Assembly: GCA_001600695.1 (NCBI GenBank)
Contig: BCKQ01000011.1
Coordinates: 431,092 to 491,720 of the forward strand
Direction of reading: 5' to 3'
DNA: 60,629 bases
From: Ascoidea asiatica JCM 7603
Taxonomy: Eukaryota; Fungi; Ascomycota
The translations under genes and the position numbers were made by a program. Shown in pieces: positions 1 through 60,629 of the stretch (position 1 is the first letter of the stretch; the number at the start of each line of letters is the position of its first letter). The notes under the pieces were generated by a model. That model was not told where the DNA came from, ran no database searches, and saw only the letters and a list, made by a program, of their open reading frames with translations.

Positions 1-38
1 ATATAAATATAAATATAAATATAAATATTAGATTAGAG

Positions 39-1337
39 ATGGTTGAAGAAGATAAGAAAGAAGAGAGAAGAGAAGAAATAAGAGAAGTAAAGAAAACTGG
101 AGTTAAAAGAGTTTTAAAAGAAAATGAGAAATTAGAAAATATTGAAGTAAATGAAATAAAAAAAGAAGAACGTAAATTTAAAAGACCAAAAAGAAGAAAG
201 AATATAATTGAACAAAATCGAGAAGCAGAATTAGTACGTAAAAAAGAAGAAGAATTTGAAAAAAAAGAAATTGAGATTGTTAAAAGGAATAATGTAATTA
301 ATAATACAAAAATTTTAATTCAAAATCATTATAATTCAATAACAAAAAAAAGTAAGAATATTAATAGAGAAAATTTAAGAACATATAAATTAAGAATATT
401 TAATAATGTTATAAAATTAATGTTATTTAAAAAATTTATTGATAAAGGTGATAAAATTTTAGATATTGGATGTGGTAAAGGTGGAGATTTAAATAAATAT
501 TTAAATTGTGAAATTAAAGAATTAATTGGAATTGATTTAAGTGAAATTAGTATAAAAGAATGTACAAATAGGTATAAAAATTTAGGAAATTTTAATAAAA
601 ATAAATTAATTAAAAAATTTGATGGTACATTTTTAACAGGAGATCCATTTAATTTTACAATTTTTGAAATTTTTAAAAATGTAATAAAAGAAGAAAATTT
701 AATAAAATTATTAATTGAAAGAAATTTTCCAGTTGATTTAATTTCAATGCAATTTTGTTTACATTATTCTTTTGAAAATAATAAAATGATTAATAAAATG
801 TTTGAAAATGTTTCAAAATCTTTAAAAAAAAATGGATATTTTATTGGTACAATACCATCATCAGATTTTATTATTGAAGAAATTGAAAAAAAATATGGTG
901 GAACTAATAATTTTAATAATGAAAAATATGGTGAAAAAGATTTTAAATTTGGTAATTCAATTTATTCAGTAACTATACCAAAAGAATATTTACCAAAAAA
1001 AATTAAAAATATAAATAATAATAAAATTGAATTTGAATTTGAAAAATATTGGGGAAATTTATATTATTATTATTTAAAAGATTCAGTTGAAAATGCACCA
1101 GAATTTGTTGTACCATTTGAAGAATTTAGATCAATTGCTCAAGAATATAAATTAGAATTAAGATATAAAAAAAAATTTAGTAAAATTTTTTTAGAAGAAA
1201 TTCCAGAAATTTTTTCCGAATTAGGTTTTAAACAAAAAAAAGCTTTAAAAAAAGAAGATAATACATATGGTATAGATGGTGAAGAAGGTGAAGCTGCTGC
1301 ATTTTATATAGCTTTTGCTTTTGAAAAAGTTGGTTAA
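39..1337 (+). CDS. ABD1: mRNA cap guanine-N7 methyltransferase
   Basis: SAM motif ILDIGCGKGGDLNKY, plus HYN...R, LRIFNN.IK, SMQFCLHYSFE, GYFIGTIPSS, FGNSIYSV and PEFVVPF blocks typical of Abd1/RNMT. Confidence 0.96.
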   Translation: MVEEDKKEERREEIREVKKTGVKRVLKENEKLENIEVNEIKKEERKFKRPKRRKNIIEQNREAELVRKKEEEFEKKEIEIVKRNNVINNTKILIQNHYNSITKKSKNINRENLRTYKLRIFNNVIKLMLFKKFIDKGDKILDIGCGKGGDLNKYLNCEIKELIGIDLSEISIKECTNRYKNLGNFNKNKLIKKFDGTFLTGDPFNFTIFEIFKNVIKEENLIKLLIERNFPVDLISMQFCLHYSFENNKMINKMFENVSKSLKKNGYFIGTIPSSDFIIEEIEKKYGGTNNFNNEKYGEKDFKFGNSIYSVTIPKEYLPKKIKNINNNKIEFEFEKYWGNLYYYYLKDSVENAPEFVVPFEEFRSIAQEYKLELRYKKKFSKIFLEEIPEIFSELGFKQKKALKKEDNTYGIDGEEGEAAAFYIAFAFEKVG

Positions 1338-1439
1338 TGTTAATAAAATAAGTTTTATTATTAATTAATTGTATAATAATATTATAATATTATAATATTA
1401 TAGTATTATTTTATCGATATACTATTTACTAAAAGGTCT

Positions 1440-2110
1440 AGATTCAAAGTCTATTTTAACAGCAGTACATCCGAGGGTGCATCCCAGGGTACTTTCGAGG
1501 GTATTGAATGGAATATACTTAAAGGACAGACAATGTCCCTGATTTCACGGGACCCTGCCCCAGAAGCACGCAACTCACTGTGCCATACCTAAAAATAGGT
1601 TCCAAAACTATTTTAAGCCGTTCCCACACAAATCTTTCGGTTTCTCTGTTCAATTCAATTTTCTTACAATTCTGAGATGAAAGTGAATTGATGAATTGGT
1701 GAATTGAAATAATATTATTATTAATATTATTCATGAACCACGCTCAATCCACGAACCACGAACCACAATCCACGAACCACAAACCACAAACCAGAACTCA
1801 CTTTTTAGATTGAGTTTCGAATCTCAAAGTTGTTGTGAAAGAGAAATTGATAAATTGCCAGTAGTAAATTAGCAAATTGAGAAATGAATAAGAATTGAGT
1901 AAGCGAGAGAAAACGGTGGCAGGAGTCGTGTTTTGCCTTCTTCAGCTCAGTCTGTCTCTGCTTCGCCACAGCCTTCTCTGCTGTTTGCCACCGCAGCGCC
2001 ACATCGAGGAGTCCCGCGCCGCCGTTCTTTTCGTGCGTTTTGCATTCTTTCTGCCATTGCTACTGCCATTGCTACTGGTAGTACTGCTGGTAGTACTGCT
2101 ACTATTGCTA
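1440..2110. promoter_or_regulatory. GC-enriched regulatory island upstream of ZDS1
   Basis: Visibly GC-richer than flanks. Contains a CCACGAA/CCACAAA repeat run (~1735-1795), TTTGCCACC at 1984-1992 (reverse of the Rpn4 PACE element GGTGGCAAA) and CGCG at ~2015. Confidence 0.5.
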
Positions 2111-2970
2111 CCACTGTCACTGCTACTATCACTCTCATTACTATTACCACTAATATTACTTCATAGTTCTTCTTACCATTCTTTATTATATTATCACTGT
2201 TAGCACTGTTATATTGCATTATTACATACATTGCACTATTAGTTACATTATATTACCATTACTATTACTATTATTATATTATATTTATTTGACTGTTCGA
2301 GCCTTTATTCTAGATCTAAATATTCTTTATTCTAAATAATTCAAAAAAAAGGTATATCTTAATCCTATTAATTCTATTAATCTTATTCAAATTATTATTA
2401 TTCTATTCTATTCTATTCTTACTCTTATTTTTCATTCTTTTCATTCAAATTCAAATATATTTTTCACCTATTAATTTCATAATACTTTTTAAAATTTTTA
2501 AAATTTACCATTTCAATTCTCAATTTCTCAATTTTTAAATCAATTAATCAATTTATCAATTAATCAACTAATCAAATATTTATATAAATAATATTCAATA
2601 ATATTAACTATATTATATTCTCAACAACTAATATATCTTAAAGATATTCAATAATTCTTCATTATAATCTGTCATTCAATAAGCCTCAATTTAAATCTTT
2701 GGTATAGTTAAATAAACTAACTAATCAATAAAACTACTTACTTACTTACTTACTTACTTTATTATACTTTATTCACTATTTTTACTTTTCTTCTTTTTTT
2801 TTTTTTTCATCTTTCTTCACTTTATTAAATAATAAATTAATTAATTAATCAACTAACTAACTAATTCAATACAATAAGTAATGATTTTCAATAAAATTAT
2901 TACTAAATAAATTTATTTTATATATATATATTTCTTTAATTAATAATTTTAAAAAATTTAACTCAAAAAA

Positions 2971-3093
2971 ATGAATCTGAATAATATTAATCAAAATATT
3001 AAATATAATAATCCATCTTATAATTTAAATAGAATTAAACAACGTTCAAATTCGGTACCTGTTCCTTCAAATCATAATTTAAACCCTTCTTCA

Positions 3094-3150
<57 letters not shown>

Positions 3151-3962
3151 ACCATTAATAATAATAATAATAATGATAATAATAATAGTCCTAACCAGAA
3201 TTCAAATCAAATTCAATCAAATTATCCTAATCAATCAAATAATAATATAAATTCAAATTTAAATAATAATAATAATACCGCCAATACTAATAATAACTCA
3301 AGATTAAATTCAAATTCAATCTCTTCAAAAAAATATAATTATACAAATATTTCAAATATTTCAAATATAAATAATTATAATATAAGAAATAAAAAAACTA
3401 AAAGTTATAATACTTATTATACAAATATTAATAGAAAAAAAAATTTTAGAAAATCAAATACTGAATTAGCTGCAGAAGCTGTACAACAAGAAAGAGATTT
3501 AGTTAGAAATTTAAAAAGATTAAGTATTGGTCAATCAACTTCAAATGGTTTAGATCCAGATTTATCTCTTGAAAAAGATTTTAATAATATTAATATTAAT
3601 AATTCAAATAATAATATTAATACATCTTCTTCTTCTTCTTCTATTAATAATAATAATAATATTAATAATAATAATAATAATATTAATATTAGTCAAAATC
3701 AAAACTTAAGTCCACAATCTTCTTTAAAGAAAAAAAAAAGAACTTCTCAATTATCTTTCAATGTTCAATTAAATGATACTGAAGAAGAACCAATTTTTGA
3801 AGATTTATCCTTTAATAATAATAATAATAATAAAACTATTAATAAAACTAATAATAACATTAATAATAATATTAATCAAAATGATATTTCTTCAAATTCA
3901 AGTCTTGAAACATTATCAAATAATTCAAAAACAATATCATCATTATCATCATCTTCTTCTTC

Positions 3963-3997
<35 letters not shown>

Positions 3998-4287
3998 CAA
4001 AAGAAAATAATGAAACTATAAATAATGATTCTTCAAAAATTAATTCTACAACTAATAATAAAAAAAAAACTTTAAATAAAGTAATTGATACCTCAAAATT
4101 ACTATGGGTTCCTGCAAGTTCTCATCCTGCTATAGCCCCAGAAAATTTTAAAAAACATGTTCAATCAACTGTAGCAGAAATTACAGCAAACTTATCTTCC
4201 GATAATAACAACAATAACAATAATAGTAACACGAATAACAATAACAATAATAATAGTATAGATTCTTCAATAAATAACAACAACAAC

Positions 4288-4335
<48 letters not shown>

Positions 4336-7300
4336 TCAATATTTAATAATATTAATAATAATGATATTCAAAATGGTAATGATACTTTAATTAATGAAGA
4401 TAGATTATCACTTATTTTTAATTCCGATTCTCAACCTTCTTTAAAACAATTAACTAATGAATTACAAAGATTATCTAAAATTGCAGGTTTAACTGCAACT
4501 GATGCTGCAACTTTAGCAAGAACTCTATCAACTTCAACAATTGGTTATAATAATAATAGCAATAATAATAATAATAATAATAATCAATCTCAAGAAGTGG
4601 ATTCAAATTTAAATAATATTAATAATAATAATAATAATTATAATAATATTAATATTAATAATAATAACAATAATTCAAATATATCTTCAAATTTATCAAA
4701 TGATATAGTTGAAATTAATGATTATAATAATCCAAGTAATTCAACTTCAAATTCAAATTCTTCTTCAAATCATTCTTCAAATGAATCTTCAAGTCAAACA
4801 ACTCCTGAATTACAATCTTCAAAAACTTTTCAATCAAATAATTCATCAAATAATAGAAATAATCTGCTTTCTCATAGTGCAACTCATGCTGCTAAATTAA
4901 TTAATAGAAGAAGTCAATCTTTAAGTTCTCTTGAAAAAAATAATTTTTCTCATTATAATAACAATAATAATAACAATAATAACAATAATCAACAATCTCA
5001 ATATTCAAATCAAGATGATATAATTGAAGAAAATTTAGATGATCCTGTTGTACTTCCTGGGAATGAATCAACTTTAAAAAGAAGTAAATGGACAACTTAT
5101 AGAAAAAATAATAAATCTCCTTCAAGACCAAAAAGAGCAAGTACTGATTTTATTTTAAGTAATGATTTAAATGAAAAATTAAAAAAAGAAAGAGCAAATC
5201 AAGAATTAAAAAGACATCCATTACCTCAACATAGTCAAAATTTAATTCAAAAACATAATCGTCAACCTGGTGATTCAAATTCTTCACAATCTCAAATTCA
5301 AAATTCACCAACATCTATTGATTCAAATAATAAAAATAGAATTCCTTCTGGTCGTACTTCATTAGATGGTCAAACTCAATATATTCAGCAACAAAGAAAT
5401 CAACAACAACAGCAACAACAATCACAACAGTCACAACAACAGCTAAATCATCAAGGCTCAAATAATCAAAATCCTCTTCAACAAGGTTCTCGTAATCATC
5501 AGCGTCATCATTATCGTCATCATGATCAAATGAATCAACCTGTTTCAAGTAATAAAGTAACTCAACAACAAATTCCTATTCAATCTAATCCAAAACTGCC
5601 TCCTCAACAATATAATCAATCAATGAATAAACCTTTACCTCAAATGCAAGAAATTCATCAACAGGTTCAAGAATCTCCAAAAAGAAGATATTATAAATCA
5701 CCACCTTCTCAAGATAGTGCAAGATTTCAATCCATTCAACAACAATTATCTAATTCTAGTTCAAATGATCGTACTTCCCCTCAAAATCAAAATATTACTC
5801 CACAAAAATTACCTTTAAATAGTTATAAAAAGATATTACCTGAAATAAAAGAACAAAAATCTCATACAACATCTAATAATATATCATCATCCTCAAATTC
5901 TTATAAGTCTAATCAAACTACCCCACAATTACAACCACAGGCTGAAATTATTTCAGATAATCAAAACTATAGAAATCAAAATCAGGAAAGACAACAGTAC
6001 TCTGATAGACATTATGATAATTATAGAAATAATCAAAATAATCAAAATTCAGATCATCAGTCCACTCCTCAAATTCAGAAATCACAACCTTCTTTGATGG
6101 CTTCTCCTAAAATTGAACGAGATGCATATCAACATTCTTCTCAAAAGCAACAGCAACAACAATCGAATGTTTCAACACAGAAAAAAACTAATATAGAAAA
6201 CAGACAACCTGATAATTCTGAACTATTTGCTCCAAACAAGGCGAAAATAAAGAAAAGAAAAAATAGTTTAAGTTCATGGCTTAAGGGTAAGACTGAACAG
6301 CAATCTGAAAATATTTCTGAACCTGAAAGCATAATTAGCAGTGAAAGTGGTAGTAGTGCTTCTAACAGTGTTGAACTGAATGGGGATTATGATTCCAACG
6401 AATTACAAGGAAACGCTTCAACAGATAGCTCAAGTCAACCTCTTGATGAAAAAGAAAATAAAAATATATTCAATCATCTTTTCTCGAAAAAGAAATCTTC
6501 TAAAATTCTGAGCTCTCTGTATAAATCCAGTAGTTCTAAAGATAATTATAAATCTTCTTCGAATCAGGAAACTCTTTCTTTTCAAAACTCTAGTAGCTAT
6601 TCATCTACTTCTCCAATTGAGCAAAGAAATCAAACTAACGTTTCTACAAAGGTGTTTAATCAAAAGCAAGAAGAATACAATGCTCAACAAGAAAGACATA
6701 ATGATTATCAACAACAACAGGAAAATCAGCAGCAACAACAACAACAAAAATTTGAGAGCAATAGAAATAATGAAATTAAACAAAACAATGAAATCAAGCA
6801 ATATAATGATGTTCAACCCAACAATGATATCAAACAAAATAATTCTCAAACCTCTTATGATGAAGATACCAGTTACGATCAGTTTGTAAGTAGTAGTTCT
6901 GATGGTGAAAATGGAAAGAAGAAGGAAGTGATAGCTCCTACAAATGGAGGATTGGGAGAAGCTGTACAATTAAAAAGGAAAACAAGTCTTGGTAAAATTG
7001 CTAAGAAACAATCAAAATCAAAGAGAAAAGAGAAAAAAATGAAAGAAACTGAACTTCTTCGAAAGAAAGTTGAAAAAGAAAAACAAATTGCAGAAAATAT
7101 TAATGAAAAGAGTGTAATGGAGGAATCACCAACCAAAACTGATACAACAGATGGTACAGCTCAATTAACTCCAAAATCTGAAGGATTTAAAAGATATAAT
7201 TTGGCAGAATTTGAAACGGATAAAAATGCTAAACCTAATCAAACAGTTTTCAAAACGGATTCTGCTTTTGGATTTCCATTACCACCATTAACTCATTCTA

Positions 7301-7662
7301 GTATTATTATGCTTGAACATAGATTTGCAGTTCATGTTGAAAGAGCTATATATAGACTTGCACATATCAAATTAACTAATCCAAAGAGAGAAATTAGAGA
7401 ACAAGTTTTATTATCTAATTTTATGTATGCATATCTTAATTTGGTCAATTATAGTATTTATTTACAATCTTTAGAAGAAGAAAATGCTAATAATGAAATA
7501 GATGCAAACGAGGAAATGGGAATTGAAAGAAATGAACAAAGTGAATTTCCTGTTAATGATGAAAATTATGAAATGTATTATGAAAATGATAATTCTCAAG
7601 AATCTGGTTATTATGATAATGAACAACAACAACGAGAAAGTTCTCAAAATATTGGTTACTGA
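2971..7662 (+). CDS. ZDS1: Zds1/Zds2-family PP2A(Cdc55) regulator, Asn/Gln-rich
   Basis: C-terminal Zds_C domain RFAVHVERAIYRLAHIKLTNPKREIREQVLLSNFMYAYLNLVN. Also the N-terminal ERDLVRNLKRLSIG...DPDL and LLWVPASSHPAIAPENFK motifs. Confidence 0.93.
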
Positions 7663-8467
7663 ATGGATTATATGAAATAAAAAAAAAGAATTCCGAAACA
7701 TTTTTTTTCAAGCATTTTTATTATTATTTATAATTATTACTTATTATTATTACTATTATTATTTTCATAGATGAAGTGTTGTATTTGCTTTAAATTTAAA
7801 CTTTTTTTTTCATTGAAAATTTGGAATCTTCTTTTATTTAATCTATTTTTTTATTTTTTTTTTCCTTTTTTTTGATTTCCCGTATGGATACTTTTTATCA
7901 TTTTCATTTTTTTTGTCAAGTTTTTTTGTCTTTTTTTTCAATTTTTTTTTGTTTTTTTATTTATTTATTTACTAAAACTTTTATTTTTTGAATTTTGACT
8001 TTTAATTTTTTAATCTTTTAATTTTTAAATCTTTTAATATTTTAATCCTTTTTTCATTTTTTTCATTTTATCATTTTTTTTTGAAAAAAAATAATTGACA
8101 TTTTAACTAAAAATAATTTTAAATGTTAATTCTATGGTTAAATGTTTAATTATTAATTTTCTTTGCATGATTTTTAAATGATTGTTTTCAATATTTCAAA
8201 TTAATATATTTTATTATATTTATTATAATTATACTATGTATGATTTAATTAACTTCATAAGTTGCCAATATATACAATAAATACAATGCATATACAATAT
8301 ATGAATCTATGAATATATATAATATCAATGATTAAGAGAGATTTTATTTGAAATAAATCTTCATTTAAAGGAGATAATGCAAATGATCAACGATATGAGG
8401 TTTATATAAAGTTTTTAAAGTAAAAATTCATGAATGAATGAATAAAAAATTAATGAATTGATTATTA

Positions 8468-9148
8468 TCATTGATTATCCCAATTGAGATTTAATCTACC
8501 ATTTGGAATTTTATAATTTTCAATTGCATCTATAACTTCTTCAACAGTATCAGCAAAAATACAAATATTTTTTTGACTTTCACCAACAAAACCACTTTTA
8601 ACACAAGTTTTTAAAAAAGTTTTCAAACCATTATAAAATCCATTAATATTAAAACAAACTATTGGTTTTGAATGAATACCTAATTGAGACCAAGTTATCA
8701 TTTCCATTAATTCTTCTAAAGTTCCATAACCACCAGGTAAAGCAATAAAAGCATTTGCTTCTTTTGCCATTAATCTTTTTCTTGTATGCATATCTTTTAC
8801 AACTGTTGTTTTACCATAAAGTTCAGTTGTAAATTTTGATATTCTTTCTTTTTCAAATAAAGCTTCAGGTATAATTCCATGAACATAACCATTTTTTTCA
8901 GTTATTGATTTTGCAATTGAACCCATTAAACCAGTATCACCACCACCATAAACTAAACCATAATTTTTCTTAGTTAATGAATGACCTAATTTAATAGTTT
9001 CATCAACAAATATTTGTTCAGAACCATTTTTTGAACCACAAAATACACAAATTATTTTATCTGCAATTGGACAATTACCAATTAATTTTGTTGAAATAAT
9101 TCCTTTATCATTATCATTTAAATAATCATTATCCTTTGAAGTTGTCAT
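8468..9148 (-). CDS. LOG1: LOG-family nucleotide phosphoribohydrolase (YJL055W-like)
   Basis: ICVFCGS, LVYGGGDTGLMG, MHTRKRLM, ALPGGYGTLEEL, WSQLGIHSKP. Confidence 0.95.
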   Translation of the reverse strand: MTTSKDNDYLNDNDKGIISTKLIGNCPIADKIICVFCGSKNGSEQIFVDETIKLGHSLTKKNYGLVYGGGDTGLMGSIAKSITEKNGYVHGIIPEALFEKERISKFTTELYGKTTVVKDMHTRKRLMAKEANAFIALPGGYGTLEELMEMITWSQLGIHSKPIVCFNINGFYNGLKTFLKTCVKSGFVGESQKNICIFADTVEEVIDAIENYKIPNGRLNLNWDNQ

Positions 9149-10319
9149 TTTGAAAAGAAAGTTTTAAAAATGGCCAAGTCCAAGAAAAGAAAGAAAAATA
9201 AAAAAATATAATATTGATTTGTAGAAAAATATAAGAGATAATTGAAGCTATTTATATTAAATTTTTTGGATTAAATTTTTTCACACAAAATAAAAGTTTC
9301 CTTTAAAAGTTTCCATAAGAGAAAAGAGAAAATTATTTTTAGGTTTTTTATCTTTTTTTCACTTCACGTTACTTTTACAAGAGAATTAATGTTTAATGTT
9401 GTTAATATAGTGATAAGTAAAATGAAAGAAAGTGCACTATTTGCATGAACTTTCCCACAATCAAATCAAATTCAGAGATACGAAAAAAGTGATGGGGCCC
9501 TACTTAAGCTGTTTAGATTACTTGAATGAAGTGCAAAACAAAACTAATGGTAAAAAGCTTTATCTCTGGAAAAATGAATATCAAACTAAAGTAGATCCCA
9601 ACTCGAGAAAGTCATTCAACAAACAAGAAAACACAAATTGTCAATTGAAGAAAACTTCAATTGACTGACTTTGCTTTGTAAAATCTCTTTGGAGACAGGC
9701 TCTTTCAAGTCCTTTACTGAATTGATTGAGCTCGCTGCATTTAGTGCACTTATTCGCTTCAGTGCATTTAGTGCACTTCTCCCCAAATGCTCGACGTTCC
9801 AGAAAATGACTGATCAAAAACCCGATGCCTCGGATGCCGCGAGTGAATCACGGATGCGGATTTTTTAATCCGCTAATCAGGTTTTAGATGTTTTTAGTAA
9901 TTTGGTTTCCTAGTAATGGAGTACCCGGTTTTCATTTTCCACCTGAAAAATTTATATATCCGTATACCCTTAAATAGGTAGCCTTACAATTATTTTTAGA
10001 CCCTTAAAGTAATTATAAAGTTACTACTGTATGAATTTCTTAATATTATTTTAATCAGTATTATTATATTATTCAATTACAAGATTATCTACTTTTTTAA
10101 AACTTTCATTAAAAAGAGCCAACTCAGTAAAGCAAATTGATGAAAGTTAAGAAAAAAAACTATTAAAAAAAACACCAATTACAAAAGAATTATAAATTAT
10201 AGCAACAAACAAAATACACAATTAAATACAGAATATGATTAATAAGAACTGTAATTAATTACTTTGACTTTTTTCAAATTAATCTTATATTATCTTAAGC
10301 TATTTTAAATTATCTTATG

Positions 10320-12106
10320 TTATCTTGTACTATCTTTTTTAACTAAATTTTTTAATTTTAAATTTTCAATTTTAAACTCATATAATTTATTTTTAACTGA
10401 GTTTTTCATTTTTTCTTTTTCAAGTTTATGAGAAATTTCTATAAATTTTATTCTATCTTTAAATGTATCAACAACTTGATTTATTTCTTTAATTGTTAAA
10501 TTATAATTATTTTTTAACTCTTGATAATTTTTTTTTAAATTTTCATAATTATCTCTTAAAATTTCATTATCCTTCTTAAAATTATTTATCTCAATTAAAA
10601 GTTCTTCACGACTTTTACTTTCTCCATTATTATTATTTATTCCATTTGAATATTTTGAAAATTTAGAAAATTTTGGAACTAATTCCATTTCTCCATTCAA
10701 ATCTTCTTTTAAATTCGCTTTTAATAATGAATCCATATATTTTAATGAATTTTTTAATCTACCTTCAATATCTGTTTCTTTTTTATCAACAATATAATCA
10801 TCACTATCTAAAAAATTTCTTTCAATTAATGAATAAATAGTATCATGCTCTCTTAAATTATGAATTTTATGTTCTTTAACTATTTCTTTTATTTTATCAT
10901 TTCTTTTTCTTTTATCATCTTCTTTAATTCTATCATTTCTTTTACTCTTTTCTCTTAAATCTTCAATATCCTTTCGTATATTGTTATTATTTTCTTTATT
11001 TCTATCTTTATATTCTTTTTCAAATGAATTTTTATCTTTAATTTTCTCTTTAATTTTCTCTTTGATATTCTTATTCCTACTTTCTTCAAAATTAATTTCT
11101 TTTTCATTACTTTTGCTTATTTTCCTTTCTTTTTTATTGCTTCTATTATATTTCTCATTTTTCTCATTCTTATTATTCATTTTATCTGTACCTTGTTGTC
11201 CAAATGTTGCTTCAATAAATGAATCACTTAGATCTAATCCATCCATTGAATAATCACTACTATTAAAATTATAAATTTCTGATGTTGGCTTTCTAGGTTT
11301 CTTTACTTTCGTGACTGTATTATCTTTGTCATTTTTACTATTTTTATCACTTTTATCACTATTGTTATCTTTACTGACTTCAATTTCATTATTGTCTCTT
11401 GGCTTATTACTATACCCGTAATCATTATAATAATCATCATTGTAATGATTATCATCAAATAAATCATTCTCATATTTTTTTTGTTCTTTTAAAAATTTTT
11501 CTTTTTTAATATCTCGATTTTTTGATTTTAATTCTTTCAAATCTACAGTTTTATTTTTTTTATTTTTTTTACTTCTTTTTAATTTCTTAGAATATTGATC
11601 ATTTTCATTATCACTATTATCGTTATCATCATCATTAATATCGCCAATATTATCAGCAGTATCATCATCAAGATTATCACCATTATTATCCTCATTAGAA
11701 TCATCGTCATTAATGCCATGCACTAATTTTCCTTTATGTTTAGCTTGCTTAAAATTTTCTGAAATATTTGAATGCTTTCTCTTAACCTTCCTTTCTTTAA
11801 CTTTCTCTGATATTGGAAGAATTGGATTTCCTTCAGAATCAAGTTTAAATTTAGATATATTTTTTAAAAATTTATCAGTAACTTTATTTACAAGTTTTTC
11901 AGTTCTTAATTCATTTTCTTTACTTAAAATATTATCAGATCTTTCATTAAACAAAAAATCAATATCGGAATTATTATTAATATAACCCTTATCTTCATCT
12001 TCATTTGACTGTTCTTCATCAAGATTTTCATTAACTTCCTCAAGATTCTTTCTATCAGTTCTTTTACTACCTGAATAACTCTCATTTTCTCTAGAATTTT
12101 GATCAC

Positions 12107-12174
<68 letters not shown>

Positions 12175-14435
12175 TTATTATTATTGTTATTATTGTTATT
12201 ATTATCTTTATCTTTATCATTATCATTATCATTATCATTATCATTATCATTCTTAGTATCAATTATTTTAATATCAATTATTTTAATATCATCGGAGAGA
12301 AGATCATTCAAATCTAAATTTGTTTTGCTTTTTTCTTTAACTTCTGGAATATTTTGATCTTCGATAATTAGCCTATTTCCATTATCTTCCACAATACCGG
12401 TTTGGGCAGTATCTTTTATAACATCAAAATTAGAAGTTGTATATTCATTATGATCGTTAGCTTCTCCATCTGATTCAATATATGTTGTTTCCTCATTTCC
12501 ATATTTATTTAGTTTTTTAGAAGATCTCGTCACTCTTGTTGATGTCAAAGGTTTAGAATATGATTTTCTAGGTGTTCTAGTTATTCTATTCAGTTTCCTA
12601 TTTGAAACCAAAACTAACTCGGTAGAAGTTTCAGTATAATCATTTTTCCAACATTCAATATCTTGAGTAAAATTATCATAATCATCTAAATCAAATTCAG
12701 ATAAATCTTCAACAATAGCTAGGATATAATCTTCAAGATCATAAACATCAACTTGATATAGATCATGACCTGTAGGAAATTTATCGATAATCTTAGTATC
12801 CAATATTCTCTTAGGCTTCTTTTTATCATTATTTTCATGTTGATATAATAAATCAAAATTATAATCTCTAAGAATAAAAAGAGGATTAATTCCATTAAAT
12901 ACAGTTACTGTCTCATCATGTGGATCAGGAAATGAAGATTTTTTTTCAATATTCGTTTTTAAAATTTCTTTATTATCAATAGAATTTGTTTCATCAATTT
13001 CTGATTTCAACTTGCTTGTATTTAGTTTTTTAGTTGAATCACTTGGATCATTGATTTTTAAAAAAGATTCAACTAAAATATTGTGAGATAATTTTTGAGA
13101 ATTCAATAATTCCAAATAATGATTTAAAGAATTTAAATTAAATATTGAAGAATCAGAAAAATTGAATAAAGAATCTGCATTCTCATAATTTACCTCACTT
13201 GAGTTAATTTTATAATGTAACCATTTTAATAAATCTATTAATCTTTTATCCTTTTTAGGTGATACTAAATTTTCATTTAATTTTATACTTGAAATTGCAG
13301 ATGGTTTTGAAAGTTTAGGAATTTTCAGAAATTTTGATTCTAATAATGGGAAATTAATATTATTTATATATAATTGAATTAAAGCTAAAACAAATTTATT
13401 TGAATCAGTTGGTTTATCCATTTTTTTTGGGCATAATTTCATATATGAAATTTTTAATTCACTTGGATCAGTAATACTCGAAGGATCATTTTTATTTAAA
13501 AATAATTTTCTATAAGTTGGATGAAATATAATATATAAAACATTATAACTTGAAATATAATCATATTGATCTCTAATTAAATCCTTATAAGATACTGAGA
13601 ATCTTACCAGCTTATCATCAAAATTCTCTTTATTATTTTTTAAATCATATTTTTCAATTGGATCTGTAATAAAAAATAAAGGTTTCAAATGAGATATATG
13701 ATCTAAAATTTTATACAAATGATTTGGATCCAATATTGAATATTTATCATAAAATAGTAAAGTTACTATAGATAAGAATTTAAAAGATGAATTGAAGATT
13801 GTACTTTTTTTCAAAGATGAATCTGTAGGAATTGAATCATTACTTGGATTTAAATTGAAAAGTTTAACATCAGATATATTTAATATTTGCTGTACAATTT
13901 CATTCTTATCAGAATAAACATGATAATTAAGTTTTATGTATAATCTAACTTGATTCAAAATATTAAATTCATTATTTCTTATCAGTCTCATGAAATGCAT
14001 TGATGATAGATCAGTGAAATTTAAAATGAAAATCAATTTAAATCTTGCACTAATAATTAATATATTCCAAACATGATTCATTTTGAAAAAAAAAATCATA
14101 TCAGAATCCAATAGAGCATCTGACTGAGAAAGTTTAAAATCGTGATGATTCTTGAAATTATGAATTTTAGTGTATAAAGAGGGAATTGTAGTATCCTTTG
14201 ACAATATCACGAATGAATCATATTCATTCCAAATATCAGGATATTTTTCTATATCTACTCTTAAAAGCAATAAAGAAATGTATATTTGTAAAAACTCACC
14301 AGATTGGAGATGATCTGTCTCTTCTATTTCTGTTTCTCCTTCAGACTCTGAGGTGTCTGATTCTTCTGTTTCTGTTTCTGCTTCAGACTTTGAGATGTCT
14401 GATTTATCCTGATCAACCCCCATTTTTACCAACAT
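10320..14435 (-). CDS. Orphan 1371-aa protein (paralog A); N-terminal domain shared with neighbouring ORF, acidic/basic low-complexity middle, C-terminal coiled coil
   Basis: 4.1 kb uninterrupted ORF with ATG at 14433-14435. Similarity blocks to the 14990-20053 protein are visible by eye. Confidence 0.85.
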
Positions 14436-14989
14436 TTTCCTTAATTCTTTTGATATTCCTTCTGAATCTGATGAATTGAGAGTGAATGAATGAAAAAATT
14501 GAAAAACCTGCTACTTCAATTTCATTTCCTTGAAGCTCATCAATAAATACCAAAATATCAACAACACCATAAGCTCCAAAACACCAAAAGGTTAAAAATA
14601 TTTTAAAAAAAAACACAAACACGCGAAACCTGCACATCTCGGTCGGTAACTGCCTAAACACGCGCTGGTACTTTCCTGGGCCATTTTTTTTATTTTGGCT
14701 GATAAAATATATTTTAGCATGGCGACAGTTTTTAGTAATATTCAATTGTAAATAGAGTGGTGGAAAATGGGAAAAAATAAAGAAGTAAGTATATTTTAAA
14801 AGTTGCAATTTTAGGAATCATATTCAGAATAAAAGTTCATATCAGATATATTCGTCTATAATAGAATAGGTTAATTCTAGCCAAAGATTATAAATATATA
14901 ACAATATCTAGGCTTTATTATCTAGAATTGAACTTAGCCCAAGTTTATTAATTTATTTTATGGTGACCTAGTATTACTTTGAGCAGATT
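14436..14989. promoter_or_regulatory. Bidirectional promoter of the orphan paralog pair with SCB/MCB-like elements
   Basis: 554 bp between divergent ATGs. GC core at ~14615-14685 has ACGCGAAA (14621-14628) and a second ACGCG (~14660). Confidence 0.55.
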
Positions 14990-17900
14990 ATGGAATCTCA
15001 TCTCCCTCAAATAACTATCAATAATGAAAGAATGATCAATTCAAGTAATGCAGAAAAAAAGAACAATCAAAGAGTAAATATTGGGGAAAATGGACAAAAT
15101 TCAAAAAAAAATAAAGGCAGTGATAGCCCAAAAAATGATACCAATAACAATGAAACCAAAAATCATTTGCTTGTAAGTGATTATTTGAAGCAATACATCA
15201 CCATTTTGGTAACTTATTATCAAAAGATTAATGATTTCAAAGGATTATTTATTTTATCCAGTGATTCTTTAGTTATTCCTCCAAATTATCAAATTTTTTC
15301 ATCTGATTTTAATAAACCAAAAAATAGATTCGGTGATTCAATAATTTTACTTTATTTGAATAATGTTTGGAATATAATATTAGTTTCTCCATCTGATAAT
15401 ATATTTTATATTTTTAATTTTACAAATTTAGATGTGGTTAATTTTTATAAAATTTTAAAATCTAGGTTATTAACTTTTTCAAAAGATATAAAAAATATAA
15501 TCAGTGAATTTTATTCATTTGATTTATCTAAAAGATTAATAAATTCTAAAATTTTAAAATTTTATAACTTTGATACTTTTAAAAGTATTTCAAGTTTCAA
15601 TTCTCTATTAAATTCTAATTATGGTAAATTGAATGACTATTTTATCAAAACTTTAATACTTATAATAAAAGAAACTAGATCAATCAAAAAGACTTTAGAT
15701 TTCAAATCAAATATTTTAAAAGCTTTGAATTATAAAATGGCTTTTAATGATTATTTTCTTCATTCAACTATAAGTGAAGATTTTACAAAAAGTTTTTTAA
15801 ACATTGTTCCTAATTCTCCTCCTCGTCTTTCCAAGATATCCTCAAAATCCACTTTTCAAACAAATACTATATCAAAGAATCAAGAGTCTACAGGTAATCA
15901 GACTGATAATCAAAATTCAAATCAAAATACAAATCAAAATCAAAATCAAAATACAATTTCAAATAATGATCAAAATAATCAGATAAATCAAAATAATACA
16001 GAGCGTTTAGTTCAAAATGTAACTCAGAATGATAATGAAAATCATAATTCAAATATAAATGACATTATTGATCTAACCCAGAATCCCGACAATAATTTAA
16101 ATACTGTTTCCAATGTTATAAATAATACACCTCTTACTCCAACCAAGGATCTCAACTTCAATATGATAAAAAACCCTCTTGGTACTGTAAAAAAAAAAAT
16201 TGTTCCCATAAATCCAAATATACATAGTCTCGATGGAATACCTGAGGAATTAATATTTGATATTTCAGAAATTACCTCTTTAGAATCGATGAAAGAAAAA
16301 TATAATCAATTTTATTCAACCAAGGAAATTTTATTCTTCAAATTTAATCCAGATTATAATGCTTCAATATCTCAATCTTTATTTCCAAGTAAAATTGTAT
16401 CAAAATTATTACTTAAAGATCACGCTTCAATATCTTCATCTAACAATGGTCTTGAAAAATATTGTACTGGAAATCCTGAAGTTAAGAATATTTTAAGATT
16501 AATGTCATTCAAGCTTTTCTTAAAAAATTTAGATTCACAATTAATTCATAATATTGAAAAATCATTAAAATTCAAATTACATAAATTCGATTTTATTTTT
16601 TCAAGTAATCCTAGTGCAGATAAAAACTCGTTATTAAACAATATAATAAGTAATATTCTTGAACAAAATCTTGATATTGATATAACTTCAATTTCCTTAA
16701 ATATAAAGCTTTTGCAAAATGAATTTCAAAAACTAGGTTTTAAATTTGATTTGTCGAAAGTAAATTTTAATGGATTTATCCAATTTTTCATTAGCTTAAA
16801 TAAAAGTTTAAGTAATTTTTTACCAAACAATCCTAAAAAAGATCAGCCCATAATTCATATAAATGGAGTTAATCCATTTCTTAATTTATCTACAAAACCA
16901 TATGAATTTATTATTTTAATAAGCAAGCATGGAAATTTATCTCTTGCAATATCTAATAATAATGATACTCTTAAAAGCCCGGTATTGAAAAACTTAACAC
17001 TGGATAGTACTCCAACACCTCAAAGAAATATTGGACATATATTGTCGCCTACTGTGAGAAATACTAACCCAACTAATGAAAACCTTCAAAAGGGAAATAT
17101 TGAAATACAAAATGATAACTTGGGTGATATACTGTATGACTCTTTGATTGATTCAAATGAATTAATTAATGATAATATTTCAGACTTATCTATTATTCCA
17201 AAGGGAACGAAAGAAAAAAATTTGGCAAAAGAAGAAAAAAAAAGAGTTGATAATGAGAAAATTTTAATGAAAAATAGTGAAATTTCGAACTCATCTAATA
17301 TTAGCAATGAGCCAGTAATACATATAAATAATGAAACAATCAATAGTATTAACAATAAGGATAATGTTAATAATATTGCTGCTACTTTAAATCGCATTCA
17401 AACTCAACAAATACCAAATTTTTTTCCTCAGAGTTATAATCAAAAAGCATTTTCGCCTCCAAATCTAAGTACAAGTACAAGTATAAGTACAAGTTCGACC
17501 ATAAATTTGAATGCTAAAGCTAATACCAATATGAATTTTAATCGGACCAATACGAATATAAACCCTAATACTGTTAATTCAAATATAAATGCCAATGCTA
17601 ATGCTCCTATTAATACTAATAGGAATACTAATTCAAATAATAATTCAAGTGGTAATTTAAATAACCATTCAAGTAAAAATTCAAACTCAAATCAATTTCA
17701 AAACCAAAATCAATTTGAATTGCCTCGATATAACCAAAATCAGAATTTAAATCCTAATCAGCAATATGGCCAAATAAAAAATCCAGTGAGAATTGATTCT
17801 AACAGTCCTATTCTAAAAGGTTTCAATGAAGCAGTGAATCAATACTCTTCGCCTTTGACAATAAGAACGGTCAGTGTGTTAGGTTCTGTAATTAATGACA

Positions 17901-20053
17901 AGCAATTAGCAAATATTTTTCAAAAATCTAAAAGTTATTTGAACTCTTTGTCAAACTTTTTAAATCACTTATTTCAATATTTACTTGAATCTAAAAGGAT
18001 AATTGATGAACATTCAGTACAATATCCTAATAATAAAAGCTCAAGTTTCAATGTTATTATTAAGAAATATCTAAATTTAAATTATATATATAAATATTTT
18101 AAACATATTTTCACCTCCTTAAATGAAGTTATCTTAATTATTAGAAGTAATAGACCATTTTCTGAAATTACAATTACTCAAAAAAATTGTATAAATCTTT
18201 TAGCCATTAAAAAACTTTATCAATTCAAACCACCTATAGGTGATATATATAATAATTTTCAAATTGTTTTGAAACAGGATGTTAATAATCCTTCGGAATA
18301 CTTTGTGGATATAGAAGATTGTTCAAATATATTTCCCAAAATTAATTCTATATATTTACCAAAAACTTTAAATGGGAACTCCAATTCTATTGGTAATTTC
18401 CCTAATTCACTTATATCACCTGAACCAAATAATCATAGATCTTTTAGTGTAATTGGAAGAAATACCAATGATTCAAGTGATAGTCGAAACTTTAGTGGTA
18501 AAATAATGGATAATTTATTAACCCAAAATTTTATTCAAAACTCACCAATTTCAGTATCTGATAGAACACAAAATCAATTTACAAATCAAAGCCAGAATCA
18601 ATCTCCAATTTTAGGTCAGAATAATTTTCAATTTCGGCTTCCAAACTCAATATTTCAAGATGGTCAAAAAAATCAGCTAAATAATCAGCAACAGAATCAT
18701 CAACAGAATCATCAATTGAGCAGTCAGATGAATAATCAACAAATGGACCAGCAGATCAATCAACAAATCAATCAACTGAATAATTTAGTGTCTAATCAAG
18801 AGAGTATAAAAAATCGAAACATGATTGTAAATCAAATTCCTAATCAAATTCCTAATCAAACTTTTACTCAGGTTGTGAATCATATTTTCAACCAACCACC
18901 TAATCAAGTACAAAATCAACAACCAAATCAACCACCTCATCTAATTTCTCGTCAAGTCCCTAATCAACTATCTAGTAACAATCGTCAGCAAGATCTTAAT
19001 CAAGTTCCCAACCGAGTTCCTAATCAAATTCTGAATCGACTTTCAACTCAAATACCTAATCCGATTCCAAGTCAAATACCTTCTCAATTATCTACTCAAA
19101 TTCCTAGGCATATACCTAATCTGGCAACTAATCTGATATCAAATCAAGTTCCAAATCAAAATTTTTCTCGTATTCCAAATCGACTATCGAGCGAAGTATC
19201 AAGCCAAATACAGAATCGAGTATTAAATAAAGCACCTAGTAAAGTACCTAATCAAATATATAATCCACCATTCAATCAAACACTCAATCAGGCACCTAAT
19301 CAATTCTCAACACCAATTAAATTTCATAATCAAATTTCAAATCAACCTGATAATAAACAAATTAATAAAAATAATGATGTTAAAGTTTTAAGAATATTTA
19401 CAATTATTGAAAAACTTATAAATAATGAAAAACTTAAAGAAAATTTTGATATATTAAAATCATTTTCAATATATTTAAAAGAAATTTTAAAGGAATATAG
19501 AATAAATTTAAATGAAAAATTTAAAAATAATCAAATTTATTTATATAAAAATGATAAATTAAATAAAGAAATTTATTTTATTTATAATTTCAAAAAAAAT
19601 TTAATTGAAATATTTAGTATTGAATTAATTAAACCAATTTTAGAAACTGAGAAAAATAAAAATAAAAATAAAAATAAAAAAATTGAAGAAAACAAAGGAG
19701 AAGAATCAAATGAACAGTCATTTAAGAAAAAATTATCAAAAGAGTTATATGAGGAATTGAAAGAATTGAATTTAATTAAGAAAAAAATTGAAGAAAATAA
19801 ATCAAATTTAATTAAAATTACAGAGGAATTTGAAAAAAGTAAAAAAGTTAATGAGAGTTTTATTGAAGAAGAAAGAAAACTTATTATAAATTTTGAAAAA
19901 GAATTTAATGAAATTAATAATAAATTAAATGAAGATAAACAAAAGATTGAAGAAGAAATTATGAAAGTTAAAAGAAATTTTAATGAAGAAAAGGTAAAAG
20001 TAATAAATGAAATTAAATTAATTGATAATAAATTAAGTTTAGTTAATAAATGA
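14990..20053 (+). CDS. Orphan 1687-aa protein (paralog B); shared N-terminal domain, N/Q-rich NQ[IV]P repeats, C-terminal coiled coil
   Basis: 5 kb uninterrupted ORF. VWNI..S...F..NFT.L block and NG[IV]NP motif are shared with paralog A. Confidence 0.85.
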   Translation: MESHLPQITINNERMINSSNAEKKNNQRVNIGENGQNSKKNKGSDSPKNDTNNNETKNHLLVSDYLKQYITILVTYYQKINDFKGLFILSSDSLVIPPNYQIFSSDFNKPKNRFGDSIILLYLNNVWNIILVSPSDNIFYIFNFTNLDVVNFYKILKSRLLTFSKDIKNIISEFYSFDLSKRLINSKILKFYNFDTFKSISSFNSLLNSNYGKLNDYFIKTLILIIKETRSIKKTLDFKSNILKALNYKMAFNDYFLHSTISEDFTKSFLNIVPNSPPRLSKISSKSTFQTNTISKNQESTGNQTDNQNSNQNTNQNQNQNTISNNDQNNQINQNNTERLVQNVTQNDNENHNSNINDIIDLTQNPDNNLNTVSNVINNTPLTPTKDLNFNMIKNPLGTVKKKIVPINPNIHSLDGIPEELIFDISEITSLESMKEKYNQFYSTKEILFFKFNPDYNASISQSLFPSKIVSKLLLKDHASISSSNNGLEKYCTGNPEVKNILRLMSFKLFLKNLDSQLIHNIEKSLKFKLHKFDFIFSSNPSADKNSLLNNIISNILEQNLDIDITSISLNIKLLQNEFQKLGFKFDLSKVNFNGFIQFFISLNKSLSNFLPNNPKKDQPIIHINGVNPFLNLSTKPYEFIILISKHGNLSLAISNNNDTLKSPVLKNLTLDSTPTPQRNIGHILSPTVRNTNPTNENLQKGNIEIQNDNLGDILYDSLIDSNELINDNISDLSIIPKGTKEKNLAKEEKKRVDNEKILMKNSEISNSSNISNEPVIHINNETINSINNKDNVNNIAATLNRIQTQQIPNFFPQSYNQKAFSPPNLSTSTSISTSSTINLNAKANTNMNFNRTNTNINPNTVNSNINANANAPINTNRNTNSNNNSSGNLNNHSSKNSNSNQFQNQNQFELPRYNQNQNLNPNQQYGQIKNPVRIDSNSPILKGFNEAVNQYSSPLTIRTVSVLGSVINDKQLANIFQKSKSYLNSLSNFLNHLFQYLLESKRIIDEHSVQYPNNKSSSFNVIIKKYLNLNYIYKYFKHIFTSLNEVILIIRSNRPFSEITITQKNCINLLAIKKLYQFKPPIGDIYNNFQIVLKQDVNNPSEYFVDIEDCSNIFPKINSIYLPKTLNGNSNSIGNFPNSLISPEPNNHRSFSVIGRNTNDSSDSRNFSGKIMDNLLTQNFIQNSPISVSDRTQNQFTNQSQNQSPILGQNNFQFRLPNSIFQDGQKNQLNNQQQNHQQNHQLSSQMNNQQMDQQINQQINQLNNLVSNQESIKNRNMIVNQIPNQIPNQTFTQVVNHIFNQPPNQVQNQQPNQPPHLISRQVPNQLSSNNRQQDLNQVPNRVPNQILNRLSTQIPNPIPSQIPSQLSTQIPRHIPNLATNLISNQVPNQNFSRIPNRLSSEVSSQIQNRVLNKAPSKVPNQIYNPPFNQTLNQAPNQFSTPIKFHNQISNQPDNKQINKNNDVKVLRIFTIIEKLINNEKLKENFDILKSFSIYLKEILKEYRINLNEKFKNNQIYLYKNDKLNKEIYFIYNFKKNLIEIFSIELIKPILETEKNKNKNKNKKIEENKGEESNEQSFKKKLSKELYEELKELNLIKKKIEENKSNLIKITEEFEKSKKVNESFIEEERKLIINFEKEFNEINNKLNEDKQKIEEEIMKVKRNFNEEKVKVINEIKLIDNKLSLVNK

Positions 20054-20294
20054 CATTATATATTATAATAAATAAGTTTTTAATTCAATTTGAATTTTGG
20101 TTGTAATTGAAATTAAAAGAATTGTTGAAATTAGAATTTTACAAATGCTTTATTTACAAATTTAAAAATATAATTGAATCATTTAAATCATTTATAATCA
20201 TTATATTAAAAATTAAAAGAAAGAAAAAAAAAATTTAAAAGTAAATTATATATGTAGTGTATATATTGTATATTAATTAATTAATTGAAGGAAA

Positions 20295-21050
20295 TTATTT
20301 TTTTTGACCTTGAGCGGCAACAGCAGCTGCACCAGCAGCAGCAGCTTCAGGATCTAAATAATAAGGAGCTTTAACAGGTTTTAAATTATCATCTAATTCA
20401 AAAACTAAAGGAATACCAGTTGGAATATTAATTTCAGCAATTTCTTCAGCAGTTACACCAGTTAAATATTTATATAAACCTCTTAAAGAATTACCATGAG
20501 CAACAACTAAAACAGTTTTATTTAATAATAATTCTTTTGAAATTTCATCTTGCCAATATGGTAACATTCTTTCAATAACTAATTTTAAAGATTCAGTTTT
20601 TGGTATAACATTTGGATCAATATTATTATATCTTGGATCATTAAATTGACTAAATTCATTTGAATTTGAAATTGGTGGTGGTGGTACATCATAACTTCTT
20701 CTATAAGTTTTAAATAAAGTTGGACCAAATTTTTCTAAAGCTTCAGATTTATCTTTACCTTGTAAATCACCATAATGTCTTTCATTTAATCTCCAAGATC
20801 TTTTAACATCAATAAATAATCTATCAGAAGATTCTAAAGCTAAATTTGCAGTTTGAATAGCTCTTGATAATTTTGAAGTGAATAAAATTTCTGGTTTTAA
20901 ACCTGAATTTTTTAAAAGTATACCAGCATTAATTGCTTCATTTTTACCTTTTTCAGATAATTTAACATCAACCCAACCTGTGAATAAATTTTTTGAATTC
21001 CATTCACTTTGACCATGACGAATTAAAATTAATTTTTTAGTTTCAGACAT
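20295..21050 (-). CDS. GPM1: 2,3-BPG-dependent phosphoglycerate mutase
   Basis: LILIRHGQSEWN..NLFTGWVDV, WRLNERHYGDLQGKDK, VAHGNSLRG, NIPTGIPLVFELD, C-terminal AAAAGAAAVAAQG. Confidence 0.98.
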   Translation of the reverse strand: MSETKKLILIRHGQSEWNSKNLFTGWVDVKLSEKGKNEAINAGILLKNSGLKPEILFTSKLSRAIQTANLALESSDRLFIDVKRSWRLNERHYGDLQGKDKSEALEKFGPTLFKTYRRSYDVPPPPISNSNEFSQFNDPRYNNIDPNVIPKTESLKLVIERMLPYWQDEISKELLLNKTVLVVAHGNSLRGLYKYLTGVTAEEIAEINIPTGIPLVFELDDNLKPVKAPYYLDPEAAAAGAAAVAAQGQKK

Positions 21051-23470
21051 TTTTAAAAAGATAATTTGATATGATGATTAATTTATTAAATTAGTTTATG
21101 TTTTAAATTATTTTATTATTATTATTTTATGATGATATAATAAAAGACAATAAAGATGAAAAAAACAAAAGGTTAAAGGTGAATAGAGTAATTGAAGTAG
21201 GATATTTAAGATATTTATATTATTTTATTGAATAATTTGATATTTTTTTTCAATGATTAATGATTATGGTTAATATGGAAGGAGAAGAATAAGTTTAGTG
21301 GTTTAATGAATAATTAAGATTGGAGTAATCATCAGATGGCTGGGAGAATTGCAATCAATCGTTAAGGTTCCAAGTTGCAAGTTTGCAAGTCTTGACATCT
21401 TGAGATGGAGGAGCAGAGGAAGACAAGGGAAGAAGGTGTTGGTTATGGTGGTGGTCAGGTGATAAGACCCAGGAGGGTGGTAGACGTAGTGTGATGTAGA
21501 CAGGGGTGGGTGTGCCTTTGAATGCAGTAAAAAAATAGACCCGCAGTTAAGGTCTCACAAGTGCACATGCCTAGCTCATAACCGTTGCTGATGTAACATC
21601 TTACTAAGCTAAGGTCATTTTTTTATTTTAAAACCAGTTTGATGGGTCTTTTTTCTTTTAGTATGATTGGCTGACGTTAAAGAATAAACAATAGAGAGAT
21701 GAGGAGATGATATAAGAAACAGGAATAGACATTGAAATAAACATCTGAATATAAAGCGATATGAAGGAAGAAAAGAAAAAAGAAAGGCAAAAAAAGGAAT
21801 ATATTTACATGGAACTAAGTCGATTAATATATAAATGGAGTAAAAATATTGAGTTATTACATAAAATATTCAATACTCATGGTATATTAAATGAATAAAA
21901 TAATGAAATCAGTACTTTAACTATTGGCGGTAGTAATAAGATTATTGTATTAAATATTATGCCTAGATTTCCAAGATTTTAATGTAATAGACTGATAGTA
22001 AAGTTGCAGTAACCGTTGAATAGTACATTAGCACTAATGCAGTAGTGAATTAATATACGAAACGAGAAATTAAAGGGCGCTTCGTTTTGAAAATTATGAA
22101 AGAAAAGTTTTTTTTTTTATGATTTGAATTAAAATGGAACTAAAACAATAGGTAAAAAAAATTAAAGGAATTTAAGGAATGTATCAGACGATTAATTGCT
22201 AAAATGGATTTAAAAAAAAAAAATTTTAAAATTTTCAGAATTCAAAATTTCAAAATTTCAAAATTTCAGAATATTATTGTAAATACAAAAAAAATAATAA
22301 AATAAAATAAAAAAAAAAAGGTTTCACAAGTCAAAAAGAAATATTTTTTTAAAAGAAAAGAACCTAAAAAAAGAAGAAAAAAATTTGTTAATTTAAAGAA
22401 TAAATTAGGAATTTGAAATGAATGGAAAGTTTATTTTAAAGACAAAATCATCCCTCATTTACTTGATAATTCAATAATTTATGAGATTAAATAGAAACAT
22501 AAAAAAAAAAACAGTTATGCAATTCAAATTCTATTATTTTAAAAAAACCGTTTTTATATTAATCATATCTGAATTTGTATTTGTATTTGTATTTGTTTCA
22601 CCTGTCAATTATTATTAATTATCAATTACAAGTATTAATCAATTAACAATTACCATCCACAAGTAATAGTTTCCAATCTAAGAATGTATATCTATATATC
22701 TAATATCATTTCATATTTCCGAAAATATCAATTTTTTGTTATATTTAACAATAATAAAATATATAATTATGAAAATTTTTGAAAACCGGATCTTGGATAT
22801 AATTATAGTAGCTATTTACTTCCGATATAAATGAAATATGGGATTACAATGCAATGAAAAGAAATGATGTGAAGTGAATTTAAATATAAATTAAATTCAG
22901 GTCTAATTGAATCATAAATACAATTAGTGAATATAATAAAATTAATGAACATAAACATGTGCACTTGCAATGACCAATTAGGTAACTTTACAAACGAAGC
23001 TAAGCAGATTGTCGCAATGCATGGGCCTTTCTTCTATTTCATCCTTTTCCATTATTAATTTTTCTCTTCTTCTCCTTCTTCTCTCATTTTATCAAGTCTT
23101 TCTCTCAACGGATTTCCTTCTTTTACTCTTCATCGGTTTTTTCCTCTTCAACCTTTTCTATCATTGTATTTCCCAGGGAATTCTCTTTCTCCAAAACAAA
23201 CAGACAATTAGAAATTGCGCTCTCCGAACTGAGCACGCGACAAGAATCGCCGGTAGAACCACCACAAGAATAGAAAAAAAAAGAAGTAAAGGAAGTGTGT
23301 TAGTGCTGTTATTGCTGCTGTTACTGCTGCTCATATTATTATTGTAATTATTATTATTGTAATTATTATTGCTGTTTTCCTGAATCGCTGTTTGCTCTTT
23401 AATTACGAGACAGCTGCAAATTGTCGGTCGTCAGCCTAAACATGTTGTGCCGGATTAGGAAAGTGGCCTC

Positions 23471-23498
23471 CGCACGTGGGCCCTGTCTAGCACGTTTC
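23471..23498. promoter_or_regulatory. Paired Pho4-type E-boxes upstream of PHO84
   Basis: GCACGTGGG (CACGTG at 23473-23478) and GCACGTTT (CACGTT at 23491-23496) match the high- and low-affinity Pho4 site types. They lie ~980 bp upstream of a phosphate transporter. Confidence 0.75.
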
Positions 23499-23720
23499 GT
23501 GCTCTGATTGGCTGTGTCTATCTTACTCTTCTCCCATGCCCAGCTATTTCTGCATTTCATGGATCTTTTCCTGCTTCTTTTTCCAAAAAACAAAAACTTT
23601 CATTAGATACTTTCATAAACTATCATAAATTATCCAAAGGGTGTATTCTTATTCATTCTTAATTATTGACACCATGGAGAAATAGTAACTAAATATCTAT
23701 TCACTATCCAATAATCTCTT

Positions 23721-23820
23721 AATCTCATACAATCTCATACAATCTCATACAATCTCATACAATCTCATTCAATCTTTTAATAATATTCAATAATATTCAA
23801 TAATATTCAATAATATTCAA
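23721..23820. repeat. Two adjacent 10-bp tandem arrays, (AATCTCATAC)4 and (TAATATTCAA)4
   Basis: Read directly from sequence. Confidence 0.9.
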
Positions 23821-24340
23821 TAACAGTTTAACACTTTAATTCAATTCAATATTACTCTGTTTTGCTTCATTAAATATTCAAAAACTCAAAAAGCAACAGT
23901 GTTTTCTAACATAGTTTTTTCAATTAATTTTTTTTTTTTGCTTTCATTAAAACTTTTAACTTTCATGTTAAGTTCAAATAGCCTCTTGAAATTTATTAGT
24001 TTACTTCTTTTAAATCAAAAGTAAAGTAAAAAAAAATTAAAATTTTAATGAGAATTGTAAGCTTTTCCAAGAAATTCAATTTCTTAATTTTTACAGTAAG
24101 TAATGTACTAAATTACTACTGGTAGTAATTCATTGACTGGATATTAATACCGATAAAAATTTAAAATATTGAGGAATTTTAAATTCATATAAAACTAATC
24201 TTTTTGCTGTTTTATTTCAGTATTCTTTTTTTTTTATATATATTTCATTGTTTTCTTAATTTGAAATTCATTACAATCCTTTTTTACTTTATATTATATA
24301 TAATTATATTTATATATATATTTATATTTTTATATCATAT

Positions 24341-24430
24341 CTTATAATATCTTATAATATCTTATAATATCTTATAATATCTTATAATATCTTATAATAT
24401 CTTATAATATTCTATAATATCCTATAATAT
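24341..24430. repeat. 10-bp tandem array (CTTATAATAT)7 plus 2 degenerate copies, just upstream of the PHO84 ATG
   Basis: Read directly from sequence. Confidence 0.92.
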
Positions 24431-24462
24431 CCAATAATAATATCTTATTATCCTAATTAAAA

Positions 24463-26169
24463 ATGGGTAAAGGTAATTTACAATTAAAAGCAGGTGAAAA
24501 AACTGCAGGTGGTAATGCTGCTTTTCATAATTTTGTTAATGATTTTGCAGATGTAACTGATCCTTTAGAAAGAAGAAGATTAGCTTTAGATAAAATTGAT
24601 AATGCAGCATTTGGTTGGTATCATATTAGAGCAATTATGGTTGCTGGTGTTGGATTTTTAACAGATGCTTATGATATTTTTGCAATTAATTTAGGTGTTT
24701 CAATGTTAGCATATGTTTATTGGGGAGGTTCAATGCCTGCTTCAACAACAACATTAATAAAAGTTTCAACATCTGTTGGTACTGTTATTGGACAATTAGG
24801 TTTTGGATATTTAGCTGATGCTTTAGGTAGAAAAAAAATTTATGGTTTAGAATTAATTATAATGATTTTTGCAACTATATTTCAATGTGTACTTGGTGAA
24901 TCTCCAGCAGTAAATTTTGTTGCAATTTTTACATTTTGTAGAATTATTCAAGGTATTGGTATTGGTGGTGATTATCCATTATCATCAATTATAACATCAG
25001 AATTTGCAACTACAAAATGGAGAGGTGCAATTATGGGAGCAGTTTTTGCAAATCAAGGTTGGGGACAATTATTAGCAGGAATTGTAGCAATAATTTGTGT
25101 TGCAGGTTATAAAGATCAATTAATTTTTGCAGAAACTTCTGCAGAATGTGTTGGTGATTGTATAAAAGCTTGTGATTCAATGTGGAGAATTTTAATTGGA
25201 TTTGGATGTGTACCAGGTGTAGTTGCACTTTATTTTAGATTAACAATTCCAGAATCTCCAAGATATACATTTGATGTTGATATGGATGTTTCAAAAGCTG
25301 TTGCAGATTCAGAAAAATTTACTTCTGGTAAACATGGTAATGCAGATAAAGATATTATTGAAGAATTAAGAGTAACAGAAACTAATCATGAAGAATATCA
25401 AGTACCAAAAGCATCATTTAAAGATTTTGTTAAACATTTTAGTCAATGGAAACATGGTAAAATTTTAATTGGTACAGCAGGTTGTTGGTTTATGTTAGAT
25501 GTTGCATATTATGGATTAGGATTAAATACTGCAACAATTTTACAAACTATTGGATATGCATCATCAAAAAATGTTTATCATAAATTATATAATTCTGCAG
25601 CAGGTAATTTAATTTTAATTTGTGCAGGATCAATTCCAGGTTATTGGTTTTCAGTTGCAACTATGGATATTGTTGGTAGAAAACCAATTCAACTTATGGG
25701 ATTTTTTCTTTTAACAATAATTTTATGTATTATTGGATTTGGATATCATAAAATTGGAGAACATGGATTATTAGGAATGTATATTTTAGCACAATTTTTT
25801 CAAAATTTTGGACCAAATACAACAACATTTATTGTACCTGGAGAATGTTATCCAACAAGATATAGAAGTACATCTCATGGTATTTCAGCAGCATCTGGTA
25901 AAGTTGGAGCAATTATTGCACAAACAGCAATTGGTACATTAATTAATCATGGATGTTCAGCAGATGATGCAAATTGTTGGTTACCACATGTTATGGAAAT
26001 TTTTGCATTATTTATGTTAATTGGATTTTTCTTATCATTTTTAATTCCAGAAACTAAAAGAAAAACTTTAGAAGAATTAAGTGAAGAATTACATGGAGAA
26101 ATTAATCCATGTAAAGTTGTACCAATTTTAGAAGAAAATATGGATAGTGCAAATTCTGATAAAGTTTAA
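24463..26169 (+). CDS. PHO84: High-affinity phosphate:H+ symporter (MFS)
   Basis: GGNAAFHNFVNDF, AGVGFLTDAYDIF, GIGGDYPLSSIITSEFATTKWRG, FFQNFGPNTTTFIVPGE.YPTRYRST.HGISAASGK. Confidence 0.97.
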   Translation: MGKGNLQLKAGEKTAGGNAAFHNFVNDFADVTDPLERRRLALDKIDNAAFGWYHIRAIMVAGVGFLTDAYDIFAINLGVSMLAYVYWGGSMPASTTTLIKVSTSVGTVIGQLGFGYLADALGRKKIYGLELIIMIFATIFQCVLGESPAVNFVAIFTFCRIIQGIGIGGDYPLSSIITSEFATTKWRGAIMGAVFANQGWGQLLAGIVAIICVAGYKDQLIFAETSAECVGDCIKACDSMWRILIGFGCVPGVVALYFRLTIPESPRYTFDVDMDVSKAVADSEKFTSGKHGNADKDIIEELRVTETNHEEYQVPKASFKDFVKHFSQWKHGKILIGTAGCWFMLDVAYYGLGLNTATILQTIGYASSKNVYHKLYNSAAGNLILICAGSIPGYWFSVATMDIVGRKPIQLMGFFLLTIILCIIGFGYHKIGEHGLLGMYILAQFFQNFGPNTTTFIVPGECYPTRYRSTSHGISAASGKVGAIIAQTAIGTLINHGCSADDANCWLPHVMEIFALFMLIGFFLSFLIPETKRKTLEELSEELHGEINPCKVVPILEENMDSANSDKV

Positions 26170-26212
26170 TTATTTTAATAGTTTAATAATTATTTAGTAA
26201 TTTACTTAAATA

Positions 26213-26251
<39 letters not shown>

Positions 26252-26609
26252 TTTATTATATAATTAACTGACTTTATCTTTATTTCCATTTTCATTTTTT
26301 ATGACCATTTTTTCATCTTAGTTTTTCATATCAGTTTCATTTTCATTTTCTTTTAATATTATTAATTTTCATAATTTTAATTTTGTATTCCTCCTCCTTT
26401 ATTTTTACTTTTATTTTTTTTTACATTTAAAGTATTTTTGATCAACGTGGTTTTCTCTTTCAATAAAACTTCAAATCATACATTCTTTATTTTGTTTAAC
26501 TGTTCAATATATAAATTTTAATTTATAATTTTTATTATTATAAAAGTATTTTCAAAAGTAGTTTAGTTTAATGTGTATGTAAATTATACAAATAAGTACT
26601 TCTTAATCT

Positions 26610-27440
26610 GGAAACCCGGAAGTAAAATCAAACCTCGGGAGTAAAGTTCTTTAACAGGAAATTGTTTATCTATTTTTATTTTCAGCCGTGTGATGATTAA
26701 TCCGTGAGAAGTTTGAGTTTAAATAAAACAAAAGCACGTGTGCTGACTCAAAGTTTGAAACGCATAATGAAACGTAGTAAATTTTGTATAAAACGTCACG
26801 AAAGTTTTATTTTTGGAATCTCGTAATCTCTAATAAATAAGTGCTATGTTACCCTCTTATTAACAGCACGTGCTGATTATTTTTAAAATGACGTTTTATT
26901 ACAATCACAATGTTTGATTTTCTTGAAGTAAGAAATATTTTGAGGATTGAAAAAATGAAAATTGAGTGACCAATGTCTGAAAGAAAATGCATGTGGGCGG
27001 TGGTTTACCTTTGGCAGTGTTGAATAACGGGAGAATGCGTTTAATTGGCTGTCAAAGTGTGGATCTTCCATTACGCGACTTAAAATCATACAGGCGTGCA
27101 CTGTTTAATACTTTCAGTGGCGCAGAAACGGTTACCGGCGAGAGTAAACTGACTGGATCTCGGAGTGGATCTCGGTGAGAGTATGCTTAAGAAGGTTTTC
27201 TTGGGCCGGAGTGGCTTTGTGCTGCCAATGGGCAACGTTAGCAAGAACTTTGGTCAGATGCCGATAAGTGCGAGGTGCGAACTGCGAGGTGCGAGGGTGG
27301 CAAACAAAGAAAACATGCGAATGGACCGCTGCTTACGTCAGCGCCTCGGCGTGTGATTTTTAAAATTGTGCCTGACAAATGGAAATTTCAAAGGAATTTG
27401 AATCAAAACTCCAACGTGGATTCGGATAAGCACTGCAAAA
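26610..27440. promoter_or_regulatory. GC-enriched regulatory island between PHO84 3' end and STB3
   Basis: CACGTG at 26735-26740 and 26867-26872 (inside the palindrome CAGCACGTGCTG), TGACTCA at 26744-26750, GGTGGCAAA at 27296-27304, TTACGTCA at ~27333. Confidence 0.55.
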
Positions 27441-28069
27441 ATGGTCTGAAATGATGAAAATTGATGAAAAGTAATGAAAAATAATAGAAATTTGGTTGAA
27501 AAAGGATAAAGAAATGGGTGAAAATTGGGTGAAAAATAAAAATAAATTTGAATCAATTGAAAAATAATGAAAAATAAAGATCAATCAGCTTTAGATCTTT
27601 AAAGGAAACATTGAAATAATGAAATAATGAAATAATGAAATAATGAAATAACGATATTTTGAATATCAGATAAGAAATAAAACATGTTCTAAAATATGTC
27701 TGATCTAGTTTAATCTCAAATTATTAATGTAAATAGCAAGTTACGGTAGTTCCATGAATAACCGTAATTCAGAAATAAATGATTACTAAAAAGATAGATA
27801 GATAAATAAACAAATAAACATATAAACAAATAAATATTGAAGAAACAACGAGTGAAGATCAGATCTGTAATTCAATTTGATTTAATTTGACTGTAAAAAG
27901 ATTGTAAAAAGATTCAAAATGAGATGAAACTGAGTGAAATCTAATGAATTCAAGGGAAATCTTTCAGACAACCTTAAATGAAATAAAACGAAATGAAATG
28001 TATTTGAAATATCGTTAAATTCTCTTTCGTTTTATCATTCACTTCAGATTATTTATTAATCATTGAAAA

Positions 28070-28108
<39 letters not shown>

Positions 28109-29058
28109 GATATTCGAAGTAATCATCGATAGTAATCGATAACCAGATTACTGTAAAATTATACAGTATTAATGAGCTAATATTTATCGCAATTAGCGTT
28201 GATTTGAAATTTGTAACTTTGTAGAATATACATTTAATATTATTACGACTAATCTTATTAATATATTTATATTTATATTTATATTTATCTTGGATAATTA
28301 TATAAAATCAGACTGCATTCTCTGATTTCTTTATAAAATATATTTTATATATTCTATTATTTCACACTCTATTCTCTATCACAAATACTTATCATATTAT
28401 TATACTATCATATTATCATATATTATATTCAATATCTATTTAATATATTCTATATATTCTATATATTCTATATTATTACACTATTCAAATCTGATGAAAT
28501 CTATCTCGCCATTTGTGACCAGTTCTGATTAAACTCCAATCCAGAAACTTCCACAAATTTAACCACTCAAACACACTTCTTTAAAACATCAACCATCTTA
28601 ATATCATTATATCATTATATCTATTTATTTATTCAACTCATTACTATTATCAATCTGACTTCAATCACCAAAACCATCAAAATCTTTGATAAATTTCGTT
28701 TTGTAATCTCTTTTTGTGGCTGGCTATTTGTTTAATATCCATTTTAACCACTTTTTACCAGTTTGGACCAATTTTATTCAATTTCAATCCATTCCAATCA
28801 ATTTCAACTCAGATTATTAATTCATTTTAACTCAGTTAATTTTCAATTTTTTCACTTTTTTCACTTATTTCACTATTATATTTCATATTTCAATAATATA
28901 TTTCAATAATATATTTCACTCAATATATTTTTCACTTAATATAAAATATATATATTTTAAAACAATTAATCAATTTTCAAAAAAATATATATTACTACAG
29001 TACATATATATATAAACACACTTTATAATTATATAAATTTTATATTTACTTAATTATA

Positions 29059-29202
29059 ATGACAAATACTCCTTCCCCTATTATCACTAGATCAATGTCA
29101 ATCAATACAATCACAATGAATAATAAGAACAATAATAATACTACTACTACTAATAATAATAATAATAATACTTCAAATAACACCAACAATAATAATGCTT
29201 CA

Positions 29203-29248
<46 letters not shown>

Positions 29249-31182
29249 GTAATATTTCTTCTTTATTAAATTCAAATTCAAATATTCCAAGATCTTTATA
29301 TTCTCAATCTCAATCAAATCATTTAAATTCAATTAATAATTTAAATAATAATATTAATAATAATTATACAACTAACTCAAATTCAAATTTAAATTCAAAT
29401 TTAAATTCAAATTCAATCAATAATCTTATCAATCATGATAACAATAACAATATCACCACTAATAATAATAATAAACTTGTTAATTTACCTTCTTTAAATT
29501 CAATGTTAAATCATAATATTAAAAATATTCAGAATTTTCAAAATATTTCAAATTCTACAATATTACCTTCCTCAACAAATAATTCAAATCAAATTCAAAT
29601 TCAAATGCAGAATCAAAATACAAATAATGATATTAACATTAACAATAACATTAACAATAACAATAACAATAATGGTCAACTTTCAACTTCTTCACCCGCT
29701 GGAATTGCAGCTGCTTCTGCTGTAACTCCTGATAAATTAGCTAATTTATTATTATCTCAAGGTCCATTAGCTATAAGACATTTAACTTCTCATTTAGCTT
29801 CTTCAATTAATGGTTTTTCTCAATTATCTTTATCAAAACAAAGAAGGTTAATTATTGCTGCTTTAGATGCTGGTGATCCAAAAACTTGTTGTATTTTTGA
29901 AAAAGTTGGTTGGGGTCAATGGGCTGCAAAAAAAGTTAGTCCAGAATATTTTAAATTAAAACAAAAACAACAGCAAGAGGAATTAGAAAAACAACAAAAA
30001 TTACAACAACAATCTTTATCTCTACAAAATCAACAACAATTATTACAATCAAATAATAATAATAATAATAATATTAATATTAATAATCAGATTCAAAATT
30101 CAAATGCAGTTTTAAATTCAAATTCTTCTTTTCAAAAAAAAAGTAATTCATTTGCTGTTTCTTCAACCGCCGGTAATATTAATAGTTCGAATAATTTATC
30201 AGATTGGGAAAAATTTCGTAGAGATTCAATTTCAAATGATAAAAATAATTTACATCAACAACAAGTTCCATTTTCTCCAACTTTAACATCTTTAAGACAA
30301 GAAATTAATAAAAATTTAAAAAATAATGATGATGCAATTTTTTCTTCTTCCGATGATGATGATGATGATGACGACGATGAAGAAGATGATGATGACGATG
30401 ATCAGGAAAATGAAGATATTGATGCAGATGAAGATATGCCTTATTCATTTCTTGCTAATATTAAACCAAAAAATAATATTACTAATAAAGTTAAAAATAA
30501 TACAACATATTTATCTTCAAATGGTAGATATATTTATTCTAATAATAATAATAATAATAATAGTTCAATTCAAAGATCTCAATCTCAATCTGTTTCAATT
30601 CCAAGTCGTCGTCGTTCTTCAATTAATTCAAAATTAATTGGTAAACCAAGATTTCAAAAAAGATTACATTCTTTTGGTAATAATAATAATATTGAACAAT
30701 TAATTGATAATAATATTAATAATATTAAATTAGAGAAAAATAATATTATTAAAGAAAATGAAGATATTAATCTTGATAATAATAATAATAACAATAATAA
30801 TAGTAATAATAATTCTTTTGAAATTTTACCAAATTTAAATTCAATTGATAAACATAGAGGTTCATTTCCAAGTGTTTTAGGTAGACAAAGTTCTTTAAGA
30901 AGTTCATTAACTGTTCCAATGTCAATTTCTTCTTCAGTTTCAAATAAACCTCTTATAAAAAATGAAAATAAGAATAATAATAATAATAATATTAATAATA
31001 ATAATCATCATTCAGATACAGATGAAGAAGATTGGCGATCAATTGGAGCAGCTTCTTTAAGACGTGGAGGTTCATCTTCTATTCGATCTTCAGCATCTCC
31101 AGTTAAACATGGAAGTTTTTCTGCACGAGAAGAAGATGCTGCCTATGCTCTTGTTTCTTTAGGTTTTAATAATAAATTATAA
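29059..31182 (+). CDS. STB3: Sin3-binding, RRPE-binding transcription regulator Stb3
   Basis: STB3 domain VTPDKLANLLLSQGPLAIRHL...FSQLSLSKQRRLI.AAL...FEKVGWGQW, plus C-terminal TDEEDW and DAAYALVSL. Confidence 0.92.
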
Positions 31183-31288
31183 ATTATAAATTATAAATTA
31201 TAAATTATAAATTATAAAATATAAAATATGATTATAATTATTTATAAAATAAGATTAAATAAAAATATTCATTATTGTTATTATTACA

Positions 31289-31320
<32 letters not shown>

Positions 31321-31925
31321 CTTTGTCATTATTGTTTCTAAATGTTATTGCTTTCGGTTATTGTCTTGTTTATTGTTTATTGGTTCTTGGGTTTTTTTTT
31401 ATCAACTTTTTATCAGATTTTTTTTCACTTTTTTTTTTTTCAATTTTTGTTATTGTTTTTGATAGTTTTGATTAGTTTATTATTTTAAATTCTTTAGTTG
31501 ATTTTCATCAAATATTATTTATACCCTTATTTCTTGTTGTCGTTGTTGTTGTTATTGTTTTTGTCATGACTCTCATGGTTGTTTCTATTTCTATTTCTAT
31601 TTCTATTTATGATTCTATTGGTTCTATTTTCGTTTATGTTTTTATACATTCAAATTTCATTCAGGGTCTTTTTTTAAGTTAGATATAACTATCTTTTTAT
31701 TTACTTACTTTTTTTTTACTTTATAACTAAATTATGATTTTTATTTCTTTAACTATTTGAATAAACTAGTGTTTTTTTTACTTTTTGAATATTTTTTGAT
31801 CTTTTTTTTTGGGCTTTTTGTCTCTAATTGGGAGGTGGGTAAAATTTTGTTTTTTAAAAAATAGAGTATTTTTATATTAAGATCAATATGAAATATATAT
31901 TGAACCTTATAATTAACTTTAGTTA

Positions 31926-31992
31926 CTTTTATTCTTTTATTCTTTTATTCTTTTATTCTTTTATTCTTTTATTCTTTTATTCTTTTATTCTT
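31926..31992. repeat. (TTTTATTC)n 8-bp microsatellite
   Basis: About 8 tandem copies, read directly. Confidence 0.85.
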
Positions 31993-32575
31993 TTGTTTTT
32001 TTGTTTTTTTGATAAATAAATTGTCTAATTATCTGTCAGTAATGAAGAGTTGTTTTAATTCTTCTTTTGCTTCTTCTTCTGCTGCCTCTGCTTTCAAAAA
32101 ATAAATAAAAAATATAAAAAATAAGGGAACCCACAAAAACAGTCTCAAAATATCGCATATCACATGACACACCCATTTGTGGCTAGTGAATGGCTGGTTA
32201 GAATCTAGAATTCCGAATTTTAATAATCCCGTGAGAGAGACCAGTTCTGCGGTGCTCGTTGTGCTCTAAACTCCCGGTATAACAGTTCCCAGTTGGGATA
32301 CCATTTCCATTTTGCCTTGCTTCCTCCAGAGATTTGCCAGTTTTAGTATGATAAAATTGCTTCTCTTTTTATTCTGATTCAGTTCATTTCAATTCAATTC
32401 AATTCAATTCAATTCACTTGAATAATTTTTATATTTATATTTAATTGAATCATACATATTTAAATATATTATCATATTTCTTTAAGTTTTATTTCATATT
32501 CTTCTTTATAAGTAAAATCATTATCAACAATTACATATATTATTATTATCTTATTTCAAAATATTCAATTTAAAA

Positions 32576-33481
32576 ATGTCTTTCAAAGTTAATTCAGAAA
32601 TTTATAATTTCGGAGGTAGATTATTAAAATTATCTCATGAATCAAAAGTTAATAATTGTACAATGGATGTAAATTTATATTTACCAAAACAATATTTTGA
32701 AGGTATTAAAGATATTCCAGTTTTATATTATTTAGCAGGTTTAACATGTAATCCAAATAATGGTTCTGAAAAAGCATTTTTTCAACCATATGCTGATAAA
32801 TATGGTTTTGCAATAGTTTATCCAGATACTTCACCAAGAGGTATAAAAATTGATGGTGATGATGAAACTTGGAGTTTTGGTCAAGGTGCTGGATTTTATG
32901 TTGATTCAAAAACTGAAATTTGGAAAAAAAATTATAATATGTATTCATATATTTTAATTGAATTAACAAATTTATTATCAAAAAATTATCCAATTTTAAA
33001 TTTTAAAAATAAATCTATAACTGGTCACTCAATGGGTGGTTATGGTTCTTTAATGTTTTTTTTAAGAAATCAAGATGAATTTAAATCATCTTCTGCTTTT
33101 GCACCAATTTTAAATCCTTCAAAAACTAAATGGGGTGAAAAATGTTTTGGTGGTTATCTTGGTAATTCAATTGAAGATAAAAAAGAATGGTTAAATTATG
33201 ATCCTTTAGAAATTATTAAAAATAAATTTTCAAATAATTTTAATGGTAAAATTACTCCAATATTAATTCATCAAGGTATTAATGATCCTTTTTATAAAGT
33301 TAAAGGTGATTATGATTATTTAACTCCAAATGAATTCTTAGAAGGTATTAAAGGTACAAAATATGAAAATAATGTTAATTTAAATTTTGTTGAAGGTTAT
33401 GATCATTCATATTATTTCATATCATCATTTGCTGGTGAACATGCTAAATTTCATGCTAAATATTTAGGTCTTTTAGATTAA
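32576..33481 (+). CDS. S-formylglutathione hydrolase / esterase D (YJL068C-like)
   Basis: YYLAGLTC, PDTSPRG, FGQGAGFYVD, nucleophile motif TGHSMGGYG, GYDHSYYFISSF. Confidence 0.96.
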   Translation: MSFKVNSEIYNFGGRLLKLSHESKVNNCTMDVNLYLPKQYFEGIKDIPVLYYLAGLTCNPNNGSEKAFFQPYADKYGFAIVYPDTSPRGIKIDGDDETWSFGQGAGFYVDSKTEIWKKNYNMYSYILIELTNLLSKNYPILNFKNKSITGHSMGGYGSLMFFLRNQDEFKSSSAFAPILNPSKTKWGEKCFGGYLGNSIEDKKEWLNYDPLEIIKNKFSNNFNGKITPILIHQGINDPFYKVKGDYDYLTPNEFLEGIKGTKYENNVNLNFVEGYDHSYYFISSFAGEHAKFHAKYLGLLD

Positions 33482-33689
33482 CTATCCTTTGAAAATAAAA
33501 GTAAATTATGATATAAAAATTCTATAATTTTCATAATTAATTTCCTATTATTTTCAATCAATCTCTTATTCCAGATCACCAATTACCAATTACTTATCAA
33601 TGATATTATTACATTTATATATCTAACGTTACAAATTACTGAATAATATAATAGAAAGGTAGTATAACCTCGATTCAAATACCTAATCG

Positions 33690-33920
33690 GGACAAATGTG
33701 GCTGTGCAATTAGCCTTATTTATCAGCCGCATTTCATTAGCCTCTTATAATTTACTTTGCCACACGTAATTTCCCAAAATAACCTCAATTACACACGTCG
33801 TGGCAGCGTGGCGAGTACAGTCTCTTCCCACCAATCAGCGCTCGCCATTTTGCTCTGCTCCTCTGCGCAGCCAATGCAAACAAAAACAGGCCTGCAAAAC
33901 GTTACCCAGCTGAAAACACC
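33690..33920 (+). promoter_or_regulatory. POR1 promoter island with CCAAT (Hap2/3/4/5-type) boxes
   Basis: CCAAT at 33831 and 33871 within a GC-rich patch upstream of a mitochondrial gene. Confidence 0.5.
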
Positions 33921-34153
33921 GTACAATTTCTAAATCTTTAATTTTTCATATTGGAAATATTCGTTTAAGAAACAATAAGAATTGATTTATTCAATTCAAT
34001 TCAAATTCACATTTAATCAATTTAATTTAATTTAATTCTTAAATTTTAAATTTTGGAATCTAAACTCTTGTAAATATCAATATTTATCTTTAATTCTATT
34101 ATCATATACATATATATATATATATATATATTATTATTTCAATATAAACAAAA

Positions 34154-35011
34154 ATGGCTCCACCTGCATTTACTGATATCTCAAAATCTTCAAATGGTTT
34201 AATTAATAAAGATTTTTATCATTTATCAAAAGCTGCAATTGATGTTAAAACTTTTGCTCCAAATGGTGTTTCATTCAATTTTAAAACAAAATCTGGTAAA
34301 GATGATTCAATGAATTCAAATATTGAAGCTAAATTTTCTGAAAAATCAACTGGTATAACTTTAACTCAAGGTTGGAATACTTCAAATTCTTTAGATACAA
34401 AAATTGAATTAAAAGATTTTGCAGCACCTGGTATTAAAGCAGAATTTTTAACTTCTGTTATTCCTTCTGGTCCAAAAGGTGCAAAATTAAATTTATTTTT
34501 TGCTCAACAATCTGTTAATGCTAGAGCCTTTTTTGATCTTTTAAAAGGTCCAACTTTTAATGGTGATATTTCTTGTTCTCATGATGGCTTTTTAGCTGGT
34601 TCTCAAGTTGCTTATGATATTTCTGCTGCAAAAGTTACTAAATATTCTCTTGCTCTTGGTTATGCAACTCCAATTTATTCCGCTTCTTTAACTGGTTTAA
34701 ATAATTTAAATGCTTTTCAAGCTTCTTATTATCATAAAGTTTCTCCACAAATTGAAGCTGGTGCAAAAGCAATTTATGATCTTAAATCTGCTGGTTCTCC
34801 AAAACCTGTTGCAATTGAATTTGCAACTAAATATTCAATGGATAAAACAACTTTTGTTAAAGCTAAAATTGCTGATAGTGGTAATGCTGCTGTTTCTTAT
34901 TCTCAACAATTAAAACCTGGTGTAACTTTAGGTATTGGTGCTTCTTTTGATGCTATGAGATTAGCTCAACCTGTTCATAAATTAGGTTTCTCACTCTCTT
35001 TCTCCTCTTAA
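34154..35011 (+). CDS. POR1: Mitochondrial porin VDAC
   Basis: MAPPAFTDISK...NKDFYH, LTQGWNT.N.L, ARAFFDLLKGP, Q.LKPGVTLG.GASFD, HKLG.SLSF. Confidence 0.97.
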   Translation: MAPPAFTDISKSSNGLINKDFYHLSKAAIDVKTFAPNGVSFNFKTKSGKDDSMNSNIEAKFSEKSTGITLTQGWNTSNSLDTKIELKDFAAPGIKAEFLTSVIPSGPKGAKLNLFFAQQSVNARAFFDLLKGPTFNGDISCSHDGFLAGSQVAYDISAAKVTKYSLALGYATPIYSASLTGLNNLNAFQASYYHKVSPQIEAGAKAIYDLKSAGSPKPVAIEFATKYSMDKTTFVKAKIADSGNAAVSYSQQLKPGVTLGIGASFDAMRLAQPVHKLGFSLSFSS

Positions 35012-35341
35012 TTTTACTAATAACTATAAATATCTATAAATATCTATAAATAATTATGAATAACAATAAGAATAAAGATAATATTTTAATATTCATTCAA
35101 TTTCTTCTCTCTTTAAAAAATCTATGTAAAATTACAATGTATAAAAAACAAAATATCTAAATTAATAATAATACAATATATTATAAAATAACTATAAACA
35201 AAAAGAATCCAAAACAATAAAAAGAGTCCAAAACAAAAAAAAAACAATAAAAAACAAAAGAACAAAAAAACAAATTAAACACATTTACTTCACATTCACA
35301 TTCAAATTTACATTAACATTAACATTGACATTACAAATTTA

Positions 35342-38300
35342 TTAACTTTTTTTATTTCCTTTATTAATTCCATTTGGAACTAAATTATTATTAATTTTAA
35401 TTTTTATTATACTTCCACTTTTTTCTTTACTATTTTCATTTCCATTAATATTTCCATTAATATTTCCATTTCCATTAATATTACTAATACCATTTTCATT
35501 TTCATTATCAGATTCATCTAAAAAAAATGCTGTTAAAACTGATTTTTTTTTAGGTCCAGAAATTTTACCACTTGGAGGTAATTTTGGTCTATTATTTCTT
35601 TGTTTTTGTGGTAAATCTTCATCTTCTAAAATTGTCATTTTATCTTCATCATTAGTTATTAATTTATCTTTATTTTTTGGATCATCTTGAAATGAACTAT
35701 TATTTAAACTATTTTTATAATTTCTTAAATGAATTGTTTTTGATTTTTCAAAAAATTTTTCTAAAAATTTTTGAATTAATTTTATTTGTTTTGGTATATC
35801 TTTTTTAAGTAATTTTGGATATGAAATGTGATCAAAATCTTGTAATTCAATAATTCTATTTTCAATAACTTCTTGTTGATTGAAATATGAATTATTTAAT
35901 CTTGAATGTAATAAATGTAAAGGAATTGATGATGTTAATAATCCAAATTCTCTATCTAATCCTAATTCTTTAAATCCAAAAAAATCTTCACCTAAATCAT
36001 TTGAAAAATCTCCTGTTAAAAATTGTTCACTATTATCACCAAATTGTCCTTCACCAATTTTATCATTAATTCCTGATAAAGATGGTCTTAATAAATCTTT
36101 TAAAAAACTTGAAAGTTTAAAATTTAAATCTTTTAATTTTCCTTGTTGTTTAATGATTTTTTCTTGAATATATACATAAAGATCATCAGGTTTATCAATA
36201 CCATTTTCAAGTAATGATAATAATAAAACTTCTTTTTGACTTTTTATTTTATTTCTTGAAACTGTTTCAAAATGCAATTTTAATGATTTAATTAAATTAT
36301 TAAAAAATTGTATACCAGCTTGAGTTAAAGTTTCTATAGCATCAGGTTGAGTAGTTTCAAAACCATTTGACATTGCAATTTTTGCAACATTTTTTTGAAA
36401 AATTGAATAAATTAAATTTGAATTAAGATTTTTTTCATAAGTTGGAGAATATCTTATAATTGGATCAATATCAACTTCTTTAATTTCAACAATATCAGGA
36501 GGCTTCATTTGTGAATGATGTAAAAATTGATTTTGTTGCATTTGTCTAATTAAAGAAATTTTGAAACAAATTTTTCTAATTTCTTGCATTTCTTTAATAT
36601 TTGAAATAACTGTTTTATTTAAACCATTTGGTGTTGAAGCAAAATTAGACGGCACTTCTTTATATTTACCAGCTTGTTCTAATTGTTGTCTTTGAATTAT
36701 AATATCTGCAATTTCATTATCTTTTTCAGTAAAATCTTTTTCTTCTAATCCAGTAAATTCAATTGAAGGTAATCCACTTCCAATATCATATTCAATTAAA
36801 TAAGGTTTATTACTTTCATTTAATAATTTTGAAGATACATCATTTAAAACATTATCATTTTCATCATCATCGTCATCATCTTCTTCTTCATCATCATTTG
36901 AAGTTGAGATTTTAGATTTATTTTTTTTTAAAAAATCTATAGAATTTATCATTCTTTTAGAATTTCTTAAAATAGCTTCTGCATCACCATTTAATTTATT
37001 ATCTTTAAATAATTCTGATCTTTTTAAACAATATTCACCTCTTAATTTTGAAGTAAAATTTTTCCAAGTTTGTACATCAACATCATCATCTTCATCATCT
37101 CTATTATCATCATCTATAATGTTAAGAGTTTCTAAAAGGTTTGATTCATCATCATCATCATCAGGACCTGGAGAATCCAGTGGAGAAAATGGAGTTGGCG
37201 TTCGTACTGAATTTTCATGGAATTTTGATTGTTGTTGTTGTAATAAATTTAAATCACTATGATTATTATTATTAATGTTTATATTATTATGAGATTGAGA
37301 ATTGATTGAGATGGAATTAGGAGTATTAGGAGTATTGGGAGTATTTGGTGTATTAGGAGTATTAAATGCATTAGGTGTGTTAGGAGTACCAGGTATCATT
37401 TTTTTTGAGGAAGAAGATTGATTTTTAATTGTTGTACTCATACCAGCAGGTTTTGAATGACCATCACTTGTTCTTTTAACACCTTTACCTCTTTTTGAAG
37501 ATTCATTTGAAATTTTTATTGAATTTAATCTTTCTAATTCTTCTTCTCTTTCAACATCAATACGATTTCTAATTACAATATCTGGAATTAATGGAGTTAA
37601 TGTTTTTGTTTTTCTTCTCATTTCAAAAGCTCTTGGTCTTAAGAAATGTTTTGGATCAGAATTATAAGTTAAACAATTATTCCAAATTAAATTTAAATCA
37701 TCAACAAATTCTTTTTTTGATTTATAATGAAAATTTTTTAATTTTTTTAAAACAGTATTTAAATCCATTGGATGTTTAATAATTTGATAATAATTTGGAG
37801 CATCTTTTTTTATAACTTTACTTAAAAAAGCAGTTGAATATTGAGTATAATTTCTTAATTCTAATACCACTTTTTCACAAGCTTCATATAATTCTTCTTG
37901 ACCAATTTTATCATCAGAAGCCCATTTTGATCTATTTTTTCTAACATCCATAATTAAATGTTTTAATTCTTTATTATTTAATTGAAATTTATTATGATTT
38001 AATTCAATAACATTTAAAAGATGTTTTAAAGATAAATTTGCAGCACCTAAATTTATATTAATTTGTTTTAAATTATTATTTAATTTAATTTTTTTAATAG
38101 AATTTGAATTTGAATTTGAATTTGAATTTGAATTTGAATTTAATTTTGAATTTGTGATTAAATTATTTATATTATTTTTTAAATCATTTGAATTTTCAAT
38201 TTTTATTATGGTATTATTATTATTTTCAGTTTTTATATTAATATTACCATTTTTATTATTATTATTAATATTATTATTATTAATATTAATATTAATAGGT

Positions 38301-39652
38301 TTAATATTAATATTAATAGATTGTTGATCATTTAATTTTTTATCATTTTCTTGTAATTTTTTTCTTTTAATTAAATTTTCTTTATCAGATTCAAAATTAT
38401 GAAAAATTCTATTAAAATTTTTTATTATTTCAAATTCTTCATTAACTTCAATAATTGGATTTACTTCATTTACATTATTTACATTATTAACATTATTTAC
38501 ATCATTTAGAAGATTACTTGACTGAATATTTGATTTATTGTTTGAAAGTTTATTTGTTTTTGTATTTGTATTTGTATTAGAATTGTCGTTAATATTATTG
38601 GAATTATTATTAGTTGATGATATTTGTAATTGAGATTGAGATTGAGATTGAAGTTTTGATGGAGAGTTAATGGATAATGGAGTAATTATAGTAGGTAAAT
38701 TTGAATCATCATTTAATTGTAATTGAATTATTAAACAATTATTTTTTTGTTTATATTTCTTAAGTATTAAATCATTTTCATTTTCTTTTGTAATTGTATT
38801 TTCATTTGTAATTTCATTTTCTTTTTTCAATTCTTTATTGGGTTCTTCATTATTATTATCATTATCATCATCATCTTCTTCATCAAAGTCATAATCATCA
38901 TCTTCATCTCTTATTTTACTTATTTCCTTTTTAGATTCTATTTCTTTATTTATATTATTATTATTAATAGTAGAAATGTCATGATTTTGAAAATCATTAT
39001 CAATGTTATCATTATCATTATCATCATCATCATCAGAATCTAGATTATATTGATCAAATAATTTGAAATCATTTAAGTTTATAGAATTATTAAAATCATT
39101 ATTATTAAATTTTTTATCGATATTATTTGTGAAATTATTAAAATAAAAATAATCAATAACTTTATCATATAATAAATATTTAATTTTCAAAACTAAAGAA
39201 TTTGAATAAATTAAACCTTTTTGAAAATCATGATCATTTATTTCATTATTATTTTCATTATTACTTATTATATTTGAATCAATTTTTAATTTTTTTATCG
39301 GCGGTTGATTATCATTATCAATATCATTATTATTGGATATATTATTTGAAATATTAATGATGGAAGATGATGAATTTTTAAAAATTATTGAAATTTTATT
39401 ATTCATGAAATAATTCCAAATCAATTTACTTTCATTTAAATTTAAATTATTATTGAATATGAACTTTAAGATTAAAAATTGATGATTATTTAAATATATA
39501 TTAAAGAAATTATTTAAATTGAATAATTTTTTAGTAATTGAATATAAATGTTTAATATCATTAAATTTGAATATTTCTAAAACATTATTTGAATTTGAAT
39601 TTAAATTTGAATTTGAATTTAAATTTAAATTTGAATTTGGCTCTAGTATCAT
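35342..39652 (-). CDS. SPT7: SAGA scaffold subunit with bromodomain
   Basis: [31 protein letters not shown], bromodomain [21 protein letters not shown]...IWNNCLTYN, and [21 protein letters not shown]. Confidence 0.96.
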   Translation of the reverse strand: [1436 protein letters not shown]

Positions 39653-40127
39653 TTATGAATATTATAACAATTATTAAATAGATATGATAATTGAAGATTA
39701 GATATTGATTGAATTGGAATGAATCGAGAATATATTTGATAGTATTATTGAAGTGTATTATTTATTTATTTATTTATCTATTTATTATTATTATTATATT
39801 ATTATTTACTTCTTCTATTTCAATTTCTTTTATTTCATGCTCGTTTTCAGATTTTCACTCAAAAACCGATTCAAAAGCGCACCGCCACACCAGCCGCGCA
39901 ATATCCGATCACAGACACCGTGGCGGTGCACTCAGAATCGATTGCAAAAAGAAAAAAAAAGCAAACAAAACGAGAATACAAAAAGAGAATGGAAGATATA
40001 ATGAATATAGGTGAAAGAATAGAGAATAGAGAATAGAGAATAGAGAATAGAGAATAGAGAACTGATTGATAGAGGAAGAACAACAGAAGTAATCAAGTAT
40101 TACAGACAAGACTCATATAGACTCGAA
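39653..40127. promoter_or_regulatory. SPT7/TAF13 bidirectional promoter with inverted GTGGCGGTGC pair and (GAGAATA)n run
   Basis: GCACCGCCAC at 39879-39888 and GTGGCGGTGC at 39920-39929; 7-bp repeat at ~40015-40060. Confidence 0.6.
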
Positions 40128-40493
40128 ATGGCAAAAGCTAAACCAAGATCAAAAGCTGGAAAGAAGAAAACCACCAAAACAATCACCAAGAAGAAATCTC
40201 CAATTTTTCATAATGATATAGAAAATATACTTTTAGCATTTGAACCAAATCCATTACCAGAATCAATTGATTGTTTACAAGATATTTTAATTGAATATTT
40301 ATCTGATATAATAATTCAAAGTTCAAAAATTGCAAATTATTCAAATAAATCAAAAATTAAAGTTGAAGATTTACAATTTGTTTTAAGAAATGATCCAATA
40401 AAATCTGGTAGATTAAATGATGTTGTAAGTTTAAAATCTGATTTAGATAATGCAAGAAAAATGTTCGATAAAAAAAAAGTAGCCTTTGAATAA
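40128..40493 (+). CDS. TAF13: TFIID subunit 13 (TFIID-18kDa histone fold)
   Basis: F.NDIENILLAF..NPLPES...L.DIL.EY...KIKVEDLQFVLRNDP.K.GR...ARK.FD matches the Taf13 pattern. Confidence 0.85.
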   Translation: MAKAKPRSKAGKKKTTKTITKKKSPIFHNDIENILLAFEPNPLPESIDCLQDILIEYLSDIIIQSSKIANYSNKSKIKVEDLQFVLRNDPIKSGRLNDVVSLKSDLDNARKMFDKKKVAFE

Positions 40494-40560
40494 TATACAT
40501 ATATATATATATATAATGAATATATAATAATAATGTACTATAGATTAATATTAATGATTT

Positions 40561-43500
40561 TTAATAACTTAATAAACTTTTCAATTCAAATTCTTTTATT
40601 TTAGGTATTTCAATTTCTGGAATGAAATATATTTCTCCAAATTCATCAATTCTTTCTCTTTCTTTTGATTTACCATCAACAGTTTCAATTTCATTTCCAT
40701 TTCCATTCTTGATATAAATCTCATTAATATTATCTTTTAATAAATCTATAACTTCAATAATAATTTTTTGTAATTCATATGATTTTTTAATATTCTTATT
40801 TCTAATTAATCCCTCGATTAAATTATTACAATCCAAATCAATTGTTTTATTTAATCTTTCAATTAATCTACCAATACTATTAATTAAATATTCTTCTTCA
40901 TAAATTGTACCTTTTTTACCTTTTGCTTTTTTTCTATCTTCTCTTTTTTTATTCTTTATTGTTCTTCTAGAAACTCCAGTTTTTGCAGTACCTGATGTTT
41001 TACCTGTATATCTTGTAAAAAATGATTCTTTTGATGATAATATTGATGATGCAATTGAAATATTATCTGAAATATCTATATTACCATTCATATTTTCATT
41101 TCCATTATTAAAAAATTCTCCATTATAATATATATTTAATTCTTCTTTTTTCTTTATTCGAATTTCTCTTAATCTTTTAATTTGTGATTTAATTTGTCCT
41201 TTAAAATCATTAAATAATTCAATCATATCTCCAAATGATTCATTTAATTGTTCAATAATAATTTCTTTTAATTCTTTTCCATTTTTTTTATTATTTTCAC
41301 TAATTAATAATATTGCTTCATCAAATTTAAATGATTTACAATATAATTTTATACATTCTTCAATATTTTTATTATAATAATATTCAATTTTACCTGCTTC
41401 ATAATATCTATGTTCATCAATTAATAACATTATTAATCTATCATAAATATTTTTTTTAAATTCTAAATTATATTCTTCTTTATCACTTAAACTTAAATAA
41501 TTTAAATTTGAAATTGCTCTTTCCCAATTTTTACCTAAACAATAACATTCAATACTTTCTTTATAATTATTTAACATTTCATATCCTAATCCAGCTTCAG
41601 TAAAATTTTTATCTTCTTCTTTTAAATATAAACAATAATATTCTAAAATTTGTTTAAATCTTTTATCATTATATTGATATAAATTTAAAGCTTCTTTATA
41701 TAATGAATGTTCTATAACATAATTATCAAATTCTTCTTCATTAATATCTTCTTCATTATATTCTTTTTTATAATTTTCATCTTCCAACATTAAATATAAA
41801 TTATTTAATCCACTTTTATATCTTTTAAGAAAATCATCAATTAAAAATTTTCTTCTTAATTCTTTTTTAATATATAAATTATTTAAAAATGGTAAATATT
41901 CTTTTGGATCTTTTTGTGATTTTTCTGCAATTAATAATGTTAATTTTATATAATAAAATCCTAAAGATTCTAAATATAAATAATTAACATCTTGTAAGAA
42001 ACATAAATATTCAATACTTTGATCTAAAATTTCTAAATCTTTAATATTTGAAATTAATAAAAAAACTTCTTTTAAATTTGGTGGATTTTGACATGCATAT
42101 AATGTTATTATTGTTTTTAAATATATTTTTTTATATTCTTCATTATTTAATAATACTTTTAAAATTGAATTACAAATTTTATTTATTTTCGAATCTTTAA
42201 CTGTAATTATTTCTTTTTTATTATGAATAATTTTATTTTGAGTATTTTTTATAGGTTCTGAATTTTCAATTGATAATTTTTCAAAATTTTTTTCTAAGCT
42301 TGTATCTTTTTTAACTTTATGATCATAAATTATATTTAAAGTTTCTTTATATTTTGTTTCTGCAACATTTTCTTCATGTAAACATGAAACAAATAAATTT
42401 AAATAATCAACTTTTTTAATTTCTTTAATGAAAATTTCAACATTATTTAAAAATAATTCAGGTTTATAATCATATAATATATCTAAATCTATACGATTTA
42501 TACGACATTTTAAAAATGCTTCTAAATAATTTTTTGATTCAATTTTTTTTCTAATATCATTTAAAATCATTATTCTTGGATATATAGTTTCTAAATTACC
42601 TCTTGGAGCTTGTAAAATAATTGATGATTTATGAGATATTGTGGAAATTAATAATGATCCTCTTTCAATACTTCTTACTCGTTCATCAATGAATTTAAAA
42701 TTATTATTTTCATTATTATAATTATTATTTTTATTTAAATTATTACTTTTACCATTACTTTTATAATGTTCAATTGTATTAGAATTATCATTTGAATTAG
42801 CTTCAAAATTTATATCTTCAATTGTTAAATCAAAAATTTTTGAATTTATATGAAAAAATTTTAATAAATTTTTTGTTGATGTATACATTAAATATGAATC
42901 TGTTAATTTAAATGATGTAACTCCAGAAACAAATAATTTATTATTTAAATAAAGTTTTCCATCTTGAGATAAACCAAAAGAAATATTTAAAAGTTCTTTT
43001 ATTTCATTAGGCTCAGAAACTTCATTCCAAATATTATTTGGATCTTCATATTCAAATTTGTATTTTATTCCATTTGAATTAGTTAATTCTTCTTCATCAT
43101 CTTTTTCTTCAATAATTTGAGTAAAAGAATAATCTGATGTATATTCAGGAAATTTAGATATTTCTTTATATTTATAATTTTCAATTGATTCATAATCTTC
43201 ATATAAATAAACTCTTCCATCATTAGTCTGAAAAGTCAATTTTTCATAATCTAAAGATGATTTTATTGAAATAATATTTAAATTTTCTTTAGTTGATTTT
43301 GATAAAATTTTTGGAAGTTTTGAATTTGAAACATCAATAAATAAAATGTAAGATTTGATTTCTTCAGAATTAAAATTTGAATCAATTAAAACAGAAATTA
43401 AATCATTATTCAAGAAAGAAATCTTTCTTGCAGATTCATTATTATTAATTTGTAAATCAATTTTTGACAAAAGTTTTGGAGTTGATTCAAAATCATCGTA

Positions 43501-45174
43501 ATCTTCTTCAATTGATTTAGAAGTTAAATGAATTTGATTTAAATTTGATAATATTGCAAATAAATTATTATTTTTTGAAATTGATATATCAACAATACTT
43601 GAATAATCATTATTACTATTATCATTATTATCAATTGCATATTGGAATTGGAACATTGGAGGAGGTATATTACATGTTGAATAATTTGTGAAATTTGCTC
43701 TTTTACCATCAATTACAGCTATTAGACCATTATCATTTGGAGTAATTAAAGGACCTTGAATAATAGTATAATTCAAAGAAATTAATTTGATTAAACTATT
43801 ATCAAATAAAATCATTAACAGTAATGGATTTTCTTCATGCCATTTGAAATTTAAAATTCTTAAATTTGAAGAAGAATAATTCAATTGTTGTTTTAAATAC
43901 CAATGATAATTTTTATTTGTCCATAATTGAATAGAATTTTTTAATTGAATTGCTAAGATTTGATTATTTGAATTCCAATTTATACTATAAACTTTTTCAT
44001 TTAAAGGTAATCTCAAATTAAAGGAACCATGTTTTAAACCATTTTTTTCTAAAAAAATTAAATCAGAATCATATAAATTAGTATAATCAATTAATTGATA
44101 ATCTAAATCTTCATCTTGATTTAAAGTTGGAATGAATTTTCTTTGAGTTGAAGCAATTAAAATAGATTGTGGTTTCCAGGATAAATTATGTTCTAAACCA
44201 TCTAAAGGTTCAGAAATATTTTGTAATATACCTTCTCTATTAAATATTCTTATAACTCTGATATTATTTAAATTTGTTGAAATTGCGAAAAAATCAGAAT
44301 CATCTCTCCAAGAAATTTTAAAAACCTCTTTTGAATCAAATTTTGAAGGTAATCTATTATTTGAATTTGTTAAATCATGAATTAAAGTTGGATCAATAGT
44401 TCTTGTATTTGGATTGTCGTTATTTGAATTTAAATCTCTTTCTATAGCTCTTTGACCTTTACCTTTGAATTGAGTTTCTTTTTTACCCCAACCAACATTA
44501 ACATAATTTAAACTTTTTGAAAGTTTTAAATCATTTTCATCATTTAACTCAATACTGCTAATTAAATCAAAATATTTTGAAAATAATAATAAATTTAAAT
44601 TTTCATTTGATGAAGAATTATTTAAAGTTATCAAAGATAAAATTTCTTGATCATTTGACCAAGAAGCTGCTTTAATTGTACAATTTTCAAGTTGTTGAAT
44701 ATCAAATGCTTCAATTAATACTTTATCAGGGTCATAATCATCCTCATCTTCATCTTGATTTTGAATATTATAATTATCAATATTATCATTTTGAAATTCA
44801 TCTTGAAAAGAAAGTTCTGAATAATTTATCTGCATAATTTCAGAATTTGAAAAAATTAATAATATTTGATTCATTTCATTAAAATGAATAAAATTAACTA
44901 AAGTTGCATTTTCAGGAAATTGTAAAAAAGCCAATATTTTAGTTTTATTTTTATTTTTTTCATCAAGAAATCTTTGATGAATTTCAATTGAATTATCGGA
45001 TTCCTCATCGTTACCAGAATTATCATCATTTTGTTTATTTTTGAAATCTGGACCAAGAACATAAGTTATTGAATTTGAAATCGAATCAAAAGCAGAATCC
45101 AATACAACTAGATCAGGAACTAGTCTTGAAAATGGAACAATATTCTTCTGATATGAAATCGATAAGTTTCTCAT
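40561..45174 (-). CDS. IKI3: Elongator subunit 1
   Basis: MRNL start, VNVGWGKKETQFKGK, ISWRDD..FFA, NYHWYLKQ, LQAPRGNLETIYPR, SQKDPKEYLPFL, SFFTRYTGKTSGTAKTG. Confidence 0.96.
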   Translation of the reverse strand: MRNLSISYQKNIVPFSRLVPDLVVLDSAFDSISNSITYVLGPDFKNKQNDDNSGNDEESDNSIEIHQRFLDEKNKNKTKILAFLQFPENATLVNFIHFNEMNQILLIFSNSEIMQINYSELSFQDEFQNDNIDNYNIQNQDEDEDDYDPDKVLIEAFDIQQLENCTIKAASWSNDQEILSLITLNNSSSNENLNLLLFSKYFDLISSIELNDENDLKLSKSLNYVNVGWGKKETQFKGKGQRAIERDLNSNNDNPNTRTIDPTLIHDLTNSNNRLPSKFDSKEVFKISWRDDSDFFAISTNLNNIRVIRIFNREGILQNISEPLDGLEHNLSWKPQSILIASTQRKFIPTLNQDEDLDYQLIDYTNLYDSDLIFLEKNGLKHGSFNLRLPLNEKVYSINWNSNNQILAIQLKNSIQLWTNKNYHWYLKQQLNYSSSNLRILNFKWHEENPLLLMILFDNSLIKLISLNYTIIQGPLITPNDNGLIAVIDGKRANFTNYSTCNIPPPMFQFQYAIDNNDNSNNDYSSIVDISISKNNNLFAILSNLNQIHLTSKSIEEDYDDFESTPKLLSKIDLQINNNESARKISFLNNDLISVLIDSNFNSEEIKSYILFIDVSNSKLPKILSKSTKENLNIISIKSSLDYEKLTFQTNDGRVYLYEDYESIENYKYKEISKFPEYTSDYSFTQIIEEKDDEEELTNSNGIKYKFEYEDPNNIWNEVSEPNEIKELLNISFGLSQDGKLYLNNKLFVSGVTSFKLTDSYLMYTSTKNLLKFFHINSKIFDLTIEDINFEANSNDNSNTIEHYKSNGKSNNLNKNNNYNNENNNFKFIDERVRSIERGSLLISTISHKSSIILQAPRGNLETIYPRIMILNDIRKKIESKNYLEAFLKCRINRIDLDILYDYKPELFLNNVEIFIKEIKKVDYLNLFVSCLHEENVAETKYKETLNIIYDHKVKKDTSLEKNFEKLSIENSEPIKNTQNKIIHNKKEIITVKDSKINKICNSILKVLLNNEEYKKIYLKTIITLYACQNPPNLKEVFLLISNIKDLEILDQSIEYLCFLQDVNYLYLESLGFYYIKLTLLIAEKSQKDPKEYLPFLNNLYIKKELRRKFLIDDFLKRYKSGLNNLYLMLEDENYKKEYNEEDINEEEFDNYVIEHSLYKEALNLYQYNDKRFKQILEYYCLYLKEEDKNFTEAGLGYEMLNNYKESIECYCLGKNWERAISNLNYLSLSDKEEYNLEFKKNIYDRLIMLLIDEHRYYEAGKIEYYYNKNIEECIKLYCKSFKFDEAILLISENNKKNGKELKEIIIEQLNESFGDMIELFNDFKGQIKSQIKRLREIRIKKKEELNIYYNGEFFNNGNENMNGNIDISDNISIASSILSSKESFFTRYTGKTSGTAKTGVSRRTIKNKKREDRKKAKGKKGTIYEEEYLINSIGRLIERLNKTIDLDCNNLIEGLIRNKNIKKSYELQKIIIEVIDLLKDNINEIYIKNGNGNEIETVDGKSKERERIDEFGEIYFIPEIEIPKIKEFELKSLLSY

Positions 45175-45337
45175 TGTAAAAGTAGTTATCTTCCAATTAT
45201 TGCCTGATTGTTTACTACAAACTCAATACTTAAATATTACTTCTTTTAAAGCAATTATTTTTCAATTTACTCAAGTTCTCAAAATTATTCCAAGTTTTAA
45301 AGCTTTTTTTCTTTAATAAGTTGCAATTAAAAAATCT

Positions 45338-45360
45338 TCGAAAAATTTTGCTGATCAAAA
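45338..45360. promoter_or_regulatory. RRPE-like element upstream of IKI3/ELP1
   Basis: GAAAAATTTT followed by GCTGATC (PAC-like, one mismatch to GCTCATC), ~170 bp upstream of the start. Confidence 0.45.
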
Positions 45361-45817
45361 GAAACTGTTACTGTATACGTGAATGCTGGATGGTTCCCGT
45401 ATCCGGACGTGCTCCAATCAGTTGAAAACCTTAAAAGGAATGTTTTTATTTTGTTTATTTGTTAACGTTGTGAATTTGATGAATTTAAGCGCCGATAGAA
45501 ACAGTGAAAAAGAATTGAGAAAGAATTGAAGATTTGGTAAAGAATTAATTATTGAAATTCAGAGGAAAGTGATTGATCAATTCAGAGTCTCGTCAGTGAA
45601 GGAGTGAGAAGAAATTGTGTCTAAAAGGCTTTGTCTGGGAGACTTGATGATTGAAACAAGAGGAAAAGAGATTCATGAGAAAAACAACAGAAAAGCAAAC
45701 GAATTATTTTGAATTATAAAATAGATATTGAAGGGAGAGTTTGTTAATTTCATAAAGACTAATGGAAATACATATATTGCAATTTCAGATATTGATTGTA
45801 AGTTAATATAATTCAAA

Positions 45818-48460
45818 ATGAGTGATTCGGGCTTCACCCTTCCAAAAAACAATAGTAGAAAATTGAGTGATCTGGGGAATAAGTATTCGAATCCTCTTTC
45901 AAGTTCAGAAAATTCAATACCTTCATCATCGCAATCATCATTTTTAAATGAAATGAAAGATACTTTAGATTATGAAGAAGAAATTGAAACTATTTCTAGT
46001 GATAATGCTAATGATTTTCAAGCATATGAGGATCAATCAAAAGAAGATTATTCAATAATAAGTGATTCTGAGAATGAAACTTTGACAAATAGTAGTGGAA
46101 GTTCAGATGATTTTGAACCATTGGGAGTCATTGATAGAAGTAAGAAAAAATTTATTACACCAATTAAAAATCCTGCAATTATAACTGAATCTGGTGAAAC
46201 TTTGAAACCAATATTAAAAAATTACAAAATTAATAATGTTTATGAAAGTTTTGAAAAATTTAAAAGTATTGGTAAAAGAATTTCAAGAAAACGAAGAAAA
46301 AGATCTTCAAGTTCAATTGATTATTCCAAAGACGATTCAAATAAAAAAATAAAAGGCTCTTCGGCCATTAAATTAAATCAAAGATTAAAAAATTTCAAGA
46401 ATTTAAATGAGGAGAATTTCAATTATTTAAATAATTTTAGTTTAAATGATGAAAGTTTTGATTATGAAAATGATAATGAAATTAATGATGAAATCAATGG
46501 TGAAATTAACGATGAAATTAACAATGAAATCAATGCTGAAAATGAAATTACTACTGGAAACAAAGTCATAAATGAAAATGAAATGAATAATGATAATTAT
46601 AATCATAAAGAAAATGAAAATGAAGTTAATAATGAGATGAAAAAGAAAAATGAAAATGAAAATGATACAGTAACTGAGTCTGAGACTGATAATGAAACTG
46701 GTAATAAAATCGAAACTGGGATGAAAATCGATAATGTAAATCTCGCACTTCCTTTAATATCGGAAAATAATATCAAAAATATTGAAAATGAAAAAAATAT
46801 ACTGAATAAAAACAATTCAAGTATTAATAATAAAATTTTAAAAAAAAAAAATAATATAGAACGAAGACTTTCTTTACATTATAAATCATTTTTTGACTCA
46901 TCTCTTGGGGTTCTTCAATCATCTGCAGCAACATTTATTCCAATAAATTTTTCAAAAAAAAACTATGAAGGTTTTAATTATTTTTCAAAAAATTATTCTT
47001 TGAATGATAACAATAATAAAAAAGATAATTTATCATTGATTTCAAGCATTTATTTATCAATTTTAAATCCCAAATTCATTGAAGAATCACGTTTATTAAA
47101 AAATTCATTAAAATTTAAATTTGAATTATTTAATAATGAAAATAATTGGATTTTTAATCAATTTGGTTTTACAAAAAATTATTATGATAAAAACAAAAAT
47201 TTTGTAAATTTTATAAATATTTCAACTTTAAGAGGTTTTATAGTTGATGATTATAAAAATATATATAAAAATTATAAAAATGAAATTGAAATTTTAAATC
47301 TTGAACAAAATGATTTAAAAATTAAAAATCTAAATTCAAATTCAAATTACAAATTAATCAATTTTTTAAATATTGTTGATTTAAATAAAATTTTGAAATT
47401 AAAAATTCAAGATTGTATAAAAATTTTTGAAAATTATTTAAATTTATCAATTAATATAAAATTATTAAATCAATTTATTGTATTTTATGTTCATCCAGTT
47501 AATTTTAGAATTGATAATAATGTTTATTATGATAATTCAGAAAATTTATATTATTTTAAAATTATTCAATATATTAAACTAGAACCAATTGGTAATGAAA
47601 TAATTTTAGAATCTTGTTTACAACCATTAATTGTTGAATTACTTTTATATGTTAGATTACCAGGTATAATAAAAAATGATAATAACAATTATAATTTTAA
47701 TTTTCAAAATGTTTATCATAAGTTAAATAGTTATAAATTAATTGATACTGATAAAGATTTTGGTGAGGCATATTTAGTAAATGGAAATTTTAATAAAGAA
47801 TTAGATTTGATGATTATAACTATTAAACAATCATTTATTTTTGATAAAGAATTTAAATTACAAATTTATAAAAATGAATTTAATGAAAATGATTTTGGGT
47901 TATTAATGCAGTTACCAAAAAGATATTTATTTGATAAAAAATCACGAGTTAAATTAGGATTAAATGAAGATAATACAATTTTTGAAAAAAGATATTTTTA
48001 TAGAGAAGATTTAAATATTAGTAATTCAAATGAAGAAATTGAAGAAGATGAAATGAAAAGTGAGAATAAGAGTGAAGAAATTTTCAAAATACCAAAAAAT
48101 TCTGAAATCTTTGAAATTATTAATAAAGATAATCGTTTTAATGATATGATAATTCTCCGAAATAGGAAAAAAGTTAAATTTGATCTTAGTAAAGAAAATA
48201 ATAAAATTAATAACAATCATGAAAATAATATGGAAGAATTTCATGAAAAGTGTGAAAATGAATTAGCAAATGAAATAAGTAATCCAATAAGTGATTCAGC
48301 AGATAATTTAAGTGATTCAATGAATGATTCAATAAATGATTCAATAGAAGATTTAATAGAAGATAATAAGGATGAAGAATATAATAATAAAGAATATTCT
48401 AATGAAGAATCGATAATAAATGATTTAGAATTATTAGATGAAATTGAGAATCTTTTTTAA
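45818..48460 (+). CDS. Orphan 880-aa protein; acidic termini, central globular region, KPILK and KKVKF motifs
   Basis: 2.6 kb ORF with ATG in A-rich context; no family recognised. Confidence 0.8.
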   Translation: MSDSGFTLPKNNSRKLSDLGNKYSNPLSSSENSIPSSSQSSFLNEMKDTLDYEEEIETISSDNANDFQAYEDQSKEDYSIISDSENETLTNSSGSSDDFEPLGVIDRSKKKFITPIKNPAIITESGETLKPILKNYKINNVYESFEKFKSIGKRISRKRRKRSSSSIDYSKDDSNKKIKGSSAIKLNQRLKNFKNLNEENFNYLNNFSLNDESFDYENDNEINDEINGEINDEINNEINAENEITTGNKVINENEMNNDNYNHKENENEVNNEMKKKNENENDTVTESETDNETGNKIETGMKIDNVNLALPLISENNIKNIENEKNILNKNNSSINNKILKKKNNIERRLSLHYKSFFDSSLGVLQSSAATFIPINFSKKNYEGFNYFSKNYSLNDNNNKKDNLSLISSIYLSILNPKFIEESRLLKNSLKFKFELFNNENNWIFNQFGFTKNYYDKNKNFVNFINISTLRGFIVDDYKNIYKNYKNEIEILNLEQNDLKIKNLNSNSNYKLINFLNIVDLNKILKLKIQDCIKIFENYLNLSINIKLLNQFIVFYVHPVNFRIDNNVYYDNSENLYYFKIIQYIKLEPIGNEIILESCLQPLIVELLLYVRLPGIIKNDNNNYNFNFQNVYHKLNSYKLIDTDKDFGEAYLVNGNFNKELDLMIITIKQSFIFDKEFKLQIYKNEFNENDFGLLMQLPKRYLFDKKSRVKLGLNEDNTIFEKRYFYREDLNISNSNEEIEEDEMKSENKSEEIFKIPKNSEIFEIINKDNRFNDMIILRNRKKVKFDLSKENNKINNNHENNMEEFHEKCENELANEISNPISDSADNLSDSMNDSINDSIEDLIEDNKDEEYNNKEYSNEESIINDLELLDEIENLF

Positions 48461-48517
48461 GGTTTAATAAAAATGAATAAATAAATTTATTTCAAACTGA
48501 AGTAAATTTTAAAATGT

Positions 48518-49042
48518 TTAAGAGATTAAATTTAAATAATTTTTTCTATATAAATTATCAACTGGTACAGGTCTTGGAATTGCAATCCATTTTGGATCAT
48601 CTTTAAATAATCTTAAAGCATTAACATCATATTTTAAATCAAGAGTAAATCTATGATAAATGCCACTTGGTAAAATTAATAAATCATTCTTTTGAAGTTT
48701 AATTCTAATCCATTTATCAAATTTATCTCTAATATCAAAGAACCCACTACCATTTAAAATATATCTAATTTCTTCATCTTCATGAATATGTTCTTTTAAA
48801 AAAAAATCTAATTTTGACATAAATTTTGAATTATCATTATTAAAAGAATTTAAATTTAAAGTTATTTCATCTCTATTTTTATAATCTCTTTCTAAGGCTA
48901 ATTTATTTACATCTTCTAAAGAATCAAAATTATAATAAAATACATTTAAATCTTTTAATTCTTTTTCAGATACTGAAATTCCAGAATCATGATCATGTTG
49001 AGAAGAAGATTTGTCTTCTTCATCATAATAATATGCTTTCAT
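48518..49042 (-). CDS. ADI1: Acireductone dioxygenase (methionine salvage)
   Basis: Cupin metal motifs EHIHEDEEIRYIL.GSGFFD and LILPSGIYHRFT, plus ALRLFKD.PKW. Confidence 0.96.
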   Translation of the reverse strand: MKAYYYDEEDKSSSQHDHDSGISVSEKELKDLNVFYYNFDSLEDVNKLALERDYKNRDEITLNLNSFNNDNSKFMSKLDFFLKEHIHEDEEIRYILNGSGFFDIRDKFDKWIRIKLQKNDLLILPSGIYHRFTLDLKYDVNALRLFKDDPKWIAIPRPVPVDNLYRKNYLNLIS

Positions 49043-49329
49043 TTTAAAATTAATATTATTGTATTTTTTGGTGATAAGTTGGGATAATTCTTTGATTATT
49101 TCACAATAAATAGCTTGATGATAGTGTATAATTGTGTATCTTTGTATATATCTGTATATAATTGGATGTTAATGTTTATATTTATATTCATGTAAATGAA
49201 TAGCTCTTGAATGACCTTAAACAGATTGAATTGAAACTGAAATATTACTAATAACCAATTGATGATTTAAAGCTCGAAAACGTTTTAACCTTTTTTCAGA
49301 GCACTCGTCGAGGTCGAATCAAAAACAAA

Positions 49330-49440
49330 AACCACAGGGCTGGTAGCACAAGATGGTACCATGCGTGTGGATCAGCACTTATATCCAGAGAACTGGTCTC
49401 ATTTTCAAAGCACGTGATAATCCAATTTTGAGTCCACAGC
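49330..49440 (-). promoter_or_regulatory. Cbf1- and Met31/32-like sites in ADI1 promoter
   Basis: CACGTGAT at 49411-49418 (ATCACGTG on the minus strand), flanked by CCACAG cores at 49332 and 49434. Confidence 0.5.
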
Positions 49441-49525
49441 ATTGGAATTCCTTTTTCTATTAAATTCAACATAGAAAATTTCCTGATTTGGATAAAATAG
49501 TTTTTGGTGTATTGTTTTTTGTCAC

Positions 49526-49706
49526 ATACGAATAAATGATGAAGAATAAAGGATGAAATATAAACATAAACATGTAAATATAAATATAAGTATAAACACA
49601 ACAGTTAAAGATTAAAATCAGAATCAATGGCCGTTTATTTCATTATTCCACTTGAACTTAGTCTTTAGACTCTTGTGATATGATCTTTAATCTAACCCAA
49701 GATTCT
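49526..49706 (-). repeat. Diverged duplicate of HRD1 last ~15 codons plus 3' UTR (copy 1 of direct repeat)
   Basis: Aligns by eye along its length with 53172-53350. Minus-strand translation ESWVRLKIISQESKD* versus HRD1 ESWAKLEIIPQDSKD*. Confidence 0.92.
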
Positions 49707-50060
49707 TATTTGCTTTATATATTTTAGCAGAATTTTTCCAAAACTCATCTTACCTGCAGAATTTTTTCCAAGGAAATTTAATTCAAGAGCTCATAGTATG
49801 TATGCTTCAAGTCATGAATTCGGTGCAGTTATCGCTCAATAAAATTTTTGTTCTTTAGTAATTCATGGTTGTTCTTCTGTTAATCAAAATTGTATTATAC
49901 CTCATGTAATGAAAATTCTTGTTTATTTATGTGTTTAAAAAGTTTTACTTTATTTTTAATACCTGAAGGAAAAAAAAAATTTTTAGAAAAATTAGCTGAA
50001 GAACTTCATGTTGTATATAATGTTAGAAAAACAAATTATCAAGAACCTGAAAAGGCTTAA
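49706..50060 (+). pseudogene. Decayed 3'-terminal fragment of a PHO84-family transporter
   Basis: Translates with a deletion, an in-frame stop and a frameshift as LFALYILAEFFQN/ILPAEFFPRKFNSRAHSMYASSHEFGAVIAQ*NFCSLVIHGCSSVNQNCIIPHVMKI/LFLIPEGKKKFLEKLAEELH. This is collinear with the Pho84 C-terminus. Confidence 0.88.
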
Positions 50061-51210
50061 TTTTTGAAAAGAAGCTATTTAATTCTTCTTTTTTATTCTT
50101 TTTATCTTCTTTTGATGATACTTTTTTTTTTTCTATTTAATTTTTTTATTTGCGTTATAATTGTTATTTCAAATATGCTATGTCTTTTTTCAATTCTTTT
50201 CCCAACACTTCTCTTTCTCAAAAACAAATTCATACTCTTTTCTCCCAATGAAAATCAATCATTATCTAATATACAGTCTATCTTCTATAATTATCAATCA
50301 AAATTTATTATTCATTAATCAATAATCCATATAAATCTAATTTTGCTGTAATAAGCTTCCATAAATTTTTATTATCTAGCCAAGAATACCATTATGGCAT
50401 CTCTCCCCTCATTATGGCTCGTTATGCCTCGTTATATTATTGTTCAGTTGTTCTCACTAGCGAAAAGAAAGTTTCATAAATTTTGTTCTTTTTGCTATTA
50501 TGTTTTATTTTAAAAAGCTGTTAGTTGAATTAAAATTGCATCTTTATTTCATACAATTACAATTGGATTGTTTCTTGGTTTTAGGTGCAAAGATTGAAAA
50601 GAAATTCGGATAGTTGTAGCGTGGTACGTTTTGGCTGCAGCATGGTCGAAATTGGTTTTATTACTGTGAGGTGCCAATTTGTCACTAGTGATACCTTTTG
50701 AACTCCTAATGATAAAAATAGACAATCAGCAATAGTTAAAAATTATTTCGAAATTTTAAAATGTACTATTTCATTTATTGCAAATTGAAGAACTTTTTAA
50801 ATTTAATAAGAAATCATTATGTGGGAAATTAATACGAATTGTACAATACTTCCAAGTTTTTTTTGATCACATGATTATTATCTCGTATGCAAACTCGTAA
50901 AGTAACTCAATTAATTAAGGTTCTAAAGGCATGCAGAAGAAAAAAAACCTTAATTAACCTTAAATTTGTTCGTATGTTAAAACAGATCACTTTTTATATT
51001 TGATTGCTACCTTTTATTATTTGTTTGCTCTTCTTGATAAGGGTTTGAAAAAACTTTCTTTTGAAGAAATTATGTTTTTATACATGAATTAACTATTAAA
51101 TCTTTTAAATTTAAAAAATTAATTTAAAAAGTGCATTTTCACTAAAAGTGTTTTAATTTTTTTATTTATACTGTATATATATATATATATCATCAATAAA
51201 TAATTTTAAA

Positions 51211-52990
51211 ATGACTAGTCAAACTCTTATTGGTAAAGAAAATAAAATTTTAAATACAAACACAAATACAAATACAAATACTAACAAAAAAAATGATGAC
51301 AATGAATATGATGTCGATTTGAAAAAAACCTAACGAAAAGTCTCAAAATGCATATAGATTGAATAATAATGTTTTACCTCCCTATTTTTTAATCAAAGCA
51401 TTGACATTTTCAAAGAAAGTTTGGGATCCAATGAGAAATATTATTTTTTTACACCTCTGTTTTCCGTCAATGATAAAAATAAATTCAAAGAGTGGTACTC
51501 AAATATTAAATTCAAACACAAAATAGATTTATTGGTGGATGTTATTTCAATATTGATTTTAATTCTTGAGTTAGGTGACGATACTTCAATTGAATATGTA
51601 ATCAAAATTTATATGAATTCCATTTTGAGAAGCTTTTATGCAAGCATAAAAGATCCTTTTGTCAAGTTAAGCAAATATATCCTTTTTATAATAGAAGGAA
51701 AACTTGAAATTTTAAATATGAATAAAAATTTGAAAGAAACGTTTTTTCAATTTTTTTCTTCATGCACATTTAAAATTGATTCCGATATTTTTGAAAATTT
51801 TCTTTATCCAAATTTGATGTGACACAGTATTGGTAGATGATTCAGGAAAGCTTTTAATGAATACATTTGGTCTATTGTTAGCAGTTGAAAAGAATTTTTT
51901 TGGAATGATTGGATCTGCTTTGTTCAAAAGATTCGACTTAGAAATTAAAATTTTGCTCAAAACCCTTGATTTTAAATTTTCATTTGTAAATCCACTTTAA
52001 ATGAATCAATAAAAAATGCAGAACATACAATTAAAGAAATTAGGAAAAATAAAAAGAGAGTGGAATATTATTACAGCTATAATGGAACTCCATATTTATG
52101 TATGAATGCAATTTCCACAAATTACCTAATATTAACAGTACAATTAACCTTGGGTTTAAAATTCGATTATGGAAAAATAGAAACAAGCATTTTCTTTTCC
52201 CATTCGGAAGGAAGCATTCTTCGAAATTATGTTCCAACTTCTTATTGTGAGTCAAAAAAAGCAGAATTACACAATTTTAATAAGGATTATTTCCCAATTA
52301 GTGCAACCGCCTTTTTTCTTAACCGAAATATTAAAAGCTGGATATAATTAAGAGAACTATTTAAAAATCATATTGTTTTATATACTGTATTCGAAATTTA
52401 TGTGTTCACAAAATAATGCTTGGAGTTCTATTAAAAATGAGAATTTTTGGGATTCTGATTAAAATTTACAAGAGCTACTTTTGAAAAATGGAAGTTTTTT
52501 AATTGGGTATGTCATTCACCCTTAAACATCAAACATATTAAAAAAAGGTTATCTTTACTTAATGGTGGAACTGTATGCTCATTAAACCTTGAGATTAATT
52601 ATTGAGAATCGACGAGTTTTACTCAATGTTGAAGCAGTTTTTACAAGAATTCATTTAAAAATGCTTTTTAATAAATAGGATTTCAATGTATTTCGAGACT
52701 TGAAGCTAAAGAAAATGGTAAGGTCATCCTTGAAAAAGTGATACAGTCAGAAATCAATGAAATTATTATAGAGATGAGAACCTTGAAGGTGAATCAAAAA
52801 GGTTATTAAACAATTACAAAGACACTTCCTAACATCCTGGTTTATTTTCAAAAGGATCTTAAAATAGTAACTAAATATGGTAAAAGAATTCCTTATAATC
52901 ATTCTTGATTTATATAAACCACAAAAGCAAAGAGATATTAGTCTCCTGCTTTTCATACTACAATAAAAGCATTTTTAGAATTTAGAGAGA
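51211..52990 (+). pseudogene. Multi-frameshift pseudogene of unknown family
   Basis: ATG at 51211 in AAAATG context after a (TA)n run. Consecutive protein-like ORF pieces (51421-51822, ~51820-52000, 52060-52347 and beyond) are joined by homopolymer frameshifts and stops. End point approximate. Confidence 0.6.
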
Positions 52991-53171
52991 TTCATATAAA
53001 TATTGTAACTAATCTTTTTAATTATTATGTTAGATATCAGGTTTTTCTAAGGCTGGAGGTACTTTTGAATATAGAAACATTTCAATAAATCTACGCTTTC
53101 AAAGGTGACTTATGGTGTTGGTTTAAATGCAGTTGATGTTAGATCCAGTTGGCGGTCAGGTCGAGGCGACA

Positions 53172-53350
53172 ATACGAATAATTGATAAAGAATAAAGGAT
53201 GAAATTTAAATATAAACTTGTATATAAATATAAGTATAAACATCACAGTTAAAGATTAAAATCAGAATCAATGACCATTTATTTCATTATTCAACTGACA
53301 CTTAGTCTTTAGAGTCTTGTGGTATGATCTCTAACTTAGCCCAAGATTCT
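53172..53350 (-). repeat. HRD1 3' end and UTR (copy 2 of direct repeat)
   Basis: Matches 49526-49706. Confidence 0.92.
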
Positions 53351-55125
53351 CTATTAATAGCCACTTCAAATTCTCCTTTATTATTATGTTCATTACTTTC
53401 ATTGTTTTCGTTATGTTCATTAATTGGCTGAGTAGTTGAATCAGTATTTGTAGTGTTTGTTTCATTGTTTAGTTGTCTGATAGGCAACACTAACCAATCT
53501 GGGGGTATTAATGAATCTTCACCCAATTCATATATATATTCATTATTGATATTATTGTTGAAATTATTATTATTTATAGTATTACTTGAAGTACCAGTTG
53601 CATAATTGTTTATATCTCTAATTTCAGATATTATTGGTTCCTCAGTTGTATTTGCAGATGTATTATTGGTTGTATTGTTAGTTGTATTATTAGTTGTATT
53701 TATTGATGGAGTTGTAACTGGAATTGAATTAGTTGTTGAAATTTTTGGTTTATTATCAAAAACTGGAGCTCTACACATTGGACATCTTTGATTTCTTTGT
53801 AACCAATTTTTAAGACAACCTAAATGAATTATATGACCACAATTTAAAATTTTTGGATATGATTTTGAATTAATTTGAATTTTATCATTTATAAACATTT
53901 CATCTCTACAAATTATACATAAATTATCATTATAATTATTTAAATCATTAATTGTTGCATTTTTTAAAATTAAATTTAATTTTTTTTTATTTTTATTAAA
54001 TTCAATAAATTGATTTAAATTTTTATAAAAATTTAATATTGATAAATAAAAATCTCTTAATAAATGAATTGGAAAATTATATGGACCAATTAAAAGAAAA
54101 AAAAGAGAGAAGAAATTAATAATTTTCATAAAATAATAAAAAATTTCAAAAAAATTTAAATAAAAATTTTTATTTTCTAAATTTTCTTCATTTGAATTTA
54201 AAATTAAATAAACAATTTCAATTAAATTTAAAATTGTTTTAATTATAAAAAAACATAATTTTAAAAATAATTGAAAAAATTCAAATGCAAAAAAAAGAAA
54301 AACATTTATAGAATTTGAATTTAATAAATTTGAAGTCAATAAAGATAAATTTAATTTATTTTTATTTGAATTATTATTTGTTGAAGTTGTATCAGAATTA
54401 TTAAGTAATTTTAAAGCATTTAAAGATTCTTCAATATTATTAAAAGCTTGATTAAGACAATAATTTATTAGTTTATAATCAACTATTAATAATATTATAA
54501 ATAATAAAGTTGTTTTATTTAAAAGTACTTTTTTATAAACTTTAATGATTTTTAAAAAAGTATTATAGTTAAAAGATTGATGATGTTGATCTTGTCGATG
54601 ATTATTTTCAGGATTTTCATCATCTTCATCATCATTATCAGTGTCAGTATCAGTTTCATTATCATTATCATTATTTGTTATTGCGGATAAAGTATTATTT
54701 GGTTGATAAATATAATTAATTCTATCATATAATAACCAATGAAAGATTTTTAAAAAAAGTAAAAGAGAAGTTAAAGAATTTATTAAAATTCCAAATTCAT
54801 TTCTAAAAGTAGCTAAAGATATGAAAGAATTTGTAATTGAGATCCATAAATTTTCATAAATATGTTCAATTTCAATTAATCTTAATTGATTAAAAAAAAA
54901 AATTTGTAAGAATTTAATTAAAATTATTGAATATAATATTAATAAATTTGAAATTATTATAATATTTAAACCTGATGATAATTGTAAAATTATTTGAAGT
55001 ACTGTGTAATTTGAATTAAATGAATTTAATATTGAAATTATTGCAATTAAATTACTTATTAAGAAATATATTGAAAAATTACTTATATTATTTAAACTTA
55101 TATTTATATTTCTTAAGTTAAACAT
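53302..55125 (-). CDS. HRD1: ERAD RING-H2 E3 ubiquitin ligase
   Basis: N-terminal TM region with FF.QLRLIEIEHIYE and LKIFHWLL.DR; RING-H2 CIICRDEM...LNCGHIIHLGCLKNWLQRNQRCPMCR. Confidence 0.93.
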   Translation of the reverse strand: MFNLRNINISLNNISNFSIYFLISNLIAIISILNSFNSNYTVLQIILQLSSGLNIIIISNLLILYSIILIKFLQIFFFNQLRLIEIEHIYENLWISITNSFISLATFRNEFGILINSLTSLLLFLKIFHWLLYDRINYIYQPNNTLSAITNNDNDNETDTDTDNDDEDDENPENNHRQDQHHQSFNYNTFLKIIKVYKKVLLNKTTLLFIILLIVDYKLINYCLNQAFNNIEESLNALKLLNNSDTTSTNNNSNKNKLNLSLLTSNLLNSNSINVFLFFAFEFFQLFLKLCFFIIKTILNLIEIVYLILNSNEENLENKNFYLNFFEIFYYFMKIINFFSLFFLLIGPYNFPIHLLRDFYLSILNFYKNLNQFIEFNKNKKKLNLILKNATINDLNNYNDNLCIICRDEMFINDKIQINSKSYPKILNCGHIIHLGCLKNWLQRNQRCPMCRAPVFDNKPKISTTNSIPVTTPSINTTNNTTNNTTNNTSANTTEEPIISEIRDINNYATGTSSNTINNNNFNNNINNEYIYELGEDSLIPPDWLVLPIRQLNNETNTTNTDSTTQPINEHNENNESNEHNNKGEFEVAINRESWAKLEIIPQDSKD

Positions 55126-55319
55126 TGTTATATATAATATTTATTATTTAATGAAATTGAATTGATTCTAAAATCATAATAAAAATGAATTGATTGTATT
55201 GGATTATTTGAATATATCTTTGATAATTCTGCTGAATGTGCTGTATTTGATGTATTTGATGTATTTAATGCTTTAATGCTTTAATGCTTTAAATGATTGT
55301 CATTTTGATCTTGAACAGT

Positions 55320-55700
55320 TCACCCTGAATTGGGATCTGGCTACGACATCGGATATAAGCAGCGGATGGAGTGATTACGTAAGTATCCATGACATGGAAA
55401 AGTTGCAAGCGGATACGGAAAAATTTAACACCAAGGTTAAGGATCTACCAACTGCATGGATCTACCTAGTCCATGGATCTACCATTGTTGTGGGTTTAAT
55501 AATTTATTTACCATCACAATGGTAGAGTACCACAACAATGGATTAGTCGGCGTGTTTTATCCGCCAGACTGAGGTCGGAATTTAATAATTGCCGTTTACA
55601 AACTGACGCTTTAAAAAATGTGAGCATGTGTGGCGGTGCAGTTACGTAATGGCCGCTGTTACGTAACCGCAAGGCCTCGCTGAAATAATTTAATTTATTT
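55320..55700. promoter_or_regulatory. HRD1/HOG1 divergent promoter island with three TTACGTAA palindromes
   Basis: TTACGTAA at 55375-55382, 55642-55649 and 55659-55666; GTGGCGGTGC at 55630-55639; GGATCTACC x3 at ~55441-55483. Confidence 0.65.
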
Positions 55701-55990
55701 TTAGAGATATCAAAATAACACCTTCATATGTCAAGTCGCATTTATTGCCATATTCCTATGAGGTTTATCTAATTTATTCACTTTAGTTCGTTTATTTGAA
55801 TTTTATTTTAATTCTCTAAATCTATATTTTATTTCTCTTAAACAATTTGTTACTTATTTCTAGTTTTAATTCTAGTTATAAATTTAATATATAATATAAT
55901 ATATACTTTTTTTATTACATAACTATTATATCAATTAATGAAAAAGAAATAATAGACCTACCTACTTTCAAATACAATATACATCAAACA

Positions 55991-57562
55991 ATGGAATCAA
56001 AAATCATATCCACCAATGATTCTACAAATAATGCTTTAATTTCAAAGAACAATAGTAATAATGATAGTAATAATATTTCTATTGAATATCCTGATGAACT
56101 TCATTTAGAACATGTAGAAATTACTGAAATAAGTGATACTTCAAATTCTAATTCAAATGATAAAATAAAAATTAATAATTCAAATATTCAAAATAACATT
56201 TCAGACTTAGATAATATTATTGATAATAATATTCAGAATAATGAAGCTGTTGATAATATCCAAGGCATAAATAATAATAATAATATTAATAATAACGAAG
56301 ATGATAATGATGACAAAAATGACAATAACAATGTGAATGATAATGATAATGAAACCGACAACCTAAATGACAATAATGAAGAAAATGATAATGAAAATAA
56401 TAATAATAATAATGATATTAATAGCTATAATGAAAATTATGATGAAATCTACGATCAAGATTATGATCAAAATTATAACTATTATGATAATAATAATGAA
56501 AATAATAATAATGAATATTTAGATAATAATTTCATAAAAATTCAAATATTTGGAACTGTTTTTGAAACATCAAAAAGATATAAAGATTTAAATCCTGTTG
56601 GAATGGGAGCTTTTGGTTTAGTTTGTTCTGCAATTGATTTAAAATTTGATTCAAAAGTTGCAATAAAAAAAATTTTAAAACCATTATCAACTGAAGTTTT
56701 AGCAAAAAGAACTTATAGAGAATTAAAATTATTAAAAAATTTAAGACATGAAAATCTTATAAGTTTAACAGATATTTTTTTATCACCATCAAATGATATT
56801 TATTTTGTAACTGAATTACAAGGTGCAGATTTATTAAAATTATTAAATACAAGACCTTTAGAACCTCAATTTATACAATATTTTATTTATCAAATTTTAA
56901 GAGGTTTAAAATATATTCATTCATCTGGTGTTATACATAGAGATTTAAAACCTTCAAATATTTTAATTAATGAAAATTGTGATTTAAAAATTTGTGATTT
57001 TGGTTTAGCTAGAATTCAAGATCCTCAAATGACAGGATATGTTTCAACAAGATATTATAGAGCTCCAGAAATTATGTTAACATGGCAAAAATATGATACC
57101 GAAGTTGATATTTGGTCAACAGCATGTATATTTGCAGAAATGATTGAAAATAAACCTTTATTTCCAGGTAAAAATCATGTACATCAATTTTCAATAATAA
57201 CAGAATTATTAGGATCTCCACCACAAGATGTTATAAATACAATATGTTCAGAAAATACATTAAAATTTGTACAATCTTTACCACATAAAGAACCAATTAA
57301 TTTATTTGAAAGATTTAAAGATAAATTAGATCCATTAGGTATTGATTTATTATCAAAAATGTTAGTATTTGATCCAAAAAAAAGAATTAATGCTACACAA
57401 GGTTTATCACATCAATATTTATCAGCATATCATGATCCTGATGATGAACCTGAAGCTGAAGAACAATTTGATTGGCAATTTAATGATGCAGATTTACCAA
57501 TGGAAACTTGGAGAAAAATGATGTATTCAGAAATTAATGATTTTCATAATCGTTTTGAATAA
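55991..57562 (+). CDS. HOG1: p38/Hog1-type stress MAP kinase with N-terminal Asn/Asp-rich extension
   Basis: [59 protein letters not shown] (TGY activation motif), YHDPDDEP. Confidence 0.96.
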
Positions 57563-57879
57563 ATTATTAATTATTAGTTATTATTTATTATTTATATTTA
57601 TATATATATATGTATTTTATATTTTGAAGTTTTCTCTCTATCTTTCTTTCTCTCTCTATCTCTCTCTATATCTCTTTTTTTCAAGTTAACATTTGAACAT
57701 TTATTTATTTTTTAGTTTCTTTCAATAATAGAATTTGAATATTTTGGACCCTTTAATAATAAGCCATGAATTAAATTAAAATTAACTAAAATTAAAATTA
57801 AACTATTGATTGTCAAGTAAATCAAAGTTAAAATTAACAATTAAAAAAGAAGATCCAAATTCATGGACTCCAAAATAAA

Positions 57880-58060
57880 ATAACTGTCACGAGATAAAAT
57901 TTAGGGTTTTTTAAAAGCAAAATCAAAGAGGGCTTTATTTCTAACTGGCCGGGTAACAACGTTTCTTCTTTTTCAATTCTTCTGCCAAATGTCAACGGGG
58001 AAAGTTCAGCAAATTCGCTGGGAGTAAACGCAGTGAGTGAAGGTCCATACTGAGCCATCG
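57880..58060 (+). promoter_or_regulatory. RPL43 promoter island
   Basis: TTAGGG (Tbf1-like) at 57901 and CCGGGTAA (Reb1-like) at 57949-57956. Confidence 0.45.
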
Positions 58061-58208
58061 ATCATCTTCAGAATATTGAATATCGTTTTGGAAGAAGTAG
58101 TTAGACAATTATTTGATTATTAAAATTTATTGAAAATTATTATATTATTTCAATTTAATAAAATATCAACAAGATTAATAGTAATAATAATAATAACCAA
58201 ATAACAAA

Positions 58209-59068
58209 ATGTATGTTTAAAATGGATTCATGATTCATGATTTATGATTTATTGTTTATGTTATAAATAATTTATTTATTTATATTATTATCGAAATTAT
58301 TTGCTCAATAAGAGAAGAATATAAAATTTAGAAAAATATCAATTTCAATTTAAAGGAGACAGTCATTAAAAAAAGAAGATTGAGAGAAAGAAAAAAGGGA
58401 AAGAATTTGTAGAAATAATTGAATTAGTTTTATTATTGATTATTATGGAAAATATGATTTAAAAATAATGAATAAAATTGGAAAATAAAGAAAAAGAGTA
58501 ATAAATACACTATTTTAAATAAAGTGAAAGATTATCATAGAGAATCAAGTAAAACATCAATTGATTAATTAATATAATTCAATGTAAAATTTGATTACTT
58601 TAATTTTTTATTAAAATTTCAATATTTATATTCTTATTCCTAAGATTTGTAATAGTAGTAAAATAATTATAATAATAAAACATGTATAAATTTATCAAAA
58701 TATATGAGATAAAATGATAAAATAATCAATTACTTTATTAGTGAAATAATAAATTCTAACAATATTTTTATTTTAATTTTTAAAATTATAGGACTAAAAG
58801 AACAAAGAAAGTTGGAATTACCGGTAAATATGGTGTTCGTTATGGTTCATCATTAAGAAGACAATGTAAAAAATTAGAAACTCAACAACATGCTTCTTAT
58901 GATTGTTCATTTTGTGGTAAAAGAAGTGTAAAAAGAACTTGTGTTGGTATCTGGAAATGTAAATCTTGTGCAAAAACTGTTGCAGGTGGTGCTTATACTG
59001 TTTCAACTGCAGCTGCTGCAACTGTTAGATCTAATATTAGACGTTTAAGAGAATTAGCTGAAGCATAA
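58209..59068 (+). CDS. RPL43: 60S ribosomal protein eL43, spliced (exons 58209-58210 and 58792-59068), 92 aa
   Basis: AT|GTATGT...TTCTAAC...TAG|G joins to give [25 protein letters not shown]...CSFCGK...GIWKCKSC...GGAYTVST. Missed by the ORF track. Confidence 0.95.
58211..58791 (+). other. Spliceosomal intron of RPL43 (581 nt), splitting the start codon
   Basis: GTATGT donor, TTCTAAC branch site 58754-58760, TAG acceptor. Confidence 0.88.
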
Positions 59069-59269
59069 TTTAATTGTATTCTTTTATATATTTAATAAAT
59101 TACTTCCATTAAAATGATTAAAATTCTTAATATTATTATTATTATCAATACGTAATTTTGGTGTCTCAATTACACCTAAATTCAATGAATTTGGTGAATA
59201 TTGACCTTCAGTAAAATGATCGTGTCCTATTTGGAACCAAAATAGAATATATCTAGTGCAAAAAAATAT

Positions 59270-59760
59270 TATATTTAGGGCGACACCCGCACTAAAAGAA
59301 AAAATTCACTACACATGTTATTCTATAATTGCGCGCACCAGAACAATTAAAATATTATATATCATGTGCTTAATTTTTTCTAGTTTCGTGTGAGTTTTCC
59401 AGAGTTCCAGAGCCTGAGACTGAGTGAGAGTGTGACTGTTTTATTCCCCTGAGTGAGATTAACCTCCCAACCCGAGACCACTCTTTTCAAATCCCGTGCA
59501 CATTTGGGCGGCGCACGTATTTTATTTAAGTGCGCAAAGGTTACTATTTCTGCGCTCTCCTTCACGTGCCTCACTCTTGTAATGAACCCACTGCCAGCCA
59601 ACACTTCCAAATGCTTACGAGCTCTAACAAAACCACCAAAAACCACCAAAAAACACCGAAAACCACCGAAAACTGCCCTTTGCCATAGTGAACTTTCACT
59701 GCTCAACTTTCCTCTCATAATCTAGCCCTCAGTCGAGTCTTTCATCACTCAGTCAGTCCT
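59270..59760 (+). promoter_or_regulatory. RPP1 promoter island with Homol-D, Cbf1 and Tbf1-like sites
   Basis: TGTGACTG at 59431-59438, TCACGTG at 59562-59568, TTAGGGCGA at ~59275 and TAGCCCTCA at ~59723. Confidence 0.55.
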
Positions 59761-59954
59761 TGCATAGTAAATGAAATCTATTACTGTAATTCAAACAACC
59801 CAATTTTCATAAAAAATTAAGCACCAAAATTAATTTCAAATTAAAAAAGGGTTATTTTATTTCACTATCATTATTATTAATATAATAAAATATAATAGAA
59901 TAATATATCAAAAAATAATAAAATATATATAATATAATATAATATAATATAAAA

Positions 59955-60453
59955 ATGGCTGACGCTCTTGTATCATATGCTGCTTTACTTTTAGCTGATA
60001 GTGAAATTACTATATCTTCAGATAAATTAACCTCTGTAATTAAAGCTGCAGGTGGTTCTATTGATCCAGTATGTTAATTAAATAATTTCAAAATTTAATA
60101 TTCAATTATTCAATTATTCAATAATTTAATGATTTTTTAAAATCATTTTTTTCAAATGAATTTCAATAAAACAAAACCATTGAATAAAAAAACATAAGGA
60201 AATTTATATACTAACTTAATATTTTACTTAATTTTAATTATAGATCTGGACTGAAGTATATGCAAAAGCTTTAGAAGGTAAAAATTTAAAAGAAATGTTA
60301 TTTTCAATTGCCTCTGCTGCTCCAGCTGCTGGTTCTGCTAGTGGTGCTGCTGCCTCAGGCTCAGCTGATGCTGAAGCCGCTGCTGAAGAAGAAGAAGTTG
60401 AAGAAGAAGCTGAAGAATCTGATGATGATATGGGTTTCGGTTTATTCGATTAA
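59955..60453 (+). CDS. RPP1B: 60S acidic ribosomal stalk protein P1 (RPP1B-like), spliced (exons 59955-60068 and 60244-60453), 107 aa
   Basis: [24 protein letters not shown]...KAAG...|[17 protein letters not shown]...[13 protein letters not shown]. Missed by the ORF track. Confidence 0.95.
60069..60243 (+). other. Spliceosomal intron of RPP1 (175 nt)
   Basis: GTATGT donor, TACTAAC at 60209-60215, TAG acceptor; splicing restores the frame. Confidence 0.95.
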
Positions 60454-60629
60454 ACAATTAATAAAATGAATTAATTTTACTTAATTTATATAAAATAATA
60501 ATCAATAAACTATTTTATAAACTATTTTATACACATATACATAAACTGATACATACAAAACTAATTATTTTAAAATTAGTAAATTTAAATTAAAACTATA
60601 GATAAAACACAAAAAAAAAAAAAAAAAAG

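Follow-up and report, generated by a model that had tools for sequence, protein, structure and literature searches.

What are the two giant genes that lie beside GPM1 in Ascoidea asiatica, and are they related to each other? They occupy positions 10320-20053 of the window, the whole 60,629-nucleotide stretch of contig BCKQ01000011.1 analyzed here, where gene A (1371 aa) and gene B (1687 aa) stand head-to-head with start codons 554 bp apart. The preliminary description gave these coordinates, lengths, and interval correctly, as re-measurement on the window confirmed, and a contig from a DNA run that may be the source sample is identical to the window over 12264-17900, with zero differences. We found that A and B are paralogs restricted to Ascoidea, and that the inverted duplication that produced them predates the split between A. 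asiatica and A. rubescens. As known here from sequence, they are best read as lineage-specific pseudo-Ulp scaffolds. The locus is laid out as follows (orthologs are those of A. rubescens).

10320-14435, minus strand: gene A, an intronless ORF of 1371 aa
13686-14315, minus strand: A domain 1 (aa ~41-250), the paralogous domain common to A and B, a probable dead Ulp1/C48 fold
12816-13628, minus strand: A domain 2 (aa ~270-540), carrying blocks 2 and 3, with NGINP at 514
10620-12815, minus strand: A middle, charged, of low complexity, and little conserved; it contains a poly-Asn/Asp tract and multiple NLS-like basic clusters
10332-10619, minus strand: A C-terminal coiled coil (aa ~1273-1368); identity with the ortholog 35% (z 13.4)
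14436-14989, no strand: divergent intergenic region of 554 bp, with ACGCG (MCB/SCB-like cores) at 14621 and 14660 and CGCGAAA at 14622
14990-20053, plus strand: gene B, an intronless ORF of 1687 aa
15161-15769, plus strand: B domain 1 (aa ~58-260), a probable dead Ulp1/C48 fold
16277-16969, plus strand: B domain 2 (aa ~430-660), carrying blocks 2 and 3, with NGVNP at 625, preceded by an N/Q-rich insertion
17867-18364, plus strand: B-specific conserved domain 3 (aa ~960-1125), no family match; ortholog 27% identical (z 6.2)
19367-19645, plus strand: B-specific conserved domain 4 (aa ~1460-1552), no family match; ortholog 30% identical (z 8.0)
19706-20050, plus strand: B C-terminal coiled coil (aa ~1573-1687); the ortholog ends in a coil of similar length, weakly conserved (27%, z 2.6)
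20295-21050, minus strand: GPM1 phosphoglycerate mutase, the synteny anchor, outside the A/B system

The paralogy is clearest in block 1 (A41-153 versus B58-157), which is 27% identical, with a composition-adjusted blastp E of 4e-8 to 1e-7 and a local score of 134 against a shuffle mean of 57 ± 10 that 0 of 1000 shuffles reached. Three collinear blocks had been proposed from inspection of the two proteins. Alignment against shuffled controls upheld the first but not, pairwise, the other two: for the region holding blocks 2 and 3 (A260-620 versus B400-680), 269 of 1000 shuffles scored equally high. Once the A. rubescens orthologs are added, the A and B profiles match at an hhalign probability of 98% (E 1.5e-13), block 3 is significant (hhalign E 0.004, 0 of 100 block shuffles, with the A insertion at aa 466-505 cut out by hand beforehand), and block 2 is collinear in the four-way alignment, without a score of its own. 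The NG[IV]xP motif of block 3 occurs a single time in each of the four proteins. A and B therefore share a significant domain, and neither has a closer copy elsewhere in the genome, where a four-sequence profile finds A and B alone and no third paralog. What they have in common is an N-terminal two-domain module of about 500 aa, followed by disordered middles that have diverged and by conserved coiled-coil ends. Comparison led us to reject two readings of domain 2: an internal repeat of domain 1 and a second C48 domain.

Has the pair been kept intact since the duplication? A. rubescens encodes intact orthologs of both genes, again head-to-head and adjoining GPM1, with domains 27-47% identical, which bears out the earlier proposal of an old inverted duplication. 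The ortholog of A (L017:14940-18173, plus strand, 1077 aa) aligns at 31% over 458 aa (E 1e-47), and that of B (L017:10813-14655, minus strand, 1280 aa) at 45% over 197 aa (E 5e-42) and 38% over 280 aa (E 7e-34). Domain 2 is 36% identical between the A proteins (z 17.8) and 43% between the B proteins (z 27.7), and protein-level constraint acts on both A and B. Beyond A, B, and GPM1, the genes on either side differ between the two species. The pair is absent at the GPM1 loci of a second A. rubescens copy, Saccharomycopsis crataegensis, and two Logan contigs. Heptad scans found the coiled-coil C-termini that had been described in both proteins, and the opposite character of the middles was also borne out, with a D/E/K/R fraction of 0.41 and 0.35 in the A pair versus 0.17 and 0.15 in the B pair, a contrast thus kept in A. 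rubescens.

The preliminary description recognized no family for either gene. This holds for Pfam, which gives no family in the whole proteins at E 0.1 and no match for their domains, and for sequence searches: A35-620 and B50-680 retrieved no homolog, phmmer with A domain 1 found nothing among 1.84 billion representatives, scanning metagenomes with the four-sequence alignment brought up no relative, and a PDB-sequence search matched neither protein. The empty results of the homolog and phmmer searches are largely explained by the NCBI gene models in A. rubescens, which give the orthologs as truncated pieces (777, 437, and 159 aa). At the level of fold, the common domain probably derives from C48/Ulp1. 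The description had also spoken of a two-component system; judged by Pfam at E 0.1, which detects no kinase or receiver domain, A and B are not a His-Asp phosphorelay.

Domain 1 probably has an Ulp1/SENP-type fold (C48, clan CE) whose His, Asp, and Cys sites were lost before the duplication, which would make both proteins pseudoproteases. The C48 idea came from the motif pattern ahead of any fold search. An ESM-Atlas feature search with B55-260 afterwards placed Peptidase_C48 clusters at ranks 2, 3, and 22 (0.90, 0.90, and 0.88), and the best ten family-bearing matches all belong to C48 or its clan. Aligned globally and without guidance to the genome's own Ulps, the domain has all five C48 motifs in register. 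In each of the four proteins the spacing from the Trp to the Asp site is 16, a value shared with the genome's Ulp1 and with six Ulp1-type domains from metagenomes. With a C48 two-block matrix stripped of His and Asp, the invariant Trp is the second-best site in the A ortholog and the top site in the other three proteins, and 3 of 118 background proteins score above A or B; these tests of order, spacing, and matrix are post hoc, with a background set of about 120 proteins. The predicted secondary structure (helix, four strands, two helices, strand, helix) has an order that we take to fit that of C48.

The catalytic positions themselves have been replaced. The His site, Asp site, and neighboring invariant Trp fall at V122, N139, and W123 in A and at V126, N143, and W127 in B; across the four proteins the His site reads V/V/V/T and the Asp site is always N, and none carries the triad with its oxyanion Gln. 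Neither A nor B has any Cys in aa 1-260, and the four-sequence alignment contains no invariant Cys or His. The WLND motif is also degenerate: Leu replaces Trp in all four proteins, B alone has the Asp in register, and the A pair has an acidic residue one position after that site.

Several tests did not recover a C48 relationship. Compared with C48 profiles by hhalign, the four-sequence profile gave a probability <0.2%, no better than block-shuffled controls. A glocal C48 HMM ranked the four proteins 10-90 of 120; none but the B ortholog outscored every shuffle, and it did so with one of two models. PF02902 has no match above its curated cut-off in A or B, and a genome-wide search gave six other loci. 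Two AlphaFold models were poor (pLDDT 38 and 47) and, like seven fold searches, uninformative: the searches listed no C48 structure, and the models matched nothing. The Atlas scores for B domain 1 are borderline (143-144 shared features versus 170 typical of true family members), and the same search with A domain 1 gave no match.

Could domain 1 instead be an unrelated alpha/beta fold, its C48 likeness a chance beta-hairpin pattern, with A and B belonging to a new or unrecognizably diverged family of scaffold or chromatin proteins that evolve fast and are lineage-specific? We regard this as possible but not probable. It would account for the nonsignificant profile and HMM tests, the lack of a structural match, and the false positives of the motif matrix, of which the best is an Ecm25-like protein that we rejected as a third family member for want of any link; however, C48 was predicted beforehand and came top in the Atlas search, and five collinear motifs with exact Ulp1-type spacing would have to be coincidental. 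On another, unlikely explanation, the C48-like domain was domesticated from a transposon-borne Ulp1 protease and does not stem from host ULP1 or ULP2. Ginger1 and Mutator elements carry coding sequence for Ulp1 domains (PMC2836005). A broken Ulp1-like relic on contig C37, close to a fragment of a Pif1-like helicase, scores best of 17 C48 domains against the A/B profile and aligns in catalytic register, but its score is weak (reached by 42 of 1000 shuffles and 21 of 727 background windows), and A and B are single-copy genes without a transposase domain or repeat copy. That A and B are active proteases with relocated catalytic residues is highly improbable: some enzymes first called dead do stay active via other residues (PMC10919355), but the Cys-free N-termini and the missing invariant Cys and His leave little room for this.

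A further claim, compatible with our preferred explanation, takes up the heterodimer suggested in the preliminary description: A and B would be co-transcribed and obligate partners, joined through their C-terminal coils or paired N-terminal modules. In its favor are a head-to-head arrangement that persists in two distant species although the flanking genes changed, the short common interval (554 and 284 bp), the terminal coils retained in both proteins, and the lack of a third paralog. Yet local duplication gives adjacency by default, divergent pairs are ordinary in this genome (25 of 88 intergenic intervals, 28%), and the promoter motifs are not conserved in A. rubescens. Nor are the coils detectably homologous (77 of 1000 shuffles reach their score; hhalign 0.2%), and charge complementarity was rejected because both are neutral to basic. 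We consider such a heterodimer doubtful, and binding between A and B, as judged from their sequences, may occur but is a tentative proposal.

How might such proteins work? We favor, with moderate confidence, the explanation that A and B are Ascoidea-restricted paralogs with a pseudo-Ulp domain 1 that may act as non-catalytic, probably nuclear scaffolds, this role being the weaker part. The C48 catalytic sites would have been replaced first, and duplication into A and B would have followed. The dead fold and domain 2 would form a protein-binding module, possibly still reading SUMO or a SUMO-like domain, the coiled coil would mediate oligomerization, and the disordered middle would serve localization and carry phospho-sites. 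A domain 2 has a CDK-consensus site at S392, which the ortholog shares. The engineered Ulp1(3) C580S substrate trap, a dead Ulp1 domain that binds SUMO, shows that such a domain can serve as a SUMO reader, and the Asp of the WLND motif, D451 in Ulp1, is needed for SUMO binding (PMC3216068). The trap retains D451 and the remaining SUMO surface, which A and B mostly lack. As WLND is degenerate and its Asp kept only in B, SUMO binding itself may have been lost.

Comparison with known systems is instructive. A and B resemble Ulp1/SENP (Peptidase_C48, PF02902, clan CE) in motif order, the Trp beside the His site, the 16-residue spacing to the Asp site, language-model features, and large size with disordered and coiled-coil regions. 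They differ in their replaced His, Asp, and Cys sites, in their degenerate WLND and PIN motifs, and in falling below every Pfam and HMM threshold; their domain 1 is N-terminal and followed by a second shared domain, whereas the genome's own Ulps carry theirs in the C-terminal part. The Sir4/Asf2-type tandem pairs of Saccharomycetaceae are likewise products of local duplication and consist of large, fast-evolving, partly disordered proteins that end in coiled coils; we found no sequence link to these, and they are a lead only. Pseudo-DUBs and inactive papain-like scaffolds such as Sad1/USP39, PAN2, Rad4, and OTULINL likewise have a ubiquitin-like-system protease fold without catalytic residues and a presumed scaffold or binding role, but in the portions of the sources available they belong to USP, OTU, JAMM, or transglutaminase-like families, none is a head-to-head pair, and no natural inactive C48 member is named (PMC10919355, PMC10318531). 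A limited literature search found pseudoenzymes described for ubiquitin proteases and no natural C48 example in fungi. CspC:CspA of Clostridioides difficile, as far as the accessible part of the source goes, is a precedent for related pseudoproteases acting as a heterodimer, but with a subtilisin fold and in bacterial spores, and so by analogy only (PMC12880746).

If the C48 reading is true, A and B would show how a SUMO eraser fold is remodeled as a scaffold or reader. Besides 16 SUMO/ubiquitin-like matches, the genome contains five C48 genes that are intact and one broken relic. It is conceivable, though unlikely, that A and B form a natural heterodimeric pseudo-Ulp complex, its two dead folds reading or shielding SUMO conjugates, possibly of a second, lineage-specific SUMO, as a reader layer on an expanded Ascoidea SUMO system. 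Even without the C48 fold, the pair represents a previously undescribed family, specific to the genus, that has four conserved domains and is fragmented in public annotation. These statements cover two species and a reading of the genes alone.

Co-promotion of A and B, as suggested in the preliminary description, is plausible. We give little weight to G1/S co-regulation, since the ACGCG cores are missing from the 284-bp A. rubescens interval, which has no MCB/SCB-like sites. At least two such cores occur in 6 of the 88 intergenic intervals, the A-B interval among them. The two genes contain 4 and 6 CTG codons, one of which lies within domain 1, and CUG ambiguity leaves the result unaffected.

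The head-to-head ORFs A and B are a real, genus-restricted and hitherto undescribed pair of paralogs. Both stand as the preliminary description gave them, with 554 bp between their ATGs, and positions 12264-17900 are matched by a DNA contig with zero differences, possibly from the source sample. Their parts are:

10320-14435 (-): A, 1371 aa
A, aa 41-250: domain 1, holding block 1 of the A/B similarity
A, aa 270-540: domain 2, holding blocks 2 and 3
A, middle: charged, disordered, with basic NLS-like clusters
A, aa 1273-1368: C-terminal coil
14990-20053 (+): B, 1687 aa
B, aa 58-260: domain 1, followed by an N/Q insertion
B, aa 430-660: domain 2
B, aa 960-1125 and 1460-1552: two B-specific conserved domains within N/Q/P-rich disorder
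B, aa 1573-1687: C-terminal coil

No long hydrophobic stretch pointing to a membrane protein was seen in A or B. Within B, 18820-19345 (+) is an NQ[IV]P-type repeat tract; the ortholog instead carries a poly-Asn tract, late in its middle region.

Direct homolog searches with A and B found nothing. The orthologs were found by walking from GPM1, the phosphoglycerate mutase gene beside B (20295-21050, -), whose top matches are two Ascoidea rubescens proteins (84% and 82%). That species has two near-equal GPM1 copies (L016 and L017), and the L017 copy alone is syntenic with the window. There, scaffold KV454484.1 carries ORFs of 1280 and 1077 aa, head-to-head across a 284-bp gap and adjoining GPM1, so that synteny in a related genome, raised as a check in the preliminary description, holds in both order and orientation. 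The NCBI models split these ORFs into 437-, 159- and 777-aa pieces labelled "uncharacterized"; at L017:10813-18173, ASCRUDRAFT_106960 and ASCRUDRAFT_106978, with the 437-aa model lying between the two, cut short or split the intact ORFs. Orthologous domains are 27-47% identical (z 6 to 30, except the B coil at z 2.6), whereas the low-complexity parts have drifted between the two species, and from this pattern in the sequences we conclude that A and B are real genes under constraint. One CDK-consensus site in A domain 2 is common to both species. The flanking genes past GPM1 and past A differ between them, and the conserved block is therefore limited to A-B-GPM1; the pair is not at the Saccharomycopsis GPM1 loci.

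Of the three collinear blocks originally proposed, block 1 is genuine (composition-adjusted blastp E 4e-8; 0 of 1000 local shuffles reached its score). Blocks 2 and 3 were at chance level in a plain A-versus-B shuffle test (269/1000), but with the orthologs the second region does match: family profiles gave E 0.004, 0 of 100 block shuffles did as well, and block 3 supplied the signal through its NG[IV]xP motif. The families are also collinear over block 2 and the intervening helix. Overall, the A-family and B-family profiles, orthologs included, align with 98% probability (E 1.5e-13, 177 columns). Since both domain 1 and the second region match, the duplicated unit, as read from these alignments, is a two-domain module of ~500 aa. 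A four-sequence profile matched A and B alone in the genome. Similarity between the C-terminal coils was at chance level (77/1000 shuffles), and long low-E alignments made without composition correction were rejected as a product of common Asn/Lys bias.

The idea that domain 1 is a Peptidase_C48 domain (Ulp1/SENP SUMO-protease family, PF02902) came from the likeness of block 1 to the Ulp1/SENP strand-His-Trp-hairpin-Asp core, and testing came after. In an unguided global alignment that included the Ulps encoded by this genome, all five C48 motifs fell in register. The distance from the Trp to the Asp site is 16 in all four proteins, like Ulp1-type enzymes and unlike Ulp2-like ones (23-26). A C48 motif matrix without catalytic columns found its best site at that Trp in three of the four full-length proteins; 3 of 118 unrelated proteins outscored A or B. 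The predicted secondary-structure order is consistent with C48, and an ESM-Atlas feature search with the B domain returned C48-bearing clusters (0.90, 0.90, 0.88), an unnamed viral cluster ranking first; the A domain gave no match. The hhalign score against C48 fell within the shuffle null, a glocal C48 HMM ranked the four proteins amid background, and both AlphaFold models were low-confidence, their fold searches giving no C48 structure. We lean, with some reserve, towards an Ulp1/SENP-type fold.

The His site is Val or Thr, the Asp site is Asn, and domain 1 of A and B has no Cys; if the fold is C48, the domain is catalytically dead by its residues. Because the replaced sites are common to the paralogs, the loss would be older than the duplication. 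A and B are not members of the C48 proteases, and we claim only that they are derived from, and shaped like, C48. Pseudo-DUBs and inactive papain-like scaffolds have been reviewed; in the parts of those reviews available, all belong to other families and no natural inactive C48 is named. We found no paper linking Ascoidea with Ulp1.

A minor rival is that the C48-like domain came from a transposon. Ulp1 domains occur in transposons (PMC2836005), and among C48 sequences a broken Ulp1-like relic near a Pif1-like helicase fragment on contig C37 matches the A/B profile best, but its score is near chance. Relic and fragment (L015:1537-2184 and 6758-7048) look like a decayed Helitron-type element; the relic has a stop past the Cys motif and ambiguous codons.

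What is established is two constrained paralogs with a common folded module and terminal coils. They are probably pseudo-Ulp scaffolds with a putative mechanism, in which the module would be a binding surface, the coils would oligomerise and the scaffolds would probably be nuclear. A SUMO-reader role would be attractive, since a catalytically dead Ulp1 domain is able to bind SUMO (PMC3216068) and the genome holds five intact C48 genes, one broken relic and 16 SUMO-like family matches. Two of these PF11976 matches are ORFs of SUMO size, several others are SUMO-like domains in long ORFs, and some look like ubiquitin in size and repeat pattern. SUMO-like loci (PF11976) in the window's own genome include:

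C2:1250154
C3:1370518
C2:1262102
C2:1596294
C3:402896
C4:203620

The SUMO-contacting WLND motif is degenerate in A/B domain 1, so the partner may be other than SUMO. The family's invariant residues (ILS, D, N, WN, NFTxL, K, N) mark a candidate surface. The SUMO-protease set, on contigs C11, C13, C14 and C23 (L010-L014), is expanded: next to a single Ulp1 there are four intact genes of the Ulp2-like type, two of which form a tandem on C23 (503 and 1307 aa).

The preliminary description also suggested a co-promoted heterodimer. The kept head-to-head order is consistent with both ideas, but it is also the expected remnant of a local inverted duplication. Divergent pairs account for 25 of 88 intergenic intervals here, and the A/B gap of 554 bp ranks fourth shortest. 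MCB/SCB-like cores at 14610-14670, with two of the window's four ACGCG sites, were not found in the A. rubescens interval. The coils are neither homologous nor charge-complementary, and we regard a heterodimer as doubtful.

The surrounding DNA is of an intron-poor budding-yeast type (GC ~23%), with ordinary yeast genes around the pair (ABD1, ZDS, LOG1, GPM1, PHO84, STB3). A further orphan ORF of 880 aa without a Pfam match lies between ELP1 and ADI1 (45818-48460, +), and a HOG1-like MAP kinase ORF (55991-57562, +) carries an N-terminal Asn/Asp-rich extension of ~180 aa before its kinase domain.
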